From: a virus
DNA: 37,371 bases
Reading direction: 5' to 3' (one strand)
IMG/VR virus record: IMGVR_UViG_3300045988_009599
The notes beneath the pieces are model-generated. The model saw only the letters and a program-made list of their open reading frames with translations. It had not been told where the DNA came from and made no database searches. The number at the start of each line of letters is the position of its first letter. Within the stretch, counting starts at the first letter, position 1. A program made the translations under genes and the position numbers. This document shows, in pieces, positions 1 through 37,371 of the stretch.

Positions 1-119
1 CAATATGCTCATAATACGCCATGAGCTTGCGCTCCGGTCCCGGCCCGTCCTTATCGCACAAAAACGCCTTGGCCAGAGCGGCGTAAAACTCTGGGCGGTT
101 GAGTCCAAACTCTACGGCG
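1..119. repeat. Terminal direct repeat, copy 1 (identical to 37253-37371)
   Basis: caatatgctcataatacgccatgagc...ctctacggcg is read identically at both window ends. Confidence 0.95.
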
Positions 120-460
120 ACGGGGTAGTAGTCCGAGTACATCATGTTGAGCGTCACGCCCCACGCCCAGCGTGGGATCTCGTTTGGCTGAATGCCCATG
201 CTCTCGGCCACGGCCGTTGTCTGTTCCATCGTCCAGTGCGGGCCGGTCGTGCCGTCGGCGTTTTGCATGTGGGCTGCCCACTGCATCGCCGTTTCGCGAT
301 CAAATGCGGCCGTCTCCGGCTCGTCGTGGTGCCCGTGCAGCTTTTCGAGCCTGCAGATCGTCTTCGCGTACAGTCCGACTTCCTCCGCGCTGCCCAGCGT
401 CACGGGTTTCTCCATGGCCTCGTGCAGCTTTGTGTAAAGCTTTTCGATATATTCTTTCAT
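2..460 (-). CDS. Hypothetical cargo protein (about 155 aa) that wraps across the circle junction
   Basis: ATG at 458-460 follows AGGAGG. The frame stays open to the window start and continues in the terminal repeat to TAG at 37245-37247 (MKEYIEKLYTKLHEAMEKP...MAYYEHIAK). No family recognised. Confidence 0.7.
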   Translation of the reverse strand, partial: MKEYIEKLYTKLHEAMEKPVTLGSAEEVGLYAKTICRLEKLHGHHDEPETAAFDRETAMQWAAHMQNADGTTGPHWTMEQTTAVAESMGIQPNEIPRWAWGVTLNMMYSDYYPVAVEFGLNRPEFYAALAKAFLCDKDGPGPERKLMAYYEHI

Positions 461-464
461 CTCG

Positions 465-803
465 TCATGCCTCCTGGATATACCGGTAGAGTTTATCGAC
501 GTCGTTCTGGTCAAACCGCATATCGCCCAGCAGCGGGACGGATACGGTCAGCTTGTTTTCAAAGCGCGGCCTGGCCGCGTTGTAGAGCTTGTCGAAATCG
601 ATGTTCCCGGCGTCGTCAAAGATCTGCATCATCTTGACCGCCGGATTCTCGCGCAGCGCAAGGATCTTTTCGCGGCTGCCCTCCATGATGAGCGCCAGCA
701 TGATCCCGGCCCCGATGCCCTTGCCGCCCGGCAGGTGCGGGATGACCTCATTGTCTGCGTAGCGCATCGCTCCGCGCATGGCCTGATCTATCGTCACTGT
801 CAT
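465..803 (-). CDS. Hypothetical cargo protein, 112 aa
   Basis: ORF-track ORF with AAGGAGG upstream. Short hydrophobic segment GIGAGIMLALIM. Tightly packed with its neighbours. Confidence 0.65.
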   Translation of the reverse strand: MTVTIDQAMRGAMRYADNEVIPHLPGGKGIGAGIMLALIMEGSREKILALRENPAVKMMQIFDDAGNIDFDKLYNAARPRFENKLTVSVPLLGDMRFDQNDVDKLYRYIQEA

Positions 804-852
804 TGCAGATTTCCTCCTTTAAGGATGGGGCGGCTATTGCCGCCCCTTGCGT

Positions 853-1488
853 TTAGCCGTTGCAGCACCCGCCGCACTTCGGGATCGGGTTGTAGAGCGA
901 CTGCGCCGTGGTCGCGGTGCCCGTGGTGACGTCGGCGACCTGCTTGGGATAAAAGGTCGCGTTGACGTAGGTGACGATGGAGTTATCACCGCAGCAGCGG
1001 CGCTCGGCCTCCATCTTGACCGCATCAAGCGCTTCCTTGCGGACGGACTCGACGTCCTGCTTGACCAGCGCGAAGCTGTCCTCGGTGCGCTGGTTGTGGA
1101 CGGCCTGCTTGCACAGCGCCTCACGGACGTCCTTGAGCTGCCCGTCGATATAACCGTACATCTCCAGCATCTTGCCGTCGTTGTACGTGTTGGCCTTGAG
1201 CAGCGCGATCTCGCTGTCCTTCGCGGCCAGCTTCTGCTCCCGTTCAAGATCGTAGCGCGTGACCGGCATGTTCTCGCTGCACGTCGGCTCCTGCTGCCGT
1301 GCGGCGAGCATGGCGGCGACCGTCATGGCAGGCGTGACCGCCGCAGCGATGTCAGCGGCTGCCGGCTTGTTGTTCTGTCCGATGCCGCCCAGCAGATTGC
1401 CGAGCCCGCCGTTTGCCAGACCCAGCGCGGCGCCGCCGATGCCAAAGCCCAGCGCAGTCCCTGCGAGTCCCTTACTTGCGTATTCCAT
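853..1488 (-). CDS. Hypothetical glycine-zipper / coiled-coil protein with Cys-rich C-terminus, 211 aa
   Basis: GGAGG upstream of the ATG. N-terminus GLAGTALGFGIGGAALGLANGGLGNLLGG, helical middle region, C-terminus KCGGCCNG. Confidence 0.65.
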   Translation of the reverse strand: MEYASKGLAGTALGFGIGGAALGLANGGLGNLLGGIGQNNKPAAADIAAAVTPAMTVAAMLAARQQEPTCSENMPVTRYDLEREQKLAAKDSEIALLKANTYNDGKMLEMYGYIDGQLKDVREALCKQAVHNQRTEDSFALVKQDVESVRKEALDAVKMEAERRCCGDNSIVTYVNATFYPKQVADVTTGTATTAQSLYNPIPKCGGCCNG

Positions 1489-1585
1489 ATAAAATCCTCC
1501 GGTAAAAGTAAGTAAGCTGGCCAGCTCCTATCCTTAGTCTACCGTTTCCCCCCGCTCCGCTGGGGGACATTTGCGGGACGTCTGT

Positions 1586-1607
1586 GTACCATTTATGTAC
1601 CATTTAT
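1586..1607. repeat. Tandem 11-bp direct repeat gtaccatttat x2 in a divergent control region
   Basis: Read directly at 1586-1596 and 1597-1607. It lies between the cargo operon start (1488) and the plus-strand promoter (1631). Confidence 0.8.
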
Positions 1608-1630
1608 TTTTTTAATTTTTTATTTTCCTC

Positions 1631-1659
1631 TTGACATTTACACGCATTGCGTGTATAAT
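1631..1659 (+). promoter_or_regulatory. Consensus sigma-70-type promoter with palindromic operator (cassette A)
   Basis: TTGACA (1631-1636), 17-nt spacer, TATAAT (1654-1659). An A/T-rich tract lies upstream. The perfect 15-bp palindrome ACACGCATTGCGTGT sits at 1640-1654. Confidence 0.8.
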
Positions 1660-1797
1660 AAAGCCATAAGATAAAGCAAGGCGAAAGCCGGGGAGGAAAT
1701 TAAAATGTACGAAATGAACAGAGATATGATGGATACCATGATTCGCGACTGGCTGGCAGACAATGCAGAAGAGATGGCCGATCTGGTCGTTGACTAC
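1631..1797. repeat. Direct repeat copy 1 (promoter + 5'UTR + first 31 codons); partner at 2287-2452
   Basis: Near-identical on reading: one 1-nt indel in the UTR and very few substitutions. Divergence begins after codon 31. Confidence 0.9.
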
Positions 1798-1902
1798 GAC
1801 AGCATCCGTTATGACGAGGATGAGTGGATTGCTGACGCGCACGACGACAACACCAGCTACACGCTCAAGGCTGACAATGATGGCTTCGTCCACATCTGCT
1901 GA
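1705..1902 (+). CDS. Small hyper-acidic protein, 65 aa (candidate anti-defence / DNA-mimic protein)
   Basis: GGGGAGG RBS. 19 D/E against 4 K/R. First gene behind the consensus promoter. Paralog of 2360-2566. Confidence 0.75.
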   Translation: MYEMNRDMMDTMIRDWLADNAEEMADLVVDYDSIRYDEDEWIADAHDDNTSYTLKADNDGFVHIC

Positions 1903-1916
1903 TAGGAGGAAGCCGC

Positions 1917-2255
1917 ATGAAGCTCACACCTACAACCCGCGCCGCGCTCTATGCCAAGGCCGGTGCGTACGCCAACCGCAATGTCTATATTTCAGATATG
2001 GCGCTATCAAGCATCTGGGGCGGTGCCGAATGCACCGAGAGCCCAGTGGAGCGTCTTGCACTGCTCGGCGCGATCTGGGACGGCGCGCATTGCACGATCC
2101 CGGAGCTGCTCAAAAAGCACGGTCTGACGCAGACCGGCTTTGCACAGTATTTTAATATTCCGCTCCGCACCGTGCAGGACTGGTGCGGCGGGCGAAGATC
2201 GTGCCCGCCGTATGTGGTCGCGATGGCAGCGGAGATTTTAAGCAAAAACGTGTAA
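1917..2255 (+). CDS. HTH DNA-binding protein, 112 aa (Aca-like candidate regulator)
   Basis: AGGAGG RBS. C-terminus GLTQTGFAQYFNIPLRTVQDWCGGRRSCPPYVVAMAAEIL looks like an XRE/Cro-type HTH and is paralogous to the C-terminus of 2557-3255. Confidence 0.75.
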   Translation: MKLTPTTRAALYAKAGAYANRNVYISDMALSSIWGGAECTESPVERLALLGAIWDGAHCTIPELLKKHGLTQTGFAQYFNIPLRTVQDWCGGRRSCPPYVVAMAAEILSKNV

Positions 2256-2286
2256 CAACAAATTTTGCAATTCCCCCAAAAACCCC

Positions 2287-2315
2287 TTGACATTTGCACG
2301 CATTGCGTGTATAAT
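2287..2315 (+). promoter_or_regulatory. Consensus sigma-70-type promoter with palindromic operator (cassette B)
   Basis: TTGACA (2287-2292), 17-nt spacer, TATAAT (2310-2315). Palindrome CACGCATTGCGTG at 2297-2309. Confidence 0.8.
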
Positions 2316-2452
2316 AAGCCATAAGATAAAGCAAGGCGAAAGCCGGGGAGGAAATTAAAATGTACGAAATGAACAGAGATATGATGGACACCATGATTCG
2401 CGACTGGCTGGCAGACAATGCAGAAGAGATGGCCGATCTGGTCGTTGACTAC
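2287..2452. repeat. Direct repeat copy 2 (partner of 1631-1797)
   Basis: See copy 1. Confidence 0.9.
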
Positions 2453-2566
2453 GGCAGCATCCGGTACGACGAAGACGAGGAAGAGTGGGTCGCCGACGCG
2501 CACGATGACAGCACCAGTTATACCCTTGTTGCCGATAGCGACGGAAGCATCCGCATTTGCTACTGA
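2360..2566 (+). CDS. Small hyper-acidic protein, 68 aa (paralog of 1705-1902)
   Basis: The first 31 residues are identical to the paralog and the C-terminal half has diverged. 20 D/E against 4 K/R. Confidence 0.75.
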   Translation: MYEMNRDMMDTMIRDWLADNAEEMADLVVDYGSIRYDEDEEEWVADAHDDSTSYTLVADSDGSIRICY

Positions 2567-3255
2567 AAATGTCGGATCGTAAACCTGATGTGCCACGCCG
2601 CACGATCGGATCTTCCGATCTGTGCGTGCGCTGCGGGAAAGAGTACATTGTAACTGGGCCCAGGCAGAAATATTGCCCTGGCTGTGCACAGCATCGTAAT
2701 CCCAACCGTAAAATAGGCGGCACTGGAATTTGCGTTAACTGCGGGAAGGAGTATATTATAACCTCCCCCGCGAAAATGCTGTGCCCGGATTGCGCGCCGA
2801 AATATAAGCCAAGACTCCACTCGGTCGCTGCCGACGCCATCGATGGAGCGGCCCACCGGCAGCTCGGGTCCGTTTCCATCTGCTTGCAGTGTGGCAAAGA
2901 GTATGTCGTGCTAAGCGGACGGCAGAAATATTGCCCTTTGTGCTCCGTTTCGATCTCAAGGAGATTGGGTCCACCGCGTCCGCATCCTAAAAAGCAAAAG
3001 CATCCAGATAAAAAGCGTCACACCACTGTGAGCGATTCGCTCTGCGAGCCTGCCCGTACATTGTTGGGGCTTCTCGACCGATACGGCATATCCCAGCGCC
3101 GATTTGCCGAGTATTTTGGCATCGATGTGACGCTCGTCAACAGGTGGTGTACCGGGACGCGCAAGTGCCCGGAGTATGTGGTCAATATGGCTGCAAAAAT
3201 TTTGTCCTTCTCGGCGCAGGAGCTGCAAGACGTCGAGACGGAAGATCATGATTAA
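2557..3255 (+). CDS. Triple zinc-ribbon + C-terminal HTH protein, 232 aa (start TTG 2557 or ATG 2569)
   Basis: Three repeats of C-x2-CGKEY...(Y/L)CP-x-C. C-terminal HTH GISQRRFAEYFGIDVTLVNRWCTGTRKCPEYVVNMAAKIL is paralogous to 1917-2255. Confidence 0.7.
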   Translation: MLLKMSDRKPDVPRRTIGSSDLCVRCGKEYIVTGPRQKYCPGCAQHRNPNRKIGGTGICVNCGKEYIITSPAKMLCPDCAPKYKPRLHSVAADAIDGAAHRQLGSVSICLQCGKEYVVLSGRQKYCPLCSVSISRRLGPPRPHPKKQKHPDKKRHTTVSDSLCEPARTLLGLLDRYGISQRRFAEYFGIDVTLVNRWCTGTRKCPEYVVNMAAKILSFSAQELQDVETEDHD

Positions 3256-3262
3256 AAAAGCA

Positions 3263-3289
3263 AGCCCGTGGAGTGATCCACGGGCTTTT
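3263..3289. terminator. Bidirectional rho-independent terminator
   Basis: Stem agcccgtgga / tccacgggct with loop gtga. A T-run follows on the plus strand and an A-run precedes it. Confidence 0.75.
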
Positions 3290-3539
3290 ACTCTGTATGC
3301 TGCCTCCCGGCGATGCGGCGGGCAATTGTGATGATGTGCGGCAGGCGGCGGGAGATGGTTTTGCGGTCGACGCCGATCTCGGCGGCGGCGTCCATCTGCG
3401 GGAGCCTGCGCACGATATAAAGCTTCACGATCTGCTGATCGATCTGATCCAGTATGCCCTCGTCAGTGATGTGCTCCCAGTCGCTGCGCGTGAGGTGTTC
3501 CAGCTCCTTCGGCAGAGCCAGCCGCGCAGTTATTTGCTG
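3288..3539 (-). pseudogene. Sigma-70 region-4-like HTH reading frame lacking a canonical start (possible decayed gene or non-canonical start)
   Basis: 83 sense codons run stop to stop (..LALPKELEHLTRSDWEHITDEGILDQIDQQIVKLYIVRRLPQMDAAAEIGVDRKTISRRLPHIITIARRIAGRQHTE). The first ATG/GTG/TTG leaves only 46 aa. GGGAG lies 9 nt upstream of an in-frame ATA. Confidence 0.35.
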
Positions 3540-3571
3540 TCACTCCCTTCTGCCCGCCGTCCTGGCAGGTT

Positions 3572-4273
3572 TTATCTCATGGCAGCAGCCAGTTTTTTCA
3601 GGAGATCATCGCCGTACTTGTAATCGGCAAGATATTTGATCGTGTTGTCCGCAAGTCCGGCCTTTGCCTTGATGGTCTTCTTGGCGTCCTCGACGGCCTT
3701 GTCGACGGTTTTCGTGTTGTAGTCCACCCACGGGAGCTTGCCGTGCTTCTGCCATACGCGGCTGTTGTAGCCGCCCTTGACACCGATGTTGCCGACGCCA
3801 GTGATCTGCACGCCATTATCCCAGATGGGCGTACACTCAACGGCCAAGCCGTCTCCGATGTACATGCCCCAGTGTCCGGGCATCCACAGGCCTTCGCCTG
3901 GGACGAGTTTGTCCCAGCCGGACGCGGATACGTCCTGACACTTCGCGATCATGCCGTCTGCGGAGACGTCCGGGACGGCGTTTCCGGCGTAGCGTGCGCC
4001 GCCGTGGTATGCATTTTTGTTTCCGTTCCAGCCCCACAGGATCCCCTTTGTGAGATTCACGCAGTCAAAGCCAAAGTAGCCCTTCCCGATCAGCCCGCGG
4101 AATCTGGCCTGCTTTGCTGCGTCGTACCAGTCTGGGTATTGCTTGGCCTTCTCTGCGATGATCCCATCCGTGACCGGCGAGCCGAAGCAGCCCCACATGT
4201 ACACGGTTTTATAGTTCTTCGCGACTTCGATATGCCTTTTTACAAGCTCGGACGCTCTCATAACGTAACTCAT
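3572..4273 (-). CDS. Endolysin, NlpC/P60-like cysteine peptidase
   Basis: 233 aa. FGFDCVNLTKG (catalytic Cys context) and GHWGMYIGDGLAVE (His context). Lies directly downstream of the holin genes. Confidence 0.75.
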   Translation of the reverse strand: MSYVMRASELVKRHIEVAKNYKTVYMWGCFGSPVTDGIIAEKAKQYPDWYDAAKQARFRGLIGKGYFGFDCVNLTKGILWGWNGNKNAYHGGARYAGNAVPDVSADGMIAKCQDVSASGWDKLVPGEGLWMPGHWGMYIGDGLAVECTPIWDNGVQITGVGNIGVKGGYNSRVWQKHGKLPWVDYNTKTVDKAVEDAKKTIKAKAGLADNTIKYLADYKYGDDLLKKLAAAMR

Positions 4274-4578
4274 ACCCGCTCACTCCCGTACAGCTCGTGG
4301 TGCAGCTGCAGCACGGCGGCCTCGATCAATTTATCAATAACCTTGCTATCAAATGTGATCCCTTTTTCGGCCAAAAAGCTGAGAACATACGCCTTTTTCG
4401 CCGGGCCGTCCGTCGCGTCATAGAGCTGCTCCGCAGCCTTTACGCCGATCTCGACGTATGTTTTGATGGTTTGCAGCTTGTTGGCGTCGATCTTGGTTTT
4501 GAGCCATGGGATCAGAAACGCCGAAACGAGCGCGCTGATGAGCGCGATCACTGCTGAGATGATCTGTGTGTAGTCCAT
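4270..4578 (-). CDS. Holin, LL-H-like family
   Basis: 102 aa. N-terminal TM helix IISAVIALISALVSAFLIPWL followed by a helical tail. Overlaps the endolysin start by 4 nt. Confidence 0.7.
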   Translation of the reverse strand: MDYTQIISAVIALISALVSAFLIPWLKTKIDANKLQTIKTYVEIGVKAAEQLYDATDGPAKKAYVLSFLAEKGITFDSKVIDKLIEAAVLQLHHELYGSERV

Positions 4579-4591
4579 ATGTATACTCCTT

Positions 4592-4849
4592 TCAGTCCTT
4601 CAGCACGATCTCCGCGATACGTGCCGCCGCTTCCGGGCCGTATTTCTCGGCCCATTTATCCATGTACTTCTGCGCGTACTTCGCGCGGTTCTCATTTTTG
4701 GCTTTCCAGAGGTAAAAGCCGCTGGAGGCCGTCGTTTCAGCCAGCACCGCAAGCGTGATCTCTGTCAGGTCTGCGCCTGCCGCGCAGGCGATAATGAGTG
4801 CGAGGCTGACGAGCGCGCTGCAGATCAGCCACTTCTTGCTAAACTCCAT
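4592..4849 (-). CDS. Holin-like small membrane protein
   Basis: 85 aa. TM segment WLICSALVSLALIIACAAG and a charged C-terminus. Confidence 0.6.
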   Translation of the reverse strand: MEFSKKWLICSALVSLALIIACAAGADLTEITLAVLAETTASSGFYLWKAKNENRAKYAQKYMDKWAEKYGPEAAARIAEIVLKD

Positions 4850-5180
4850 TGCGTTCGCACTGCGCCTCCAGCTGGTGCAAAAACTTTTTTACATCGCCGT
4901 TTCCGCCCAGCTTGACGTATTTCTGCCCGGCAATCAAACGCTCTGCCATTGGCATTTCCTCCGACATGATGGTCAGCCGGAGGATCGCCAGATACTGCTC
5001 ATCCTGATGCTCCTGCATTTTCCCGAGCTTTTTGTCGATCTCGGCTAGGTGCGCCTCCTGCGTCGTGGCCTTGCCGCGCTTTTTCTGTATCGCGCCGACG
5101 ACGGCATTGACGACCGCCGTCAGCGCGGACGATCCGAGCACGGCGCAGACGAGTGTAACGATGATGGTTTTGGTGTCCAT
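4839..5180 (-). CDS. Small membrane protein of the lysis cassette (holin/antiholin-like)
   Basis: 113 aa. GGGAG RBS. N-terminal TM IIVTLVCAVLGSSALTAVVNAVVGAI. Confidence 0.55.
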   Translation of the reverse strand: MDTKTIIVTLVCAVLGSSALTAVVNAVVGAIQKKRGKATTQEAHLAEIDKKLGKMQEHQDEQYLAILRLTIMSEEMPMAERLIAGQKYVKLGGNGDVKKFLHQLEAQCERNGV

Positions 5181-5201
5181 GGCGTTCTCCCTTCCGCGTT
5201 A

Positions 5202-5528
5202 TCAGATCGGCACAAAGGCCGCGTCTGTCCAGTCGGCCTTTTTCCCGGCCGCGCCCATCCAGACCTTGATCTCGCCGTTGTGCGTGTAGTACGCGTTCTG
5301 GATGAGGGTCATGCCGGAGGCCCACACGATTGGGTTGTCCGCCGTGCCGGCTTTCACGGCCTGCTCAACGTACTCCTGCCGGACGAGGATCTTGTTTACG
5401 TAGATGTTGCGCCAGTCGTAGCCCAGCTTGTCCGATTGCGTCACGTCCTCCGTGATGCCGCCCGCCTCCTGCACCAGCTTGCCGTCCTTGATGGCGGTTT
5501 TGAGCTTTTCCAATTTATCCTGCGTCAT
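5202..5528 (-). CDS. Hypothetical phage protein, 108 aa
   Basis: ATG at 5526-5528 has GGAGG 6 nt upstream (MTQDKLEKLKTAIKDG...). Confidence 0.6.
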   Translation of the reverse strand: MTQDKLEKLKTAIKDGKLVQEAGGITEDVTQSDKLGYDWRNIYVNKILVRQEYVEQAVKAGTADNPIVWASGMTLIQNAYYTHNGEIKVWMGAAGKKADWTDAAFVPI

Positions 5529-5832
5529 AGGCTGCCTCCAGTTCTGCAAGCGCGGCTTCCGCCTCGGTCAGCGGGACGGCTGCGCCATGCTGCTCGTAGC
5601 TTCCGACCGGCTCATTGCCTTTTAGCGTATGCCCTTCCAGCCGGTACACTGTATCATCCAGCGCCCTGTATTTGTTCCCGTCCTCGTCCGTCTGCAGGAT
5701 GGCTCTTTTTGCGCAGAATCCATCCGCTTTGCTCTCCTCGCATGGCACATAGCACCCGTTCTGGTGCAGTTTGATCGGGATCACACTGTCTGCGTATCCG
5801 TCAAACGTTCCTTCTCTTGAGACGATATACAT
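5515..5832 (-). CDS. Hypothetical phage protein, 105 aa
   Basis: ATG at 5830-5832 has GGAGGG upstream (MYIVSREGTFDGY...). Confidence 0.6.
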   Translation of the reverse strand: MYIVSREGTFDGYADSVIPIKLHQNGCYVPCEESKADGFCAKRAILQTDEDGNKYRALDDTVYRLEGHTLKGNEPVGSYEQHGAAVPLTEAEAALAELEAAYDAG

Positions 5833-6206
5833 GCTTTCCCTCCGATCTTTTCCGTGTATATTTGTTTCAGCCGGCTTGTGCTTGCGGTACGCAGCCGGTT
5901 TTTCCAGTAGCTGTTTTCTTGCCCCGGCCATTTTTCATCCGTAAAGTCTTCACCACAGCCGTGCTTTGCATACCATTGATAGAGGCGTTCAAGCATTTTC
6001 TGCCGCTCGGCACCTTCCTGCGTGTTCGGCCTGAAATGCTCCCATCCGTTTTCGGACGTCGCAGCGCATATCCGCCTGCCGTCCGATGCAAACAGAAACC
6101 CTTCGATTTCCGATACCACAGTTCCGTACCGGAGATTAAATTCCCCCTCTATCCCCGCTCCACGAAACCGCTTATATACGATATACTCCATGTGCTTGTC
6201 CCTCAT
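5781..6206 (-). CDS. Hypothetical phage protein, about 141 aa
   Basis: ATGA start/stop overlap with the RBP gene at 6203-6206. An alternative ATG lies at 6191. Confidence 0.55.
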   Translation of the reverse strand: MRDKHMEYIVYKRFRGAGIEGEFNLRYGTVVSEIEGFLFASDGRRICAATSENGWEHFRPNTQEGAERQKMLERLYQWYAKHGCGEDFTDEKWPGQENSYWKNRLRTASTSRLKQIYTEKIGGKACISSQEKERLTDTQTV

Positions 6207-7552
6207 ACGCAAAAGCCGGGCGCGAAGCCATACGATGTTGCTGCGTAATCCTCTCCGCTTGTGCCTCCTGTTCCTACGAGAGCAAAACCTCCATCATAAT
6301 TTTTGACAGGAGAGCGTAGCCACCAAAAGGCGGCTGTAGATACTGAATCATGCTTGTATTTTGTTTTTGCGTTTCCGGCATTGTAATACGCATACTGCGC
6401 CTGTTTGCTCGATTCATTGTTGTTCGCAGAAGTGATATCTCCAAATACTTCGTATTCTGATAGCAGGAAAAGGTAATCAGTTGTTGCTGTAATCGCATCT
6501 GCGGTTGTACTCTTACCAATGTTATTCGTGTACTTCGTCACGAATTTTAGCACCGCGCGAAGCGACGCTGGGATGACTGCAATTATCGTGCCAGAATAAC
6601 TTGAGAGGTTTGTACCACATATTTTCGTCCGCAAATTTGATGATTTCCAGCCGCCAGAACTTGTACTGCTTGTATTCATTCGGAAGCCTCCGCCCATATC
6701 GCCGTAATAGGTATCACATAGGCAAACGTCTGTACCGCCGGATATCGCCGTTTTTCCTAACTGGAAATGAATGCGGTTTGCACCCTCGACGCTCGCATTA
6801 TGGTTAAACCCGATGATGAACACATATGTTGTGTAATTAGATAGCGTCAGCGCGCCGACTGTGCCGTTCAGTGTGACCGCCTTTCGGTCGCCGATGCTCC
6901 AATAGTTCGCGCCCTGTCCTGCATCGGAAACGGACTTTATAACGCTCCACTCGTTGTCGTTGAGCGTGGAGCTTACGAAAGAGAGCGTCAACGCATAGGA
7001 GGTCGTGCCGGAAACGACATTGACGGAGCCACTCGTCGTCTGACCGCTCTTTGTGGCCTCGACGGTGTATGTACCCGTCTCCGTGACGGTGAAAACCGCC
7101 GTCCCGTTGCTTGTCTTTGTTGCGATAGTCGTCCCGCCCTTTTTCAGCGTGACGGTCGCGCCGGATGCCACGTTGACGGTGATCGTCGCGGAGAAGAACG
7201 TCAGCGCCACCGCGTAGTTGTCCGTGATGGATACGGTTTTTGTGTCGGACGTTTGCCCGCCCAGCGTTGCAGATACGCTCCATGTACCAGGTTCCGGCAC
7301 GGTAAGCGTGCAAACGCCGGCGCTGTCGGCGGTTCCGCTGATCGTTTTGGAGCCGTTTGTTGCTGTGACCGTCGCCCCGGCAGATACCGTTACGATCAGC
7401 TTCGGCACGATTCCGGTCGGAATCGTGCCGACTGCTGCAGCAAGTCCGCCGATGGTCTGTGCCGCAGGGGCTGTGCCGCCTTTGGAGTCTACCGCGTCAT
7501 ACGCCGCGCCGACTGCCGTGATAATGCGGTCGATTTCGCTCTGGATACTCAT
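6203..7552 (-). CDS. Receptor-binding / tail fibre protein with Ig-like repeats and a low-GC C-terminal domain carrying a WWLRSP motif
   Basis: 449 aa. T/S/V-rich beta-repeat N-terminal half. C-terminal domain ...TDYLFLLSEYEVFG...AAFWWLRSP...APGFCV. GAGGAGG RBS. Confidence 0.7.
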   Translation of the reverse strand: MSIQSEIDRIITAVGAAYDAVDSKGGTAPAAQTIGGLAAAVGTIPTGIVPKLIVTVSAGATVTATNGSKTISGTADSAGVCTLTVPEPGTWSVSATLGGQTSDTKTVSITDNYAVALTFFSATITVNVASGATVTLKKGGTTIATKTSNGTAVFTVTETGTYTVEATKSGQTTSGSVNVVSGTTSYALTLSFVSSTLNDNEWSVIKSVSDAGQGANYWSIGDRKAVTLNGTVGALTLSNYTTYVFIIGFNHNASVEGANRIHFQLGKTAISGGTDVCLCDTYYGDMGGGFRMNTSSTSSGGWKSSNLRTKICGTNLSSYSGTIIAVIPASLRAVLKFVTKYTNNIGKSTTADAITATTDYLFLLSEYEVFGDITSANNNESSKQAQYAYYNAGNAKTKYKHDSVSTAAFWWLRSPVKNYDGGFALVGTGGTSGEDYAATSYGFAPGFCV

Positions 7553-7562
7553 GGCGGCCTCC

Positions 7563-8444
7563 TCAGATCGCGGCGAGTGCCGTTTCGATCGCGTCGGTCA
7601 GCGATACCGTGCCGCCGGAGGTGTAGCCCGCCGGGACCGCGACGCTTGTCTGTGTCAGGCCGTCGATGGTCTTTGCGATCGCGCCGTTGTTGGCCATGGT
7701 GCCCTCGATCTTCGCGCCAGTCGCGTCGACTATGAATTTCCCGTCCAGCACGTCTCCCGCGCCAGCCGTCACGCCCGAAACGTCCTTATACTTGGCCGGG
7801 ATCGCGCCGACGGTTACCTTGCCGAGAACCTTGCCCTTCGTGGGCGTGATGTCCTGCGCGGCCTCGGCAGGCGTGGCGGACTTGGTTTCCAGCACGACGG
7901 ATACCTTGCCCTTTCCGGAGTGCTTGCCCGCCGGGACGGTGTATTCCTGATTGCCGGTCGTGGCGTCCAGCACCTTAGATACTGCGCCGTTGTCCGGCAT
8001 GGTGCCTGCCTGCGTTACGCCGTCGGCATCGATAAAGACTTTATTCGCCAGCACGTCGCCGGGCGCGGCCGTCGTGGCGGATACGTCCTGGTAGTTTTCC
8101 GGGATGGCGCCGACGGTGACGGAAGACAGGCCATAGTAGCCCTGATCCGGAGCGACGGACTGCTGCTCCTTTGTCGGCGCGACGGATTTGGCCTGCAGGT
8201 TGTAGTTGCCGCCGCCGGAGACGCCCTTGACCGTGCCGGAGCCGTTGTGATAGCCCTTCGGGACGGTGTAGCTCTCGCCCTCCTTGACCTGCGCGTCGAT
8301 CGCGCCGTTATTTTTAATGGCTGCCGCCTTGTCGGCCAGCGCGTCGAGTTTGTCCGTGCTCGCGGCGAGGCCGAGGCCGACGAGCCATGTGCGCAGCTTG
8401 TTCCGCGCGGTCTGCAGTCTGGTAATTTCCGTCTGTGTGCTCAT
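7563..8444 (-). CDS. Tail fibre protein with internal repeats
   Basis: 293 aa. Recurring units (NNGA..-Y.VP.G(Y/K)H.G.G.V ; V(T)VGAIP..Y.DVS..TA..GDVL..K.F(I/V)DA.G....GTM.(D/N)NGA). Confidence 0.7.
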   Translation of the reverse strand: MSTQTEITRLQTARNKLRTWLVGLGLAASTDKLDALADKAAAIKNNGAIDAQVKEGESYTVPKGYHNGSGTVKGVSGGGNYNLQAKSVAPTKEQQSVAPDQGYYGLSSVTVGAIPENYQDVSATTAAPGDVLANKVFIDADGVTQAGTMPDNGAVSKVLDATTGNQEYTVPAGKHSGKGKVSVVLETKSATPAEAAQDITPTKGKVLGKVTVGAIPAKYKDVSGVTAGAGDVLDGKFIVDATGAKIEGTMANNGAIAKTIDGLTQTSVAVPAGYTSGGTVSLTDAIETALAAI

Positions 8445-8456
8445 AAAATCACTCCT

Positions 8457-9095
8457 TTAGATTGTCGCCAGCAGGGCGTTGATGTTTCCGACCTCCGTAT
8501 ACACGGCGGCGCTTGTTACGGGCTTGGTGTTGTCCTTCTCGACGGCCGCGGCCGTGTCGACGGACAGGGTATTGGTGGCCGCGTCGAGCTTGAGGCCCTC
8601 GCCGATGGTGTAGCCTCCGCCGCCGGAGCCTCCGGAGCTGCGGGCCTCGTTGATGGCGTCGACGAGGTTGCCCTTGTTGTAGGTCTTGAGGTCGTCCAGA
8701 TCGCCGATCTGGTTTTGCAGCTGCGCCCAGATCGGCAGCGTCGGGTCTGCCCCCGGATCTCCGGACGGCTCTGCCGCCGGCATGACTTTGCCGAGCGTTA
8801 CCCACACTGTCGGCAATATCAGCCCGTCCGCGTTTGCGCCGTAGACGCCGACGCGTGCGATCGGCCCCGCGTCTGCCAGAATTTCATGCGGTACCACAAC
8901 CTTGTTGCCGTCCCACGCGCTTTCCATCACATCCACGGTAGTTCTGCCGGCCGAGAAGACGGCTGTCTTCGTCAGCCCGCTCCAATCGTCAGAAAACACG
9001 AACTCAACGGTCACAGCCTTGGCCATGCCCGCCGTCAGCAGCTCCGGCGGCGAGCACAGATGCGCGCAGGCTTTGGTGATGTGGATCTGGATCAT
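8457..9095 (-). CDS. Baseplate upper protein (BppU-like) / fibre connector
   Basis: 212 aa. N-terminus AVTVEFVFSDDWSGLTKTAVF, Gly linker SSGGSGGGG, C-terminus DNTKPVTSAAVYTEVGNINALLATI, which is typical of phage fibre ends. Confidence 0.55.
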   Translation of the reverse strand: MIQIHITKACAHLCSPPELLTAGMAKAVTVEFVFSDDWSGLTKTAVFSAGRTTVDVMESAWDGNKVVVPHEILADAGPIARVGVYGANADGLILPTVWVTLGKVMPAAEPSGDPGADPTLPIWAQLQNQIGDLDDLKTYNKGNLVDAINEARSSGGSGGGGYTIGEGLKLDAATNTLSVDTAAAVEKDNTKPVTSAAVYTEVGNINALLATI

Positions 9096-9107
9096 GCTGT
9101 TTTCCTC

Positions 9108-9602
9108 CTATCCAATTACTGTGCCATTTACGACAAGCTTGCCTGCGTTGTTGCAGTATATCTCCGCGCGGGTGTAGTTGTTGTAGCACATATACAGATA
9201 CTTCGCTGCCAAATTCACTGGCTTATCTGTTGCTCCTATGTACATATCCTTCACCATCGGCACCAGCATATTTTTGCTTGCATGTACAAAGATACCGTTA
9301 CTCCCGCGCTGGATCGCATACGGCGTTTCTGTTGTTCCGCCGCCTCCACCGCTTCCCGGCGGTCCTACGACGTACTCGACGATATAGCTGCCGGAGATCC
9401 GCGCGACCTTGACGCGGTCTCCCGCGGCAAAGGTGGCGGATGTGTTGCATTTATAGTGCTTTGTTGTGGCTTCCGTCTGCCCCTCTAGGATGAGGGACAG
9501 ACCATCGTCATAGACCGCGCCGACGGTCGCCAGAAAGTTTTCCGGCAGATTTTCGTCCGGCATGCTGATCGATGATACAAATAAACTGTTGATGCCCTCC
9601 AT
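9108..9602 (-). CDS. Small baseplate/tail-tip protein, 164 aa
   Basis: ATGA overlap with the upstream Tal gene. N-terminal OB-like segment (ATVGAVYDDGLSLILEGQ...GDRVKVARISGSYIVEYVVG) followed by a Gly linker. Confidence 0.5.
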   Translation of the reverse strand: MEGINSLFVSSISMPDENLPENFLATVGAVYDDGLSLILEGQTEATTKHYKCNTSATFAAGDRVKVARISGSYIVEYVVGPPGSGGGGGTTETPYAIQRGSNGIFVHASKNMLVPMVKDMYIGATDKPVNLAAKYLYMCYNNYTRAEIYCNNAGKLVVNGTVIG

Positions 9603-10648
9603 CAGGCGATCACCGTCCTTTTTGCAGAGTGTGTCATAAGGCTGCCGGCCTGCATCGTGATCGACCAGCCGGTCTCAAGGTATATCCCGCCGAGTTCGTC
9701 GTGCGTCAGAGCGAGGATATCGCCGACGCCATGCCCCGGCTCGTTGAGCGTGTAAAACGTGATCGCGCGCGCGGCCAGCAGGGATTCGTTGCGCCGTTTA
9801 TTTGCGTAGGCCTGCAGCTCCTCCTGCGACGCGATGTTGTCCACCCGCTCGACGGAGGTGATGCGCATGCCGCGCTTAAAGGTGGATTTTTTGGACGCCG
9901 GATTGTCGTTAACGGCTGTCGCGACCATGGCCGCGTCCATGTCCGGGTTGTTGCAGGTCACAACAAAGACGTTTGGGGCGTCAAAAATATCCGTTTCGTC
10001 CGACCAGTCTTGCCCCAGATGCTTTTCCGGCAAAAACAGATCTGTCGTGCCATATCGCCAATCGATGATCGCGGCGGACGGCTCCTGGTATGGCTCCAGG
10101 CGGCAGACGCCGTCAGCGTCAAACCACAGGCTCTCGTAATTGATTTCGGCCAGCAGGTCGTTGACGATCGTCAGGTAGCTGGTGCCGATGTCCCAGTCCT
10201 CGCGGTCAGTCTGCAAGGTCGCGTCGTTCGGCGTTGCGATCACCAGCGTGACGCCGCAGGCGGTCAGGAGCTTGCGGATCTCCGTGAGGTAGGACGCTCC
10301 GGCGGACAAATGCAGGAGCGTCTCTGTTTTCTGCGTGTACACCCGCCAGCAACGGTCGTATGCTTCGATCTCTACGCGCGTGCTTCCGGCGCTGCCTTTT
10401 TTGCTGACGGTCGTGGCCTGATAGATCCCGAGGGAGGTCTCGACGCCGTCAACGCTCATCCATGGGCGCAGCTCATCGGATTCCAGCTCCGCAAGGTCGT
10501 TCGGTCGGAAGCTCCCGCGCAGCGCGCCGTGGATGTTGGCAGCGCGATCCCACACGATCTGCGGCGCATCTCCGTCGGCCCATTGCAGCTGCGTGACGGG
10601 CGCGCCGTTGCGCAGGACGTCGACGCGGTATCGGACGTCACGGGTCAA
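9602..10648 (-). CDS. Tail-associated (Tal-like) baseplate hub protein, about 348 aa
   Basis: Position immediately after Dit. TTG start at 10646-10648 has AGGAGG upstream. ...YLTIVNDLLAEINYESLWFDADGVCRLEPY is typical of siphovirus hub proteins. Confidence 0.6.
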   Translation of the reverse strand: MTRDVRYRVDVLRNGAPVTQLQWADGDAPQIVWDRAANIHGALRGSFRPNDLAELESDELRPWMSVDGVETSLGIYQATTVSKKGSAGSTRVEIEAYDRCWRVYTQKTETLLHLSAGASYLTEIRKLLTACGVTLVIATPNDATLQTDREDWDIGTSYLTIVNDLLAEINYESLWFDADGVCRLEPYQEPSAAIIDWRYGTTDLFLPEKHLGQDWSDETDIFDAPNVFVVTCNNPDMDAAMVATAVNDNPASKKSTFKRGMRITSVERVDNIASQEELQAYANKRRNESLLAARAITFYTLNEPGHGVGDILALTHDELGGIYLETGWSITMQAGSLMTHSAKRTVIA

Positions 10649-12725
10649 GGGTGATCGCCTCCTCCTGGTTGGTGTGGGATACGGTAAAGGAGTACCGCCG
10701 CATAAACTCATCGCTGTTGCTCTCCAGCGACGGAAGTGTGCCGATTGCCATGTTGCCGTAGTGATCTTTCAGGCAGACGAGCCGCCCGACGAGAGCTTCG
10801 AGCGCGAGCGCGCTGGCGCGCTGGCTGTGCGGCCATGCGCAAGCGACGGCGAGTGAGCGGTCGCGCTGCTCGCTGCGCTCCTCCACAGGGTAGGCCAGCC
10901 CGGCCAGATGGACCGTGCTGACGCCGGCCGAGAAGCTGACGCGGTTGGTGCGCAGCTGTGTCTCGGACAGGCACATGTCAAGCCAGACGCCGGTCGAGAG
11001 GTCGCAGATCGTGTTGCTCTCCGGCAGGACCTCGACGGTATCCGAATTGGACACGCCGTAGTTATCGCTGTCATCGTAGCAGCCGCGGACGCGGTAGGTA
11101 ACGGAGCCGATGCTCCGCTTGTCTGTGTACTCCTTAGCGTCTGTGCGGGCAATGGCCACGCCGTCCCGCTCGATCAGGTAAAAGTCATAGCTCCCGGCCG
11201 TCTGCCAGCTGAGTGCCGCTTCGCGCCCGGCAGAGACGGTCAGGGTGATCGCTTCGCCCTCGGTGTGGGAGATAGGCAGGGCGGCTGCGCTCCACTCCGA
11301 CCACATGCCGTACTGATTCTGTACGCGGACGCGGACCGTGTAGCTGCCGTCGGCCAAATAGACAGGCGAGCGCCATGCCTTGTCCGTGCCGTAGACCGTG
11401 CCGGACGCGTAGCCGTTGGACAGCGTCAGCTGATAGGCCTCCTGCTCCGACGTCTGCCAGGTGATGCGCGGGCGCGGGCCGGTGGACTGGATGACGATGG
11501 ACGGAGCGGACGGCGCGTTTATGGCGATAAACTCCGCCGCGTCCGACCACTCGGACGCTGTGCCGTCGGTGTTGTAGGTGCGCACGCGCCAGTATTTCGT
11601 GCCACTGGCAAAGGTGTTTGCCGGGACGTCGTAATACTGATCCGCGCCGGTAACGGTCGCGAGGGTATTCCACGTCGCGCCGTCGGCGGACCATTGCAGA
11701 TCTGCCTTGCTCTGCGGCGTGCCGGTTGAAATGATGTGCTGCCAGCTAAACCGATTGACGATCGTGGCGTCGATGACGATGCCGGAGGGAGAGACCGGCT
11801 TGCAGGATGGTGTGACGTCTGTCGTTGTGATCTCCTGCCATGCAGACGTTGTTGTCGTTCCGCTGTTCGCCGTCACCTTTACGCGCCACTCGATCGTCCC
11901 GGACGGGAATGTGTTTGCCGGGACTGTGCAAGAGGTCGTCGCGCCGGAGACGCTGACTGTGTTTGAGGTGCTCGCATTTTTTACGCGCCACTCAAAAACC
12001 GCTGACGTCTGTTTGATTTCCGCGAAGCAAGTCTGCGTAAGATCTGTGTCATCTGTACACGTCCACGTAAACGTGCTCTTTTGCGCCCTGTTTACAAAAG
12101 CACCTGCCGCCGGGGAAAAGTCACTTGCATTGATGCCCACATCGTCGTCCGAATACTCGCATTCCAGAAACGGTTTGTAAGACGATTTCACGCCGTAAAA
12201 AACCGCTTCGGACGCGCGTCCCGTTCCGCCAGCCGAAAAAGCAAATGCGAAGCCGTTGCGCAGGCCGCTCTCAAGATTCTTCTTTTTCGCCGCATCGTAA
12301 AGGGACATCGTGAATACTGCCTCGGCCTGCACAACTTGGTTGAGGGTATCCCAGCTTGCTGACCCAACGCCGTCTCCATTGCCATACAGTTTTGGCTGTG
12401 TCGCATACGTTGCCGCGCTTGTATCGAGCGGCTCTGCCAAGCCTTGCCCGTAAGCCGCTATGTATGCAGCTCCCCAACTGCCCAAAGTACCGGCTGTCGG
12501 CATGGCGTATATTACAAGCCTTACCTTTGTGATACGTTTGTACTTGTATGCTGCCGCAGGCTCGCCGAATTTCAGCAGGATATTATCCCAGCCGTCATAT
12601 GTTCCGTCATGGTTCGTAAACGGATCGACAAACAGCTTGTACTGCGTAAGATCTGAGTAGTTTGTGTTCGGGTGGGACTTGGAGACTGCGGTCGACCCGC
12701 TGGCCTGTACTGTAAAAGTCGCCAC
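10638..12725 (-). CDS. Distal tail protein (Dit-like) with a long N-terminal extension carrying FN3/Ig-like repeats, 695 aa
   Basis: Starts (GTG) directly after the tape-measure stop. Repeated W(R)V(K/R)...SEWS modules. The C-terminal roughly 130 aa resemble a siphovirus tail-family domain. Confidence 0.6.
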   Translation of the reverse strand: MATFTVQASGSTAVSKSHPNTNYSDLTQYKLFVDPFTNHDGTYDGWDNILLKFGEPAAAYKYKRITKVRLVIYAMPTAGTLGSWGAAYIAAYGQGLAEPLDTSAATYATQPKLYGNGDGVGSASWDTLNQVVQAEAVFTMSLYDAAKKKNLESGLRNGFAFAFSAGGTGRASEAVFYGVKSSYKPFLECEYSDDDVGINASDFSPAAGAFVNRAQKSTFTWTCTDDTDLTQTCFAEIKQTSAVFEWRVKNASTSNTVSVSGATTSCTVPANTFPSGTIEWRVKVTANSGTTTTSAWQEITTTDVTPSCKPVSPSGIVIDATIVNRFSWQHIISTGTPQSKADLQWSADGATWNTLATVTGADQYYDVPANTFASGTKYWRVRTYNTDGTASEWSDAAEFIAINAPSAPSIVIQSTGPRPRITWQTSEQEAYQLTLSNGYASGTVYGTDKAWRSPVYLADGSYTVRVRVQNQYGMWSEWSAAALPISHTEGEAITLTVSAGREAALSWQTAGSYDFYLIERDGVAIARTDAKEYTDKRSIGSVTYRVRGCYDDSDNYGVSNSDTVEVLPESNTICDLSTGVWLDMCLSETQLRTNRVSFSAGVSTVHLAGLAYPVEERSEQRDRSLAVACAWPHSQRASALALEALVGRLVCLKDHYGNMAIGTLPSLESNSDEFMRRYSFTVSHTNQEEAITLDP

Positions 12726-14513
12726 TTACCGCACCCCCATTCGCTGCGTGATTCGCTCGTTGGTAAAGATCGTCACGATATCGTTCAACTCCCGGATATC
12801 GGACGCCGGGATGATGACTTTGTCGATGTAGATGTCGCCGCCGCCCGTGTAGCGTGTCTCGCTGGCCGTCTGGATGCGCGAGCCGGAGGGGAGATAGATC
12901 CGCTCAAGGCCGTTTTCATTGACCCGCGTCCAGCCGCCGGACCAGTTGTCCGTACCGGCGGCGTTGCCGCCCAGATAGCGGCGGATCCATTCGTCCTCGG
13001 TGATACCGATGGTGGACGAATCGCCGCGGGCAATGGCGTCCTCGTAGGCCTTGGACAGGTCGGACGCGCTGCTGCCCCACGATTTTGCCGCGTAGCTGTC
13101 CTGCAGTGTCTGGTACTTATTGCCGTTGCCGCTTGCGTAGCCAAAGCCGAGGGCATTGCCCATTTTCTTAAAATCCAGCGTAAAAAGGCCGGCGAAAAAG
13201 TCCGCCGTATCGGCGATCAGCGCCATGACCTCCGCCAGCGGCCGCAGGGCGTTGGTCAGCGCCGGAACGCGGTTGTTGGACAGGTCTGACATTGGGTTTA
13301 GGATGTCACCGACCGTCTCCAGCAGCATGCCGAAGGCGTCGACGATGCCGGAGTCCTTGATTGCCTTCCCGAGATCCTTCACACCCTGCGTCGCGTCACC
13401 GTAAAACTCTTCGAGGTACGGCGCAAACTCGGCGGAAAGCTGGTTTTTGACGCCCTCCTGTGTCTTTTGCAGGCGCTGGTATGCGTCGTCGACCGCGCCG
13501 AGGGCGGAAAGCGCGTCGTTGTCGAGGACATAGCCGACATTATGTGCCTCTTCGGCGTAGGCCTTGAGGGTGTCCGACCCCTGTATGATCAGCGGGTTCA
13601 GGTCCTGCGCGGAGCGGCCGAAAATGTCCATGGACATGGCGTCCCGCTCGGTCTCGTTCTTGACCTGACCTAGGGCGTCGATTGTCTCGTAAAAGACGTC
13701 GTTCGCGCTGCGCATGCTGCCGTCAACGGTATTTGTGACGGAGACGCCCAGAGTGTCAAACGCGTCCTTGGCATTACCGGTTCCGTTCATGGCGTCCTGC
13801 ATGTTGTTGGTCAGTTTACGGAGACTGCCCTGCAGGGTATCGACAGAGACGTCGATCAGCTCGGTTGCGTAGGAAAACTCCTGCAGCTGCTGTGTCGATT
13901 GCCCGGTCTGCATGGAAAGCGTGATGATGTTGTCGGCAAAAGACGCAGATTCCTTCGTCATGGAGATCATGGCCTTTTCGACTTTTACGATCGCCGCCGC
14001 AACGGCAGCGAATGTACCAGCAAGCGCCAGAGACGACGCGTCAAGGCTCCCCATGGCGTTCATTGAGGACTTCATGCCGTCCGGCAGCTGAATGCCGAGT
14101 TTCTGCGTCAGCCCGTTCACGATATCTCCGAGGTTGCCCATCTCCTTGCCGGAGTCGGCGATCTTCTGCTTGTTCTCGTCAAACTGGTTGTTGAGATTGT
14201 TCAGCTCAGCCTCGGCGTTGTTGAGGCTGGTCTGCCACTGCATTGTGCGCTTGTCTGCCTCGCCGTATTTCTCGGCGGACTGCTGCAGGGCGGCACGCAG
14301 ATACTCGATCTTTTCTGTCTGCGTGGATATCTTGCGCTCGAGCACGTCGTTTTTGGCGTTCAGTGCCTCGACGCTGTCGGCGTTCTGCGCGTAGGCAGAG
14401 GATACCTTGCGCATTTCCGAGTCCAGCACCTTCATTCCGCTGCCGATCTCGGAAATGGCCTGCTTATATTCTTTTTCGCCCGAAAGCGTAAATCTTGTGT
14501 TGATGTTGGGCAT
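12726..14513 (-). CDS. Tape measure protein
   Basis: 595 aa. Long helical N-terminus. Lies downstream of the chaperone frameshift pair. GGAGG RBS. Confidence 0.85.
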   Translation of the reverse strand: MPNINTRFTLSGEKEYKQAISEIGSGMKVLDSEMRKVSSAYAQNADSVEALNAKNDVLERKISTQTEKIEYLRAALQQSAEKYGEADKRTMQWQTSLNNAEAELNNLNNQFDENKQKIADSGKEMGNLGDIVNGLTQKLGIQLPDGMKSSMNAMGSLDASSLALAGTFAAVAAAIVKVEKAMISMTKESASFADNIITLSMQTGQSTQQLQEFSYATELIDVSVDTLQGSLRKLTNNMQDAMNGTGNAKDAFDTLGVSVTNTVDGSMRSANDVFYETIDALGQVKNETERDAMSMDIFGRSAQDLNPLIIQGSDTLKAYAEEAHNVGYVLDNDALSALGAVDDAYQRLQKTQEGVKNQLSAEFAPYLEEFYGDATQGVKDLGKAIKDSGIVDAFGMLLETVGDILNPMSDLSNNRVPALTNALRPLAEVMALIADTADFFAGLFTLDFKKMGNALGFGYASGNGNKYQTLQDSYAAKSWGSSASDLSKAYEDAIARGDSSTIGITEDEWIRRYLGGNAAGTDNWSGGWTRVNENGLERIYLPSGSRIQTASETRYTGGGDIYIDKVIIPASDIRELNDIVTIFTNERITQRMGVR

Positions 14514-14514
14514 G

Positions 14515-15089
14515 TTATGTGCCTCCGTTCAGATAGGCCGACAGGCTCTGCGGCTGCTCCGGCTGCTTTTTCGGCGCAAGCGCGTCTAGCAGGAGTGTTA
14601 TGCGGCGCGGGGACATGGTTTTCCAGAAATCCCGCTCCGGCAGATGCAGCCGGAAGAGCCAGATGGCAAGATAGCCGGGGAAATCAAAGCCGTTCGGCTT
14701 CGGTTCCCCCGGCTGTGTCAGTTTTTTTCGTCTTCCTGCGGTTTCGTTTCGGCCCCCGCGTTCTTCAATATTTCGGCCCGGACCAGCGGATAGATCAGCT
14801 TTCCGGCCTCTACAGTCTGCGTGAGCGTGAGCTTTCGCCCCAGCTGCTTCCGCGTAAATACCAGCGGCAGTCCGTTTTCATCGGTTATTCCCTGTGAATC
14901 CGCTGCGTCCGTCAGCATGCCGGCGAGAAACGCCAGCGTACTTTTGATCCCACGGACCCGATCCAGCGCCTGCACGAGATTTCCATCGTATTCGTCCTGC
15001 ACGTATGCGATGGCGTTCATGTTGCAGGTCAGCCGGTACACCCGGCCTTCAAATTCATAGTCTACGGTTTCGAGTTTGGTCGTCTCCAT
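14515..15089 (-). CDS. Tail assembly chaperone -1 frameshift fusion (gpGT-like)
   Basis: After A_AAA_AAC the -1 frame stays open for 68 codons (..KKLTQPGEPKPNGFDFPGYLAIWLFRLHLPERDFWKTMSPRRITLLLDAL...LNGGT). It ends at TAA 14515-14517, just before the tape-measure ATG. Confidence 0.75.
14718..15089 (-). CDS. Tail assembly chaperone (gpG-like, zero-frame product)
   Basis: 123 aa. Lies between the major tail and tape measure genes and ends just after a slippery heptamer. Confidence 0.8.
   Translation of the reverse strand: METTKLETVDYEFEGRVYRLTCNMNAIAYVQDEYDGNLVQALDRVRGIKSTLAFLAGMLTDAADSQGITDENGLPLVFTRKQLGRKLTLTQTVEAGKLIYPLVRAEILKNAGAETKPQEDEKN
14721..14727 (-). promoter_or_regulatory. Programmed -1 ribosomal frameshift slippery heptamer A_AAA_AAC
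   Basis: The minus-strand sequence gac gaa aaa aac tga was read directly. It is in the correct X_XXY_YYZ phase. Confidence 0.75.
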
Positions 15090-15649
15090 CAGGTCTCACC
15101 CAACTTTCCCTTGATCCAGGCAACGGCCTCCGCCGCGGTGTCGACGGTCTCGGTCTCGAGCAGCAGCTCGTCGGTCGAATCGTCTGCGAGGAACTCGCCG
15201 GTCGTGGTCGGCGTGTTGAACTGGATGTTCTCGCCCTTGGTCTGATAGCTCAGCGAGGGCGGGCCGAACAGCGCTTTCGGCACCCAGACGCAGGTGTATT
15301 TGGTCACGCCGTCGATCTTATCCGGCGCGTAAAAGCCAACGCCGACATAGTTTGCGATGTCTTTTGCCGAGAATTTCAGATTTTCTTTGCTCGTATCGGA
15401 TGTGCAGCCGTAGAGCATGGCCTGTGCGGCCTTTTTGATGTACTTGACAGCCAGCGAGATCGTTCCGCCGGTGGCAAGCTTGATATACTCGGCAAGCTTG
15501 GATTCCGCGTACAGGCGGCCCTCGGCGAACTTGAGTTCCAGCTGCGCGCTCATGGCGTCGCCGACGTCGGTCGGCTCTGTGTAGGTCACGGTGCCGGACG
15601 TGTTTTTATACTTTCCCGCCCGGATGCCGCGTAAGTCAAAACTAGGCAT
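15089..15649 (-). CDS. Major tail protein (phi13-like family)
   Basis: 186 aa. Position upstream of the chaperones. ...AEGRLYAESKLAEYIKLATGG... resembles phi13-type major tail proteins. Confidence 0.75.
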   Translation of the reverse strand: MPSFDLRGIRAGKYKNTSGTVTYTEPTDVGDAMSAQLELKFAEGRLYAESKLAEYIKLATGGTISLAVKYIKKAAQAMLYGCTSDTSKENLKFSAKDIANYVGVGFYAPDKIDGVTKYTCVWVPKALFGPPSLSYQTKGENIQFNTPTTTGEFLADDSTDELLLETETVDTAAEAVAWIKGKLGET

Positions 15650-16081
15650 TTACAATAGGCCCCTTTCTTTCAGCTTTTGTGTAAGGATCTTTTCGAGCTC
15701 CGCGTTTACGCGCTTCTGCGCGTTTCGGACGCCCTTGGTCCAAAAATAAGTTCCTGTGATCTGCCCGTACTTCTTCGCGCGGCCGTAATTCAAAACAAAA
15801 AGCACGGTCGCCCTGCGCGTTCCGTGCTCGTTTTTGCCGACTGCGGTGATGGAGATGTACGGGTCTCCGTTTTTGTCGCGTTTGATGGTTTTGCGGTATT
15901 TCACGCTGGATGCATATGCCTCGGTCCGGAACCCGCTCGCCTTGACCATTTTTTGCAGTTCCTCAACGATGATGTCACCTGCAGCATATAAAAGCTCCTG
16001 CTGCGTTTCGTCGTCAAAGACGTTGGCCTTTTGTAGCGTTGCCATGAGCTCATCCGTTCCGGAAAACGAGATCTTAGCCAT
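15650..16081 (-). CDS. HK97 gp10-like tail/neck component
   Basis: Internal ATG start (MAKISFSGTDELMATLQK...). 143 aa. The N-terminal extension in the ORF track is R/P/S-rich and was rejected. Confidence 0.65.
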   Translation of the reverse strand: MAKISFSGTDELMATLQKANVFDDETQQELLYAAGDIIVEELQKMVKASGFRTEAYASSVKYRKTIKRDKNGDPYISITAVGKNEHGTRRATVLFVLNYGRAKKYGQITGTYFWTKGVRNAQKRVNAELEKILTQKLKERGLL

Positions 16082-16397
16082 ACTCCGCGCCCTCCGTCTC
16101 GGCGATGAGTGCGATCTGCGTGCGGCCTGTCTCCTTGTCGTAGGTCTCCATGTCGACGGTAGCAATGTAGCCTGCGGCCTCCAGCGCGGCTTTCGTGCGC
16201 TGGAGCAGGTTGGCGGCAAAGCCCTCGGCGAAGATGGAAACGGCGTACTGCACGCCGGTCTCTGCCTCGCCGCCCTCGGCGTAGAGCTGCCCGGACTGGC
16301 CGAGCAGCTGATAGGTGATGTAGGTTTCCTCCGCGCCCTTATAGGGTGGGTGGCAGACCGGAACGCCCAGGCTTGATAGCGCCTCATAGATCATCAT
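16074..16397 (-). CDS. Putative neck / tail-completion protein, 107 aa
   Basis: Position within the head-tail joining block, with overlapping start/stop codons on both sides. Confidence 0.5.
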   Translation of the reverse strand: MMIYEALSSLGVPVCHPPYKGAEETYITYQLLGQSGQLYAEGGEAETGVQYAVSIFAEGFAANLLQRTKAALEAAGYIATVDMETYDKETGRTQIALIAETEGAEYG

Positions 16398-16696
16398 GCG
16401 CCGTCCCTCCGTTTGCAGGTCAGCTCGATTTCCTCTGTTTCCTGCCCGTAGCTGCGGACGACGTCAAAGACGTTCGAGCCGCAGATGAGCTGCTGCTCGC
16501 CGCCGTATTCCGCGCTGTGCATGCGGAAAATTACGTCCGTGCGCTTGCCGGCTTGTGCGGCCTGATAATACTCGGCGCGGTTTACGGACTTGCGGGCAGC
16601 CCAGACGGTGGTTTCTCGCTCGAGCTTTTCCGTCGTCTTGCCTTTTACGATGGGGTAGGAGAACAGGCGCAGCGTGATCTGCGTGTCAAAGATCAC
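16394..16696 (-). CDS. Head closure protein (SPP1 gp16-like), about 100 aa
   Basis: GTG at 16694-16696 lies 8 nt after AGGAGG (MIFDTQITLRLFSYPIVKGK...). Confidence 0.6.
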   Translation of the reverse strand: MIFDTQITLRLFSYPIVKGKTTEKLERETTVWAARKSVNRAEYYQAAQAGKRTDVIFRMHSAEYGGEQQLICGSNVFDVVRSYGQETEEIELTCKRRDGA

Positions 16697-16991
16697 AGCA
16701 AGCACCTCCTGCTCCGCCGCTAGCTTGGACTGCCCTGTAATCGTCGGACAGCCCCATAGCGTCGCGGATATCTGCAAAGCAGGTCTTCCATTCCTCGCCC
16801 CGGCCGCAGAAATCATGCTGCCAGCGGACGTATGCGCGGACGGCGTCTTTGACCAGCGGATCTTCGTCCGCTCCCTCTGCGCCCGCAAGGTGCAGGCGCA
16901 GGAGGCAGGCGTCGATCTCGTCGGCGAGCTCATCGTCAAGGGCGTTGGTGGTCAGCCGCAGGGCGGTTTTTGCAACGTTGATCAAAGCCAT
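16686..16991 (-). CDS. Head-tail connector (gp6-like) protein
   Basis: 101 aa. GGAGGG RBS. Lies immediately downstream of the capsid gene. Confidence 0.65.
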   Translation of the reverse strand: MALINVAKTALRLTTNALDDELADEIDACLLRLHLAGAEGADEDPLVKDAVRAYVRWQHDFCGRGEEWKTCFADIRDAMGLSDDYRAVQASGGAGGACCDL

Positions 16992-17021
16992 TGGTTATCC
17001 CTCCCTGTTGGCCGCGCGCCG

Positions 17022-18233
17022 TCAGGCCTTCTTCTTGGTCAGCGTGACGAGGCTGTTGACGTCGACGCACTTGCCGTCGGCCAGCGCGACGGCCACAGTC
17101 ACCTTGTCGTCGGTCTTCTCGTCGGTGTAGGAGCGGAACGTCATGCCAAGGTTCTCGTTCCAGAGGTAGTCCTTGAAGTCGAAGATAAAGGCGAAGATCG
17201 TGTCCGCCGTCACCGTCGCGGTGAAGGTCGGCAGGTAGTCGCCGACGAGGACGATCTCGCGGCCAAAGATGGAATAGATCGGCTTGCCGTTCAGGCCGTA
17301 GTTCACGCGCGCGACCGGCTGTTTGTTGTCGTCTACCATGCCGACGATCTGCTGCATGAACGTCTTCTTGCTCATGCACCAGACAGCGCCGGCGTCGTAG
17401 GCCTGCGGCAGGGCGGCTTCCGCGTCGACAAGGTCCTTGTAAGTCAGGGCCGTGGCCGCGGCGGCGATATCGATGTTCTGGCCGGTCGCGACGGTCTCCT
17501 TCAGGATGCCCTTTGGCTGGCCAGAACCGGAGCCGTCAATGACGCTCTTTTCCTCGGCCTTAACAACAGCCTCGGCGACGTTTGCGACGAACTGCTGTTC
17601 GAACATCGGGTAGGTCGTAATCGTCACCTCTAGCGACATGCGGATCGCGCAGCGGAGCTTGTAGTAGCCGAAGGTGATGGAGCCTAGCACCTTCTTCTGC
17701 GTGTCGGAGCCTTCGCCCTCGGATACCCACGTCGCGGTCGGCTTGGCCGAGCTGGTCGGCACGCTGACACCGCCCTGATAGGAGGTGCGCGTGACGCGCG
17801 GCAGAATCATACCGGTCGCTTCGATCTTCTCGTAGATCTTCTGGAGCGTTGTGGTCGGGATGGCCGCGCCGGTGTCGGTCGTCTTGGTGTTGGCGTCCAC
17901 GTTCGTGAGTTCGGCCGGAATGGGCTTGCCAGCCAGCACGAGGTTCATGAACGCATTCTTGTACTCGTCGGTGTCGAAGCGGTTCACGATGGTCTGCTGC
18001 TTGGCGCTGCCGGTCATGACGATGGTCTGCGGGTCTGCTGCCGGTGCGGCGATCTTCACGCCCACGAGTGCGTTGAGGTTCGCCTGGATCTTGGCTTCCT
18101 CCTCAAACTTGGCGTCGAGGGCCTCGACTTCTTTCATCTTGGCCTGTGCCTCTGCGGTCTTGCCTTCGTCCAGCAGCTTCTGGGCTTCGTCCATGAGCTT
18201 CTGGCGCTTGGTGTTGTAAAATTCCTTTGTCAT
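17022..18233 (-). CDS. Major capsid protein, HK97 family
   Basis: Starts at the internal ATG (MTKEFYNTKRQKLMDEAQKLLDEGK...), 403 aa. N-terminal delta-domain-like coiled coil. Follows the protease gene. Confidence 0.9.
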   Translation of the reverse strand: MTKEFYNTKRQKLMDEAQKLLDEGKTAEAQAKMKEVEALDAKFEEEAKIQANLNALVGVKIAAPAADPQTIVMTGSAKQQTIVNRFDTDEYKNAFMNLVLAGKPIPAELTNVDANTKTTDTGAAIPTTTLQKIYEKIEATGMILPRVTRTSYQGGVSVPTSSAKPTATWVSEGEGSDTQKKVLGSITFGYYKLRCAIRMSLEVTITTYPMFEQQFVANVAEAVVKAEEKSVIDGSGSGQPKGILKETVATGQNIDIAAAATALTYKDLVDAEAALPQAYDAGAVWCMSKKTFMQQIVGMVDDNKQPVARVNYGLNGKPIYSIFGREIVLVGDYLPTFTATVTADTIFAFIFDFKDYLWNENLGMTFRSYTDEKTDDKVTVAVALADGKCVDVNSLVTLTKKKA

Positions 18234-18925
18234 TTCAATTCTCCTTTGAGTGTTAAAAATTTCATTTTTGCTTCTGCTGCCGCCCGGTCGGGCGTAAAAA
18301 AACCAGGCATTCCGGCCTGATCTTTTATCATGTTTTCTGCGCGCCGCAGCGCGTCCTCGCTGAGCATGCCGGCGCAAAAGTCCGCCGTCAGCGGCTTCCT
18401 GTCGTTGTCCAGCTCCATCACTTTGTCGACGAGGCCAAGTTCTACGGCCCGCTCGGCCGTTACCCACGTCTCCTCGTCCATCATGGCGGCGATCTCCGCT
18501 TCCGGCCTGCCGGTCTTGGCGACGTAGGCCGAGATAATGGCGAGGTTGGCGTCGCGCAGGACACCGGCGGTGTGCTCCATCTGGCGGTAGTCGCCGTCGG
18601 CTCTGGACTTGACGTTGTGGATCATCATCATGCCGGTCGGCGTCATCTCCGACTCGCCCGCCATAGCGATGATGGACGCGGCCGAGGCCGCGAGGCCGAC
18701 GATGCGGATGTGGACGCCGCCCGCGTAATTGCGCAGGGCGGTGTAGATCTCGCTTGCGGCGAAGATCTCGCCGCCGCCGGAATTGATCTCGACCTCTGCC
18801 CGCTCACCGTTTCCGGATGCAAGCGCGTCGGCTACGGATTTAGGGCTCGTCGCCTCCATGCCGTACCACTGATAAAAGCGGTGCTGGTTGCTGGACACGA
18901 TGGGCCCGCGAATGCTGATCTTCAT
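18230..18925 (-). CDS. Prohead maturation protease, ClpP-like (S14)
   Basis: 231 aa. INSGGGEIFAASEIY...GLAASAASIIAMAG...MMIHN resembles ClpP motifs. Confidence 0.85.
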   Translation of the reverse strand: MKISIRGPIVSSNQHRFYQWYGMEATSPKSVADALASGNGERAEVEINSGGGEIFAASEIYTALRNYAGGVHIRIVGLAASAASIIAMAGESEMTPTGMMMIHNVKSRADGDYRQMEHTAGVLRDANLAIISAYVAKTGRPEAEIAAMMDEETWVTAERAVELGLVDKVMELDNDRKPLTADFCAGMLSEDALRRAENMIKDQAGMPGFFTPDRAAAEAKMKFLTLKGELK

Positions 18926-20115
18926 GCGGTTTCATCTCCCTTCTTGGTGGTATTCTGATTGACCGGCTGCGTATCGAGCCTCCGGATTGGCTTGTCGCCG
19001 CCGTCGACCGGCGCGAGGTTAAAGGCGCGACGCCATTCGTTCGGCGTCAGCGCGCCGCGGTCGACCATCTGCAGGAGGTTGAGCTTGGTCGAGGTCGACG
19101 CGAAGTCCCACGCGGACGCCTCAAAGACGATGCGGTTGCCGCAGCCACGCTCGCGGCGGGAGAAGAGCTTGCGGGTGTACTCGCCGCTCAGCTGCTTCAA
19201 AACCGGCTCGATCTCGGCGTCAAAATAGGCGTTCTGCTCATCCTCCGTGGCAATGGACGTGACGATGTGCGGGTTGGTGTTGAACAGGGCGTAGATGCGC
19301 TGCGTGGTCTTATCCATCTGGGCGGCGTTCGGGACGTAGTCCTTGGGGTCGATCTGCTTGGCCTCGGCCTTTGCGTCGACGGCCGCGACGCCCGTGCCGT
19401 TGGAAACATTGAGGAAGCTGTCGGCAAAGTCCTGCGCGCGCTTCTTGATATCCTCCGCGCGCATGGAGGATGCGAACATCAGGAGCCATCGGATGACGGC
19501 GCTATTCCGGATGGCCTTGACGATGCCCTGATCCGTCGTGGTGACGATCTCCATGAGCGGCACGATGGCCGGGGCGATGGGGTCGCCGAAGATGTCGTTC
19601 TCGTAAAAGTCTCCGCGCAGGTGGATGATGTCGTCATAGGCAAACGTCAGCACATTGCCGTTCTGCATGTAAAATTTCAGGTACAGGTTCCCGCCCGCGT
19701 CGTAGACCGCGTCGGCCTGCATGGCCGCGACCGGGAAAATGGCGTTCGGCAGGCCGTTTTCATCCCGGAGGATGACCGCGAAGGCGTTGTTGTTGAGTAC
19801 CAGCTGCGCGGCCAGCTTCTCCTGCAGCATCTGGCCGGTCATGTACTGGTTCGGCTCTTCGAGCAGGAAGCGGATGTACGGCTCCGGATTTACGGCGATC
19901 TTCCGCGTCTGGGCGGTGATGGTCTCCCGGATGTGCTTGGCCGTCAGCTTGCCGATGGCCTTGATCTTTGGCCGGATGCAGGCGCGGACGATATCGGACT
20001 GATACATTTTGCCGTTGTAGCTGTAAAAGCCATTCCCGCGCTCCTGCACCATCTGGACGGTCGAGACGCGCTTCGTCGTCGTGATATTGGTCCAGAGGTT
20101 TTTCAAAAATCCCAT
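18922..20115 (-). CDS. Portal protein, HK97 family
   Basis: 397 aa. Position between TerL and the protease. Confidence 0.85.
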   Translation of the reverse strand: MGFLKNLWTNITTTKRVSTVQMVQERGNGFYSYNGKMYQSDIVRACIRPKIKAIGKLTAKHIRETITAQTRKIAVNPEPYIRFLLEEPNQYMTGQMLQEKLAAQLVLNNNAFAVILRDENGLPNAIFPVAAMQADAVYDAGGNLYLKFYMQNGNVLTFAYDDIIHLRGDFYENDIFGDPIAPAIVPLMEIVTTTDQGIVKAIRNSAVIRWLLMFASSMRAEDIKKRAQDFADSFLNVSNGTGVAAVDAKAEAKQIDPKDYVPNAAQMDKTTQRIYALFNTNPHIVTSIATEDEQNAYFDAEIEPVLKQLSGEYTRKLFSRRERGCGNRIVFEASAWDFASTSTKLNLLQMVDRGALTPNEWRRAFNLAPVDGGDKPIRRLDTQPVNQNTTKKGDETA

Positions 20116-20125
20116 GTTGTCACTC

Positions 20126-21883
20126 CTAGAGCATACTGGTGTATTCCGCCTGCTTCTGATCGTAGATCGTGTAGGCGTCGAGCAGGGCCGCCGTGCCGTC
20201 GATGCGGCGGGTTGACTTGCTCGTCTTGTGCGGCTGGATGTTGCCGTTTTTGTCCTCGTCGTAGGCGGTGTTTGCGAGGTTCCATTTGTCGATCGGGTGG
20301 TTGTTGTAGACGATCCGCTTGGATTCCAGGTCGTTGCCGCAGCGCTTCATGGGCTCGGACAGGGTCTTGACGCCCTGATGCACGGGGATCATGGCCTCGG
20401 CCCCGAAATAGTCCGCCATACTGTCGACCCAGTAGGTCGCGGACCAGGCGTCGTAGCCGAAGAACGGCAGGAAAATATCGAGGTCTTCCTGGACCTCGAC
20501 AAACCAGGCTTTGACGTCCTCATAGCGGATCTTGTTGCCCTCGGACAGGCGGAGCAGCCCGCGCTCGTGCCACTTGTCATAGGGGATCTTGTCCTCCGTG
20601 ACGCGCTTTTCCAAAAGGTCCTGCGGCAGCCAGTACATCTGCAGCACAAACAGGATCTCCGGCAGCTCCGGCACCTGGAACAGGACCTTCGCCGCCGTCA
20701 GGTCGGTGGTCTTGGACAGATCCGCGCCGCCGATGCCGTAGCGCGGGTAGGACAGGACGCGCTCCTGCACATTCCCGTCCGCCATGTAATGCTGCCAGAT
20801 CAGGCGGCGGTTTTCCCGGTCGAGCTGGAAGGTGTCGCGGTTGTCCAGCTGTTCAAAGTTGAGCCAGGCTTCGCTGGAGGTCTCGCGGATGTTGAAATCC
20901 TTGCAGACGAGGTTGCGGACGAGGGCCGGGTTTTTCTCCGCCCGCTCGACCCGCTCTTTGAGGGCCGTGTAGGACTTGATCGTCCCGAGGCCCGGATTTG
21001 CCTTTTTCCAGCAGCCCGGATCCGTCCACTCGCTGCGCTTGTCAAGCTCGTAAATAAACGCGATCCGGCGCGGATCATGATACCCGTCCGGATCTTCGTA
21101 GCCGTTTATTATGCGCTCGGCTTCTTCGTACTTCTCGTCGTAGATATCCTCGCGGATGGTGCCCGCGGTGGAGGTGATAAAGATCAGCGGCTGCTCGCGT
21201 GCCGTGACGCCGTCGGCGGTAATGTCGTACAGGGCGCGCCCGTTTTTCCACTGGTGCAGCTCGTCCATCATGGCCCCGTGGATGTTTAGGCCGTCTAAGG
21301 TGTCGCTGTCAGAGGCCAGCGGCTTGAAAACGCCGTCGTTGTAGTCGCTGTCTATCTCGCCGACCAAGCAGCGCGTCCGTTTGCACAGCGCCGGGGACTT
21401 CTTGACCATCCGCTTTGCTTCCTGCCAGATGATCTTCGCCTGGTCTCGCTTGGTTGCCACGGCGTAGACCTCCGGGCCCGCTTCCCCGTCCGCCATCTGC
21501 AGGTACAGGCCGACGCCGGAGGCCAGCAGCGACTTGCCGTTCTTCTTGCCGACAATCAGGATCGCTTCTCTGTATTGTCGGTTGCCCTCGATGTCGATAA
21601 AACCAAAGACGGTCGCCAGCAGTGCCTTTTCCCAGAGCTCCAGCTTGACGAGCTGGCCGCCGGCCTTGCCCTTGGAGTGGTGGCAGTAGTTCTCAAAAAA
21701 TTCGAGGACGTGGTTGGCCCGGCGCGGCGAGTAGTAAAACTCGGAATCTGTGTTTTCCAGCTGCTCCACGACGTGCCGGTATGTCTTCTGGACTTTCAGG
21801 CTGACGACCTCGCGGCCGTCCTGGATGGCTTGCCAGTATTCGAGGATGGGGTTGTAGGTTTCCGGGTAGCGCGTGAGCTTCAT
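20126..21883 (-). CDS. terL: Terminase large subunit
   Basis: 585 aa. Walker-A-like VGKKNGKS and a C-terminal nuclease half. Lies downstream of the small subunit. Confidence 0.9.
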   Translation of the reverse strand: MKLTRYPETYNPILEYWQAIQDGREVVSLKVQKTYRHVVEQLENTDSEFYYSPRRANHVLEFFENYCHHSKGKAGGQLVKLELWEKALLATVFGFIDIEGNRQYREAILIVGKKNGKSLLASGVGLYLQMADGEAGPEVYAVATKRDQAKIIWQEAKRMVKKSPALCKRTRCLVGEIDSDYNDGVFKPLASDSDTLDGLNIHGAMMDELHQWKNGRALYDITADGVTAREQPLIFITSTAGTIREDIYDEKYEEAERIINGYEDPDGYHDPRRIAFIYELDKRSEWTDPGCWKKANPGLGTIKSYTALKERVERAEKNPALVRNLVCKDFNIRETSSEAWLNFEQLDNRDTFQLDRENRRLIWQHYMADGNVQERVLSYPRYGIGGADLSKTTDLTAAKVLFQVPELPEILFVLQMYWLPQDLLEKRVTEDKIPYDKWHERGLLRLSEGNKIRYEDVKAWFVEVQEDLDIFLPFFGYDAWSATYWVDSMADYFGAEAMIPVHQGVKTLSEPMKRCGNDLESKRIVYNNHPIDKWNLANTAYDEDKNGNIQPHKTSKSTRRIDGTAALLDAYTIYDQKQAEYTSML

Positions 21884-22260
21884 ACCTCGTCACGCTCCCG
21901 GACGAAGCTGCCGAAGCCGTCGTCCTCCTGCTTCGGCGCGGTGTCCGGCTTCGGCAGGAGCGCCGTGAGCTGCTTGATGATCTTCTGGTAGTTCGCGTTG
22001 GTAGAGTTGTACGCCTGGCCGATGGGACGGGCGCGGTCATAGGGGTCGAGCCGCTCCGACTGGCGGAATGGCTCGGTCCAGCCGTTTTCCCGCAGGTCCT
22101 CGGCCATGTCCTCGCACTCGACGCGCATGAAGGCCGCCTGATCGATGAGCCCGGCGACGGTCCCGGCCGCTTCCTTCGGCAGGAGCTTGTAGATCCGCCG
22201 GAGTCTGGCTTTCTCGGCGCGGATGCGCTGTTCTTTCGTTTTTTCCGTCTGATTCGCCAC
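21880..22260 (-). CDS. Putative terminase small subunit, 126 aa
   Basis: GTG at 22258-22260 lies 8 nt after AAGGAG. ATGA-type overlap with terL. The ORF-track 288-aa extension is R/P-rich and was rejected. Confidence 0.55.
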   Translation of the reverse strand: MANQTEKTKEQRIRAEKARLRRIYKLLPKEAAGTVAGLIDQAAFMRVECEDMAEDLRENGWTEPFRQSERLDPYDRARPIGQAYNSTNANYQKIIKQLTALLPKPDTAPKQEDDGFGSFVRERDEV

Positions 22261-22391
22261 AAAAAACAGCTCCTTTCCGCGTGATTTTTGCCATCCTTCC
22301 GCGCGTGCGCGTGGATTACTTATCGCCGCGCTTTTGTAGGGGGGCCTCGCGAACGGCCTGCGTATTCTTCCGAGGTAGGGCGTGCGGTGAT

Positions 22392-22724
22392 CTAGCCGGC
22401 GCCCCGGCCTCGCGCGACGGGGGGGATCGGGTCGCCGGCAGCGTCGAAGAAAATTTTTTGCGTCAGAGATTTTGCGACGCCGTGACCGTCGAACTGATCG
22501 TGACAGTCTTTGCAGACGTACTCGAGGTTGGAGTATGACAGGCTGACGTCCGGGTCGGTGATGTTGTCCGGCGTGAGCGCCCGCTTGTGATGGACAATGT
22601 AGCCCGGTTTGTCCCGGCACTCTTCGCAGAGCCCGCCGTCGATGGTCCGGCGGAACTTGATATACCCGGCGCGGCATTTCTTCCAGCGCGCGGATGCGTA
22701 AAAGCGCGCGGCCCATGGCTGCAT
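22392..22724 (-). CDS. HNH endonuclease (packaging-associated)
   Basis: 110 aa. C-x2-C ... HHKRALTP ... N ... C-x2-CH layout. Lies adjacent to the terminase genes. Confidence 0.85.
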   Translation of the reverse strand: MQPWAARFYASARWKKCRAGYIKFRRTIDGGLCEECRDKPGYIVHHKRALTPDNITDPDVSLSYSNLEYVCKDCHDQFDGHGVAKSLTQKIFFDAAGDPIPPVARGRGAG

Positions 22725-22782
22725 CCTGTTCCCTCCAATTCTTCACGCTATCACCATAGCACGTTTTTTTGGCTTTGTTAGC

Positions 22783-23193
22783 TCATCTTTCCCGATAGCC
22801 CAGCTCCCGGGCAGCCGCATAGACGAACCTTCCCCGCATGCGCTTGGCCGTCGATGCGCTCACATGCACGCGCCTGGCCGCGGACTCGATGCTCTCCCGA
22901 GGCCATCCCCACATGCTCAGGCGCACGATCTCCAGCACGTCGGCTCCGTCGCGCCATGTCCGCGCCGTGTCCACTGCTGCGCGGACGGCAGCATAGTCTG
23001 CATACTCCCGCGATGAGAGGACGCGCACGGCGATATCTTCGACGGCCCGGCTGGACGATCTTCCGCCGGCCGAAGTAGAATAGCCCGGCGTGATCTTCTG
23101 CCCGCTCATATCCCGAACCTGCTGTTCCAGTTTCGGGTATTCGCTGATCGTTCGGCAGACATTGCCGTACCACCAGTATCTCGGCTTTGACAC
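22783..23193 (-). CDS. Late-gene transcriptional activator (RinA/ArpU-like, sigma-70 region-4-like HTH)
   Basis: 136 aa. C-terminal HTH ESIESAARRVHVSASTAKRMRGRFVYAAARELGY. Lies at the head of the packaging operon. Confidence 0.65.
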   Translation of the reverse strand: MSKPRYWWYGNVCRTISEYPKLEQQVRDMSGQKITPGYSTSAGGRSSSRAVEDIAVRVLSSREYADYAAVRAAVDTARTWRDGADVLEIVRLSMWGWPRESIESAARRVHVSASTAKRMRGRFVYAAARELGYRER

Positions 23194-23245
23194 TTTTCCA
23201 TCTCCTTTCCGTCTTTGGTCTCAAAACGCTACACATTTACAAGGC

Positions 23246-24013
23246 TTAAATAAGGCGGCTCCCGGTCCGCTTGCGTTCTTCTTTTGGATCTCTTACATAT
23301 TTATATATCTGTAAGCCGTACTGCGTGGTACGGGCCTCGACGAGGATATAGCCTCGCGGAGCGACCGGCGGGTGCTTGGGGCTGTACTCGCGCACGGCTT
23401 CGGTCGCAGGCTCCGGCTCCGGCCTGACGCAGTTGCGGCTCGCTTTCCATCGGTGGCCGCCGAACTCCTTGCGCCAGTGGCCGTGCAGATAGTTGGCCAG
23501 CGCCGTGTAGTCCTGCCCGTGGTCGACCTTGTTTCCGTTTTCGTCTAAGTAATAGTTGCGCCTCCGCAGCGGCTTGCAGTCGATCACGCTGCCATATCCC
23601 CACAGCTTGCCGATTGCCTCCGGCGGAATGCCATCCGAGATCATGTGCAGGTGGAATCTGCTGGTTGATTTCCCCTGGCCGTAAACCACAACGATCTTTG
23701 CATCAGGGTAATTATATGTAAGGCGGCGATAATACCGGTCCCGGAGCTTTCGCATCTCGGCGGCGGTATGTACCTCATTCTCCGTATCGAGCGTCAGTGT
23801 GGAGTAATAAGATGTTGGTCCGAAGTTGGCATTGACCAGCGTTTCCAGGCGGCTGGCTGAGACTTTGCCGTTAAACTCGTCGCGCTCTGCCTTCGTCTGA
23901 AAGCGCGGCCTGCGCGGCTTGCTGGCCTTGATCTCCGTGCCGTCCGCGACGGTATACACGATCTGCTTGCATACATGCCCGGCAAATATCCGGCGTTTAC
24001 ATCTCTTTACCAT
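23246..24013 (-). CDS. HUH-superfamily rolling-circle Rep-like protein, 255 aa
   Basis: Internal ATG at 24011-24013 has a GGATGGAG RBS. Three motifs are spaced as in RCR Reps: YSTLTLD (motif I-like), RFHLHMI (HUH), ALANYLHGH (Tyr motif candidate). Confidence 0.55.
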   Translation of the reverse strand: MVKRCKRRIFAGHVCKQIVYTVADGTEIKASKPRRPRFQTKAERDEFNGKVSASRLETLVNANFGPTSYYSTLTLDTENEVHTAAEMRKLRDRYYRRLTYNYPDAKIVVVYGQGKSTSRFHLHMISDGIPPEAIGKLWGYGSVIDCKPLRRRNYYLDENGNKVDHGQDYTALANYLHGHWRKEFGGHRWKASRNCVRPEPEPATEAVREYSPKHPPVAPRGYILVEARTTQYGLQIYKYVRDPKEERKRTGSRLI

Positions 24014-24026
24014 ACTCCATCCTCTT

Positions 24027-24677
24027 TTATACAAATAGTGATAGCTGCGCCGTATGCGCGGCGAAGCGCTCCTCTTGTGCTGCAAAATAATCCTTATCGA
24101 TCTCGCACCCCACGAAATCCAGCCCTGCGTCATACGCCGCGATCCGACTGCTCCCGCTCCCGAGGTGTGTATCGAGGATCTTATCTCCAGGTTTTGCGTA
24201 CCGAGCGAAGATCCACGCATAGAGTGCAATGGGCTTTTGCGTTGGGTGAATACGTATCTCCTTGTTTTTTACACTCTCTTGCAGCATCCCTTGCCAGCGA
24301 TATTTGAATTTTCTGACCGCCGACTTGAATGATGTGTACGCAAGTTCGCAATCCGCGAAGTAGTTATCGCCGTTGTCTTTGTCCCACACGATCCAGCATG
24401 GGCTGTCTTTTTGCGTAATCTTCGACATAAAATAGTTGGCGCCAAATATAACCTGATTTTTGGATACTCTTTCGAGCTCCTCAAAGTATCCTTTCTCCGG
24501 CGGCTGCTTGTCCCAATCTTTTTTTGTAAAATTAGTGTTTTTTGCCAGGACGCTCCCGCCTATTACTCCGCCGTCCATCCCGATCCCATATGGAGGATCG
24601 ACAACCGCAAGATCAAACGTCTTGTCCTGTAGCGTCCGCATATACTCCATACAGTCCATGTTGTACGCAATGTTCAT
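24027..24677 (-). CDS. Orphan DNA methyltransferase, beta-class N6-adenine/N4-cytosine type (DPPY)
   Basis: 216 aa. Motif order VVDPPYG ... HPTQKP ... DTHLGSGSS. No restriction endonuclease gene is nearby. Confidence 0.85.
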   Translation of the reverse strand: MNIAYNMDCMEYMRTLQDKTFDLAVVDPPYGIGMDGGVIGGSVLAKNTNFTKKDWDKQPPEKGYFEELERVSKNQVIFGANYFMSKITQKDSPCWIVWDKDNGDNYFADCELAYTSFKSAVRKFKYRWQGMLQESVKNKEIRIHPTQKPIALYAWIFARYAKPGDKILDTHLGSGSSRIAAYDAGLDFVGCEIDKDYFAAQEERFAAHTAQLSLFV

Positions 24678-24734
24678 GTCGATTTTCTCCTTTTCTGCCC
24701 GCTCAAAGCGTGGCCGGAGATTCCGGCCACAATT

Positions 24735-24998
24735 TCAACGATCAGTTTTCTCGCGTATTTTCATTTCTGTGTATTCTGTTGGCGTTATCGGCGGAAAGCC
24801 GAACGCTGCCCTAATCTCGTTCGGGGTGTTCTTGCGCCAGACCTCCTCTTCTTGTTTGATGCTTTTCCAGACTGCGGCGTCCAGTGTCTCGAGCACTACT
24901 TCTGCCTGACGTTTCAGGCTCCGCAGTTTGAAAAACACCAGCACGCCCAGCGCGATCCACTCCAGCGCAGCAGCAAGCTCAAAAATCTCAATGATCAT
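24735..24998 (-). CDS. Small membrane protein, 87 aa
   Basis: N-terminal TM LAAALEWIALGVLVFF. Confidence 0.5.
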   Translation of the reverse strand: MIIEIFELAAALEWIALGVLVFFKLRSLKRQAEVVLETLDAAVWKSIKQEEEVWRKNTPNEIRAAFGFPPITPTEYTEMKIREKTDR

Positions 24999-25188
24999 TT
25001 TCTTCTCCTTCCACTCCTTCCAATTCTCCTTCGCAGTATGTGCAGCGGCTCGGCAGGCTCTTTTTCAAACCGCCTTTTTCCCAGAGCTCGAAGCACGGTT
25101 TCTCCGGTCTGCCGCAGTATGGGCAGCGGTAGACACGGAAGATATCATCCCAGCGCCAGACCATGCGGACTGCGTTTTTCTTCTTCAA
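24988..25188 (-). CDS. Small zinc-ribbon protein, 66 aa
   Basis: CPYC ... CTYC pairs. Confidence 0.5.
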   Translation of the reverse strand: MKKKNAVRMVWRWDDIFRVYRCPYCGRPEKPCFELWEKGGLKKSLPSRCTYCEGELEGVEGEENDH

Positions 25189-25540
25189 GCCCCATCGCCT
25201 CCCTCATTGCTTCAATCAGCCTCTTTTCTAGTTTGTCCTGATTGATCTTCACTTCCATCGTTACGCCCTCCTGCTCTACCCACACGCCGTCCGTGCGCTT
25301 TGTAAATCCTGCTGGTGCAAAATTTCTGGCGTGTTCCAGCTCCGGCGTATGCCTGCACGTTGGATAGCTGCATTTCTCGCACGCCTTTCTGTCGCAAAGA
25401 AATAGGATATTCCGCTCTTTCGCTCGCGATACGCTGTTCGGCAGAAGAACGACTGGCTGCCCGATCTCCGCCGCAAGCTGCTCCTGAAGCTTTTCCCGAT
25501 CGCCGTCGCGCATTGAGGCTGTGCATTCCAGCAAAATCAT
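25145..25540 (-). CDS. Hypothetical early protein, 131 aa
   Basis: ORF-track ORF in the early operon frame series. Cys cluster CDRKACEKCSYPTC. Confidence 0.5.
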   Translation of the reverse strand: MILLECTASMRDGDREKLQEQLAAEIGQPVVLLPNSVSRAKERNILFLCDRKACEKCSYPTCRHTPELEHARNFAPAGFTKRTDGVWVEQEGVTMEVKINQDKLEKRLIEAMREAMGLEEEKRSPHGLALG

Positions 25541-25887
25541 TCCTGCTCCGCCTCCATTTCCTTTCGCTCCTGCATAAAGCCGTGCAGGAACAGCTCCAGC
25601 AGAGCAGCGGCGCGGTTGGTCAGATTTGTGAAATCCTTTTTGCTGATCTGCAGTTTGCCGGTCGTAACAACCTCAGTCTCCGGTCGACCAATAATCTGAA
25701 TTGTCGGATTAGGCACCAGCGTCTTTGCACCGTCCGCCCCCACTTCGAAGAGCGGCGGCGTGGACTGCTCCATGACGATGCGCGGCGGGTATTGCTCGCC
25801 GCGGAAGCTGGTATCCCATTGCTGTTTTTCGTAGTATGCGACAAAATTGTCTAGGTCGTGCGCAAACGCGCCCATGATTTCTGCCAT
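25537..25887 (-). CDS. Hypothetical early protein, 116 aa
   Basis: Internal ATG (MAEIMGAFAHDLDNF...). Confidence 0.5.
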   Translation of the reverse strand: MAEIMGAFAHDLDNFVAYYEKQQWDTSFRGEQYPPRIVMEQSTPPLFEVGADGAKTLVPNPTIQIIGRPETEVVTTGKLQISKKDFTNLTNRAAALLELFLHGFMQERKEMEAEQE

Positions 25888-25900
25888 TTTGATGCTCCTT

Positions 25901-26290
25901 TCAGATTTCCACGCACTCATTGGCGCGGATATTGATCCGTTTTCCACCGGACTGGATCACATATCCTGCGTTTTTGAGTTTGTTCGGGCCGTACTTTTCT
26001 GCGGCATGCTCCGATCCGACGGTCGGCTGGTATTCCGGGTCGACCGGCACTTTGCATATGATGCGGATGCGCACCATCGTGTGCGGCAGGCGGCGCGGCT
26101 CCTCCGGCTTCTGTGGCTCCGGCGTCGTGTTCATCGCAGCCATTCTGGCGCGCCGCTCTATGTGCTGCGCGATCGACGCGCAGGAGCGGCTGCAATAATA
26201 CCTCCCGCTCTTATTCTCGTTTGCCTTTCCGAGCGTCCGCAGAAACTTCTTCCCGCACAGCTCGCATTTCAGTTCCACGTATTGTTCCAT
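25901..26290 (-). CDS. Hypothetical early protein with N-terminal CxxC...CxxxC, 129 aa
   Basis: MEQYVELKCELCGKKF...YYCSRSC. AAAGG-type RBS. Confidence 0.55.
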   Translation of the reverse strand: MEQYVELKCELCGKKFLRTLGKANENKSGRYYCSRSCASIAQHIERRARMAAMNTTPEPQKPEEPRRLPHTMVRIRIICKVPVDPEYQPTVGSEHAAEKYGPNKLKNAGYVIQSGGKRINIRANECVEI

Positions 26291-26727
26291 GGCTTTCTGT
26301 CCTTTCTTTGGTCAGGGGCCGGTATCCCGGCCCCCGGCAGTGGACGGCCTCGCACCGCCTGCGCCCGCGCTGCCCCAAGTCCGATCCTGCGCGGGCGAGC
26401 CGCCCTTGTCTGCGTCGGGCTGCTTTTGAGGGAGGTTCACCATGCCCCCGGGTGCGTAAAGCCCGGGAGTGGGGTAACGTTTTCCGGCACGTTCCACACC
26501 GTTTTATCCCCGCCCGCAGGCTTGAGGGGTCCTGCGGGCGGGAATCCCCAGCCGATTCCGAGCCCAGCATCGCGGGTCGGAATCGGAAAGGAAGAAGGAG
26601 CCTGCGGATATGGAGCTTTCGGCTTTCGCCGGAAGCGGAATGGAACAGGCTTCTTCTGACGCAAAGCCGGGGTGATCCTTCCGCCGGTGTCTCATGGCAA
26701 AGCGTCGGCGGCATAAGCCCACAAAAA
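26291..26727 (-). other. 437-nt GC-rich, hairpin-dense non-coding tract (candidate structured RNA or replication origin)
   Basis: No credible ORF here; all candidates are R/P/G-rich. Perfect stems: 26315-26334 (8 bp), 26362-26397 (9 bp), 26509-26542 (12 bp), 26552-26586 (10 bp), plus CCCGGG pairs at 26447-26467. Confidence 0.5.
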
Positions 26728-26952
26728 TTATGTATCCCCGGCTGATTGCTGTGGTTTCTGGCAGCCCGGCTGCACACCTACGTGCTTGCCATACTTGCCA
26801 TCCTCTCCCTGCTCAAGCGGCAGGGTCTTTCTTCGGGCCTGCTCAGCCGCGTTCCAGCCGCAGCCCTCGCAAAATTCACTGCCCAGTGCTGCCATCATGC
26901 AGGATCTGGCGCTCTTTGGCAGCATGCACTGCTCGTTTTTTTCGTCGTCCAT
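26728..26952 (-). CDS. Small Cys-rich protein, 74 aa
   Basis: ATG lies 7 nt after GGAGG and 2 nt after the upstream gene's stop. C-x..C...C-x2-C pattern. Confidence 0.55.
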   Translation of the reverse strand: MDDEKNEQCMLPKSARSCMMAALGSEFCEGCGWNAAEQARRKTLPLEQGEDGKYGKHVGVQPGCQKPQQSAGDT

Positions 26953-26954
26953 GC

Positions 26955-27389
26955 TCAAACCTCCTGTATATCGATCCCGTATTTGGATCGCATGAATTTT
27001 TTGTTGCGCAGATACTCCTTCGTCCGCGTCGCCATGGACTTGACGTCCTCGACGACCAGCTTGCCGCCGAAGCGGTACGAAAAGTCCGCCGTGTACCGGA
27101 TCGCGCGGATTCGCTCTCCGGTCTCTGTCACATAAGATTCCTGCAGCGTGAATTGCGGCTGCAGCCGCAGCTCCGTGATGATCCCGGCCCGCAGCATGGT
27201 CATCAGCTCATCATACCTGCGTGCCTCCTTCTGGCTGTCGAACCGAACCCCGGCCCGCTCGGCTGGCGTACTGTGATACTTCGTGCCCTTCTTCGGCCCC
27301 GCGTCAGCCCCCGGCATCTGCTGCCGTGCATAAAGCTCCCGCATCCTCAACGGCATGTCCGCCATGGATTCAAACCGCAGTCCGCTCAT
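26955..27389 (-). CDS. DUF1064-like endonuclease (phage resolvase-like)
   Basis: 144 aa. ...GVRFDSQKEARRYDEL...IRYTADFSY...VVEDVKS..T... matches the DUF1064 pattern as I remember it. Confidence 0.75.
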   Translation of the reverse strand: MSGLRFESMADMPLRMRELYARQQMPGADAGPKKGTKYHSTPAERAGVRFDSQKEARRYDELMTMLRAGIITELRLQPQFTLQESYVTETGERIRAIRYTADFSYRFGGKLVVEDVKSMATRTKEYLRNKKFMRSKYGIDIQEV

Positions 27390-27676
27390 TCAGTCGCGCC
27401 TCCCGTATTTGTCTGATATTCGCCGCAGCTGCAAAAATCGTATGGATATGCCGATGGCAAAATCCCATGGTGGCGCGGATGTCCACAGTTGCCCGCTTCA
27501 GTCCGATGCTTGCAGTCCTTGCACCGCACCACCTCCGCAACGTCGGCGGTGGGCTGGCGCAGCAGGAGCGTTTTCACCCGCTGAGGTGTCCAGTTCTGGT
27601 TGGCTTTGTTGCATTCCTCAAAGTCTTTCAGCGTATCAGTTCTGCTGATAAATTCTTCAGTCGCAACGTTTTCCAT
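27386..27676 (-). CDS. Hypothetical early protein with Cys/His cluster, 96 aa
   Basis: Internal ATG (MENVATEEF...). VVRCKDCKHRTEAGNCGHPRHH. Confidence 0.5.
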   Translation of the reverse strand: MENVATEEFISRTDTLKDFEECNKANQNWTPQRVKTLLLRQPTADVAEVVRCKDCKHRTEAGNCGHPRHHGILPSAYPYDFCSCGEYQTNTGGATE

Positions 27677-27923
27677 CGTCAAACTCCCTCCAAGTGTGAT
27701 ACAGTGCCCATGCCAGCGGGTCACGGACGAACGGCAGCTTTTTCGCTTCCGCGTATTTCTTATCGAGGATGCTCATAGCCTTTTTCCACGCGCGATCTCC
27801 GACGTGCAGTTCTGCCGGGAAGCAGACTTTCTCCAGTCTGTTGATTTTTGCGGCGGTCAGTATCGATCTGCCGTTCTCATCAAGAAGGTCGAGCAGGTCC
27901 TGATCTTTTATGTAATACACCAT
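27657..27923 (-). CDS. Hypothetical early protein, 88 aa
   Basis: ORF-track ORF in the operon series. Confidence 0.5.
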   Translation of the reverse strand: MVYYIKDQDLLDLLDENGRSILTAAKINRLEKVCFPAELHVGDRAWKKAMSILDKKYAEAKKLPFVRDPLAWALYHTWREFDDGKRCD

Positions 27924-27924
27924 T

Positions 27925-28374
27925 TCAAAGTTCCCCCTCTGGCACGCCGAACATCTCTATGATTTTTTTCATGACCTCACCGATTTTTCGCTCATAATCT
28001 CCGTAGGCTTCGCCTTCCACTTCCAAATAAATTGCAACCGCCATAACGTGCAGAGGAATTATAGGGTCTGTTTCTGCAGCATAAAGAACATCACCTACTT
28101 TGCACGGCAGCACCACCACGCGCCCTTCCTTGTCGGCCTCGGCAAGCTCACGAAGTCGTTCGTAGCTGCCAATGCTGTTGAGCACAGAAAGCATCGCTTG
28201 CCACTCGCCCCATAGACTGTGGATCTCAGTAGGAGCGAGTTTTGTGTCCAAGTAATCCTCCAGCAACGGACAGTGTGCTGCGGGAACGGCTGTGCAGAAC
28301 CCACCAGTTGCCGTGCAATTTCCGTTGTCTAGGTGTCTGAATCTACATCTCAGGCAGTTTACGTTTCCCATCAC
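27925..28374 (-). CDS. Hypothetical early protein, 149 aa (paralogous core with 28343-28900)
   Basis: Shares RLRELAEADKEGRVVVLPCKVGD with its neighbour. N-terminal Cys cluster. Confidence 0.55.
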   Translation of the reverse strand: MMGNVNCLRCRFRHLDNGNCTATGGFCTAVPAAHCPLLEDYLDTKLAPTEIHSLWGEWQAMLSVLNSIGSYERLRELAEADKEGRVVVLPCKVGDVLYAAETDPIIPLHVMAVAIYLEVEGEAYGDYERKIGEVMKKIIEMFGVPEGEL

Positions 28375-28900
28375 TTACCTCCAACGCCCGCTCGGCTTCC
28401 TCGCGGGTCAAAAATACGGTTTTGCCGATGTCTGCGCCATCATTACGCAGACGATACGTGCAGAACCCGTCCGGCTTGCGATTGCACGTTGACATACACA
28501 GATTATCCTCATCCGTGCAAACAGTTCTGATGTCCGGGGCTTCAAGCTCCATTTCTCGCGGCACATTGTCACGGCCAGTCACCCATAGCGTATCGCCCAC
28601 CTTGCACGGCAGCACCACCAGCCGCCCGTCCTTGTCGGCCTCGGCAAGCTCGCGGAGGCGGTCAAACCCGCCGCACAGCTCGGCAATGTCCTCGTAGGCT
28701 TTCAGCCGTCCGTACAGATCGCGGGCCATCTTGCGGAAAATATCCTTGCCAAAGCCGTTGCTCGTTGGGCCGTTGATCAGCACGTTGAGCGTGCTGTCCC
28801 GGCTCTGCTTCCAGTCGATTTCCTTGCCGCCGATCGCGGCGTGTAGAAATTGGTCGGTGCCCGGGTCGACGTTGATATTAGGACTTGTCAGTCGTTCCAT
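28343..28900 (-). CDS. Hypothetical early protein, 185 aa
   Basis: Contains RLRELAEADKDGRLVVLPCKVGD and a C-terminal IGKTVFLTREEAERAL motif. Confidence 0.55.
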   Translation of the reverse strand: MERLTSPNINVDPGTDQFLHAAIGGKEIDWKQSRDSTLNVLINGPTSNGFGKDIFRKMARDLYGRLKAYEDIAELCGGFDRLRELAEADKDGRLVVLPCKVGDTLWVTGRDNVPREMELEAPDIRTVCTDEDNLCMSTCNRKPDGFCTYRLRNDGADIGKTVFLTREEAERALEVSDGKRKLPEM

Positions 28901-29175
28901 TTCAAAACCCCTTTCTCAACATATCTGCAATACGCAATTTCCAACTTTGCACCCTTGCTTTCCTTCGCATCCGGCAGCGCGAACAAAATATCCGCCGCAT
29001 CGATCATCCCGAAGCACAGCCGCATGTAGTCCTTCGGTGTCAGCCCTTCCGGAAGTTCCGCCGGATTCAAGATCACCGCGAGAGGATACAGCTCCTGTAT
29101 GTGCTTTGCCGCCATGCGGAATTTCATCTTGTAATTCGGGTCTCCGGTGATTTTACCGGCTATGTAAATCTTCAC
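28888..29175 (-). CDS. DUF4406 / nucleoside 2-deoxyribosyltransferase-like protein
   Basis: 95 aa. MKIYIAGKITGDPNY...VILNP. Confidence 0.6.
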   Translation of the reverse strand: MKIYIAGKITGDPNYKMKFRMAAKHIQELYPLAVILNPAELPEGLTPKDYMRLCFGMIDAADILFALPDAKESKGAKLEIAYCRYVEKGVLKWND

Positions 29176-29657
29176 AGCTCTGCCTCCACATACCGCCAGC
29201 TCTGGGGTGGGCGTGTGATTGGCTTGGGTTTTGCCTTGAGCGCTACCTCTACCTCATTTGGCACAGCGTAAAATTCCCGCAATTCGCGCGGCGTATCGTA
29301 AATCTTGAGGTTGGATATGTGCCATCCGTAGCCGACGCCGCCGTCCAGATACTTCTCCAGCTCGTCTTTTGTCAGGCAGGCATCTGCAAGAATCGTATCA
29401 AGTGGTGTGCAGTCCATGTTCCAATCGCAGATGCAATATTTCGGCGGTTCACAGATTGCTCCTACTCTGACGATCCTTGCAAAAATGTCGTCGCATACAA
29501 ACTCGCCGATGACGCCGCCCTGAACCGAACGGTAAATGTAGCACTTAAACGGTGGGTTCATCTTCGGGCGCGTCTTGCGCACCTCGATCGTTTTCTCACC
29601 GCTTATGATCTTCTCGCACCACTCCGGGCGAATGCTGATAAGTACGGCTTTACTCAT
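29172..29657 (-). CDS. ASCH (PUA-like) domain protein
   Basis: 161 aa. LISIRPEWCEKIISGEKTIEVRK. Confidence 0.6.
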   Translation of the reverse strand: MSKAVLISIRPEWCEKIISGEKTIEVRKTRPKMNPPFKCYIYRSVQGGVIGEFVCDDIFARIVRVGAICEPPKYCICDWNMDCTPLDTILADACLTKDELEKYLDGGVGYGWHISNLKIYDTPRELREFYAVPNEVEVALKAKPKPITRPPQSWRYVEAEL

Positions 29658-30070
29658 TCCGTTTCACCCCCCATCAGATTGTCGTATACATTGCCAACTA
29701 CAAGCGGGCCTCTGCGTGGATCGCACATCCAATATCCGCTCGACGGGTTATATTTCACTAATTCCGGCTTGTTTGAGAGCCGCCGCGGATTTGTCGAAAT
29801 CACGAGGTCACCCTCGAAAATCTTCTTACCATTCGTGTCCTTTAGCCCGGTGTATTGTCCGACAGTCACAGGGTCTACATCCACTCTCAAATGCTGGTTC
29901 GGAAGTCCCCAGTCGGTCATCCGGTCAAAAACGATGTAATGTTTGGTGTTGTCCGGGTGTGCGGCATAGTCCTCTTGGAAGCAATAGGCCGTATCCGAAA
30001 GAGCCATGTAGTACCCCTCGTACCATGTTCCACTCTCGGGGTCTTTCCCACGAAATAATATCTCACGCAT
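29654..30070 (-). CDS. YopX family protein
   Basis: 138 aa. MREILFRGK...W.EGYY...VTVGQYTGLKDTNGKKIFEGDLV. Confidence 0.8.
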   Translation of the reverse strand: MREILFRGKDPESGTWYEGYYMALSDTAYCFQEDYAAHPDNTKHYIVFDRMTDWGLPNQHLRVDVDPVTVGQYTGLKDTNGKKIFEGDLVISTNPRRLSNKPELVKYNPSSGYWMCDPRRGPLVVGNVYDNLMGGETE

Positions 30071-30254
30071 TCCGCTTGCCCTCCATCGCCCGCTCGGTCT
30101 CCTCGCGGGTCAGGAATACGGTCTTGCCGATTTCATTAGCGTTTATGCCATGCCGATCTTGGGTTTCTCCGACCTTGCAGTTTTCGCACGCGTCGTCGTG
30201 CCCAAGCCCCTTCGCGCAGCACCGCAGTGCCTTCACGATTTCATCACTTGTCAT
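30063..30254 (-). CDS. Small Cys-containing protein with GKTVFLTREE motif, 63 aa
   Basis: The C-terminal EIGKTVFLTREETERAM is shared with 28343-28900. Confidence 0.5.
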   Translation of the reverse strand: MTSDEIVKALRCCAKGLGHDDACENCKVGETQDRHGINANEIGKTVFLTREETERAMEGKRNA

Positions 30255-31123
30255 GTTTCATCCTCCATCCCTTCAAATACCATCTGCCCAGGCAGAACGC
30301 CGTCTTCGAGCCACCAGTGCATCACGTCCTCGCCGGTCTGCCACTCACACGGAAGATCTCGCTTGCGCCGTTCGTCCAGCATCCTGCCGAACGCTCGGAT
30401 ATACGCGGCCTTGATCTTTGGATAGCGTGCAAACTCCACCTTCCGGTGCTTGCCTGCCATTGGGCACCCAATGCACCCCACGCGCTTCCATCCGCATTCA
30501 TACAGCGGATTCATGCAGATCTTTTCGGCAGATGCGTAGTCCAACACATCAGATTCCGTCCAGTCGATGATTGGATTGATCGTCCGCGTCCCCTTGAGCT
30601 GGCAGTTTTCCATCAGCATGCGGCTTTCGTCATTGTCGTTCATCAGCGTCAGCCGCTTGTCCTTGCTCTTATGCAGTGCTTCCATAACGCCGCGAGATTT
30701 CCGCTTTTGTGATTCCGCCCAGCGAACGCCAGTTGCAATCCATCTTCCTTTCCCACCGCCTTCTTTGAGTTCTGCGCAGCAGTAGCGCACCAGGCGTGTC
30801 GGCGGCATCAGCTTGCGCGGGATCAGGTTCCACATCGTCACGTTCCCGCCGTCCGGCGTCCGGTGCGTATCGATGTCGCATTTTACGCCAGCCAGCTCCA
30901 AGCGGCGGAAGGTATCCCGCACATGCCAGACAGTCTCCGGCGCGTCCGCCGTGGTCAGCGAATGCAAAACCTCATACTGGATACCGGCTTTGCCCGCCAG
31001 ATGCAAAAGCACGTCCGAGTCCTTGCCGCCCGAGTATGTAATCACAATCGGCTGCTTGTACAGGCGCAGGCTCATATCCGAGGCCATCCGCAGCCGCTCA
31101 ATCGCGGTTTGTTCTAAGTCCAT
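30251..31123 (-). CDS. PAPS-reductase-family (PP-loop ATP pyrophosphatase, DndC-like) protein
   Basis: 290 aa. PP-loop YSGGKDSDV. Cys pairs RYCCAELK and GCIGCP suggest an Fe-S site. Confidence 0.8.
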   Translation of the reverse strand: MDLEQTAIERLRMASDMSLRLYKQPIVITYSGGKDSDVLLHLAGKAGIQYEVLHSLTTADAPETVWHVRDTFRRLELAGVKCDIDTHRTPDGGNVTMWNLIPRKLMPPTRLVRYCCAELKEGGGKGRWIATGVRWAESQKRKSRGVMEALHKSKDKRLTLMNDNDESRMLMENCQLKGTRTINPIIDWTESDVLDYASAEKICMNPLYECGWKRVGCIGCPMAGKHRKVEFARYPKIKAAYIRAFGRMLDERRKRDLPCEWQTGEDVMHWWLEDGVLPGQMVFEGMEDET

Positions 31124-31289
31124 TGCCGTCCTCCCTCCCCGGCGTAAGCTTGGCTAGCATGATCTGCCCCAGATCCGCAACGTACACCAGCCGCCCGCGG
31201 CTGTAGACCATCAGCTTGTCGCCCTGGATCTCCATTCGGTCGGCCTCGATGTTCGTGATATCCTGGCAGGCGTCACACACAAACCTCAT
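31098..31289 (-). CDS. Hypothetical small protein, 63 aa
   Basis: ORF-track ORF in the operon series. Confidence 0.45.
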   Translation of the reverse strand: MRFVCDACQDITNIEADRMEIQGDKLMVYSRGRLVYVADLGQIMLAKLTPGREDGNGLRTNRD

Positions 31290-31549
31290 GCCAGCGCCCC
31301 CGGCCGGGTGTCCGGCGTGTAGTGGAGCTTGGTTGCGCGGGCGTTCTGGTGGTACTCCGGGCGGGTGAATTTATAGCCCCAGTGCTTGGCGGCGGTGAAA
31401 AGGGCCGCATAGCCGTCCTCGGCGCGGACGGTTACTTCCTGGTCTCCATATGTAACGTAAAAGTGGTTCTGGCCGGTGTATCCGGCCTGGGCGATCACGG
31501 CGGGGCGCCGCGACGCCCGCTCGCCGGGGTAATCGATGCTATTTCGCAA
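31286..31549 (-). CDS. Hypothetical small protein, 87 aa
   Basis: ORF-track ORF with a 4-nt overlap onto the downstream gene. Confidence 0.5.
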   Translation of the reverse strand: MRNSIDYPGERASRRPAVIAQAGYTGQNHFYVTYGDQEVTVRAEDGYAALFTAAKHWGYKFTRPEYHQNARATKLHYTPDTRPGALA

Positions 31550-31748
31550 TGTGTTTGCGCCTCCTTATCTGGTTGTCGGCATGGACCATCTGCTTTCCCG
31601 CTGCAAGATCGGGCTGCAGGCTGTCCCTGTCTCTGTGGTTTACATCGTAGATGTGGTTCCGAATGCTCTCGTAGAGCGTCCAGGTGCAGCACCCGGCGCG
31701 GCATGTGCCGCTGCGGTCCGGGCAGTCCCGGCCGCATGCGCGGCGCAA
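31539..31748 (-). CDS. Hypothetical Cys/Arg-rich small protein, 69 aa
   Basis: The only plausible frame in this interval. The RBS is weak. Confidence 0.35.
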   Translation of the reverse strand: MRRACGRDCPDRSGTCRAGCCTWTLYESIRNHIYDVNHRDRDSLQPDLAAGKQMVHADNQIRRRKHIAK

Positions 31749-31754
31749 AGTAAT

Positions 31755-31985
31755 TCACTCCGCTTCCTCCTGTACGTGCTGCAGCCATGCCGCGAGCGTT
31801 TGCAGCGCCGTCTCGCGCTGCAGCAGGTCTTCGACCGTGTCCCGGTCGACGCGCGGCATGCTCTGCAGGATCTCCCTGTCGTTGGCGCAGTCATCGGCAA
31901 AGGCGAGGACGGCGTCGATGATGTCGGCCAGCTGATCCGGCCGGAGCTCGACCGGGATCTTCGGCTCGTCCTTCACCGGCTTCAC
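31755..31985 (-). CDS. Hypothetical acidic small protein, 76 aa
   Basis: GTG start overlaps the upstream stop (cTGTGAag). VKPVKDEPKIPVELRPDQLADIIDAVLAF... Confidence 0.45.
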   Translation of the reverse strand: MKPVKDEPKIPVELRPDQLADIIDAVLAFADDCANDREILQSMPRVDRDTVEDLLQRETALQTLAAWLQHVQEEAE

Positions 31986-32227
31986 AGGATCCCGTAGGTC
32001 GTCAGGCCCAGCGCGATCGCGCCGGTCACGACGCAGGCGTCCTTCATTTCCGCATATCCGGCGATCACGGCAAACACAAAGGCCGCGCCGCCCAGCCACA
32101 CGCAGCAGGTCTTCGCCACCCGCCGCATGGCCTCCCGGTACCGCAGCTCCTCCAGCAGCCGCTCCTGCCGCTCTCTCGTCTCTTCCTCCGGCTCAAGCCC
32201 GAGCCGCTCCGCAAGGTTGGTTCTCAT
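31982..32227 (-). CDS. Small membrane protein, 81 aa
   Basis: Two hydrophobic helices (CCVWLGGAAFVFAVIAGY ; VVTGAIALGLTTYGIL). Confidence 0.55.
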   Translation of the reverse strand: MRTNLAERLGLEPEEETRERQERLLEELRYREAMRRVAKTCCVWLGGAAFVFAVIAGYAEMKDACVVTGAIALGLTTYGIL

Positions 32228-32475
32228 TCTGCGTCCTCCTTCGTATCTGGCAGACGTTCTGCCGATTCTACCAGCTCAAAAAGCCTCCTGTATATCTCCA
32301 GCCTTTCCCGGTCGCGCTTTGCGAGGTTCGCGGCACGCTCGGCAAGCTCCTCATACACCTCGTGCGCGGCCATGGCCTCATGCTCATTGGCTGCATTGTT
32401 GGTTGTGATCACAAGCAGCTCCAGCGTGTGCTTCAGCTCAAACCAGTCGTCCCCGCTGAGAATCAGATTCCGCAT
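32224..32475 (-). CDS. Hypothetical small protein, 83 aa (tandem paralog A)
   Basis: Internal ATG (MRNLILSGDDWFELKHTLELL...). Ends ...SAERLPDTKEDAE. Confidence 0.55.
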   Translation of the reverse strand: MRNLILSGDDWFELKHTLELLVITTNNAANEHEAMAAHEVYEELAERAANLAKRDRERLEIYRRLFELVESAERLPDTKEDAE

Positions 32476-32720
32476 GTTGCTTCCTCCTTCGTATCCGGCG
32501 CAAATTCCGCTGATTTTACCAGCGCCTCCATTCGTTCGCACATCTCGGCCTCTTTTCTGTAGCTTTCCGCGATATCTGCAACAGTCTCCTTGTATGCTCC
32601 AGTTGCCTCTGCAACGCGGCTCGCGTAAACGTTCGCCTTATATTGTGCGTTGATCGACGCGAGGGCCACCGTAAATTTCAGGTTGACCCATTGCTCAGTT
32701 GTAAGCATCAGCTTAACCAT
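32463..32720 (-). CDS. Hypothetical small protein, 85 aa (tandem paralog B)
   Basis: Internal ATG (MVKLMLTTEQWVNLKFTVALA...). Ends ...SAEFAPDTKEEAT. Confidence 0.55.
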   Translation of the reverse strand: MVKLMLTTEQWVNLKFTVALASINAQYKANVYASRVAEATGAYKETVADIAESYRKEAEMCERMEALVKSAEFAPDTKEEATCGI

Positions 32721-32934
32721 TCCGCTTATCCTCCTTCGCTTCCTGCATCTTCCTGACGAGCCGCGCCAGACGGGCGTTTTGCGTCTCGAGCTTCTGCGCG
32801 TCCAGGTCAAGCCCCTTGCGCTTCAGCCCGTTTATGATCTGCGCCGCCTGGCACTCACAGACCAGCGCCGCCTCGATCAGATCATGCAGCTCCTGCGCAT
32901 CCAGCGTCAGGGTGTAGGTCTTGACGTTTGCCAT
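32713..32934 (-). CDS. Hypothetical small helical protein, 73 aa
   Basis: ORF-track ORF with an AGGAG RBS. Confidence 0.5.
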   Translation of the reverse strand: MANVKTYTLTLDAQELHDLIEAALVCECQAAQIINGLKRKGLDLDAQKLETQNARLARLVRKMQEAKEDKRNG

Positions 32935-32969
32935 AATATCGACTCCTATGTACGCGCCTTCCGGCGCGT

Positions 32970-33182
32970 TTAATTTTCAGCTGCCGGCAGGCGGCCTTCC
33001 GCTATGGCGTTCTCAAGGATCCTCCAGGCCGCGCGCCGCGCGGCCTGCCGGTTCGCTTCCTTCTGCTCCGGCGTCAGCCGACGCAGGTAGTTGTCGGCGA
33101 TATACGCCGTGCAGTTTGGGAAATGATACTCGGCCACGATGTGCGGCTCTTCGTCCGCGATCGGGTCATACGGTTTTCGCAT
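32970..33182 (-). CDS. Hypothetical small protein, 70 aa
   Basis: ORF-track ORF with a GGAGG RBS. Confidence 0.5.
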   Translation of the reverse strand: MRKPYDPIADEEPHIVAEYHFPNCTAYIADNYLRRLTPEQKEANRQAARRAAWRILENAIAEGRLPAAEN

Positions 33183-33226
33183 GGTTCAGCCTCCTTCCGG
33201 CTCTAGTTTTTCCAGATTTTTCAGCT

Positions 33227-33382
33227 TTACGCAGTTTGCTTGTCCTGCTCGGGCTCCTGCTTGGCTTCCTTTGCCAGCGCCATGCCATAGGCGATATCGC
33301 TCAGACGCTGCATCTGTGCCGGTGTCAGCTTCTCAGTATTCTTGCTCAGGCTTTCCATGACCTGCTTTTCTTTTTCGGACAT
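33227..33382 (-). CDS. First early-lytic ORF, 51 aa (not in the ORF track)
   Basis: Hand translation gives MSEKEKQVMESLSKNTEKLTPAQMQRLSDIAYGMALAKEAKQEPEQDKQTA. GAGGTGGG RBS. Lies directly downstream of the leftward promoter. Confidence 0.5.
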   Translation of the reverse strand: MSEKEKQVMESLSKNTEKLTPAQMQRLSDIAYGMALAKEAKQEPEQDKQTA

Positions 33383-33396
33383 TGTTCCCACCTCGC

Positions 33397-33529
33397 ATTG
33401 TCACGACAATTTACTGCCGCGTTTTGTATTGTGACTACACTGTACCACCCTTTTTGTGTTTTGTCAATACATTTATGCAAAATATTTTTACCGTTTTTGT
33501 ATTGACAATACACTTGCCTCGTGTATAAT
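33397..33529. promoter_or_regulatory. Divergent lysis-lysogeny switch with operators sharing a TTGTCAAT/ATTGACAA core and two promoters
   Basis: Palindromes ATTGTCACGACAAT (33397-33410) and GTATTGACAATAC (33499-33511). Half-site copies at 33424-33436 and 33461-33470. Rightward promoter TTGACA 33502-33507 / TATAAT 33524-33529. Leftward promoter TTGACA (rc of 33462-33467), 17 nt, TACAGT (rc of 33439-33444). Confidence 0.7.
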
Positions 33530-33550
33530 ATAGTCAAGGAGGTAATACGT

Positions 33551-33922
33551 ATGACAATCAACGATCGGATCAAAGAGATTCGCAAGATTTCCGGGCTCTC
33601 TCAAACTGACTTTGCGGAGCGTCTCGGCACAACGCGCGGTGTGATTACAAATCTCGAGGGCGAGAAGACCACGCCGAACGAGCCGTTTATTAAACTGATC
33701 TGTCGAGAGTTTAATATCAATGAGGCCTGGCTCCGTACTGGCGATGGCGAAATGAAGCAGAAGCTTACGAGGAATCAGGAGATCGCCGAGTTCATGGGTG
33801 TCGTCATGCACGACCCGGACGACTCGCCGCGCAAGCGGTTTGTATCGATCATCAGCAAGCTCAGCGTTGACGAATGGCAGCTGCTCGCCGATATTGCAAA
33901 AAAAATGGCCGAGGACGAATAA
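33551..33922 (+). CDS. Phage repressor, XRE-family HTH (CI-like, no S24 peptidase domain), 123 aa
   Basis: AAGGAGG RBS. INDRIKEIRKISGLSQTDFAERLGTTRGVITNLEGEKTTP. Divergent from the early operon. Confidence 0.85.
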   Translation: MTINDRIKEIRKISGLSQTDFAERLGTTRGVITNLEGEKTTPNEPFIKLICREFNINEAWLRTGDGEMKQKLTRNQEIAEFMGVVMHDPDDSPRKRFVSIISKLSVDEWQLLADIAKKMAEDE

Positions 33923-33942
33923 CCGTCCTCGCCTCATTTTTT
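33911..33942. terminator. Bidirectional terminator between convergent transcripts
   Basis: Stem gaggacg / cgtcctc with loop aataac. T-runs follow on both strands. Confidence 0.65.
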
Positions 33943-33953
33943 GTGCTTCCGGT

Positions 33954-34064
33954 CTATGCGACCAGCGACCGCACAAAGCGCCACACAAGATCAAGCTCCG
34001 CTTCTGTGGCCTGCCGCAGCAGTTTTCTGATCTCCTGCATCAGTTCTGATCGTGTCAGTTCCAT
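33954..34064 (-). CDS. 36-aa ORF downstream of a LexA-box promoter (candidate antirepressor or SOS peptide)
   Basis: GGAGG lies 5 nt upstream of the ATG. MELTRSELMQEIRKLLRQATEAELDLVWRFVRSLVA. Not in the ORF track (under 60 aa). Confidence 0.4.
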   Translation of the reverse strand: MELTRSELMQEIRKLLRQATEAELDLVWRFVRSLVA

Positions 34065-34181
34065 ACGTTCCTCCATTCTTCCACAAAAAGGCCGTTCATT
34101 TTTTGTTCATTTTTCCGGTTGCGCGTTCCTTTTCCTTGGCTTACAATATTTGTAGGATGATTTATCCCCGCTCGCATAATT

Positions 34182-34210
34182 ATATTAGAACATGTGTTCT
34201 ATAATTACAA
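34182..34210 (-). promoter_or_regulatory. Leftward promoter TTGTAA-17-TAATAT with the SOS box in its spacer
   Basis: -35 is the rc of 34205-34210 and -10 is the rc of 34182-34187. The spacer is 34188-34204. Confidence 0.5.
34186..34201. promoter_or_regulatory. LexA (Cheo/SOS) box, Gram-positive type
   Basis: Perfect palindrome TAGAACATGTGTTCTA contains GAAC-N4-GTTC. It abuts a plus-strand TATAAT (34200-34205). Confidence 0.6.
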
Positions 34211-34256
34211 TTATGAGAGCCTACAAAAATTTATATGTCAAACTGGAGGTTTTGCC

Positions 34257-34421
34257 ATGCGACGTATCTGGCAGAAGTTTGCCCTTGTTTCGGTCTCCTG
34301 CCTGCTTGCGGTCGCTGCGTGGATCGGCCTTTTACACCTTGCGGATAACATTTCCGCCATCCGCTCTTATCGCGCGTCCGATCCTATCGTCCAGCAGGCC
34401 GCCAGCCACGTGGAGGAGTAA
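34257..34421 (+). CDS. Small membrane protein, 54 aa
   Basis: GGAGG lies 7 nt upstream. TM helix FALVSVSCLLAVAAWIGLL. Confidence 0.6.
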   Translation: MRRIWQKFALVSVSCLLAVAAWIGLLHLADNISAIRSYRASDPIVQQAASHVEE

Positions 34422-34423
34422 CT

Positions 34424-34915
34424 ATGTACTGTAACAAATGCGGTAAAGAGATCGACGACGAGGCTCTGATCTGCCCGCACTGCGGCTGCGGCACCTTGAA
34501 TTATATCCGCGATCAGGCAAAGGCGGAGGCCCGCGTGCAGGTGCAGGCCGCACCGGCGCGGAAAAAGCGCTCGACTGCTCTGCTGCTTTGCATTTTTCTT
34601 GGTGGCCTTGGGGCGCACCGGTTTTATGTAGGCAAGATCTGGACGGGTCTGCTCTGGCTTATCACGCTTGGCTTTTGTGGTATCGGCACATTGGTCGACT
34701 TCTGCCGGATCTATGATAACAAGTTCACAGACGACGCCGGGCGCCCGCTCTACGATGAGTACACGGATGGCATGACGCCTGAGGAATACGAGTCCGCCGT
34801 CGCTGGTCCCCGCAGAGTCAGGAAAGTTATCATCGTCATTGCCCTTGCGCTTTGCGCTGGCTGCTTCCTGTTCGTCCGCGTCATCCCCGGCCTCATGTAC
34901 GCGCTTGGTTTTTGA
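34424..34915 (+). CDS. Zinc-ribbon + TM2-domain membrane protein, 163 aa
   Basis: CNKCG...CPHCG. TM2-like LLLCIFLGGLGAHRFYVGKIWTGLLWLITLGFCGIGTLVDF. A C-terminal extra TM helix. Confidence 0.75.
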   Translation: MYCNKCGKEIDDEALICPHCGCGTLNYIRDQAKAEARVQVQAAPARKKRSTALLLCIFLGGLGAHRFYVGKIWTGLLWLITLGFCGIGTLVDFCRIYDNKFTDDAGRPLYDEYTDGMTPEEYESAVAGPRRVRKVIIVIALALCAGCFLFVRVIPGLMYALGF

Positions 34916-34921
34916 GATGTC

Positions 34922-34957
34922 GCCCGCGCCGCTGGCCGAACAACGGCGCGGGCTTTT
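34922..34957 (+). terminator. Rho-independent terminator
   Basis: 10-bp stem gcccgcgccg / cggcgcgggc followed by TTTT. Confidence 0.75.
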
Positions 34958-35042
34958 GCTTGCGCAGGCGACCGGGAGCCGTCCTTGCGCTTCCAGCGTA
35001 TGCCTGTTTTTCGTTTTCAGCAACTACCAGTTATGAGAATTT

Positions 35043-35537
35043 ATGAGATTTTTTGAGAAATCCGCATTTTCTGGATTTTCATTTTTGGAAAGGATCGTGG
35101 AAACCTTGGAAACCTGTGAAAATCGCATCCGTTCAGAGCGTTTGTCTCGCGGCATGACGCTGAACGATCTGTCCGACGCCTCCGGCGTTTCCGTCGCCAG
35201 CCTCTCGCGCTATGAGCGCGGCTGCGACGTCCCTTCGTCCGCTCTGCACCGGATCGCGGACGCGATGGACACGGACAGCGCCGTGCTGCTGGACCAGCCG
35301 GATAAAATGCCGCGCATCGCCGAGCTTGAGCTGCGGCTCAAGCATGCTAAAGCGATCATTTCCAAGCAGGAACAGATCATCCGCCAGAAGTCCGTCGAGG
35401 CGCGGCGCAAGGATGTTTTGATCGGCGTGCTTGTGTGCATCGTTCTCGTCTCGCTTCTGGCGCTCCTCGTCGACCTTTGTAATCCCAATATCGGCTGGGT
35501 CCGCGCCTCCGCGCTTGCATCCTTTGTGCCCGTATAA
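35043..35537 (+). CDS. Membrane-anchored XRE-family HTH protein (start uncertain)
   Basis: HTH LSRGMTLNDLSDASGVSVASLSRYERG, a coiled segment, then TM VLIGVLVCIVLVSLLALLV. ATG 35043 lacks an RBS. In-frame TTG/GTG alternatives lie 14-21 codons downstream of it. Confidence 0.65.
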   Translation: MRFFEKSAFSGFSFLERIVETLETCENRIRSERLSRGMTLNDLSDASGVSVASLSRYERGCDVPSSALHRIADAMDTDSAVLLDQPDKMPRIAELELRLKHAKAIISKQEQIIRQKSVEARRKDVLIGVLVCIVLVSLLALLVDLCNPNIGWVRASALASFVPV

Positions 35538-35566
35538 CCGCCTGCCGCAGTGGTGAGAATCTGCTT

Positions 35567-37156
35567 ATGAAATTTACATCTACCTGGAAAATCGCCGACC
35601 CGCTCTCGCAGTATATCATTTACCTTCGCAAGTCCCGGAAAGACATGGACGCCGAAGCCCTCGGCCAGACCGACACGCTCAAGCGGCACAGAGCCGCGCT
35701 TCTGTCTCTTGCCGAGAGCCGCGGTCTTAATATCGTTGAGATCTGTGAGGAGGTCGTGACCGGTGATTCCATCGCCGTCCGGCCGGAGGTGCAAAAGGTG
35801 CTACAGCTTGTGGAGACCGGCGCGTACGCAGGCGTCCTGGTCATGGAGGTCGAGCGTCTTGCCCGCGGCGACACAATCGACCAGGGCATCATTGCGCAGA
35901 CCTTTAAGTACTCCAACACCATGATCATCACGCCGAATAAGTCCTACGATCCAAACAATGATATGGACGAGGAGTACTTTGAGTTCGGACTTTTTATGTC
36001 CCGCCGCGAGTACAACACCATCAAGCGTCGCCTGACACGCGGCAAAGAGGCGTCCATCCGCGAGGGGAAATGGATCTCCGGCAAGACGCCCTTCGGCTGG
36101 CTGCGGGAGAAGATCCCGAACGATAAAGGCTACATGCTCGTCCCACATCCGGAGCAGGCCCCGATCCTGCGGCAGATCTACGACTGGTACACCGGCGATG
36201 GCTGCGTCCGTGTCGGCTCGTCTGCGATCGCCACGCGCCTGAATCGTCTCGGTGTCCAAACAAATACCGGCAGCCGCTGGACTGCCAGCGCCATCCTTGA
36301 GGTCCTGCGCAATCCGGCAAACGCTGGCTGGATCAAGAGCAAGGGGCGCCCGGAGATCAAGCATATCGTCGACGGCTCCGTCGTCGTCAGCCGCCCCCGC
36401 GCCAGAATTGAGGATCTGACGCTTCACAAGGGCCTGCACAACGGGCTTATCTCGCAGGAGCAGTTCGACCGGGCCGTTGCCCTGAGTTATTCCACAGCCA
36501 GCCCGCGCGGAAAGGGCGCATGGAAAACCGCGACCAGTCTTGCTGGCCTCGTGCGCTGTGACCAGTGCGGCCGCATCATGGTCCGCCGGGCGACATCCGG
36601 TGGCCGAAAAGACACATTTCTGTGCCCCTCGTATGGCTGCACCACCGTCAGCGCATGGTACGACGAGGTTGAGGCAGCTGTTCTCGATGCGCTCCGCGGT
36701 TGGTTGCATGAGTTGGAGGTCGGCGAAGCCGCTTCCGCGGATGACAGTTCTCTTCTCAGCGCCCTGTCCTCCGCCATTTCCGCCGATCAAAAGCAGCTTG
36801 CCAAACTGGAGGCGCAGGAAACCCGCGCCTACGAATTTGTCGAGACCGGCGTCTACACGCCTGAGGTTTTCCTCCAGCGCTCGCAGTCGCTGGCAGCCGA
36901 CAAGCTGGCTATCCTTTCGCGCATTGATGAGACCCAGCGTGCCATTGACGATATCGACCGTGCAAAGCAGGCGCGTGCCCGTCTCGCCCCTGCCGTCCGC
37001 CACGTGCTCGAAACCTACCCTCTCGCCGGATCTGTGCAGGAGCAGAACGATCTGCTGAAAACCGTCCTGCAAAAGATCGTCTACCACAAACAGTCCAAAT
37101 CCTACAGCAAAGCCGGCAGCGACATGCGCGTCACCCTGTACCCCCTCACAGATTGA
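35567..37156 (+). CDS. Large serine recombinase (phage integrase)
   Basis: 529 aa. N-terminal resolvase domain (YLRKSRKD catalytic Ser context, VMEVERLARG), recombinase domain, Cys4 zinc ribbon (CDQCG...CPSYGC), C-terminal coiled coil. Confidence 0.9.
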   Translation: MKFTSTWKIADPLSQYIIYLRKSRKDMDAEALGQTDTLKRHRAALLSLAESRGLNIVEICEEVVTGDSIAVRPEVQKVLQLVETGAYAGVLVMEVERLARGDTIDQGIIAQTFKYSNTMIITPNKSYDPNNDMDEEYFEFGLFMSRREYNTIKRRLTRGKEASIREGKWISGKTPFGWLREKIPNDKGYMLVPHPEQAPILRQIYDWYTGDGCVRVGSSAIATRLNRLGVQTNTGSRWTASAILEVLRNPANAGWIKSKGRPEIKHIVDGSVVVSRPRARIEDLTLHKGLHNGLISQEQFDRAVALSYSTASPRGKGAWKTATSLAGLVRCDQCGRIMVRRATSGGRKDTFLCPSYGCTTVSAWYDEVEAAVLDALRGWLHELEVGEAASADDSSLLSALSSAISADQKQLAKLEAQETRAYEFVETGVYTPEVFLQRSQSLAADKLAILSRIDETQRAIDDIDRAKQARARLAPAVRHVLETYPLAGSVQEQNDLLKTVLQKIVYHKQSKSYSKAGSDMRVTLYPLTD

Positions 37157-37183
37157 TCCCCCGCCTTCCAAACAAAAATCAAA

Positions 37184-37220
37184 AAACCCGTGTAATTGAG
37201 ATCCTCAATTACACGGGTTT
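37184..37220. terminator. Bidirectional terminator, perfect 17-bp-arm palindrome
   Basis: aaacccgtgtaattgag-atc-ctcaattacacgggttt. A long T-run follows on the minus strand. It lies between the convergent integrase and wrap-around cargo gene. Confidence 0.7.
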
Positions 37221-37244
37221 CATTCATGTGTACCGGCTAATTGC

Positions 37245-37371
37245 CTATTTTGCAATATGCTCATAATACGCCATGAGCTTGCGCTCCGGTCCCGGCCCGT
37301 CCTTATCGCACAAAAACGCCTTGGCCAGAGCGGCGTAAAACTCTGGGCGGTTGAGTCCAAACTCTACGGCG
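37245..37371 (-). CDS. 3' end of the wrap-around cargo CDS (same gene as 2-460)
   Basis: TAG at 37245-37247. 37253-37371 duplicates 1-119. Confidence 0.7.
   Translation of the reverse strand, partial: AVEFGLNRPEFYAALAKAFLCDKDGPGPERKLMAYYEHIAK
37253..37371. repeat. Terminal direct repeat, copy 2
   Basis: Identical to 1-119. Confidence 0.95.

What the first reader, a model, noticed from the sequence alone, without database searches (positions are those of the whole stretch)
2..1488. Autonomous three-gene cargo operon next to the integrase, with no recognisable families
Three minus-strand genes each have a strong GGAGG-type RBS and short intergenic gaps. Their own upstream control region (1489-1630) is divergent from the acr-like promoter, and a canonical terminator (37184-37220) follows them. 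They are separated from the late operon by the opposite-strand cassettes, so they form an independent transcription unit at the att/integrase-proximal end, where prophages usually carry morons such as defence or lysogenic-conversion genes. Gene 1 encodes a glycine-zipper N-terminus, a coiled-coil-like body and a CGGCCNG tail. Gene 2 is a 112-aa protein with a short hydrophobic segment. Gene 3 is a 155-aa soluble protein (..AMQWAAHMQNADGTTGPHWTMEQTT..). I could not assign a function to any of them.
Basis: partly seen in the sequence, partly recalled or inferred. Interest (0 to 1): 0.65.

Follow-up and report, generated by a model that had tools for sequence, protein, structure and literature searches.

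The report
Conserved phage membrane coiled-coil gene module
The three genes are real, but the first two, together with a small regulator gene 2 kb upstream, form a module of unknown function found in hundreds of gut phage lineages, so they are probably not prophage-specific cargo.

Summary
Three minus-strand genes (g1 853-1488, g2 465-803, g3 460 wrapping to 37245) have GGAGG ribosome-binding sites, are under purifying selection, and are followed by a strong terminator. The window is a circular 37,252-bp phage genome.

The "cargo trio" reading is only partly right.
- g1 and g2 are a tightly linked pair in 55 of 58 independent genome loci. g3 (Pfam DUF7841) follows in about 15. About 25 other loci carry an unrelated ~100-aa protein there, half-ferritin-like in several.
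- The g1 family has 439 clusters at 50% identity. It reaches 178-kb Bacteroides phage isolates.
- A small sigma-70-region-4-like gene (window 3288-3521) sits upstream of g1 in 43 of 58 loci. The anti-CRISPR-like cassettes are insertions between it and g1.
- The g1 promoter region has no -35 element. It has 11-bp phased direct repeats, a feature seen across the family.
- A GC hairpin between g1 and g2 is conserved as a structure.

g1 is predicted to have a hydrophobic glycine-zipper N-terminus, a 100-residue helix and an invariant cysteine-containing C-terminal motif. g2 has a fold with no match among solved structures.

Function is unproven. My best guess is a regulator-dependent, envelope-acting accessory of the lytic cycle. 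Superinfection exclusion and a virion fibre remain open.

The parts
853..1488 (-). g1: 211-aa protein. It has a glycine-zipper hydrophobic N-terminus (about residues 7-35) and an Ala-rich hydrophobic stretch (43-62). One predicted continuous helix spans residues 78-178. The C-terminal motif E-x3-R-x-C-x-D...Y-x-N-x2-F...YNP is invariant or nearly so, and the protein ends in a CGGCCNG tail.
   Evidence: ORF. Family of 3,298 proteins and 439 clusters at 50% identity. Invariant columns E160, R164, D168, Y174, N176, F179, P201. AlphaFold2 helix 78-178 with pLDDT above 90. Kyte-Doolittle hydropathy maxima of 1.3-1.7 in the N-terminal part in most of the 40 family members. No Pfam, PHROG, NCBIfam or PADLOC hit.
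465..803 (-). g2: 112-aa partner of g1, a small alpha/beta protein with a weakly hydrophobic helix at 26-50. It is the most constrained of the three genes.
   Evidence: Found within about 50 nt downstream of g1 in 68 of 71 loci. dN/dS 0.02-0.04. AlphaFold2 pLDDT 83, pTM 0.73. No PDB fold match at E <= 0.001. BFVD matches only uncharacterised phage proteins.
1..460 (-). g3, 5' part (codons 1-153): 155-aa soluble DUF7841 protein. The gene wraps across the circular junction.
   Evidence: Pfam PF25223, 6e-27. Full translation obtained after circularising. Present after g2 in only about 15 of 58 genome loci.
37245..37253 (-). g3, last two codons and the stop codon. Positions 37254-37371 repeat 1-118.
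   Evidence: Terminal 119-bp direct repeat. Stop codon TAG at 37245-37247.
37173..37220 (-). Intrinsic terminator hairpin plus T-run after g3. It lies in the 88-nt spacer before the convergent serine-integrase gene and could also be part of attP.
   Evidence: -32 kcal/mol, z -7. Conserved in L001-L010 and L072-L077. No integrated copy with this integrase was found.
827..846 (-). Intercistronic GC hairpin between g1 and g2 (GGGGCGGC-AAUA-GCCGCCCC). It is probably a leaky terminator or an mRNA stabiliser that makes g1 more abundant than g2.
   Evidence: z -3.75. A strong hairpin with a different sequence sits at the same place in 45 of 50 unique loci, mean z -3.9. Bacteroides phage DAC16 has one too.
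1489..1526 (-). g1 leader with RBS GGAGG (1496-1500) and the 12-bp palindrome AGCTGGCCAGCT (1515-1526). The palindrome could be a 5'-UTR stem or an operator.
   Evidence: A short GC palindrome about 25 nt before the ATG recurs in relatives: mean arm length 5.1 against 4.27 +/- 0.15 in shuffles.
1536..1541 (-). -10-like hexamer TAGACT, with no -35 element. Relatives have TG-n-TATAAT-type extended -10 elements at the same place.
1563..1606 (-). Four 11-bp phased direct repeats: TAAATGGTACA twice, then CAGACGTCCCG and CAAATGTCCCC. They cover roughly -34 to -77 and are the presumed binding sites of a regulator.
   Evidence: Tandem Repeats Finder, period 11. 4.3 copies in L019. Lag-11 autocorrelation z = 9.8 over 46 loci.
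3288..3521 (-). Small (77-aa) sigma-70-region-4-like HTH gene. It is the last gene of the holin-endolysin operon and has a CTG start. It is the presumed regulator of the g1 promoter.
   Evidence: Weak sigma70-ECF region-4 match, 1e-4, below the curated cut-off. Sigma70_r4, Sigma70_r4_2 and GerE hits in relatives. Found on the same strand upstream of g1 in 43 of 58 genome loci.
3262..3287 (-). Terminator that closes the lysis/HTH operon. It is bidirectional and also ends the + strand cassette.

Best explanation
The functional unit is a conserved phage module, not a prophage-specific trio.

What is shown:
- g1 and g2 are an obligate pair. The third position is replaceable: DUF7841 here, and in other loci an unrelated ~100-aa protein that is half-ferritin-like in several.
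- A small sigma-70-region-4-like HTH gene at the end of the lysis operon almost always lies upstream on the same strand.
- The g1 promoter region lacks a -35 element and carries 11-bp phased direct repeats.
- A GC hairpin separates g1 from g2.

What is inferred:
- The HTH protein binds the repeats and switches on the promoter once the late/lysis operon has been read.
- g1 is then made in large excess over g2 and g3, because of the strong RBS and the intercistronic hairpin.
- g1 inserts its glycine-zipper N-terminus into the cytoplasmic membrane, with the N-terminus inside.
- g1 oligomerises through its roughly 15-nm coiled coil and presents the invariant cysteine-containing C-terminal motif on the outside.
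- g2 is its stoichiometrically minor partner.

Most likely role: an envelope-acting accessory of the end of the lytic cycle. It could control or assist lysis and egress, or condition the envelope of the infected cell. This is analogous in architecture, but not homologous, to T4 T/RI/RIII or PBSX XhlA.
For: - Pair linkage: 68 of 71 loci, 55 of 58 independent.
- Breadth: 439 clusters at 50% identity. Hosts are labelled Oscillospiraceae, Christensenellaceae and Bacteroidaceae. A clear g1 homologue (HMM E = 2e-22) lies next to tail-fibre genes in the 178-kb Bacteroides phage isolates DAC16/19/20/22/23.
- Position: always co-directional with, and at the 3' end of, the late region. The most frequent recognisable upstream neighbours are Amidase_2, Phage_holin_4_1, collagen-type fibres, PG_binding_1 and Sigma70_r4. 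In the window the order is holin, endolysin, HTH, terminator.
- Regulation: no sigma-70 consensus upstream of g1, 11-bp repeats, and the HTH gene linked in 43 of 58 loci even when cassettes are inserted in between.
- Abundance logic: the intercistronic hairpin is conserved as a structure with different sequences.
- g1 architecture.
- No compositional sign of recent import: 0.598 for the trio region against a 0.578 window mean.
- No defence-family hit.
Against: - There are no expression data of any kind, so timing is inferred from gene order and promoter anatomy only.
- Many relatives have a good extended -10 element (TGnTATAAT) right after a terminator. That could be constitutive, and would then be active in lysogens.
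- The HTH could be a repressor acting on the palindrome rather than an activator.
- The N-terminal hydropathy is borderline for a transmembrane helix (1.3-1.7), and AlphaFold2 confidence there is low.
- These phages already have a canonical holin and endolysin.
- There is no sequence or fold similarity to any known lysis protein.
- The promoter-gene-terminator layout next to att is the classic moron layout.
- The lifestyle of the DAC phages was not checked here.
Confidence: 0.38

Rival explanations
1. Prophage-expressed envelope protein. g1 is made in the lysogen from its own promoter, coats the membrane or wall zone, and blocks adsorption or DNA entry by incoming phages. This would be superinfection exclusion or lysogenic conversion, with g2 as a helper. 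It is.
For: - The unit is autonomous, with a promoter and a terminator, and sits next to the integrase/att.
- Extended -10 promoters in many relatives could be constitutive.
- The N-terminus looks like a membrane anchor and the protein has a long stalk.
- The neighbourhood is a hot spot for anti-defence and accessory cassettes.
- Virulent phages also carry exclusion genes (own knowledge: T4 imm and sp).
Against: - Known exclusion proteins tend to be lineage-specific (own knowledge). This family keeps an invariant C-terminal motif across phages of hosts labelled Firmicutes and Bacteroidetes.
- The window's promoter has no -35 element and only a weak -10.
- The orientation is always that of the late operon, not of the lysogeny module.
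- There is no homology to Sie, Ltp or Cor families.
Confidence: 0.25
2. Virion fibre. g1 is a trimeric coiled-coil fibre (a fibritin-like, head-fibre-like or whisker-like decoration) with a small C-terminal folding or trimerisation domain, and g2 is its assembly chaperone.
For: - A continuous 100-residue helix.
- A strongly conserved C-terminal domain of about 50 aa.
- High-expression signals and a g1 > g2 stoichiometry device, as is common for structural genes (own knowledge).
- It lies next to tail-fibre genes in DAC16 and downstream of collagen/DUF6273 fibre genes in relatives.
Against: - A hydrophobic glycine-zipper N-terminus is unusual for a fibre.
- Both ends are conserved across unrelated virion types. 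BFVD hits are labelled Siphoviridae, Podoviridae and Myoviridae.
- It is separated from the structural operon by the lysis genes, a terminator and a dedicated regulator.
- There is no match to any structural PHROG.
Confidence: 0.15
3. Defence or toxin-antitoxin cargo. g1 is a membrane-disrupting abortive-infection toxin held in check by g2 and/or g3.
For: - The glycine-zipper motif is typical of pore formers (own knowledge).
- It is a small two-gene core.
- It sits in a cassette hot spot.
Against: - No PADLOC hit.
- It is found in phage genomes in all 58 loci and at a fixed position.
- It is present in large phage isolates.
- The partner downstream of a leaky terminator would be under-produced relative to the toxin. 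That is the reverse of typical toxin-antitoxin stoichiometry (own knowledge).
Confidence: 0.07

Closest known systems
T4 lysis-inhibition set: class III holin T (218 aa), antiholin RI, co-antiholin RIII
   Same: Similar size and layout (own knowledge of T4). One protein of about 210 aa has a single N-terminal hydrophobic segment and a large cysteine-containing C-terminal domain. With it come a small partner with a weakly hydrophobic Gly/Ala-rich segment and a small soluble third protein.
   Different: No sequence or fold similarity was found: no holin family in Pfam or PHROGs, and no relevant PDB hit by sequence. g1's body is a 100-residue helix, whereas T's periplasmic domain is globular (own knowledge). 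The phage already has a Phage_holin_6_1 holin next to its endolysin.
Lambda-type morons (autonomous promoter-gene-terminator units in prophages)
   Same: Own control region, own terminator, and a position at the att-proximal end of the late region.
   Different: g1 and g2 are not sporadic. They are conserved across hundreds of lineages at a fixed position with a linked regulator. Base composition is not deviant. Only the third gene behaves like a swappable unit.
Two-component spanins (Rz/Rz1)
   Same: An N-terminal membrane anchor, a long coiled coil and functionally suggestive cysteines, encoded beside the lysis genes.
   Different: g2 has no signal peptide or lipobox. Most hosts are labelled as monoderm Clostridia, which have no outer membrane to fuse with. 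No homology was found.
ArpU/RinA-type small phage late-gene activators
   Same: The upstream 72-92-aa proteins carry a sigma-70-region-4-like HTH. One relative gives a weak ArpU match of 1e-3, below the curated cut-off. They sit next to a -35-less promoter.
   Different: They are about half the size of ArpU/RinA. They sit at the end of the lysis operon, not before the terminase genes. DNA binding and activation are untested.
Pfam DUF7841 (PF25223)
   Same: g3 is a clear member (94.5 bits).
   Different: The family has no known function, and no paper in the searched library mentions it. It is only one of at least two alternatives at the third position.

Membership tests
Pfam DUF7841 (g3) | Score above the Pfam gathering threshold over the domain | tested here: met
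   94.5 bits against a cut-off of 25.2, residues 38-151. All 120 listed homologues carry PF25223.
Moron (prophage cargo unit) | Own promoter and terminator flanking the unit | tested here: met
   Terminator 3262-3287 upstream, control region 1489-1606, terminator 37173-37220.
Moron (prophage cargo unit) | Sporadic presence: absent from otherwise related phages, present in unrelated ones | tested here: not met
   g1 and g2 are present at the same position in all fetched relatives and in 55 of 58 diverse genome loci. Only g3 is sporadic.
Moron (prophage cargo unit) | Base composition different from the rest of the phage | tested here: not met
   GC is 0.598 for 1-1000, against a window mean of 0.578 and a range of 0.49-0.64.
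Moron (prophage cargo unit) | Expressed from the repressed prophage | not testable with these tools
   No transcriptome data. The promoter has no sigma-70 consensus in the window, but relatives have extended -10 elements.
Holin / antiholin | At least one transmembrane domain | tested here: inconclusive
   Best 19-residue Kyte-Doolittle windows are 1.3-1.7 in the g1 N-terminus and 1.19 in g2. AlphaFold2 confidence is low there.
Holin / antiholin | Membership of a described holin family | tested here: not met
   No Pfam or PHROG holin hit for g1 or g2. The window's holin is 4270-4578.
Two-component spanin | Second component is an outer-membrane lipoprotein with a lipobox | tested here: not met
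   The g2 sequence starts MTVTIDQAMRG and has no signal peptide or lipobox Cys. The g2 model is a compact alpha/beta domain.
Known anti-phage defence systems (PADLOC) | Any component matching a defence-system model | tested here: not met
   No hit for g1, g2 or g3 at E <= 0.1.
Fibritin-like virion fibre | Long trimeric coiled coil with a C-terminal folding domain, present in virions | tested here: inconclusive
   A long helix is predicted. The oligomeric state, the C-terminal fold (pLDDT 40-65) and virion presence could not be tested.
Sigma-70 region 4 / ArpU-type regulators (upstream HTH) | Score above the curated family cut-off | tested here: not met
   The window protein scores 21.8 bits against a cut-off of 42.9 for TIGR02937. 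The ArpU match is 19.3 against 43.1. Sigma70_r4 and GerE hits at E <= 0.001 occur in relatives. This is resemblance only.

The most novel reading that the evidence does not exclude
A widespread and so far undescribed "very late" phage regulon. A miniature sigma-region-4-like activator, made as the last product of the lysis operon, binds 11-bp phased repeats. It drives massive synthesis of a membrane-anchored, cysteine-tipped coiled-coil protein and its partner. Together these form a new class of lysis or egress effector that works in both monoderm and diderm hosts.
Probability: 0.2. Interest if true: 0.8.

Novelty: new variant of a known kind. Interest (0 to 1): 0.55.

Why it matters
g1 and g2 have no entry in Pfam, PHROGs, NCBIfam or PADLOC. 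g2 has no match among solved folds. Yet the pair occupies a fixed slot in hundreds of gut phage lineages, with a dedicated regulator gene, an unusual phased-repeat promoter and a conserved stoichiometry-setting hairpin.

That pattern points to an important, unstudied step of phage biology in dominant gut Clostridia and Bacteroides. It also gives a practical annotation rule: the HTH...g1 interval is an insertion hot spot where anti-CRISPR-like and other accessory cassettes accumulate. The Bacteroides DAC phages offer a culturable system in which to test the function.

Tried and rejected
- Sequence searches of g1, g2 and g3, singly and as profiles, against PDB chains gave only chance-level hits. 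Examples are IF1 at 2e-3 for the coiled coil, an "ECF sigma negative effector" at 1e-2 driven by a D-x-NGNID-x-D loop, and MurE at 0.2.
- Foldseek of the g2 model against PDB found nothing at E <= 0.001. Against BFVD it found only uncharacterised phage proteins.
- Foldseek of the g1 model is uninformative because the model is a single long helix.
- Rfam found no family in the window.
- PADLOC and NCBIfam found nothing for the trio.
- A homology link between DUF7841 and the half-ferritin-like third genes was rejected (hhalign probability 0.3%).
- DAC16_159 and DAC16_160 as g2 and g3 homologues: the alignments fall in the expected register but are not significant (E 0.027 and 0.46).
- Locating attP of the window's own integrase failed. 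All 16 contigs with this integrase type that could be checked for adjacency keep g3, hairpin and int adjacent. The exact-pattern scan of viral contigs found nothing.
- Literature searches for DUF7841 and for glycine-zipper phage proteins gave nothing relevant.
Full report
**1. What is in the window**

The window is a circular 37,252-bp unit. Its first 119 bases are repeated at its end. It is a temperate tailed-phage genome. The relevant features are:
- A large serine recombinase gene at 35567-37156 on the + strand, with Resolvase, Recombinase and Zn_ribbon_recom domains in identical relatives.
- A Phage_holin_6_1 holin at 4270-4578 and an endolysin at 3572-4273, both on the minus strand.

The three genes of the finding are real.
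- g1 is 853-1488.
- g2 is 465-803.
- g3 starts at 460 and wraps through the junction to 37245.

Each gene has a GGAGG 7-9 nt upstream of its ATG. The gaps between genes are 49 nt and 4 nt.

Against relatives that are 88-97% identical, dN/dS is 0.14-0.28 for g1, 0.02-0.04 for g2 and 0.14-0.16 for g3. All three are therefore coding and constrained.

The hairpin plus T-run at 37173-37220 is a strong intrinsic terminator in the direction of the trio (-32 kcal/mol, z = -7).

**2. Which part is the conserved unit**

The exact g1 protein occurs on many human-gut metagenome contigs. There it always lies next to the same integrase, while the opposite-strand genes upstream of it differ between contigs: AcrVA2-like, HTH, sigma-like and others.

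A word-indexed search found 3,298 g1 relatives. An exhaustive search found 439 clusters at 50% identity.

A scan of one genome per species returned 58 loci. Most are from genomes labelled Oscillospiraceae, Christensenellaceae or other Clostridia, and a few are labelled Bacteroidaceae or Alistipes.

In those loci, plus 13 close relatives:
- A g2 homologue follows g1 within about 50 nt in 68 of 71 cases. Of the three exceptions, L071 ends at the contig edge within g1.
- A DUF7841 gene is detected in only 28 of the 71, which is about 15 of the 58 independent loci.
- In about 25 other loci the third gene is an unrelated helical protein of about 100 aa. Several of these resemble half of a ferritin/rubrerythrin bundle. 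Three of ten tested hit PF02915, two of them above its cut-off, and the profile's top PDB hits are consistently ferritins, at weak E-values of 0.008-0.1.
- These third genes are not detectably related to DUF7841.

So g1-g2 is the core, and the third slot is replaceable.

**3. A linked regulator and a conserved control region**

In most loci the gene just upstream of g1 encodes a 72-92-aa protein with a sigma-70-region-4/LuxR-type HTH.

The window has this gene too, at 3288-3521 on the minus strand. ORF lists miss it because it starts with CTG. Relatives have ATG, GTG or TTG at that codon. It is the last gene of the holin-endolysin operon and is followed by a terminator at 3262-3287.

Such a gene lies upstream of g1 on the same strand in 43 of 58 genome loci. 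In 34 of them it lies within 900 nt. In the rest it lies 1.0-2.4 kb away, and opposite-strand genes sit in the interval in the loci inspected.

The window is of this second type. Two near-duplicate cassettes lie between the HTH gene and g1. Each has a perfect TTGACA-17-TATAAT promoter (1631-1659 and 2287-2315), a small acidic protein and an HTH protein. The true "cargo" site is therefore the HTH...g1 interval.

Upstream of g1 the scan finds no sigma-70 consensus on the minus strand. Instead there are:
- A -10-like TAGACT at 1536-1541.
- Four 11-bp phased direct repeats at 1563-1606 (Tandem Repeats Finder period 11; 4.3 copies of the same motif in L019).
- A 12-bp GC palindrome at 1515-1526.

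Over 46 diverse loci, the region from -140 to -45 shows a sharp autocorrelation peak at lag 11 (z = 9.8) and a smaller one at lag 22. The repeat sequence itself differs between lineages. A GC palindrome about 25 nt before the start codon also recurs.

Many AT-richer relatives have a terminator T-tract running straight into a TG-n-TATAAT extended -10 element.

I infer that the small HTH protein binds the repeats. I cannot tell whether it activates or represses.

**4. A stoichiometry device**

Between g1 and g2 lies a GC hairpin (827-846). A strong hairpin occupies the same place in 45 of 50 unique loci. The stem sequences are unrelated and the mean z-score is -3.9. Bacteroides phage DAC16 has one too.

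This is the usual way to make the upstream product much more abundant than the downstream ones. The inference is that g1 acts stoichiometrically.

**5. The proteins**

g1 has these features:
- A hydrophobic glycine-zipper N-terminus. The best Kyte-Doolittle windows are 1.3-1.7 in most of the 40 family members, which is borderline for a membrane helix.
- A variable Gly/Asn/aromatic linker.
- A single predicted helix at residues 78-178, with pLDDT above 90.
- A C-terminal block with invariant E160, R164, D168, Y174, N176, F179 and P201 and nearly invariant C166, ending in a Cys-rich tail.

g2 gives a confident model (pLDDT 83, pTM 0.73). That model has no counterpart in the PDB. In BFVD it matches only uncharacterised phage proteins.

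g3 is DUF7841. No paper in the searched library mentions that family.

None of the three matches PHROGs, NCBIfam, PADLOC or PDB sequences in a meaningful way.

**6. Beyond prophages**

A clear g1 homologue (family HMM E = 2e-22) is DAC16_158 of the 178-kb Bacteroides thetaiotaomicron phages DAC16/19/20/22/23, which were isolated from sewage.
- It is flanked by a terminator and by the intercistronic hairpin.
- It is followed by two small genes that echo g2 and g3 only faintly and not significantly.
- Next comes a tail-fibre-like protein.

I did not verify the lifestyle of these phages.

In the Clostridia loci the recognisable upstream neighbours are mainly endolysins, holins, collagen-type fibres and sigma-r4 proteins. 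In other loci the upstream neighbour is a giant ORF. Giant ART-PolyVal/MuF_C proteins also occur further upstream in close relatives.

The trio region has ordinary base composition.

**7. Attachment site**

In L011-L013 a related prophage, whose g1 is 88% identical, ends just after g3. The next host gene is a 48-aa N-terminal fragment of the Mn-catalase gene cotJC, preceded by a cotJA-cotJB-type gene. That prophage therefore interrupts a spore-coat gene.

L019 has a 22-bp-arm palindrome right after g3. It shares its half-site with the L011 junction. In that lineage attP therefore abuts g3.

For the window's own integrase type, all 16 contigs that could be checked for adjacency keep g3, hairpin and int adjacent. 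Its attP is therefore not located. It probably lies in the 88-nt spacer, and the "terminator" may double as part of it.

**8. Interpretation**

The reading as autonomous prophage cargo is only partly supported.
- Supported: the unit is autonomous and lies next to att.
- Not supported: its core is a widely conserved module with a fixed position and a linked regulator, not a sporadic moron, and nothing supports a defence role.

I favour a regulator-dependent, abundant, membrane-anchored coiled-coil protein acting on the cell envelope at the end of the lytic cycle (confidence about 0.38).

The rivals are:
- A prophage-expressed exclusion protein (0.25).
- A virion fibre with its chaperone (0.15).
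- A toxin-antitoxin or defence system (0.07).

All functional statements are inference. The anatomy, the linkage and the regulatory architecture are shown.

Noticed in passing
window 1-119 and 37253-37371: The window is a complete circular genome of 37,252 bp with a 119-bp assembly overlap. g3 spans the junction.
   Followed up: yes
window 1631-3255 (+ strand): Two near-duplicate cassettes. Each has a perfect TTGACA-17-TATAAT promoter (1631-1659, 2287-2315), a 65- or 68-aa acidic protein (near-identical paralogues) and an HTH protein of 112 aa or 232 aa, the larger with zinc ribbons. The layout looks like anti-CRISPR/Aca. Relatives carry AcrVA2-like or other genes at this site.
   Followed up: partly
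window 3288-3521 (-): An unlisted 77-aa sigma-70-region-4-like gene with a CTG start codon. Relatives use ATG, GTG or TTG at the same codon. The RBS lies about 20 nt upstream, which is unusually far.
   Followed up: yes
L011 11459-12076; L019 about 11303-11350: A related prophage is inserted inside the spore-coat Mn-catalase gene cotJC, after about codon 32. L019 carries the matching palindromic attP (22-bp arms, central GG) directly after g3. This recalls sporulation-gene intervening elements such as skin and SPbeta (own knowledge). A C. difficile paper notes that prophage phi027 lies adjacent to a cotJC-like gene (PMC11222575).
   Followed up: partly
L021, L026, L031, L032, L034 and others, gene after g2: In about 25 loci the third gene is a protein of about 100 aa. 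Several resemble half of a ferritin/rubrerythrin bundle, and some keep an E...ExxH motif. This would be an odd cargo for phages of strict anaerobes.
   Followed up: partly
L006 1-617, L012 1-3262, L022 2598-9572 and others: Relatives encode giant ORFs of 1,650-3,090 aa. The two with Pfam data carry ART-PolyVal or MuF_C domains (L006, L012). In other loci (L017, L022, L024, L026) a giant ORF lies close upstream of the HTH/g1 module. The window phage has no such gene.
   Followed up: no
L001 14079-14774; L005 13826-14317 (window 34424-34915 +): The lysogeny-side operon next to the integrase carries a DnaJ-domain protein in some relatives. In the window lineage it carries a TM2/zinc-ribbon membrane protein.
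   Followed up: no
L050 8275-9417: A reverse transcriptase gene (RVT_1) lies just upstream of the module in a sheep-colon Clostridia phage. It may belong to a diversity-generating retroelement near the fibre genes.
   Followed up: no
L024 8734-9635; L026 8073-8801; L015 9024-9533: The HTH...g1 interval holds different opposite-strand inserts in different phages. They are a two-gene cassette of 125 and 175 aa, a 242-aa protein, and a 169-aa protein, none of them identified here. This supports an insertion hot spot.
   Followed up: no

Follow-up and report, generated by a model that had tools for sequence, protein, structure and literature searches.

We identified two consecutive cassettes in a 37,371-nucleotide stretch of viral DNA (IMG/VR record IMGVR_UViG_3300045988_009599; hereafter, the window), each of which places a tiny acidic protein and an HTH protein behind a consensus promoter. 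We favor – at a probability of roughly 55% – the interpretation that these cassettes are autoregulated, acr-aca-type anti-defense operons of a temperate human-gut Clostridia siphovirus, situated in a recombination hotspot near the lysis genes. A preliminary description of the window had proposed an acr-aca-like architecture, and this proposal gains support from a promoter-spacer palindrome that co-varies with the HTH protein, from the swapping of first genes between related cassettes, and from distant homologues of the acidic protein that neighbor AcrIC5 and ArdA genes.

Two plus-strand cassettes oppose the lysis operon

The phage nature of the window is apparent from genes identified as integrase, terminase, portal, tape measure, holin, and endolysin. 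The locus and its surroundings are organized as follows:

853-1488, minus strand: flanking ORF
1631-2255, plus strand: cassette 1 (promoter, acidic gene, HTH gene)
2287-3255, plus strand: cassette 2 (promoter, acidic gene, HTH gene)
3262-3287, no strand assigned: GC-rich hairpin that closes the locus, probably a bidirectional terminator for the plus-strand cassettes and the minus-strand sigma-like ORF
3288-3428, minus strand: sigma-region-4-like ORF, convergent with the cassettes
3572-4273, minus strand: endolysin
4270-4578, minus strand: holin
35043-35537: phage repressor
35567-37156: integrase, at the opposite contig end

As previously described, the two plus-strand cassettes run against the direction of the minus-strand lysis operon, and each element of that arrangement was recovered in its place. 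Their reported location between the lysis genes and an ‘integrase side’ holds only in part: the cassettes do lie beside the lysis genes, but the integrase is at the other end of the contig, and the second half of the description is valid only for a circular or permuted genome. In both cassettes a small gene sits directly upstream of, and co-directional with, a regulator gene (1705-1902/1917-2255 and 2360-2566/2569-3255). The closing hairpin has 11 pairs followed by a T run on the minus strand in a terminator scan, while on its plus-strand side the sequence reads TTTT only. We also recovered the direct repeat with a near-identical start that had been noted earlier, with 94-96% identity between 1627-1824 and 2283-2479 and 73% identity between 1813-1900 and 2474-2561.

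Each core promoter contains a predicted operator

The elements within the two cassettes are:

1631-1659, plus strand: promoter 1, with -35 TTGACA (1631-1636), a 17-nt spacer, and -10 TATAAT (1654-1659); 12/12 consensus positions
1639-1655, no strand assigned: predicted operator 1, palindrome TACACGCA-T-TGCGTGTA, covering the first two -10 bases
1663-1704, plus strand: leader 1, with GCCATAAGATAAAGCAAGG (1663-1681), hairpin GGC-GAAA-GCC (1680-1689), and SD GGAGG (1692-1696)
1705-1902, plus strand: acidic protein 1, 65 aa, 19 D+E, 4 K+R, net charge -15, pI 4.05
1917-2255, plus strand: 112-aa regulator (112/113 aa), with an N-terminal domain of no known function and a C-terminal, probably XRE-type HTH (residues ~60-110); SD GGAGG at 1905-1909
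2287-2315, plus strand: promoter 2, TTGACA-17-TATAAT; 12/12 consensus positions
2295-2311, no strand assigned: predicted operator 2, TGCACGCA-T-TGCGTGTA, with one mismatch in the outer arm
2318-2359, plus strand: leader 2, from GCC onward the same as leader 1
2360-2566, plus strand: acidic protein 2, 68 aa, 20 D+E, 4 K+R, net charge -16
2569-3255 (from ATG), plus strand: 228-aa protein with three zinc ribbons and a C-terminal, probably XRE-type HTH

The claim that each cassette begins with a textbook TTGACA-17-TATAAT promoter is borne out; these are the sole 12/12 sites within 1400-3700. Absent from the preliminary description is an 8-1-8 palindrome that lies between the -35 and -10 elements of each promoter. 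We found these palindromes by eye and by pattern search, the automated repeat search being blind to 8-nt arms shorter than its seed length.

The first genes encode hyper-acidic proteins under purifying selection

Recounting residues confirmed the reported excess of Asp/Glu over Lys/Arg in both small proteins. Patterns of sequence conservation mark the acidic ORFs as genuine genes: dN/dS between the copies (88% amino acid identity) is ~0.08, their family comprises 12 clusters at ≥70% identity, and homologues of the acidic domain form 69 representative clusters at a profile E<1e-3.

The two halves of the acidic gene have different histories. Between the copies, codons 1-38 have pS=0.21 and pN=0.011, while codons 39-65 have pS=0.93 and pN=0.15, with synonymous sites saturated. 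These values imply purifying selection on both halves, which differ greatly in age. Since the halves are both constrained and so unequal in age, the comparison indicates a mosaic that arose when the conserved 5' end of the gene underwent recombination or gene conversion. For each copy, moreover, a closer single-copy relative exists elsewhere (P0002 and P0004). The earlier suggestion of a duplication followed by diversification of the effector surface is not supported, given pN far below pS in each half and these relatives.

An AlphaFold2 model of acidic protein 1 (pLDDT 82.5) contains a helix at residues 6-19 and four strands, a predicted fold in which one helix packs on a four-strand sheet. 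The Foldseek comparison suggested in the preliminary description matched this model to no solved fold: the best PDB match had an E of 0.67, and the 50 matches listed included neither ArdA nor Ocr chains. Across this model and a shallower one (pLDDT 70), no PDB match fell below E=0.49. Against BFVD, Foldseek returned family members only, all of them uncharacterized Siphoviridae sp. proteins.

Sequence searches gave a similar picture. The acidic protein matched no anti-defense family in Pfam, PHROGs, or NCBIfam, and neither sequence nor fold matches to characterized proteins were obtained from Pfam, PHROGs, NCBIfam, PDB sequences, and Foldseek. Acr, Ard, and Ocr proteins all lack a sequence or fold match, in agreement with the earlier remark that no known Acr/Ard family was recognizable, and the Pfam ArdA family matched none of the window proteins. 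When the four window proteins and 18 cargo representatives were compared with Pfam, PHROGs, NCBIfam, and PADLOC, nothing exceeded the cut-offs and only generic HTH or zinc-ribbon signals appeared; the PADLOC-DB 2.0 defense models matched none of 10 proteins, namely the four of the window and six that represent cargo families.

A separate candidate identity was discarded. The acidic-family profile matched designed WD40 repeat proteins among PDB sequences at E values down to 4e-7; we rejected this match as an artifact because its score sums a repeated ‘DD.T..L’ hairpin motif and no single stretch passes.

These observations bear on the idea that the cassettes are prophage cargo for defense or superinfection exclusion, expressed in the lysogen against other phages. 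The locus does lie close to the end of the prophage, has a promoter and a terminator of its own, and is oriented against the late genes, as is typical of lysogenic-conversion and defense morons. The missing PADLOC matches for the 10 proteins tested argue against this idea, however, as do proteins that are tiny, soluble, and acidic without enzymatic or membrane features, and a self-shut promoter that suits a burst of expression better than constitutive expression in a lysogen. We regard it as very improbable.

Cargo genes and operators combine freely in related cassettes

A blastn search of the locus against GenBank phages aligned the promoter and leader only, in two unannotated gut phages, a result that opened the way to recognizing cargo swapping. 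We found more than 170 related gut-phage cassettes with the same promoter and leader. In the 163 complete cassettes, 19 unrelated first-gene families occur behind this shared promoter and leader. Most first genes encode 62-141 aa, and many of the products are strongly acidic (net charge -11 to -21). A small gene followed by a regulator was the layout in 73 of the 80 HTH-anchored loci, and ~10% of loci contain two cassettes. The position of the hotspot, after the endolysin and sigma-region-4 genes, is kept in three loci (L001, L016, and L176); in some related phages (L016) an RHH gene takes the place of the HTH gene. The other cargo families are likewise without annotation, so guilt by association inside the phage clade is circular.

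The palindrome occupies a conserved position in these relatives, and its sequence co-varies with the HTH protein, exactly so for four specificity types. Operator CACGCA..TGCGTG pairs with recognition region RTVQDWCGGRRGCPPY in more than 30 loci, CGCTCA..TGAGCG with RTVQGWCIGERTCPPY, CGCCCA..TGGGCG with RTVQHWCLGDRACPPY, and CACCCA..TGGGTG with RTVQNWCGGQRECPSY. Because the spacer palindrome co-varies so exactly with the recognition region, the 112-aa HTH protein is probably an autorepressor of both promoters. Cargo assorts independently of operator type: one operator type occurs with at least five cargo families, an 87-aa cargo occurs with at least four operator types, and the acidic family occurs with at least three. 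This free combination implies that the regulator tracks the promoter and not the cargo.

The HTH proteins are paralogous, probable XRE-type regulators

The reported paralogy of the HTH segments was confirmed (54% identity over 46 aa; BLASTP E=2e-15). Their motif, Q..FA..F.IP.RTVQ.W..G.R.P.Y, is typical of the XRE-type family. Pfam HTH_3 (PF01381) scored 15.5 bits for the 112-aa protein and 17.6 bits for the 228-aa protein, under a gathering cut-off of 23, and two relatives (P0079 and P0095) have precomputed PF01381 matches. PHROG regulator families match the HTH proteins at E=6e-5 to 7e-5. The 112-aa regulator has 103 homologous clusters, matches phrog_25567 at E=9e-9, and also matches phrog_2967, a ‘transcriptional regulator’. 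In the 228-aa protein we identified CxxC-N13-CxxC zinc ribbons at residues 19-39, 55-75, and 105-125, which had previously been missed; an alternative TTG start at 2557 would overlap the stop of the second acidic ORF.

A relationship between the HTH proteins and known Aca families, which had been put forward as a further check, failed to emerge from comparisons with PDB chains, where the closest Aca was Aca1 at an E of ~0.2. This signal came from the 228-aa protein (phmmer E=0.19-0.21 over 32 residues of 7c0g, 7fa3, and 7vjn). The 112-aa regulator had no Aca match among PDB chains by phmmer, and for both HTH proteins the PDB searches listed no Aca chain by name other than Aca1 at E≤10.

The zinc ribbons raise the alternative of a toxin-antitoxin or abortive infection system of the MqsRA type, in which a small toxin would be encoded upstream of a zinc-ribbon-HTH antitoxin. 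A small gene does come first, the combination of zinc ribbon and XRE-HTH recalls MqsA, and weak matches to PF15731 (14.4 bits) and TIGR03830 (15.6 bits) were obtained. These scores nonetheless fall far short of the respective cut-offs (30 and 61.8 bits); the protein encoded upstream, with a pI of 4.05, is hyper-acidic and matched no toxin family; and the first gene is freely swapped without change of the HTH, which a toxin-antitoxin pair would not tolerate. This alternative is already disfavored, and we give it hardly any credence.

Distant homologues adjoin anti-defense genes

Distant homologues of the acidic domain in other elements provide associations with annotated anti-defense genes, each on one contig. 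One homologue (P0117) is encoded in an array that also contains an AcrIC5-family gene (33.1 bits against a gathering cut-off of 27) as well as a gene homologous to a different cargo family; a second (P0148) shares its array with RadC and ArdA (118 bits). Anti-defense activity stands as the candidate role of the acidic proteins, one that we consider slightly favored.

The domain architectures of the homologues are varied. Many are stand-alone or joined to unrelated acidic N-terminal domains, and in two cases the acidic domain is fused to the C-terminus of a DNA-binding protein, an HTH in P0127 and an RHH in P0148. They resemble the known Acr-regulator fusions AcrIIA1 and AcrIF24, but fusions to DNA-binding domains are equally compatible with a regulatory partner role.

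Under such a role, either the cassette HTH or the prophage repressor would be the binding partner of the acidic protein, which would act as an anti- or co-repressor in a secondary immunity region resembling P22 immI. Along with the two fusions, this reading draws on the constant co-transcription of the acidic gene with a repressor-like gene and on a position near the late/lysis end of the genome, as for immI (arc-ant-mnt), which in P22 lies near late genes. Against it stand the many homologues that are stand-alone or carry unrelated acidic N-terminal domains, and the pairings observed: one HTH/operator type accompanies at least five unrelated first genes, and the acidic family goes with three or more operator types. 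A specific protein-protein partnership is hard to reconcile with HTH/operator and first gene combining so freely, and we consider this reading quite unlikely.

An unlikely explanation is that the acidic proteins serve host takeover or another moron function unconnected with immunity. They would then inhibit a host housekeeping protein, such as uracil-DNA glycosylase, RNA polymerase, a recombination nuclease, or a nucleoid protein, and the HTH protein would autoregulate their expression as above. Well-known precedents for small, acidic proteins that phages make early and direct at housekeeping targets include T7 gp5.5, PBS2 Ugi, and phi29 p56. The cassette architecture is silent on the target, and one locus (L120) that has the promoter motif without a -35 element carries a Gam-like/Sipho_Gp157 protein. 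By contrast, 19 interchangeable cargo families at one site suggest a fast-changing set of targets, and the AcrIC5-like and ArdA genes that adjoin the homologues likewise favor anti-defense over host takeover.

A model for cassette function and its relation to known systems

From the observed anatomy, coding constraint, cargo shuffling, operator-HTH co-variation, and homologue neighborhoods, we infer a course of repression, its timing, and a target and activity for the acidic protein. Host sigma-70-type RNA polymerase would fire both consensus promoters once the DNA becomes available. Each mRNA would open with the conserved leader and yield as its first product the 65- or 68-aa acidic alpha/beta protein, which may bind and block an immune protein of the host, most plausibly a nucleic-acid-binding one. 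As the 112-aa HTH protein builds up, it would bind the 8-1-8 palindromes of both promoters, probably as a dimer, and shut off both cassettes. The 228-aa zinc-ribbon-HTH protein of cassette 2 is predicted to be a paralogous second DNA-binding protein. Phages would exchange cargo through recombination in two places, the conserved promoter/leader and the regulator gene.

Characterized acr-aca operons (families Aca1-Aca14) resemble the cassettes in having small genes upstream of an HTH or RHH gene within a mobile element, a strong promoter whose core holds an inverted repeat, the same operator type on each of two neighboring operons, and a first gene that is hypervariable (PMC9410906, PMC13551039, PMC6765145). 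Aca regulators are described as controlling two adjacent operons that share one operator, and Aca14 is an RHH regulator (PMC13551039); the paired cassettes here and in ~10% of loci, and the RHH genes of some related phages, agree with these descriptions. The cassettes differ in that their HTH proteins match no described Aca (only Aca1, at an E of ~0.2, in PDB searches), their first genes match no known Acr, a second HTH paralogue bears zinc ribbons, and the initial transcribed sequence is conserved across cassettes with unlike operators. We would place the odds a little above even that the locus is a new, so far candidate member of the acr-aca-like anti-defense operon class.

Hypervariable small-ORF islands with Acrs are documented in gut Clostridia prophages (PMC8545432). 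The CAG-217 islands (AcrIIA22, AcrIIA7, AcrIIA17, and AcrIIA21) are likewise located in human-gut clostridial prophages, consist of short arrays of unannotated small ORFs, and show high gene turnover between near-identical flanks (PMC8545432). Compared by description, the AcrIIA22 islands are defined by acrIIA22 and, in bacterial genomes, by purF/radC flanks, whereas the constant parts of the locus described here are the promoter/leader and the HTH gene.

Like the acidic DNA mimics T7 Ocr, ArdA, AcrIIA4, AcrF2, and Ugi, the acidic proteins are tiny and highly charged (-15/-16 over 65/68 aa), follow an early-type promoter in a mobile-element context, and have a distant homologue a few genes from ArdA; they share no sequence or fold similarity with these mimics, and the model has a single helix on a four-strand sheet. 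The 228-aa protein resembles the MqsRA system in joining CxxC zinc ribbons to a C-terminal, probably XRE-type HTH after a small gene, but has three ribbons instead of one and family scores far below cut-off, and the gene before it encodes an acidic, interchangeable product rather than an MqsR RNase. P22 immI (Pant, arc, ant, mnt) also places a strong promoter under small operator-binding repressors, within the late genes and at a distance from the main immunity region; it encodes one conserved 300-aa antirepressor, in contrast to the tiny cargo of many unrelated families here.

If the anti-defense interpretation is correct, the ~60-aa acidic alpha/beta domain would define a new anti-defense family of 69 representative clusters, stand-alone or fused, and the HTH proteins would form an Aca-like regulator family, likewise new, whose recognition code can be read from four operator/HTH pairs. 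The promoter and leader would then be a short DNA handle that by itself led to 19 candidate inhibitor families in gut Clostridia phages; few anti-defense genes are known for these hosts, and their phages have for the most part not been cultured. The operator/HTH pairs would also offer orthogonal repressor-promoter parts ready for use. Even if the interpretation is wrong, the locus clearly exemplifies a hotspot of accessory genes under self-regulation.

A transcribed leader is conserved across cassettes

The two cassettes have a transcribed leader in common, an element unmentioned in the preliminary description. Its conserved initial transcribed sequence reads GCCAUAAGAUAAA; GCAAGG and a G/C hairpin usually come next, ahead of the SD. 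The exact leader 19-mer occurs in 109 IMG/VR stretches, with a near-consensus promoter upstream in all of them, and the leader is common to cassettes that differ in operator (at least ten kinds), in regulator (HTH or RHH), and in cargo (19 families). At ~+2 to +7 it includes TAAGAT, which resembles a -10 element.

One speculative, and in our judgment unlikely, possibility is that this conserved initial transcribed sequence is itself a functional, portable element. As such, it could act as a common regulatory RNA or pause site, or it could be the crossover point of an integron-like exchange of anti-defense genes among gut Clostridia phages, each gene being placed downstream of a self-limiting expression unit already in place. 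For a structured leader RNA, the signal from RNAalifold on 16 variants (a consensus hairpin of 3 bp, covariation term -0.06 kcal/mol) is too weak, and an Rfam scan of 1400-3500 at E≤10 returned chance matches only, none of them in the leader.

A third copy of a leader 13-mer, with one mismatch, at 3571-3583 on the minus strand is probably due to chance: it falls on the endolysin stop codon, and at least three matches arose in 1 of 100 shuffles. A scan of genome contigs with the leader 19-mer gave seven matches, of which three were true; the MAGs were labeled Oscillospiraceae, Clostridia, and, in one case, ‘Collinsella’, the last of which was probably mis-binned.

The phage genome and its two cassettes

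This contig represents a temperate siphovirus-like phage, with genes for a serine integrase and a repressor-like HTH protein at one end; its − strand carries the genes for replication, packaging, head, tail and lysis, ending at the holin and endolysin. Two + strand cassettes lie between this lysis end and further − strand genes, just as the preliminary description had it.

Features of the cassette region and the integrase end
465–803 (−), gene beyond the cassettes as seen from the lysis end
853–1488 (−), second gene beyond the cassettes as seen from the lysis end
1705–1902 (+), cassette 1, 65-aa acidic protein
1917–2255 (+), cassette 1, 112-aa HTH protein
2360–2566 (+), cassette 2, 68-aa acidic protein
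2569–3255 (+), cassette 2, 228-aa zinc-ribbon-HTH protein
3572–4273 (−), endolysin
4270–4578 (−), holin
35043–35537 (+), repressor-like HTH gene
35567–37156 (+), serine integrase

The promoters, described earlier as TTGACA-17-TATAAT, match consensus at 12 of 12 positions at both 1631–1659 and 2287–2315, and no other site in the scanned region matches perfectly. Overlooked until now, the first spacer (1639–1655) holds the palindrome TACACGCA-T-TGCGTGTA, which recurs with one outer mismatch in the second (2295–2311). Both transcripts open with the same leader, GCCATAAGATAAAGCAAGG, followed by a small GGC-GAAA-GCC hairpin and GGAGG. The acidic ORFs are as extreme as reported (65 and 68 aa, 19 and 20 Asp+Glu versus 4 Lys+Arg, pI 4.05), and the paralogy proposed for the HTH proteins holds: their C-terminal HTH segments are 54% identical over 46 residues (E = 2e-15). 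The 228-aa protein additionally carries three CxxC-N13-CxxC zinc ribbons N-terminal to its HTH, which had also escaped notice. A GC-rich hairpin (3262–3287) ends the locus and is a predicted terminator for the convergent − strand ORF as well.

One variant of a cargo-swapping hotspot

When compared with GenBank phages by blastn, only the promoter and leader matched, in two gut phages with other small acidic genes behind them. A search with 19 nt of leader retrieved 109 IMG/VR stretches, and a looser promoter-anchored pattern retrieved more. Apart from two or three cases (L120, L126, L133/L166), the leader starts 2–3 nt past a near-consensus promoter. In 163 complete cassettes, the first ORF behind it (the cargo) belongs to 19 unrelated families, mostly of 62–141 aa and many strongly acidic (net charge −11 to −21). 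The cargo representatives searched had no Pfam or PHROG function. A prophage-encoded defence is very unlikely, as no PADLOC defence model matched the four window proteins or the six cargo representatives compared.

Tandem double cassettes, as in the window, occur at about one in ten loci. In an HTH-anchored sample, the leader lies upstream in 73 of 80 loci, and the usual operon runs from cargo through middle gene(s) or a zinc-ribbon-HTH gene to a 113-aa HTH gene. The window departs from this in that its zinc-ribbon-HTH gene is preceded by an extra promoter-cargo copy. At L016 (6168–7084) and other loci with a 122-aa cargo, the cassette is co-directional with the lysis genes; a 130-aa gene (MFGMGFSYFNPNP...) beside it recurs in L001.

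More than 170 cassettes (window 1663–1689 and 2318–2344; loci L002–L173) conserve the initial transcribed sequence GCCATAAGATAAA, in most cases with GCAAGG and then a G-run/C-run hairpin between it and the SD. The sequence includes a −10-like TAAGAT. The leader is the less ordinary element of the locus, constant while operators (at least 10 palindromes), regulators (HTH or RHH) and cargo (19 families) change. It has no Rfam family, and RNAalifold found a stem of only 3 bp with negligible covariation; the hairpin is weakly supported. The leader 13-mer is absent from more distant cassettes (L174, L180), which retain a G/C hairpin ahead of the SD. At 3571–3583 (−), GCCATGAGATAAA differs from the 13-mer at one position and encodes the endolysin's last residues and stop codon; it is probably a chance match (1 of 100 shuffles equalled the match number).

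The near-identity noted between the two copies extends over promoter, leader and the first ~40 codons (94–96%, with 73% over the remainder). Duplication followed by diversification, as first proposed, is not supported: the 3′ half is old and constrained rather than fast-diversifying, since codons 39–65 show pS = 0.93 and pN = 0.15 (codons 1–38, pS = 0.21 and pN = 0.011). Together with the promoter and leader, the 5′ half was recently homogenised or acquired. Each copy has a closer relative on another contig (P0002 for copy 1, P0004 for copy 2). The pattern reads as a recombination mosaic, which fits the conserved promoter and leader being a crossover site.

Operator and regulator co-vary

The 113-aa HTH protein (in the window, the 112-aa protein) is probably an autorepressor. 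The spacer palindrome varies among phage groups and tracks the recognition region of this protein without exception; the match is exact, across four lineages rather than four dozen independent events.

Operator cores and HTH recognition regions
CACGCA..TGCGTG, RTVQDWCGGRRGCPPY, >30 loci, including the window
CGCTCA..TGAGCG, RTVQGWCIGERTCPPY, 7 loci
CGCCCA..TGGGCG, RTVQHWCLGDRACPPY, 6 loci
CACCCA..TGGGTG, RTVQNWCGGQRECPSY, 1 locus

Cargo assorts independently of the operator: at least five cargo families are found behind CACGCA, and the 87-aa cargo is combined with four or more operator types. In the TATAGTGTTTAACACTATA operator group (L016, 122-aa cargo), the HTH gene is replaced downstream by one for a 167-aa protein with an N-terminal RHH. 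Since the two promoters of the window have one operator in common, the 112-aa protein is probably the regulator of both cassettes. Recent work has described a single Aca that controls neighbouring operons and an Aca of the RHH type, Aca14 (PMC13551039), and inverted repeats within the core promoter are the rule for Aca1–10 (PMC9410906).

The acidic proteins form a family, with two distant homologues near AcrIC5-family or ArdA genes

Sequence comparison indicates that the acidic ORFs are real genes: dN/dS between the copies is ~0.08, and relatives fall into 12 close clusters. A profile search delimited a domain of ~60 aa (MI.DWLAD..EEM.DLV.D...YDED..W...AHD....Y.L....DG.I.I.Y.GTR) in 69 representative clusters at E<1e-3 (1.84 billion representatives), standing alone or as the C-terminal part of 120–200-aa proteins. 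AlphaFold2, given a 58-sequence alignment, predicted a confident small fold (pLDDT 82.5; helix 6–19 and four strands). Foldseek with this model found no solved structure at E<0.67 and, in BFVD, uncharacterised family members only.

Two homologues are natural fusions ending in the acidic domain. P0127 (L174 894–1442) begins with a 113-aa-type HTH, its gene being preceded by a consensus promoter that bears an inverted repeat and by a 91-aa-family cargo; P0148 (L175 4001–4414) begins with an RHH. Such fusions suggest a role as regulatory partner, which we nonetheless consider improbable, being at odds with the free exchange of cargo. Other homologues have unrelated N-terminal domains, acidic too and without a Pfam match.

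P0117, a distant homologue, is encoded 3′ of a holin and a sigma-region-4 gene, in an array with an AcrIC5-family gene (L176 1523–1735; 70 aa; PF22147, 33.1 bits versus a cut-off of 27) that also holds an RHH gene and a gene homologous to the L001 cargo. The L176 array, on an uncultured phage contig, lies downstream of the holin and sigma-region-4 gene, and its AcrIC5-family gene is flanked by a ParB/DUF1015-like 108-aa ORF and a gene for a 390-aa zinc-ribbon/AP2 protein. The P0148 array contains ArdA (118 bits) and RadC, and P0118 comes after a 49-aa RHH gene. A more remote homologue of the HTH protein is encoded by the last gene of a three-gene + strand cassette facing − strand phage genes, again with a consensus promoter, spacer palindrome and G/C hairpin before the SD.

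An acr-aca-type anti-defence locus is the best-supported reading

The acr-aca-like reading put forward earlier draws support from the architecture, the turnover of cargo, the co-variation of operators and the proximity of distant homologues to AcrIC5-family and ArdA genes. We put the probability that this is an acr-aca-type anti-defence locus at about 0.55, held to that level because the acidic protein lacks homology to anything characterised. A very strong promoter would deliver a burst of small inhibitor, and the co-transcribed HTH protein would then shut the promoter off. A host-takeover function of the acidic protein is the less likely of two readings that sequence alone does not separate. 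An MqsRA-like toxin-antitoxin pair is the least probable: MqsA scores fall far under cut-off (14.4 versus 30; 15.6 versus 61.8), and the protein encoded upstream is both acidic and exchangeable.

If so read, the locus would resemble acr-aca operons in its way of working and fits no described Aca or Acr family in the databases searched: the closest Aca similarity among PDB chains, to Aca1, is below significance (E ~0.2), and, in keeping with the initial impression, the acidic proteins match no known Acr in Pfam, PHROGs, NCBIfam or the PDB. Ecologically, the locus comes closest to the hypervariable small-ORF islands in prophages of gut Clostridia, which harbour AcrIIA22 and other Acrs (PMC8545432).

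Relatives and other genes of the phage

At the DNA level, the relatives are 'Bacteriophage sp.' records from human faeces that carry no annotation. The leader also follows the same promoter on three MAG contigs labelled Oscillospiraceae, Clostridia and Collinsella, the last probably mis-binned.

A small protein consisting of sigma-70 region 4 alone is encoded between endolysin and hotspot in the window (3288–3530, −), L001 (4340–4588), L016 (5844–6092) and L176 (779–1006; Pfam Sigma70_r4, E = 5e-9). The window frame has no ATG, GTG or TTG upstream of the GTG at 3428, which may reflect a non-canonical start codon or a truncation. The protein may be a late-gene activator or a cassette regulator. 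On the hotspot's far side, a conserved gene (window 853–1488, −; L016 8270–9055) encodes a glycine-rich N-terminus, coiled-coil middle and cysteine-rich C-terminus (CGGCCNG); searches of Pfam, PHROGs and NCBIfam gave no family for the window product.

A 327-aa protein (23246–24229, −) matches a replication-initiation PHROG (phrog_3584, E = 2e-36) and, weakly, a rolling-circle initiator family. A 290-aa protein (30251–31123, −) matches phrog_424, 'phosphoadenosine phosphosulfate reductase' (E = 1e-40). In phages, this family is frequently linked to DNA modification, and the protein could give this phage a second counter-defence function, unrelated to the one proposed for the cassettes.

What the first reader, a model, noticed from the sequence alone, without database searches (positions are those of the whole stretch)
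26291..26727. 437-nt GC-rich, hairpin-dense non-coding island inside the early operon
The early operon is otherwise tightly packed, often with overlapping stops and starts. This interval has no credible ORF in any frame; every candidate is R/P/G/A-rich and lacks an RBS. It contains at least four perfect stems: 26315-26334 (8 bp, tetraloop), 26362-26397 (9 bp), 26509-26542 (12 bp, cccgcccgcagg/cctgcgggcggg) and 26552-26586 (10 bp, ccgattccga/tcggaatcgg). CCCGGG pairings also occur at 26447-26467. Candidate explanations are a large structured phage ncRNA of the kind found in Firmicutes prophages, a replication origin for the HUH Rep-like protein (nick-site hairpin and single-strand-origin-like folds), or a decayed intron or mobile RNA. 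I found no tRNA-like T-loop and no riboswitch core that I recognise.
Basis: partly seen in the sequence, partly recalled or inferred. Interest (0 to 1): 0.7.

Follow-up and report, generated by a model that had tools for sequence, protein, structure and literature searches.

The report
New large structured RNA in gut phages

Summary
No reading frame is conserved.

The element lies on the minus strand, the sense strand of the early operon, at 26749 to 26314 (436 nt). That is a core of about 320 nt plus a lineage-specific two-hairpin insertion of about 115 nt (26546-26660).

I found 233 homologous copies in IMG/VR, human-gut metagenomes and Oscillospiraceae/Clostridiales MAGs. All sit between a DUF1064 gene plus a small Cys4 protein gene and a variable downstream gene. 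They share nine helices (P1-P9). Of 90 modelled pairs, 27 show changes on both sides. 92-99% of cells are paired, against 35-50% for slid controls. G·U outnumbers A·C about 4-5:1, so one strand folds.

There is no Rfam match at gathering score and no tRNA.

- **Best reading (about 0.4):** a new large structured RNA embedded in the operon mRNA that gates translation of the downstream block, using a conserved anti-Shine-Dalgarno CCUCCUU.
- **Rivals:** a trans-acting ornate ncRNA like ROOL or GOLLD, or a single-strand replication origin for the phage's HUH Rep.
- **Rejected:** decayed gene and intron.

Function is inferred, not shown.

The parts
26314..26749 (-). Whole conserved structured element (436 nt here; core 320-406 nt in relatives, up to 628 nt with insertions)
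   Evidence: nhmmer and CM matches in 233 loci. The 5' edge GCAAUCAGCC and the 3' hairpin are defined by where conservation begins and ends.
26661..26749 (-). 5' domain. P1 (26736-26749 paired with 26661-26672) encloses a U-rich hairpin P1a (26721-26733) and P2 (26681-26711, loop GCCAU). It also holds a conserved GGAAGGAUCA (26673-26682) and an RSB-like TTATGCCG (26709-26716).
   Evidence: 99% of cells are paired in model R1. G-C to G-U changes occur in P1. A-U, G-U and C-G alternate in P2.
26546..26660 (-). Lineage-specific insertion module: two hairpins, one with a GAAA tetraloop (CGGCGAAAGCCG). It is absent from most relatives.
   Evidence: The gap is seen in L003-L006. The same module occurs at a second site, the P5 loop, in L014, L087 and L136, with a covarying second hairpin.
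26509..26542 (-). P3, a 12-bp hairpin with the invariant loop motif CCUCAAGC
   Evidence: 9 of 11 pairs have changes on both sides. Loop conservation is shown.
26469..26499 (-). P4 (GUGUGGAACGU / ACGUUACCCCAC). Relatives carry an extra internal hairpin, P4a.
   Evidence: Compensatory A-U to G-C and G-C to A-U changes
26446..26468 (-). P5 hairpin (UCCCGGG / CCCGGGG)
   Evidence: The stem sequence differs completely between clades while pairing is kept; 6 of 7 pairs change on both sides. Variant stems are listed from the alignment.
26425..26445 (-). J5/6 linker with the conserved anti-Shine-Dalgarno-like CCUCC(U/C)U
   Evidence: Conserved in all clades. It is predicted to pair with the downstream SD in 41 of 55 representatives; in this window the probability is only 0.21.
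26398..26424 (-). P6 hairpin with the invariant loop GA..GCAG(A/U)CAAGGG
   Evidence: This motif was used for the genome and metagenome scans.
26362..26397 (-). P7, a 9-bp hairpin. It is extended by P7a, with a G(A/U)CAAGCG loop, in clades C and D.
   Evidence: The stems differ between clades: CGCCCGCGC/GCGCGGGCG, CGCCUGCG/CGCAGGCG and CGCCCGG/CCGGUGCG.
26338..26361 (-). P8: a stem closed by G-C with the 7-nt loop UGCGAGG. The family pattern is U-G-N-R-A-G-N, which fits a T-loop or a GNRA loop.
   Evidence: 164 of 166 members keep UGNRA, with N taking all four bases. Pair 76/90 switches among G-C, A-U and G-U. Weak local match to the twister-sister P4 hairpin.
26314..26335 (-). P9, the 3' terminal hairpin GGGGGCCGG-GAUA-CCGGCCCCU. 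No U-tract follows it.
   Evidence: No terminator is called on the minus strand.
26288..26313 (-). Conserved GAC(C/G)AAAG...GGA Shine-Dalgarno region and the ATG (26288-26290) of the downstream gene (129 aa, 25901-26290). That gene belongs to at least four different families across relatives.
26728..26952 (-). Upstream small Cys4 protein (74 aa; motif CxxCGWNxxE..RR.ALPL). It lies immediately 5' of the element in 101 of 113 loci.
   Evidence: There are only 30 clusters among 5.8 billion proteins, and no Pfam match.
23246..24013 (-). HUH Rep-like protein (FHLHMISDG). Homologues carry PF23343 REP_ORF2-G2P. It lies about 2.2 kb downstream in the same orientation.

Best explanation
The interval is one member of a new family of large structured RNA. 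The family is encoded on the sense (minus) strand of the early operon of a prevalent lineage of temperate human-gut Oscillospiraceae phages.

The element has no promoter or terminator of its own, so it would be transcribed inside the polycistronic mRNA. It sits flush between the stop codon of a small Cys4 protein gene and the ribosome-binding site of the next gene.

It folds into a 5' three-way-junction domain (P1, P1a, P2). Hairpins P3-P9 follow, carrying invariant loop motifs: CCUCAAGC, GCAGNCAAGGG, and a UGNRA T-loop/GNRA-type loop.

The mechanism I think most likely is inferred, not shown. The element acts in cis as a translational gate for the gene block downstream, which leads on to the methylase, the HUH Rep and the packaging genes. 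A conserved anti-Shine-Dalgarno CCUCCUU in the P5/P6 linker pairs with the downstream SD and closes the 3' domain. A conserved SD-like G(G/A)AGGA in the 5' domain offers a competing partner. The state of the 5' domain would then decide whether the real SD is free. That state could be set by an unknown ligand, by the neighbouring small Zn-finger-like protein, or by ribosomes terminating at the adjacent stop codon.

I put about 0.75 on 'functional structured RNA on this strand' and about 0.4 on the cis-gate mechanism.
For: - **Conservation and synteny.** 233 loci carry the element and 166 unique full-length copies were recovered. Pairwise identity goes down to 60%. The position after DUF1064 and the small Cys protein is constant.
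- **Selection.** Among close relatives the element is 96-98% identical, while the next gene's protein is 82-88% identical.
- **Structure.** RNAalifold on a plain MAFFT alignment gives 73 pairs, 16 of them with compensatory changes. On CM alignments, 99.0, 91.6 and 92.0% of cells are paired, against 35-50% when partners are slid by 1-3 columns. 27 of 90 pairs change on both sides. 0 of 500 shuffles reach the observed covariation score.
- **Strand.** G·U versus A·C cells are 255:52 on CM alignments and 139:32 on MAFFT alignments.
- **Non-coding.** No frame is conserved, and indels are not multiples of three.
- **RNA-type loop.** UGNRA is kept in 164 of 166 members, with N free.
- **Cis features.** No sigma-70 promoter or intrinsic terminator is found on the minus strand around the element. 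The nearest strong early promoter is about 7 kb upstream. The conserved block runs through the SD even where the downstream ORF belongs to at least four unrelated families.
- **SD pairing.** The predicted probability that the SD pairs with the CCUCCUU linker averages 0.72 over 55 representatives, and 41 have P > 0.5. Mean P(SD paired) is 0.85, against 0.55 for 25 other genes of the window.
Against: - There is no expression data, so whether a discrete RNA exists is untested.
- In this window's own copy the linker reads CCUCCCUC. The predicted SD-linker pairing is only 0.21, and P(SD paired) is about 0.5, the same as background.
- The SD/anti-SD pair cannot covary, so it has no covariation support.
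- The regulated gene is not conserved, which is unusual for riboswitch-like leaders.
- A ~320-630 nt RNA with optional modules is large for a simple SD-masking device. That size fits a trans-acting ornate RNA equally well.
- The family is phylogenetically narrow: about 10 clusters at 90% identity and an effective number of about 13. Inherited changes therefore inflate cell counts, and pseudoknots could not be resolved.
- Single-stranded DNA of the same strand would give the same covariation and the same G·T bias.
Confidence: 0.4

Rival explanations
1. A trans-acting, stable 'ornate' non-coding RNA. It would be cut out of the operon transcript and act as an RNA-only assembly or as an RNP, for example with the adjacent Cys4 protein. 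This resembles ROOL and GOLLD, which are phage-encoded and of unknown function.
For: - The element is large, multi-domain and has well-supported covariation.
- Optional structured modules are added at peripheral sites.
- CAAG-containing loop motifs recur in P3, P6 and P7a, which could be binding sites.
- The small Cys4 protein is restricted to this lineage and is always adjacent.
- ROOL and GOLLD are phage or prophage RNAs of unknown function (PMC12286853).
Against: - No own promoter or terminator was found.
- The spacing to the downstream SD is constant, and the SD lies inside the conserved block.
- The window has no tRNA genes, whereas ROOL and GOLLD are often near tRNA islands.
- No Rfam match to ROOL, GOLLD, OLE, raiA or HEARO.
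- Adjacency to the Cys4 protein may be plain synteny within a narrow lineage.
Confidence: 0.25
2. A single-strand (complementary-strand) replication origin that functions as folded ssDNA. It would be analogous to the sso of rolling-circle plasmids or the minus-strand origins of ssDNA phages. It would prime lagging-strand synthesis after the phage's HUH Rep displaces the sense strand.
For: - A Rep-like HUH protein (FHLHMISDG; homologues carry PF23343 REP_ORF2-G2P) is conserved about 2.2 kb downstream in the same orientation in 71 loci.
- No helicase, primase, DnaD-type or polymerase gene was recognised in the early region.
- The fold is strand-specific, as an sso must be (PMC5703833).
- An 8-nt match to the start of the ssoA RSB motif, TTATGCCG of TTATGCCGAGAAAATTT (PMC4598088), is present in 100 of 166 members.
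Against: - The second defining ssoA motif, CS-6 TAGCGT, is absent from 166 of 166 members, and the RSB-like 8-mer is not invariant.
- No promoter-like site lies inside the element.
- Rep homologues of about 53% identity occur in other phages that lack the element.
- The element is 2-4 times larger than the ~160-nt ssoA cited for pT181-family plasmids (PMC5703833). It also shows RNA-typical features: a UGNRA loop and modular peripheral hairpins.
- Its conserved block includes a ribosome-binding site.
- From general knowledge, no sso is known in a tailed dsDNA phage.
Confidence: 0.17
3. A self-cleaving ribozyme (a twister-sister-like variant), or a double-strand origin or nick-site cruciform for the Rep.
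For: - Weak partial Rfam match of P7-P8 to twister-sister RF02681: 22.8 bits and E = 0.013 in L053, 15.4 bits in L250.
- The hairpin loops carry CAAG, whose complement CTTG recalls the CTTG/ATA nick site of pC194- and phiX174-type Reps. This is from memory, not tested.
Against: - The scores are below the gathering score of 34.
- Only model positions 15-64 of 81 match, and P1, the L1 cleavage loop and P2 are missing.
- The window itself gives no such hit at E <= 10.
- CTTGATA is not found in or near the element or rep on the sense strand and is not enriched.
- A strong G·U bias argues against a symmetric dsDNA cruciform.
Confidence: 0.05
4. A degraded protein-coding gene, a decayed intron or mobile element, or a chance cluster of GC-rich hairpins.
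For: In this window long R/P/G/A-rich ORFs span the region on both strands: 188 aa on the minus strand, 210 and 270 aa on the plus strand.
Against: - No frame stays open across the family, and 1-2 nt indels lie inside the best-conserved stretch.
- The element is more conserved than its coding neighbours.
- Covariation supports the helices.
- Both flanking genes are intact, with their own start signals.
- There are no intron or ribozyme matches in Rfam.
Confidence: 0.02

Closest known systems
ROOL (RF03087) and GOLLD (RF01998), large ornate phage or prophage RNAs
   Same: Both kinds are phage-encoded, several hundred nucleotides long and made of many covarying helices. Both have variable peripheral regions, no known protein partner and no known function (PMC12286853).
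   Different: There is no sequence or structure match in Rfam. This element is smaller. It is not next to tRNA genes. It is embedded between ORFs of an operon and abuts an RBS. It is confined to one phage lineage of gut Oscillospiraceae.
Translational riboswitches and T-box-type leaders that mask the Shine-Dalgarno sequence
   Same: The element lies directly upstream of an RBS. It has a conserved anti-SD predicted to pair with the SD, a competing SD-like segment, and a T-loop-like hairpin.
   Different: It sits between cistrons about 7 kb from the promoter, not in a 5' leader. The downstream gene is not conserved. There is no match to any riboswitch or T-box model, and the ligand is unknown.
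ssoA-type single-strand origins of rolling-circle plasmids
   Same: Both are strand-specific, hairpin-rich, non-coding segments in a replicon that encodes an HUH Rep in the same orientation. The element shares the 8-mer TTATGCCG with RSB.
   Different: CS-6 is absent. The element is 2-4 times longer and GC-rich, and it has no promoter-like fold. Its host replicon is a ~40 kb tailed phage. Its conserved block includes an RBS.
Twister-sister self-cleaving ribozyme (RF02681)
   Same: They share a hairpin of the form GNCGG-UGNRAGN-CCGNC next to short helices. Such ribozymes are also common in phage-like contexts (general knowledge).
   Different: The match is below the gathering score. The catalytic internal loop and P1/P2 are not found. 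The element is about four times larger.

Membership tests
Any Rfam 15 family (4227 models, including ROOL, GOLLD, OLE, raiA, HEARO, riboswitches, T-box, ribozymes, RNase P, tmRNA, 6S, pRNA) | Covariance-model score at or above the family's gathering score | tested here: not met
   There are no matches at gathering score in the window or in five relatives from four clades. At E <= 10 only scattered sub-threshold hits appear.
ROOL / GOLLD | Encoded in phages or prophages, often beside tRNA islands | tested here: inconclusive
   The phage or prophage context is met: integrase, terminase and portal are present. The tRNA neighbourhood is not met, since ARAGORN finds no tRNA in the window.
ROOL / GOLLD | Homo-oligomeric RNA nanocage | not testable with these tools
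   This needs cryo-EM or native gels of the transcript.
Structured functional RNA (generic) | Helices maintained by compensatory substitutions beyond what controls give | tested here: met
   27 of 90 pairs change on both sides. 92-99% of cells are paired, against 35-50% for slid controls. 0 of 500 shuffles reach the covariation score. A plain MAFFT alignment with RNAalifold independently gives 16 of 73 pairs.
Structured functional RNA (generic) | Transcribed, with the structure on the transcribed strand | tested here: inconclusive
   The G·U:A·C ratio of 255:52 and 139:32 puts the fold on the operon sense strand. Transcription itself was not measured.
ssoA-type single-strand origin | RSB motif TTATGCCGAGAAAATTT | tested here: inconclusive
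   Only the first 8 nt (TTATGCCG) match, in 100 of 166 members. Variants read CATATGCCG and CTTTGGCCG.
ssoA-type single-strand origin | CS-6 motif TAGCGT in a hairpin loop | tested here: not met
   TAGCGT is absent from 166 of 166 members.
ssoA-type single-strand origin | Orientation-specific element in a replicon with an RCR (HUH) initiator | tested here: met
   The Rep-like HUH protein is on the same strand in 71 of 71 loci that hold it. The fold is strand-specific.
ssoA-type single-strand origin | Supports RNA-polymerase-primed lagging-strand synthesis on ssDNA | not testable with these tools
   This needs ssDNA accumulation assays and primer mapping.
Twister-sister ribozyme | P1 - internal loop with cleavage site - P2, plus a junction with P4 and P5, scoring at or above 34 bits | tested here: not met
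   The best hit is 22.8 bits and covers model positions 15-64 of 81 only. The window gives no hit.
SD-sequestering cis-regulatory RNA | Immediately upstream of the regulated RBS, with a conserved anti-SD able to pair with it | tested here: inconclusive
   Position and a conserved CCUCC(U)U are met in all clades. The predicted pairing probability averages 0.72 over 55 representatives but is 0.21 in this window. The background P(SD paired) is 0.55.
SD-sequestering cis-regulatory RNA | Consistent class of regulated gene | tested here: not met
   The downstream gene belongs to at least four unrelated families.

The most novel reading that the evidence does not exclude
The element is a new class of large, complex-folded phage RNA: a sensor or ribozyme-grade fold with a T-loop/GNRA motif and optional plug-in domains. 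It would gate the transition from early genes to the Rep and packaging block in one of the most common temperate phage lineages of human-gut Oscillospiraceae.

A second reading is equally novel. It could be the first dedicated single-strand replication origin described in a tailed dsDNA phage that replicates with an ssDNA-phage-type HUH Rep.
Probability: 0.3. Interest if true: 0.8.

Novelty: new variant of a known kind. Interest (0 to 1): 0.62.

Why it matters
Large RNAs with many conserved helices are rare in bacteria and phages. Those studied so far have turned out to be ribozymes, elaborate sensors or unexpected RNA assemblies (ROOL, GOLLD, OLE).

This element is abundant in human-gut metagenomes. 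Some of the contigs are about 40 kb phage genomes at more than 500x coverage. Its hosts are so far known only from metagenome-assembled genomes.

A defined alignment, a structure model and exact boundaries make it directly testable by transcript mapping, probing, reporter assays and origin assays.

Whichever reading is right, the result bears on how a prevalent gut phage lineage with almost no recognisable replication genes controls or starts its replication and packaging programme. One caveat applies. A 2023 bulk survey predicted 10,006 unnamed candidate structured RNAs in IMG/VR (PMC10690425). It may already list this element; I could not check its tables.

Tried and rejected
- **Rfam.** Searched at gathering and at E <= 10 on the window and on relatives. 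Nothing usable was found.
- **ARAGORN.** No tRNA or tmRNA.
- **Protein-coding reading.** Rejected.
- **Phage GenBank collection.** Only two unannotated faecal fragments matched.
- **Mutual information for pseudoknots and long-range pairs.** The effective number of sequences is about 13 and the signal is dominated by phylogeny, so it was abandoned.
- **Candidate tertiary pairings.** I examined these by eye: the U-rich P1a loop with the A-rich J3/4, the CAAG loops with GCUUG, and the 5' GGAGG with CCUCC. None had consistent covariation, so none is claimed.
- **Small Cys4 protein.**
  - No Pfam, PHROG or NCBIfam hit.
  - Only 30 clusters, all unnamed.
  - The AlphaFold model has pLDDT 54, too poor for a fold search.
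  - Its CxxCG...RR.ALP motif recalls DksA/TraR zinc fingers. That is from memory only and no profile hit supports it.
- **ssoA membership.** CS-6 is absent.
- **pC194/phiX-type nick motif CTTGATA.** Not in or near the element and not enriched.
- **Element as an obligatory partner of the Rep family.** Rejected. Rep homologues in L262-L265 lack it.
- **Processive-antiterminator idea.** No convincing minus-strand terminators lie downstream in the operon.
- **Apparent tandem copies on one MAG contig (L132, L134).** These are the same site in overlapping loci.
- **The 'partial' copy in L117.** It is a contig end.
- **2023 csRNA catalogue.** Its supplements are not held, so prior listing could not be checked.
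Full report
**Setting**

The genes around the finding lie on the minus strand. They belong to the early operon of a temperate phage. A serine integrase (35567-37156, +) and a repressor-like gene (35043-35537, +) lie at the right end. Divergent consensus promoters sit at 33439-33529.

The minus-strand operon then runs through:
- many small genes,
- a PAPS-reductase-like gene, YopX, ASCH and DUF4406,
- a DUF1064/Holliday-junction-resolvase-like gene (26955-27389),
- a small Cys-rich ORF (26728-26952),
- the gap that is the subject of this finding,
- a 129-aa zinc-finger-like gene (25901-26290),
- further small genes and an N6/N4 methylase,
- an HUH Rep-like gene (23246-24013, FHLHMISDG).

In a relative, the small and large terminase genes follow.

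**The observation**

The 437 nt fold more stably than dinucleotide shuffles on either strand: z = -4.57 and -4.96, with 0 of 100 shuffles as good. The long ORFs that cross the region in this window are R/P/G/A-rich and are not conserved.

**Relatives**

The flanking 129-aa protein retrieved four IMG/VR phages. In these the gap is 96-98% identical to the window, while that protein is only 82-88% identical. Those phages lack about 115 nt of the window (26546-26660), and they show 1-2 nt indels inside the best-conserved stretch.

Two unannotated faecal phage fragments are about 72-80% identical, with hairpins of different length. Motif scans then added:
- 9 contigs of uncultured Oscillospiraceae/Clostridiales/Eubacteriales MAGs, plus one chance hit in Pseudomonas,

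In total, 233 loci hold the element. There are 166 unique full-length copies of 358-628 nt, in about 10 clusters at 90% identity, with a minimum pairwise identity of 60%.

**Synteny**

Synteny is constant. DUF1064 is upstream in 94 of 113 loci and the small Cys protein in 101 of 113. A conserved 136-aa gene lies at about +0.75 kb, and the Rep-like gene lies at about +2.2 kb in 71 loci. All are on the same strand as the element. The gene immediately downstream belongs to at least four unrelated families. Gene callers leave the gap empty in related contigs.

**Not coding**

No frame is open across the family, and lengths fall in all three classes mod 3.

**Structure**

The conserved block starts at GCAAUCAGCC (26749). 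That is at or just after the upstream stop codon in most clades, and 20 nt before it in this one. The block ends with a hairpin at 26314, followed by a conserved GAC(C/G)AAAG..GGA ribosome-binding region.

Nine helices recur:
- P1, enclosing P1a and P2, forms a 5' three-way junction.
- P3 has the loop CCUCAAGC.
- P4 carries P4a in most relatives.
- P5.
- P6 has the loop GA..GCAG(A/U)CAAGGG.
- P7 carries P7a in two clades.
- P8.
- P9.

RNAalifold on a plain MAFFT alignment of 35 representatives gave 73 pairs, 16 of them with compensatory changes.

I then built three covariance models on sub-regions with hand-checked structures. I realigned 74 diverse loci to them and counted pairs.

| Measure | Result |
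|---|---|
| Cells paired (three models) | 99.0%, 91.6%, 92.0% |
| Cells paired with partners slid 1-3 columns | 35-50% |
| Pairs changed on both sides | 27 of 90 (10 + 11 + 6) |
| Shuffles reaching the covariation score | 0 of 500 in each case |

P3 (9 of 11 pairs) and P5 (6 of 7 pairs) are the most convincing. P1, P2, P6 and P9 are mostly invariant or vary by G-C to G-U.

Two caveats apply. The family is narrow, so many counted cells are inherited. The CM alignments also lean towards the model. The MAFFT-only result and the slid controls answer part of that concern.

**Which strand folds**

G·U cells outnumber A·C cells 255:52 on the CM alignments and 139:32 on the MAFFT alignments. One strand folds, and it is the operon sense strand. 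A symmetric double-stranded cruciform is therefore unlikely. RNA and single-stranded DNA of that same strand remain possible.

**RNA-type details**

The P8 loop is U-G-N-R-A-G-N in 164 of 166 members. N takes all four bases and R is only A or G. That pattern fits a T-loop, or a GNRA tetraloop closed by U·G.

This hairpin accounts for a weak, partial Rfam hit to twister-sister: 22.8 bits and E = 0.013 in L053, and 15.4 bits in L250, against a gathering score of 34. The hit does not include the catalytic loop or P1/P2. No other Rfam family comes close, and there is no tRNA or tmRNA.

**The insertion**

The window's extra 115 nt form two hairpins, one capped by a GAAA tetraloop, inserted between P1 and P3. 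The same module also occurs in the terminal loop of P5 in L014, L087 and L136. There its second hairpin has a different but still complementary stem. It behaves like an optional plug-in RNA domain.

**How it may work**

No sigma-70 promoter or intrinsic terminator flanks the element on the minus strand, so it should be part of the operon mRNA.

A CCUCC(U)U stretch is conserved in the otherwise variable P5/P6 linker. An SD-like G(G/A)AGGA is conserved in the 5' domain.

In partition-function folds of 55 representatives, the SD of the downstream gene pairs with that linker with mean probability 0.72, and 41 have P > 0.5. Mean P(SD paired) is 0.85, against 0.55 for 25 other genes of the window. 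This holds across different downstream genes.

That is the basis for my preferred model. The element would be a cis-acting translational gate whose 5' domain, through an unknown signal, decides whether the anti-SD is engaged.

The model is weak in several places:
- The window's own copy has CCUCCCUC and a pairing probability of only 0.21.
- SD/anti-SD pairs cannot covary.
- The regulated gene is not conserved.
- The RNA is much larger than such a switch needs.

**Rivals**

- **Trans-acting ornate RNA of the ROOL/GOLLD kind (PMC12286853).** This fits the size and modularity. It does not fit the tight coupling to the RBS or the lack of transcription signals.
- **Single-strand origin.** This deserves weight.
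  - For: the HUH Rep-like protein (homologues carry PF23343 REP_ORF2-G2P) is the only recognisable replication protein I found. It is co-oriented with the element. An sso must be strand-specific (PMC5703833). The element also shares TTATGCCG with the ssoA RSB motif (PMC4598088).
  - Against: CS-6 is absent from all members, and the 8-mer is present in only 100 of 166. Rep homologues of about 53% identity occur in other phages without the element. The nick-type motif CTTGATA is neither nearby nor enriched.
- **Degraded gene, intron or chance.** These readings are rejected by the data above.

**Comparison and novelty**

The element is not a member of any Rfam family, of the ssoA type, or of the twister-sister class; defining features were tested and not met. 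It most resembles, in kind, the large ornate phage RNAs of unknown function, and in layout, SD-masking leaders.

I file it as a new variant of a known kind: a new family of large structured phage RNA in an unusual intercistronic setting. A bulk catalogue of 10,006 candidate viral structured RNAs exists (PMC10690425). It may contain this element unnamed. Its tables were not available.

**Verdict**

- The structured, conserved, non-coding nature of the element is well supported.
- The strand is assigned.
- The function is inferred only.
- Interest is 0.62.

Noticed in passing
window 26546-26660 (-); L014:2745-2860 and about 2930-3060; L136: A ~115-nt two-hairpin module with a GAAA tetraloop is present in the window between P1 and P3. 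Most relatives lack it. In L014, L087 and L136 the same module also sits in the terminal loop of P5, with a covarying second hairpin. It looks like a plug-in or mobile RNA domain.
   Followed up: partly
L053:7795-7845 (-), L250:3194-3222 (-); equivalent to window 26338-26397: There is a sub-threshold partial match to the twister-sister ribozyme (RF02681): 22.8 and 15.4 bits against a gathering score of 34. It is driven by the P8 hairpin GNCGG-UGNRAGN-CCGNC. The catalytic loop and P1/P2 are not matched.
   Followed up: partly
window 23246-24229 (-): The ORF called from TTG at 24229 overlaps the methylase gene. The real Rep-like protein probably starts at the ATG at 24013 (MVKRCK...). It has an HUH motif (FHLHMISDG), and homologues carry PF23343 (REP_ORF2-G2P), a domain of ssDNA-phage-type rolling-circle initiators. 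It sits just upstream of the packaging genes and is the only recognisable replication protein in the prophage.
   Followed up: partly
L263:1569-1922 and L264:3809-4164: Other phages carry a ~53%-identical Rep homologue followed by a 355-nt non-coding region. That region folds into a ~140-nt hairpin containing CATTGTCAAGGG/CCCTTGATAATG. The sequence includes CTTGATA, the nick consensus of pC194- and phiX174-type Reps (from memory). It is a candidate origin for that Rep family and is not homologous to the element studied here.
   Followed up: partly
window 26728-26952 (-): The small protein just upstream has four conserved cysteines and the motif CxxCGWNxxE..RR.ALPL. It occurs in only 30 protein clusters, all from this phage lineage, and has no family assignment. 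The motif recalls DksA/TraR-type zinc fingers (from memory; no profile hit). The AlphaFold model was too poor to use (pLDDT 54).
   Followed up: partly
window 33439-33529: Back-to-back consensus promoters lie here: TTGACA-16-TATAAT on the plus strand, and TTGACA-17-TACAGT with an upstream TG on the minus strand. They probably form the lysis-lysogeny switch region and the start of the ~13-kb early operon that contains the element.
   Followed up: no
window 26709-26716 (-): TTATGCCG at the 5' base of P2 equals the first 8 nt of the ssoA RSB motif (TTATGCCGAGAAAATTT). It is present in 100 of 166 family members and could be chance.
   Followed up: yes
window 30251-31123 (-): A PAPS-reductase/DndC-like protein (phrog_424) is encoded in the early operon of this prophage.
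   Followed up: no
metagenome loci L138-L257: Many contigs that carry the element are 35-48 kb long, and some have very high coverage (up to about 558x). This suggests complete genomes of an abundant, actively replicating human-gut phage lineage.
   Followed up: no

Follow-up and report, generated by a model that had tools for sequence, protein, structure and literature searches.

A Proposed LexA-Gated Anti-Repressor and Known Helical Decoys

Anti-repressor logic gated by LexA has been demonstrated experimentally in Bacillus phages, both for AimX/AimC (bioRxiv 10.1101/2025.11.23.689978) and for Sar/SroF, wherein SroF is integrase-like and Sar mimics DNA (bioRxiv 10.1101/2025.11.27.690993). AimX and AimC belong to the extended arbitrium modules of phi106, phiW23, and BMBtp14 (Kabel et al., bioRxiv 10.1101/2025.11.23.689978; PDB 9sf2, 9iaq). 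AimC is a short XRE-type repressor that is not inactivated by RecA, while AimX, a mostly helical protein of 29-80 aa, binds to the C-terminal oligomerization domain of the repressor and prevents it from binding DNA; phages of the phi106 family have a LexA site upstream of the small ORF (10.1101/2025.11.23.689978). SinI is a small helical protein that resembles the pairing module of SinR, and formation of the heterodimer abolishes DNA binding (PMC3163267).

The locus described here is part of a 37,371-nt stretch of viral DNA (IMG/VR record IMGVR_UViG_3300045988_009599), referred to as the window, from what is taken to be a temperate phage of human-gut Clostridia. Among prophages of Oscillospiraceae and Lachnospiraceae, the dominant gut Firmicutes, many repressors have no cleavage domain. 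A search of GenBank phages with the nucleotide sequence returned two short partial matches only (12% and 3% of the query), none of which covers most of the region. A repressor with 91% identity is encoded in an Oscillospiraceae MAG, and this single match suggests that the host is an Oscillospiraceae bacterium.

In logic and architecture, the closest relative of the locus is AimX/AimC of the Bacillus arbitrium phages. Both feature a small helical ORF convergent with the 3′ end of a short XRE-type repressor with a helical C-terminus (AimX sometimes overlaps this end), as well as a divergent lytic promoter under repressor control, and the phi106 repressor is a match in fold and in the sequence of the HTH (E 1e-3). 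The similarity in sequence is confined to that domain, as a search of PDB sequences matches 9sf2_A over the HTH alone (residues 6-69), and neither the C-terminal domain nor the small ORF (smORF) gave a match. Unlike the Bacillus modules, no aimR or aimP is found upstream of the smORF, where only plus-strand genes occur (54-aa membrane peptide, TM2 protein, HTH-TM protein, and serine recombinase), and LexA appears to be the sole input. The apparent host also differs, being a member of the gut Clostridia rather than Bacillus, and the first lytic gene encodes a putative further hairpin protein instead of a Cro-like HTH.

Other known systems share fewer features with the locus. SinR likewise combines an XRE-type HTH with a helical pairing module at the C-terminus in a repressor of ~110-120 aa (PDB 1b0n; PMC3163267), but SinI-SinR is a chromosomal biofilm switch under Spo0A, and its two genes share a strand, with sinI upstream of sinR. 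Tum of coliphage 186, GfoA/GfhA of the Gifsy phages (PMC3121763), and Sar of SPbeta/phi3T (10.1101/2025.11.27.690993) have in common with it a non-cleavable repressor, an anti-repressor behind a LexA operator, and non-proteolytic inactivation upon SOS. These are unrelated and mostly larger proteins, however, with other targets and another gene position, and Tum and GfoA/GfhA come from Proteobacteria with a CTGT-N8-ACAG box. Finally, gp7 of GIL01 is a small (50-aa) protein from a phage of a Gram-positive host that is tied to LexA-box control, but its effect, through binding to LexA, is to strengthen repression, and GIL01 lacks a CI (PMC4551915).

A Repressor Without a Cleavage Module

The following features make up the repressor side of the locus:

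33422..33529, no strand: immunity region, with three operators and two promoters.
33551..33922, plus strand: CI-type repressor of 123 aa with no peptidase module (Pfam HTH_19/HTH_3; AF2 pLDDT 91).
33821..33913, plus strand: repressor residues 91-121, the last two helices and the proposed pairing surface imitated by the smORF (hhalign).
33910..33931, both strands: bidirectional intrinsic terminator (8-9 bp stem, six GC pairs, T-runs on both strands).

The initial annotation described a repressor of only 123 aa that has no S24 module, and this was confirmed: Pfam detects HTH_19/HTH_3 only, and the AF2 model shows an all-helical C-terminal domain. Since it has no S24 module, the repressor cannot cut itself. 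It is composed of an XRE-type HTH (residues 3-63) followed by a C-terminal domain of three helices (H74-86, H91-102, and H106-121), and its whole-length matches in Foldseek include DdrO, SinR (1b0n, with SinI; rank 5), AimC (9iaq), and the phi106 repressor-AimX complex (9sf2). By eye, the C-terminal domains of SinR and of the repressor both carry a D-x-E-W-x-x-L signature.

Three operators of the form TGTATTG-N-CAATACA (TGTATTGACAATACA) are found at 33422, 33454, and 33495 in the immunity region, together with a repressor promoter (TTGACA-16-TATAAT, plus strand, 33502-33529) and a lytic promoter (TTGACA-17-TACAGT, minus strand, 33467..33439). Two other routes to the inactivation of such a repressor were considered and rejected. 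An HExxH motif, as expected for an ImmA/IrrE-type protease, is found in no window ORF of at least 80 aa. For the classical Ant/Bro anti-repressors, no PHROG antirepressor annotation occurs among the ten largest minus-strand ORFs (112-290 aa) of 25145-31123, the set that was scanned.

The LexA-Type Box and the Predicted smORF Promoter

Beyond the repressor gene, the following features were identified:

33954..34064, minus strand: smORF of 36 aa, MELTRSELMQEIRKLLRQATEAELDLVWRFVRSLVA, the proposed LexA-controlled anti-repressor (ORF, RBS, pN/pS, conservation).
34065..34175, minus strand: leader of ~110 nt with a putative start site (AAAAATGAAC twice, 34094-34114, and RBS).
34182..34187, minus strand: -10 hexamer TAATAT, which abuts the box 17 nt past the -35 (TAATAT or TATGAT in relatives).
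34186..34201, no strand: LexA-type (SOS) box (sequence and conserved position in relatives).
34205..34210, minus strand: -35 hexamer TTGTAA of the smORF promoter (invariant in groups A, B, and WIN).
34170..34220, no strand: unexplained 51-bp imperfect palindrome centered on the box (arms GCTCGCATAATTATA and TACAATTATGAGAGC).
34258-34421, plus strand: gene for a 54-aa membrane peptide, a possible secondary target of the box (ORF).
34424-34915, plus strand: gene for a zinc-ribbon/TM2 protein, a possible secondary target of the box (ORF, Pfam).

The LexA operator of Firmicutes/Clostridia is GAAC-N4-GTT(C/T), usually flanked by C/A...T/G (PMC4234289). The 16-mer TAGAACATGTGTTCTA (TAGAAC-ATGT-GTTCTA, 34186-34201) does contain the GAAC-N4-GTTC core attributed to it (GAAC-ATGT-GTTC, 34188-34199), and with one more base on each side (aGAAC-ATGT-GTTCt, 34187-34200) it is a match to the Firmicutes/Clostridia LexA (DinR, 'Cheo') operator. 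It had also been called a perfect palindrome, which is correct for the 6-nt arms but not for the central ATGT, which has two mismatches to its own reverse complement. We infer that GAAC-ATGT-GTTC is bound by LexA of a host that is itself deduced from the MAG match. GAACN4GTTC occurs three times in the window, with 0.38 expected; the other two copies (15527 and 17589) are inside long ORFs, are probably due to chance, and were rejected as regulatory boxes. Judged from the sequences compared below, the case against chance for the LexA box rests on comparative data and not on the window count.

On the minus strand, the box lies in the 17-nt spacer of TTGTAA...TAATAT, as first described. It overlaps the core promoter elements by filling the -35/-10 spacer and abutting the -10, and does likewise in relatives and in distant loci. 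The promoter agrees with the sigma-70 consensus at 8/12 positions only and was not flagged by a promoter scanner, yet it is conserved among relatives despite this modest match. The ~110-nt leader does hold two copies of AAAAATGAAC (plus-strand GTTCATTTTT at 34094 and 34105), and the 36-aa ORF does have a good RBS: GGAGG at 34074..34070 is followed after 5 nt by the ATG at 34064, with the stop at 33956..33954. The convergence of the smORF on the 3′ end of the repressor gene and its termination at a bidirectional terminator (33910-33931) were borne out as well. This terminator is common to both genes, and the stop codon of the repressor is located in its loop.

Conservation and Coding Status of the smORF

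Of 73 related phage contigs, about 64 retain the box together with the promoter and the ORF. The box is at the same position in about 64 of the 73 related loci (62 with GAACN4GTTC and two with GAACN4GTTT), and its N4 and flanks vary while the box itself stays in place. Arms of the 51-bp palindrome are retained in sequence groups A and B. All variants compared have an uninterrupted smORF frame preceded by an RBS, and pN/pS is 0.2-0.6 (0.23-0.63) in the conserved C-terminal 22 codons; by these measures, the smORF evolves as a protein and is coding. The statement that the peptide has no family match holds for Pfam and PHROGs, but the peptide does belong to a family of at least 90 protein-database clusters, all of them unannotated. 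Some relatives (L040, L041-48, and L050/51) retain the smORF without an adjacent box, and LexA control is therefore not obligatory.

These data also bear on whether the minus-strand transcript acts as an RNA, the second option offered by the initial annotation. In that case, transcription would continue past the terminator, antisense to the repressor mRNA, and into the lytic operon, and pairing or transcriptional interference would cut repressor synthesis, with the ORF being incidental. In favor of this reading, the smORF converges on the repressor gene and is oriented like the lytic operon, and an antisense role was formerly proposed for aimX transcripts (10.1101/2025.11.23.689978). However, a strong minus-strand terminator (9-bp stem, T-run) follows the smORF, which is under purifying selection and has a conserved RBS. 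A structured RNA or riboswitch in the leader was considered and rejected, as no stable fold is predicted (z = +1.0) and Rfam gives no match. Furthermore, the antisense part was of little effect in the Bacillus system, whereas a start-codon mutant lost function (10.1101/2025.11.23.689978). An antisense mechanism is thus not favored, and we consider it very improbable.

A distant set of 80 Clostridia prophage loci was compared using a zone of 240 bp beyond the repressor. The strict box is found at 0.99 per kb in this zone vs. 0.022 per kb elsewhere (46-fold, Poisson p 3e-25), and box and smORF co-occur (29/52 vs. 5/28, Fisher p 0.0018). The 44 distinct boxes at the same position have the consensus cGAACa.ATGTTCt, which extends to cGAACa.ATGTTC-TATAAT on the smORF strand, and the TATAAT abutting the box points to a convergent ORF of 30-45 aa. 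The locus thereby suggests a recognizable compact module, in which an HTH repressor with a helical C-terminus is accompanied by a convergent ORF of 30-45 aa whose -10 is fused to a LexA box. As judged from these loci, the module is common in gut Clostridia prophages and recurs in dozens of Clostridia lineages.

The direction of the -10 is informative as to which genes the box serves. It could mainly control the plus-strand genes for the 54-aa membrane peptide and the zinc-ribbon/TM2 protein, as SOS-induced accessory genes, with the smORF either not being the relevant target or sharing the operator. A perfect plus-strand TATAAT (34200-34205) overlaps the box, which is within the 51-bp near-palindrome; no other promoter is obvious for the plus-strand genes, and close relatives have the same 54-aa gene after the box. 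The box had been placed inside overlapping face-to-face promoters, but these could not be established: the plus strand has the TATAAT alone with no acceptable -35, and this hexamer is absent from relatives in groups A and B. A plus-strand promoter at the box was rejected for want of a convincing -35. Across 67 distinct contexts, a -10 with at least 5/6 matches lies beside the box in 53/67 on the smORF strand vs. 23/67 on the other strand. In the distant loci, the genes next to the box on the plus strand are unrelated and their distance from it varies; the partner that stays constant is the smORF. Control chiefly of the plus-strand genes is therefore unlikely in our estimation.

Similarity of the smORF Peptide to the Repressor C-Terminus

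The AF2 model of the peptide is a two-helix hairpin (H5-18 and H21-35, pLDDT 95.8). The smORF family aligns with the family of repressor C-terminal domains in hhalign with a probability of 78%, an E of 1.8e-5, and a score of 24.4 over 36 columns in register, and the predicted helix boundaries of the smORF and the C-terminal hairpin coincide. None of 200 column-shuffled controls reached this score (mean 8.0, maximum 16.6). The similarity is modest (78%) and at the profile level, and short amphipathic helices can converge. A Foldseek search with the 36-aa model gave no matches, the query being too short, and the smORF profile found no chain among PDB sequences. Membership of the SinI family was rejected, as the Pfam SinI model PF08671 has no match at E<=1 in 40 C-terminal domains and 40 smORFs, and none in the window proteins.

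Three exchangeable HTH variants are found on one invariant C-terminal domain, and the smORF is always next to it. The divergence of the smORF follows that of the C-terminal domain (rho 0.49) more closely than that of the HTH (rho 0.24). Locus-specific mimicry was rejected, as the smORF is no closer to the C-terminal domain of its own repressor than to those of other loci (z about 0). Since three smORF variants of about 55-60% identity pair with an almost identical C-terminal domain, specific co-evolution is not supported.

The link between the peptide and the 123-aa repressor is indirect, and an SOS-induced peptide could act elsewhere: on LexA itself, as gp7 of GIL01 does, on the HTH-membrane protein, or on RNA polymerase. 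Small LexA-binding phage proteins do exist (PMC4551915), and the lysogeny module does encode a second HTH protein (HTH-membrane, 164 aa, 35043-35537). Nevertheless, similarity to gp7 is absent (hhalign probability 1%), and it is the C-terminal hairpin of the 123-aa repressor that the smORF profile resembles. The smORF is also always beside, and convergent with, a repressor bearing this domain, and the second HTH gene shows no such constancy as a neighbor. Action on another target is quite unlikely in light of these observations.

Proposed Mechanism of the Switch

The best reading of the locus is that the smORF encodes a LexA-controlled, SinI-like decoy anti-repressor acting on the HTH-only repressor, which we regard as moderately probable. 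In the lysogen, host LexA would occupy GAAC-ATGT-GTTC in the promoter spacer, touching the -10, and keep the 36-aa ORF silent. Upon DNA damage, active RecA would cause LexA to cleave itself and the minus-strand promoter would fire, giving a short mRNA that should stop at the terminator common with the repressor gene and a product predicted to be a two-helix hairpin peptide. This peptide may then bind to the C-terminal helical domain of the 123-aa repressor and displace the hairpin of the partner repressor, by analogy with SinI on SinR and AimX on AimC. Pairing of the repressor on the three TGTATTG-N-CAATACA operators would collapse, and the leftward lytic operon would be released.

Sequence and comparison establish the box, promoter, ORF, coding status, linkage to the repressor, and missing cleavage module, while we infer the contact between peptide and repressor and the loss of oligomerization. 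SOS induction of a non-cleavable repressor through a LexA-controlled small ORF, as originally suggested, is supported by the joint conservation of box, promoter, and ORF, by the coding smORF, by the lack of S24, by the hairpin likeness, and by the Bacillus precedent.

The decoy reading, if true, would provide a sequence rule to predict SOS-inducible gut prophages, with induction by quinolones or colibactin as examples, and would show that decoys of the AimX/SinI type operate outside Bacillus and independently of arbitrium. It would also bring cultured test systems within reach, such as the Blautia phage Montmirail. In the few annotated records that were inspected, the small ORF is missing in Arawn, and is a hypothetical protein in Montmirail and in JGI contigs. 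The Montmirail ORF (WAK79206; host B. coccoides) encodes 39 aa and is accompanied by two LexA-like boxes.

A Possible Second Hairpin Protein in Place of Cro

A further protein of the locus may belong to the same switch:

33227..33382, minus strand: 51-aa protein without an HTH, encoded by the first lytic gene ('cro position'), a candidate second hairpin protein (no Pfam family).

The family of this protein is found in 42/80 distant loci. Its alignment with the repressor C-terminal family (hhalign E 2e-4) has a score reached by none of 200 shuffles, and its resemblance to the C-terminal domain as a second hairpin is treated as a lead only. It is conceivable, although doubtful, that the switch dispenses with Cro and uses one helical hairpin in three copies: the repressor C-terminus, the LexA-gated 36-aa decoy as the trigger, and the ~50-aa product of the first lytic gene (33382..33227), which would titrate the repressor after the lytic promoter has become active. 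If true, the third hairpin would provide positive feedback by protein-protein competition alone, and in many prophages of Clostridia a hairpin protein would take the role that a DNA-binding Cro has in classical switches.

Organization of the lysogeny module

The window is a complete temperate phage contig of ~37 kb and about 58% GC, with its lysogeny module on the plus strand at the right end. The early lytic genes lie on the minus strand and are read leftward from a divergent promoter region with three TGTATTG-N-CAATACA operators. Between the repressor gene and the plus-strand membrane genes sits a unit composed of a LexA-type box, a promoter, and a small ORF (smORF).

Features of the lysogeny module and the smORF promoter
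33551-33922, plus strand: repressor
33931..33900, minus strand: 9-bp GC-rich hairpin with T-run; in the opposite direction, the repressor terminator
34064..33954, minus strand: smORF, 36 codons, ATG at 34064, stop codon 33956..33954
34074..34070, minus strand: GGAGG (RBS)
between -10 and smORF, minus strand: leader, about 110 nt
34187..34182, minus strand: -10 TAATAT
34188-34199: LexA-type core GAAC-ATGT-GTTC
between -35 and -10, minus strand: 17-nt spacer TTATAGAACACATGTTC
34210..34205, minus strand: -35 TTGTAA
34258-34915, plus strand: 54-aa membrane peptide, then zinc-ribbon/TM2-domain membrane protein, adjoining the LexA box
35043-35537, plus strand: second XRE-type HTH protein; contains a coiled-coil and, at the C terminus, a transmembrane segment; gene flanked by those for TM2 and the integrase
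35567-37156, plus strand: large serine recombinase

The membrane peptide and the zinc-ribbon/TM2 protein are candidates for a role in lysogenic conversion or exclusion, and LexA may co-regulate their genes. The counterpart of the second HTH gene is kept in close relatives as an HTH gene of 136-150 aa.

The XRE-type HTH is the only recognizable domain of the repressor, which has no S24 module. An AlphaFold2 model built with 48 homologues (pLDDT 91) predicts a five-helix HTH domain followed by helices at residues 74-86, 91-102, and 106-121. The window also appears to encode no ImmA/IrrE-type protease, since no HExxH motif occurs in its ORFs of at least 80 aa, and the ten largest minus-strand ORFs (112-290 aa) between 25145 and 31123 gave no antirepressor-annotated PHROG hits. 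These sequence searches thus found no alternative route of repressor inactivation.

Conservation of the LexA box

Within the window alone, three box matches are observed against 0.38 expected, and the smORF promoter agrees with the consensus at no more than 8 of 12 positions. The case against chance is therefore weak from a single window, but the comparative evidence is strong. An IMG/VR search with the repressor yielded 73 related loci (45-94% identity), 62 of which carry GAAC-N4-GTTC at a constant distance of ~260 bp beyond the repressor stop, with a GAAC-N4-GTTT variant in two more. The fixed elements are GAAC/GTTC, the -35 TTGTAA, and a -10 of TAATAT or TATGAT; the N4 (ATAC, ATCC, ATCT, ATGT) and the flanking bases differ among loci. 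This motif is identical to the B. subtilis/Clostridium LexA operator, GAACN4GTT(C/T) (PMC4234289).

When 185,579 species genomes were searched with a profile, 80 distant loci from Oscillospiraceae, Lachnospiraceae, and other Clostridia were added, mostly at 36-53% identity and one at 91%. In these, a strict box is seen 19 times in the zone 90-330 bp beyond the repressor (19.2 kb in total) and 12 times in the other 556 kb (46-fold enrichment, Poisson p 3e-25). The consensus of 44 distinct sites on the smORF strand, cGAACa.ATGTTC-TATAAT, is an operator fused to a -10 oriented toward the smORF; a -10 with at least five of six matches is found in 53 of 67 contexts on this strand versus 23 of 67 on the opposite one. 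The initial annotation had placed the box within face-to-face promoters, yet the plus-strand partner is not demonstrable: TATAAT at 34200-34205 has no -35 and is not conserved. In the 16-mer described there as a perfect palindrome, the symmetry is confined to the 6-nt arms.

The box is found in 29 of 52 distant loci with the smORF versus 5 of 28 without it (p 0.0018). By contrast, the plus-strand genes beyond the box are unrelated between loci and include integrases, lipoproteins, and HTH proteins, so the smORF is the operator's constant partner. LexA bound at the box may incidentally control the plus-strand membrane genes of the window as well, but this is not the conserved arrangement. LexA control of the smORF is frequent, not universal, because some relatives keep the smORF with no box nearby. 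One such group, L041-L048, has a GAAC-GTTC-GTTC box elsewhere, at a distance of 1.2 kb from the repressor: it lies within the spacer of TTGAAA-17-TAAAAT, immediately ahead of an unrelated 66-aa ORF (MEVHQMQSINIRFENGKVNIIVDG..., about 4755; L041 4548-4790), which may encode a different SOS-controlled regulator.

The region holds two further repeats. The leader holds a direct repeat (x2, 34094-34114; AAAAATGAAC in the minus-strand reading, or GTTCATTTTT) with an 11-bp period, each copy of which includes a LexA half-site (GTTC/GAAC), and which is partly conserved in relatives. A 51-bp imperfect palindrome centred on the box (34170-34220, GCTCGCATAATTATA ... TACAATTATGAGAGC) has outer arms, CTC[G/T]CAT, that related phage groups retain and that the promoter hexamers do not account for. 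These arms may belong to the site of a second, dimeric regulator or to a divergent promoter of symmetric layout.

The smORF as a gene family

The smORF remains open and retains its RBS in the window form, in two main variants about 55-60% identical to it, and in three more divergent forms. The six aligned variants are 33-65% identical and share the core I-x-x-x-L-x-x-A-T-x-x-x-L-D-L-V/I-W-R-F, and the conserved half shows synonymous-site bias (pN/pS 0.23-0.63). Judged from its sequence, the smORF is a genuine gene. Several observations disfavour an antisense role for the minus-strand transcript, which converges on the repressor gene: the terminator, the purifying selection acting on the ORF, an unstructured leader whose RNA yields no stable fold, and the lack of any Rfam match.

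Among 5.8 billion proteins, a profile search recovered 90 smORF clusters, all of 30-72 aa, without a Pfam domain and either unnamed or called 'hypothetical protein'; HMMER, run in full against 1.84 billion representatives, gave 47. By HMM, 52 of the 80 distant loci have a convergent ORF of 30-45 aa that shares the helix-turn-helix-like pattern (for example MDYKKLIIELLDMADERRLKLVYCYVKALLG and MLHRTDTIREIVRLLKGADDRELVIALEFIRSLT) and lies no more than about 150 bp from the repressor stop, mostly at 0-40 bp and sometimes overlapping it. Two cultured phages have the same module. In Blautia phage Montmirail (L161, ON453898, 1907-2130), a convergent 39-aa ORF annotated as hypothetical stands behind two LexA-like boxes, AAAACATATGTTCT and AGAATATATGTTCC. 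The unannotated 39-aa ORF of Butyrivibrio phage Arawn (L160, 1865-2000) has no LexA box, and in its place a direct repeat of AGTGACTAAAAAGGG (x2) lies upstream.

The peptide as a probable decoy of the repressor hairpin

Even without an alignment, the peptide is predicted to form a two-helix hairpin (residues 5-18 and 21-35, pLDDT 95.8). When an alignment of 40 diverse smORFs was compared by hhalign with one of the C-terminal ~35-45 residues from 40 diverse repressors, an in-register full-length match was obtained (probability 78%, E 1.8e-5, score 24.4). Scores from 200 column shuffles averaged 8.0 and peaked at 16.6, and the reversed alignment scored 12.1. The aligned helices are repressor helices 91-102 and 106-121. 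Whole-length Foldseek matches of the repressor include DdrO, SinR (in the SinR-SinI complex), AimC (9iaq), and the phi106 repressor with AimX (9sf2). Taken together, the predicted hairpin, the C-terminal profile match, and these fold matches indicate that the peptide is most likely a decoy of the repressor pairing hairpin. LexA bound at the promoter would keep the peptide from being made, and its departure would allow the decoy to be produced. Sequence comparison gives no support to the alternative that the peptide is a gp7-like partner of LexA.

The repressors of related, otherwise similar phages (L001-L071) are two-part mosaics. Before a junction near residue 58 they carry one of three very different HTH variants, or immunity types; beyond it, the C-terminal domain hardly changes, and the smORF always comes next. 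Operator specificity therefore seems to be swapped as a cassette, with the C-terminal domain and the smORF remaining paired. Three smORF variants pair with this single domain, and a smORF resembles the C-terminal domain of its own repressor no more than those of other repressors; the similarity is a family-level sequence signal. Divergence of the smORF correlates with that of the C-terminal domain at rho 0.49 versus 0.24 for the HTH, a difference that physical proximity could explain.

Relation to known systems

By analogy, the functional class of the window module is that of LexA-controlled anti-repressors of non-cleavable repressors, a known class; such small anti-repressors have been shown in SPbeta and phi3T (bioRxiv 10.1101/2025.11.27.690993). 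The nearest architecture is AimX/AimC of the Bacillus arbitrium phages, in which AimX, a helical protein of 29-80 aa encoded convergent with or overlapping the HTH repressor gene aimC, binds the C-terminal domain of AimC and blocks both oligomerisation and DNA binding (bioRxiv 10.1101/2025.11.23.689978). AimC itself is unresponsive to mitomycin C, a LexA site precedes AimX in phi106, and the authors liken the pair to SinI-SinR (bioRxiv 10.1101/2025.11.23.689978). For aimX, LexA control is likewise noted as non-universal. However, the window module lacks aimR and aimP and has no detectable homology to AimX/AimC outside the HTH, and therefore lies outside that family as defined; nor does it belong to the Pfam SinI family. 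LexA is its only apparent input. What is new is the unannotated small-protein family and its breadth, attached to a widespread Clostridia prophage repressor.

A second candidate decoy in the cro position

The first gene of the lytic operon (33227-33382, minus strand), in the cro position, encodes a 51-aa protein with no HTH (MSEKEKQVMESLSKNTEKLTPAQMQRLSDIAYGMALAKE...), the core of which, KLTPAQMQRLSDIAYGMA, resembles the repressor C-terminal hairpin KLSVDEWQLLADIAKKMA. Its family (consensus MSEKEKKILETF.K.IP.L.E.EKE.LL.FGEGMA) has members in 42 of the 80 distant loci and matches the C-terminal profile with an hhalign probability of 47% (E 2e-4, score 21.3), a score reached by none of 200 shuffles (maximum 18.1). 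As a hypothesis, this protein could be a second decoy that, in place of Cro, locks the switch by positive feedback.
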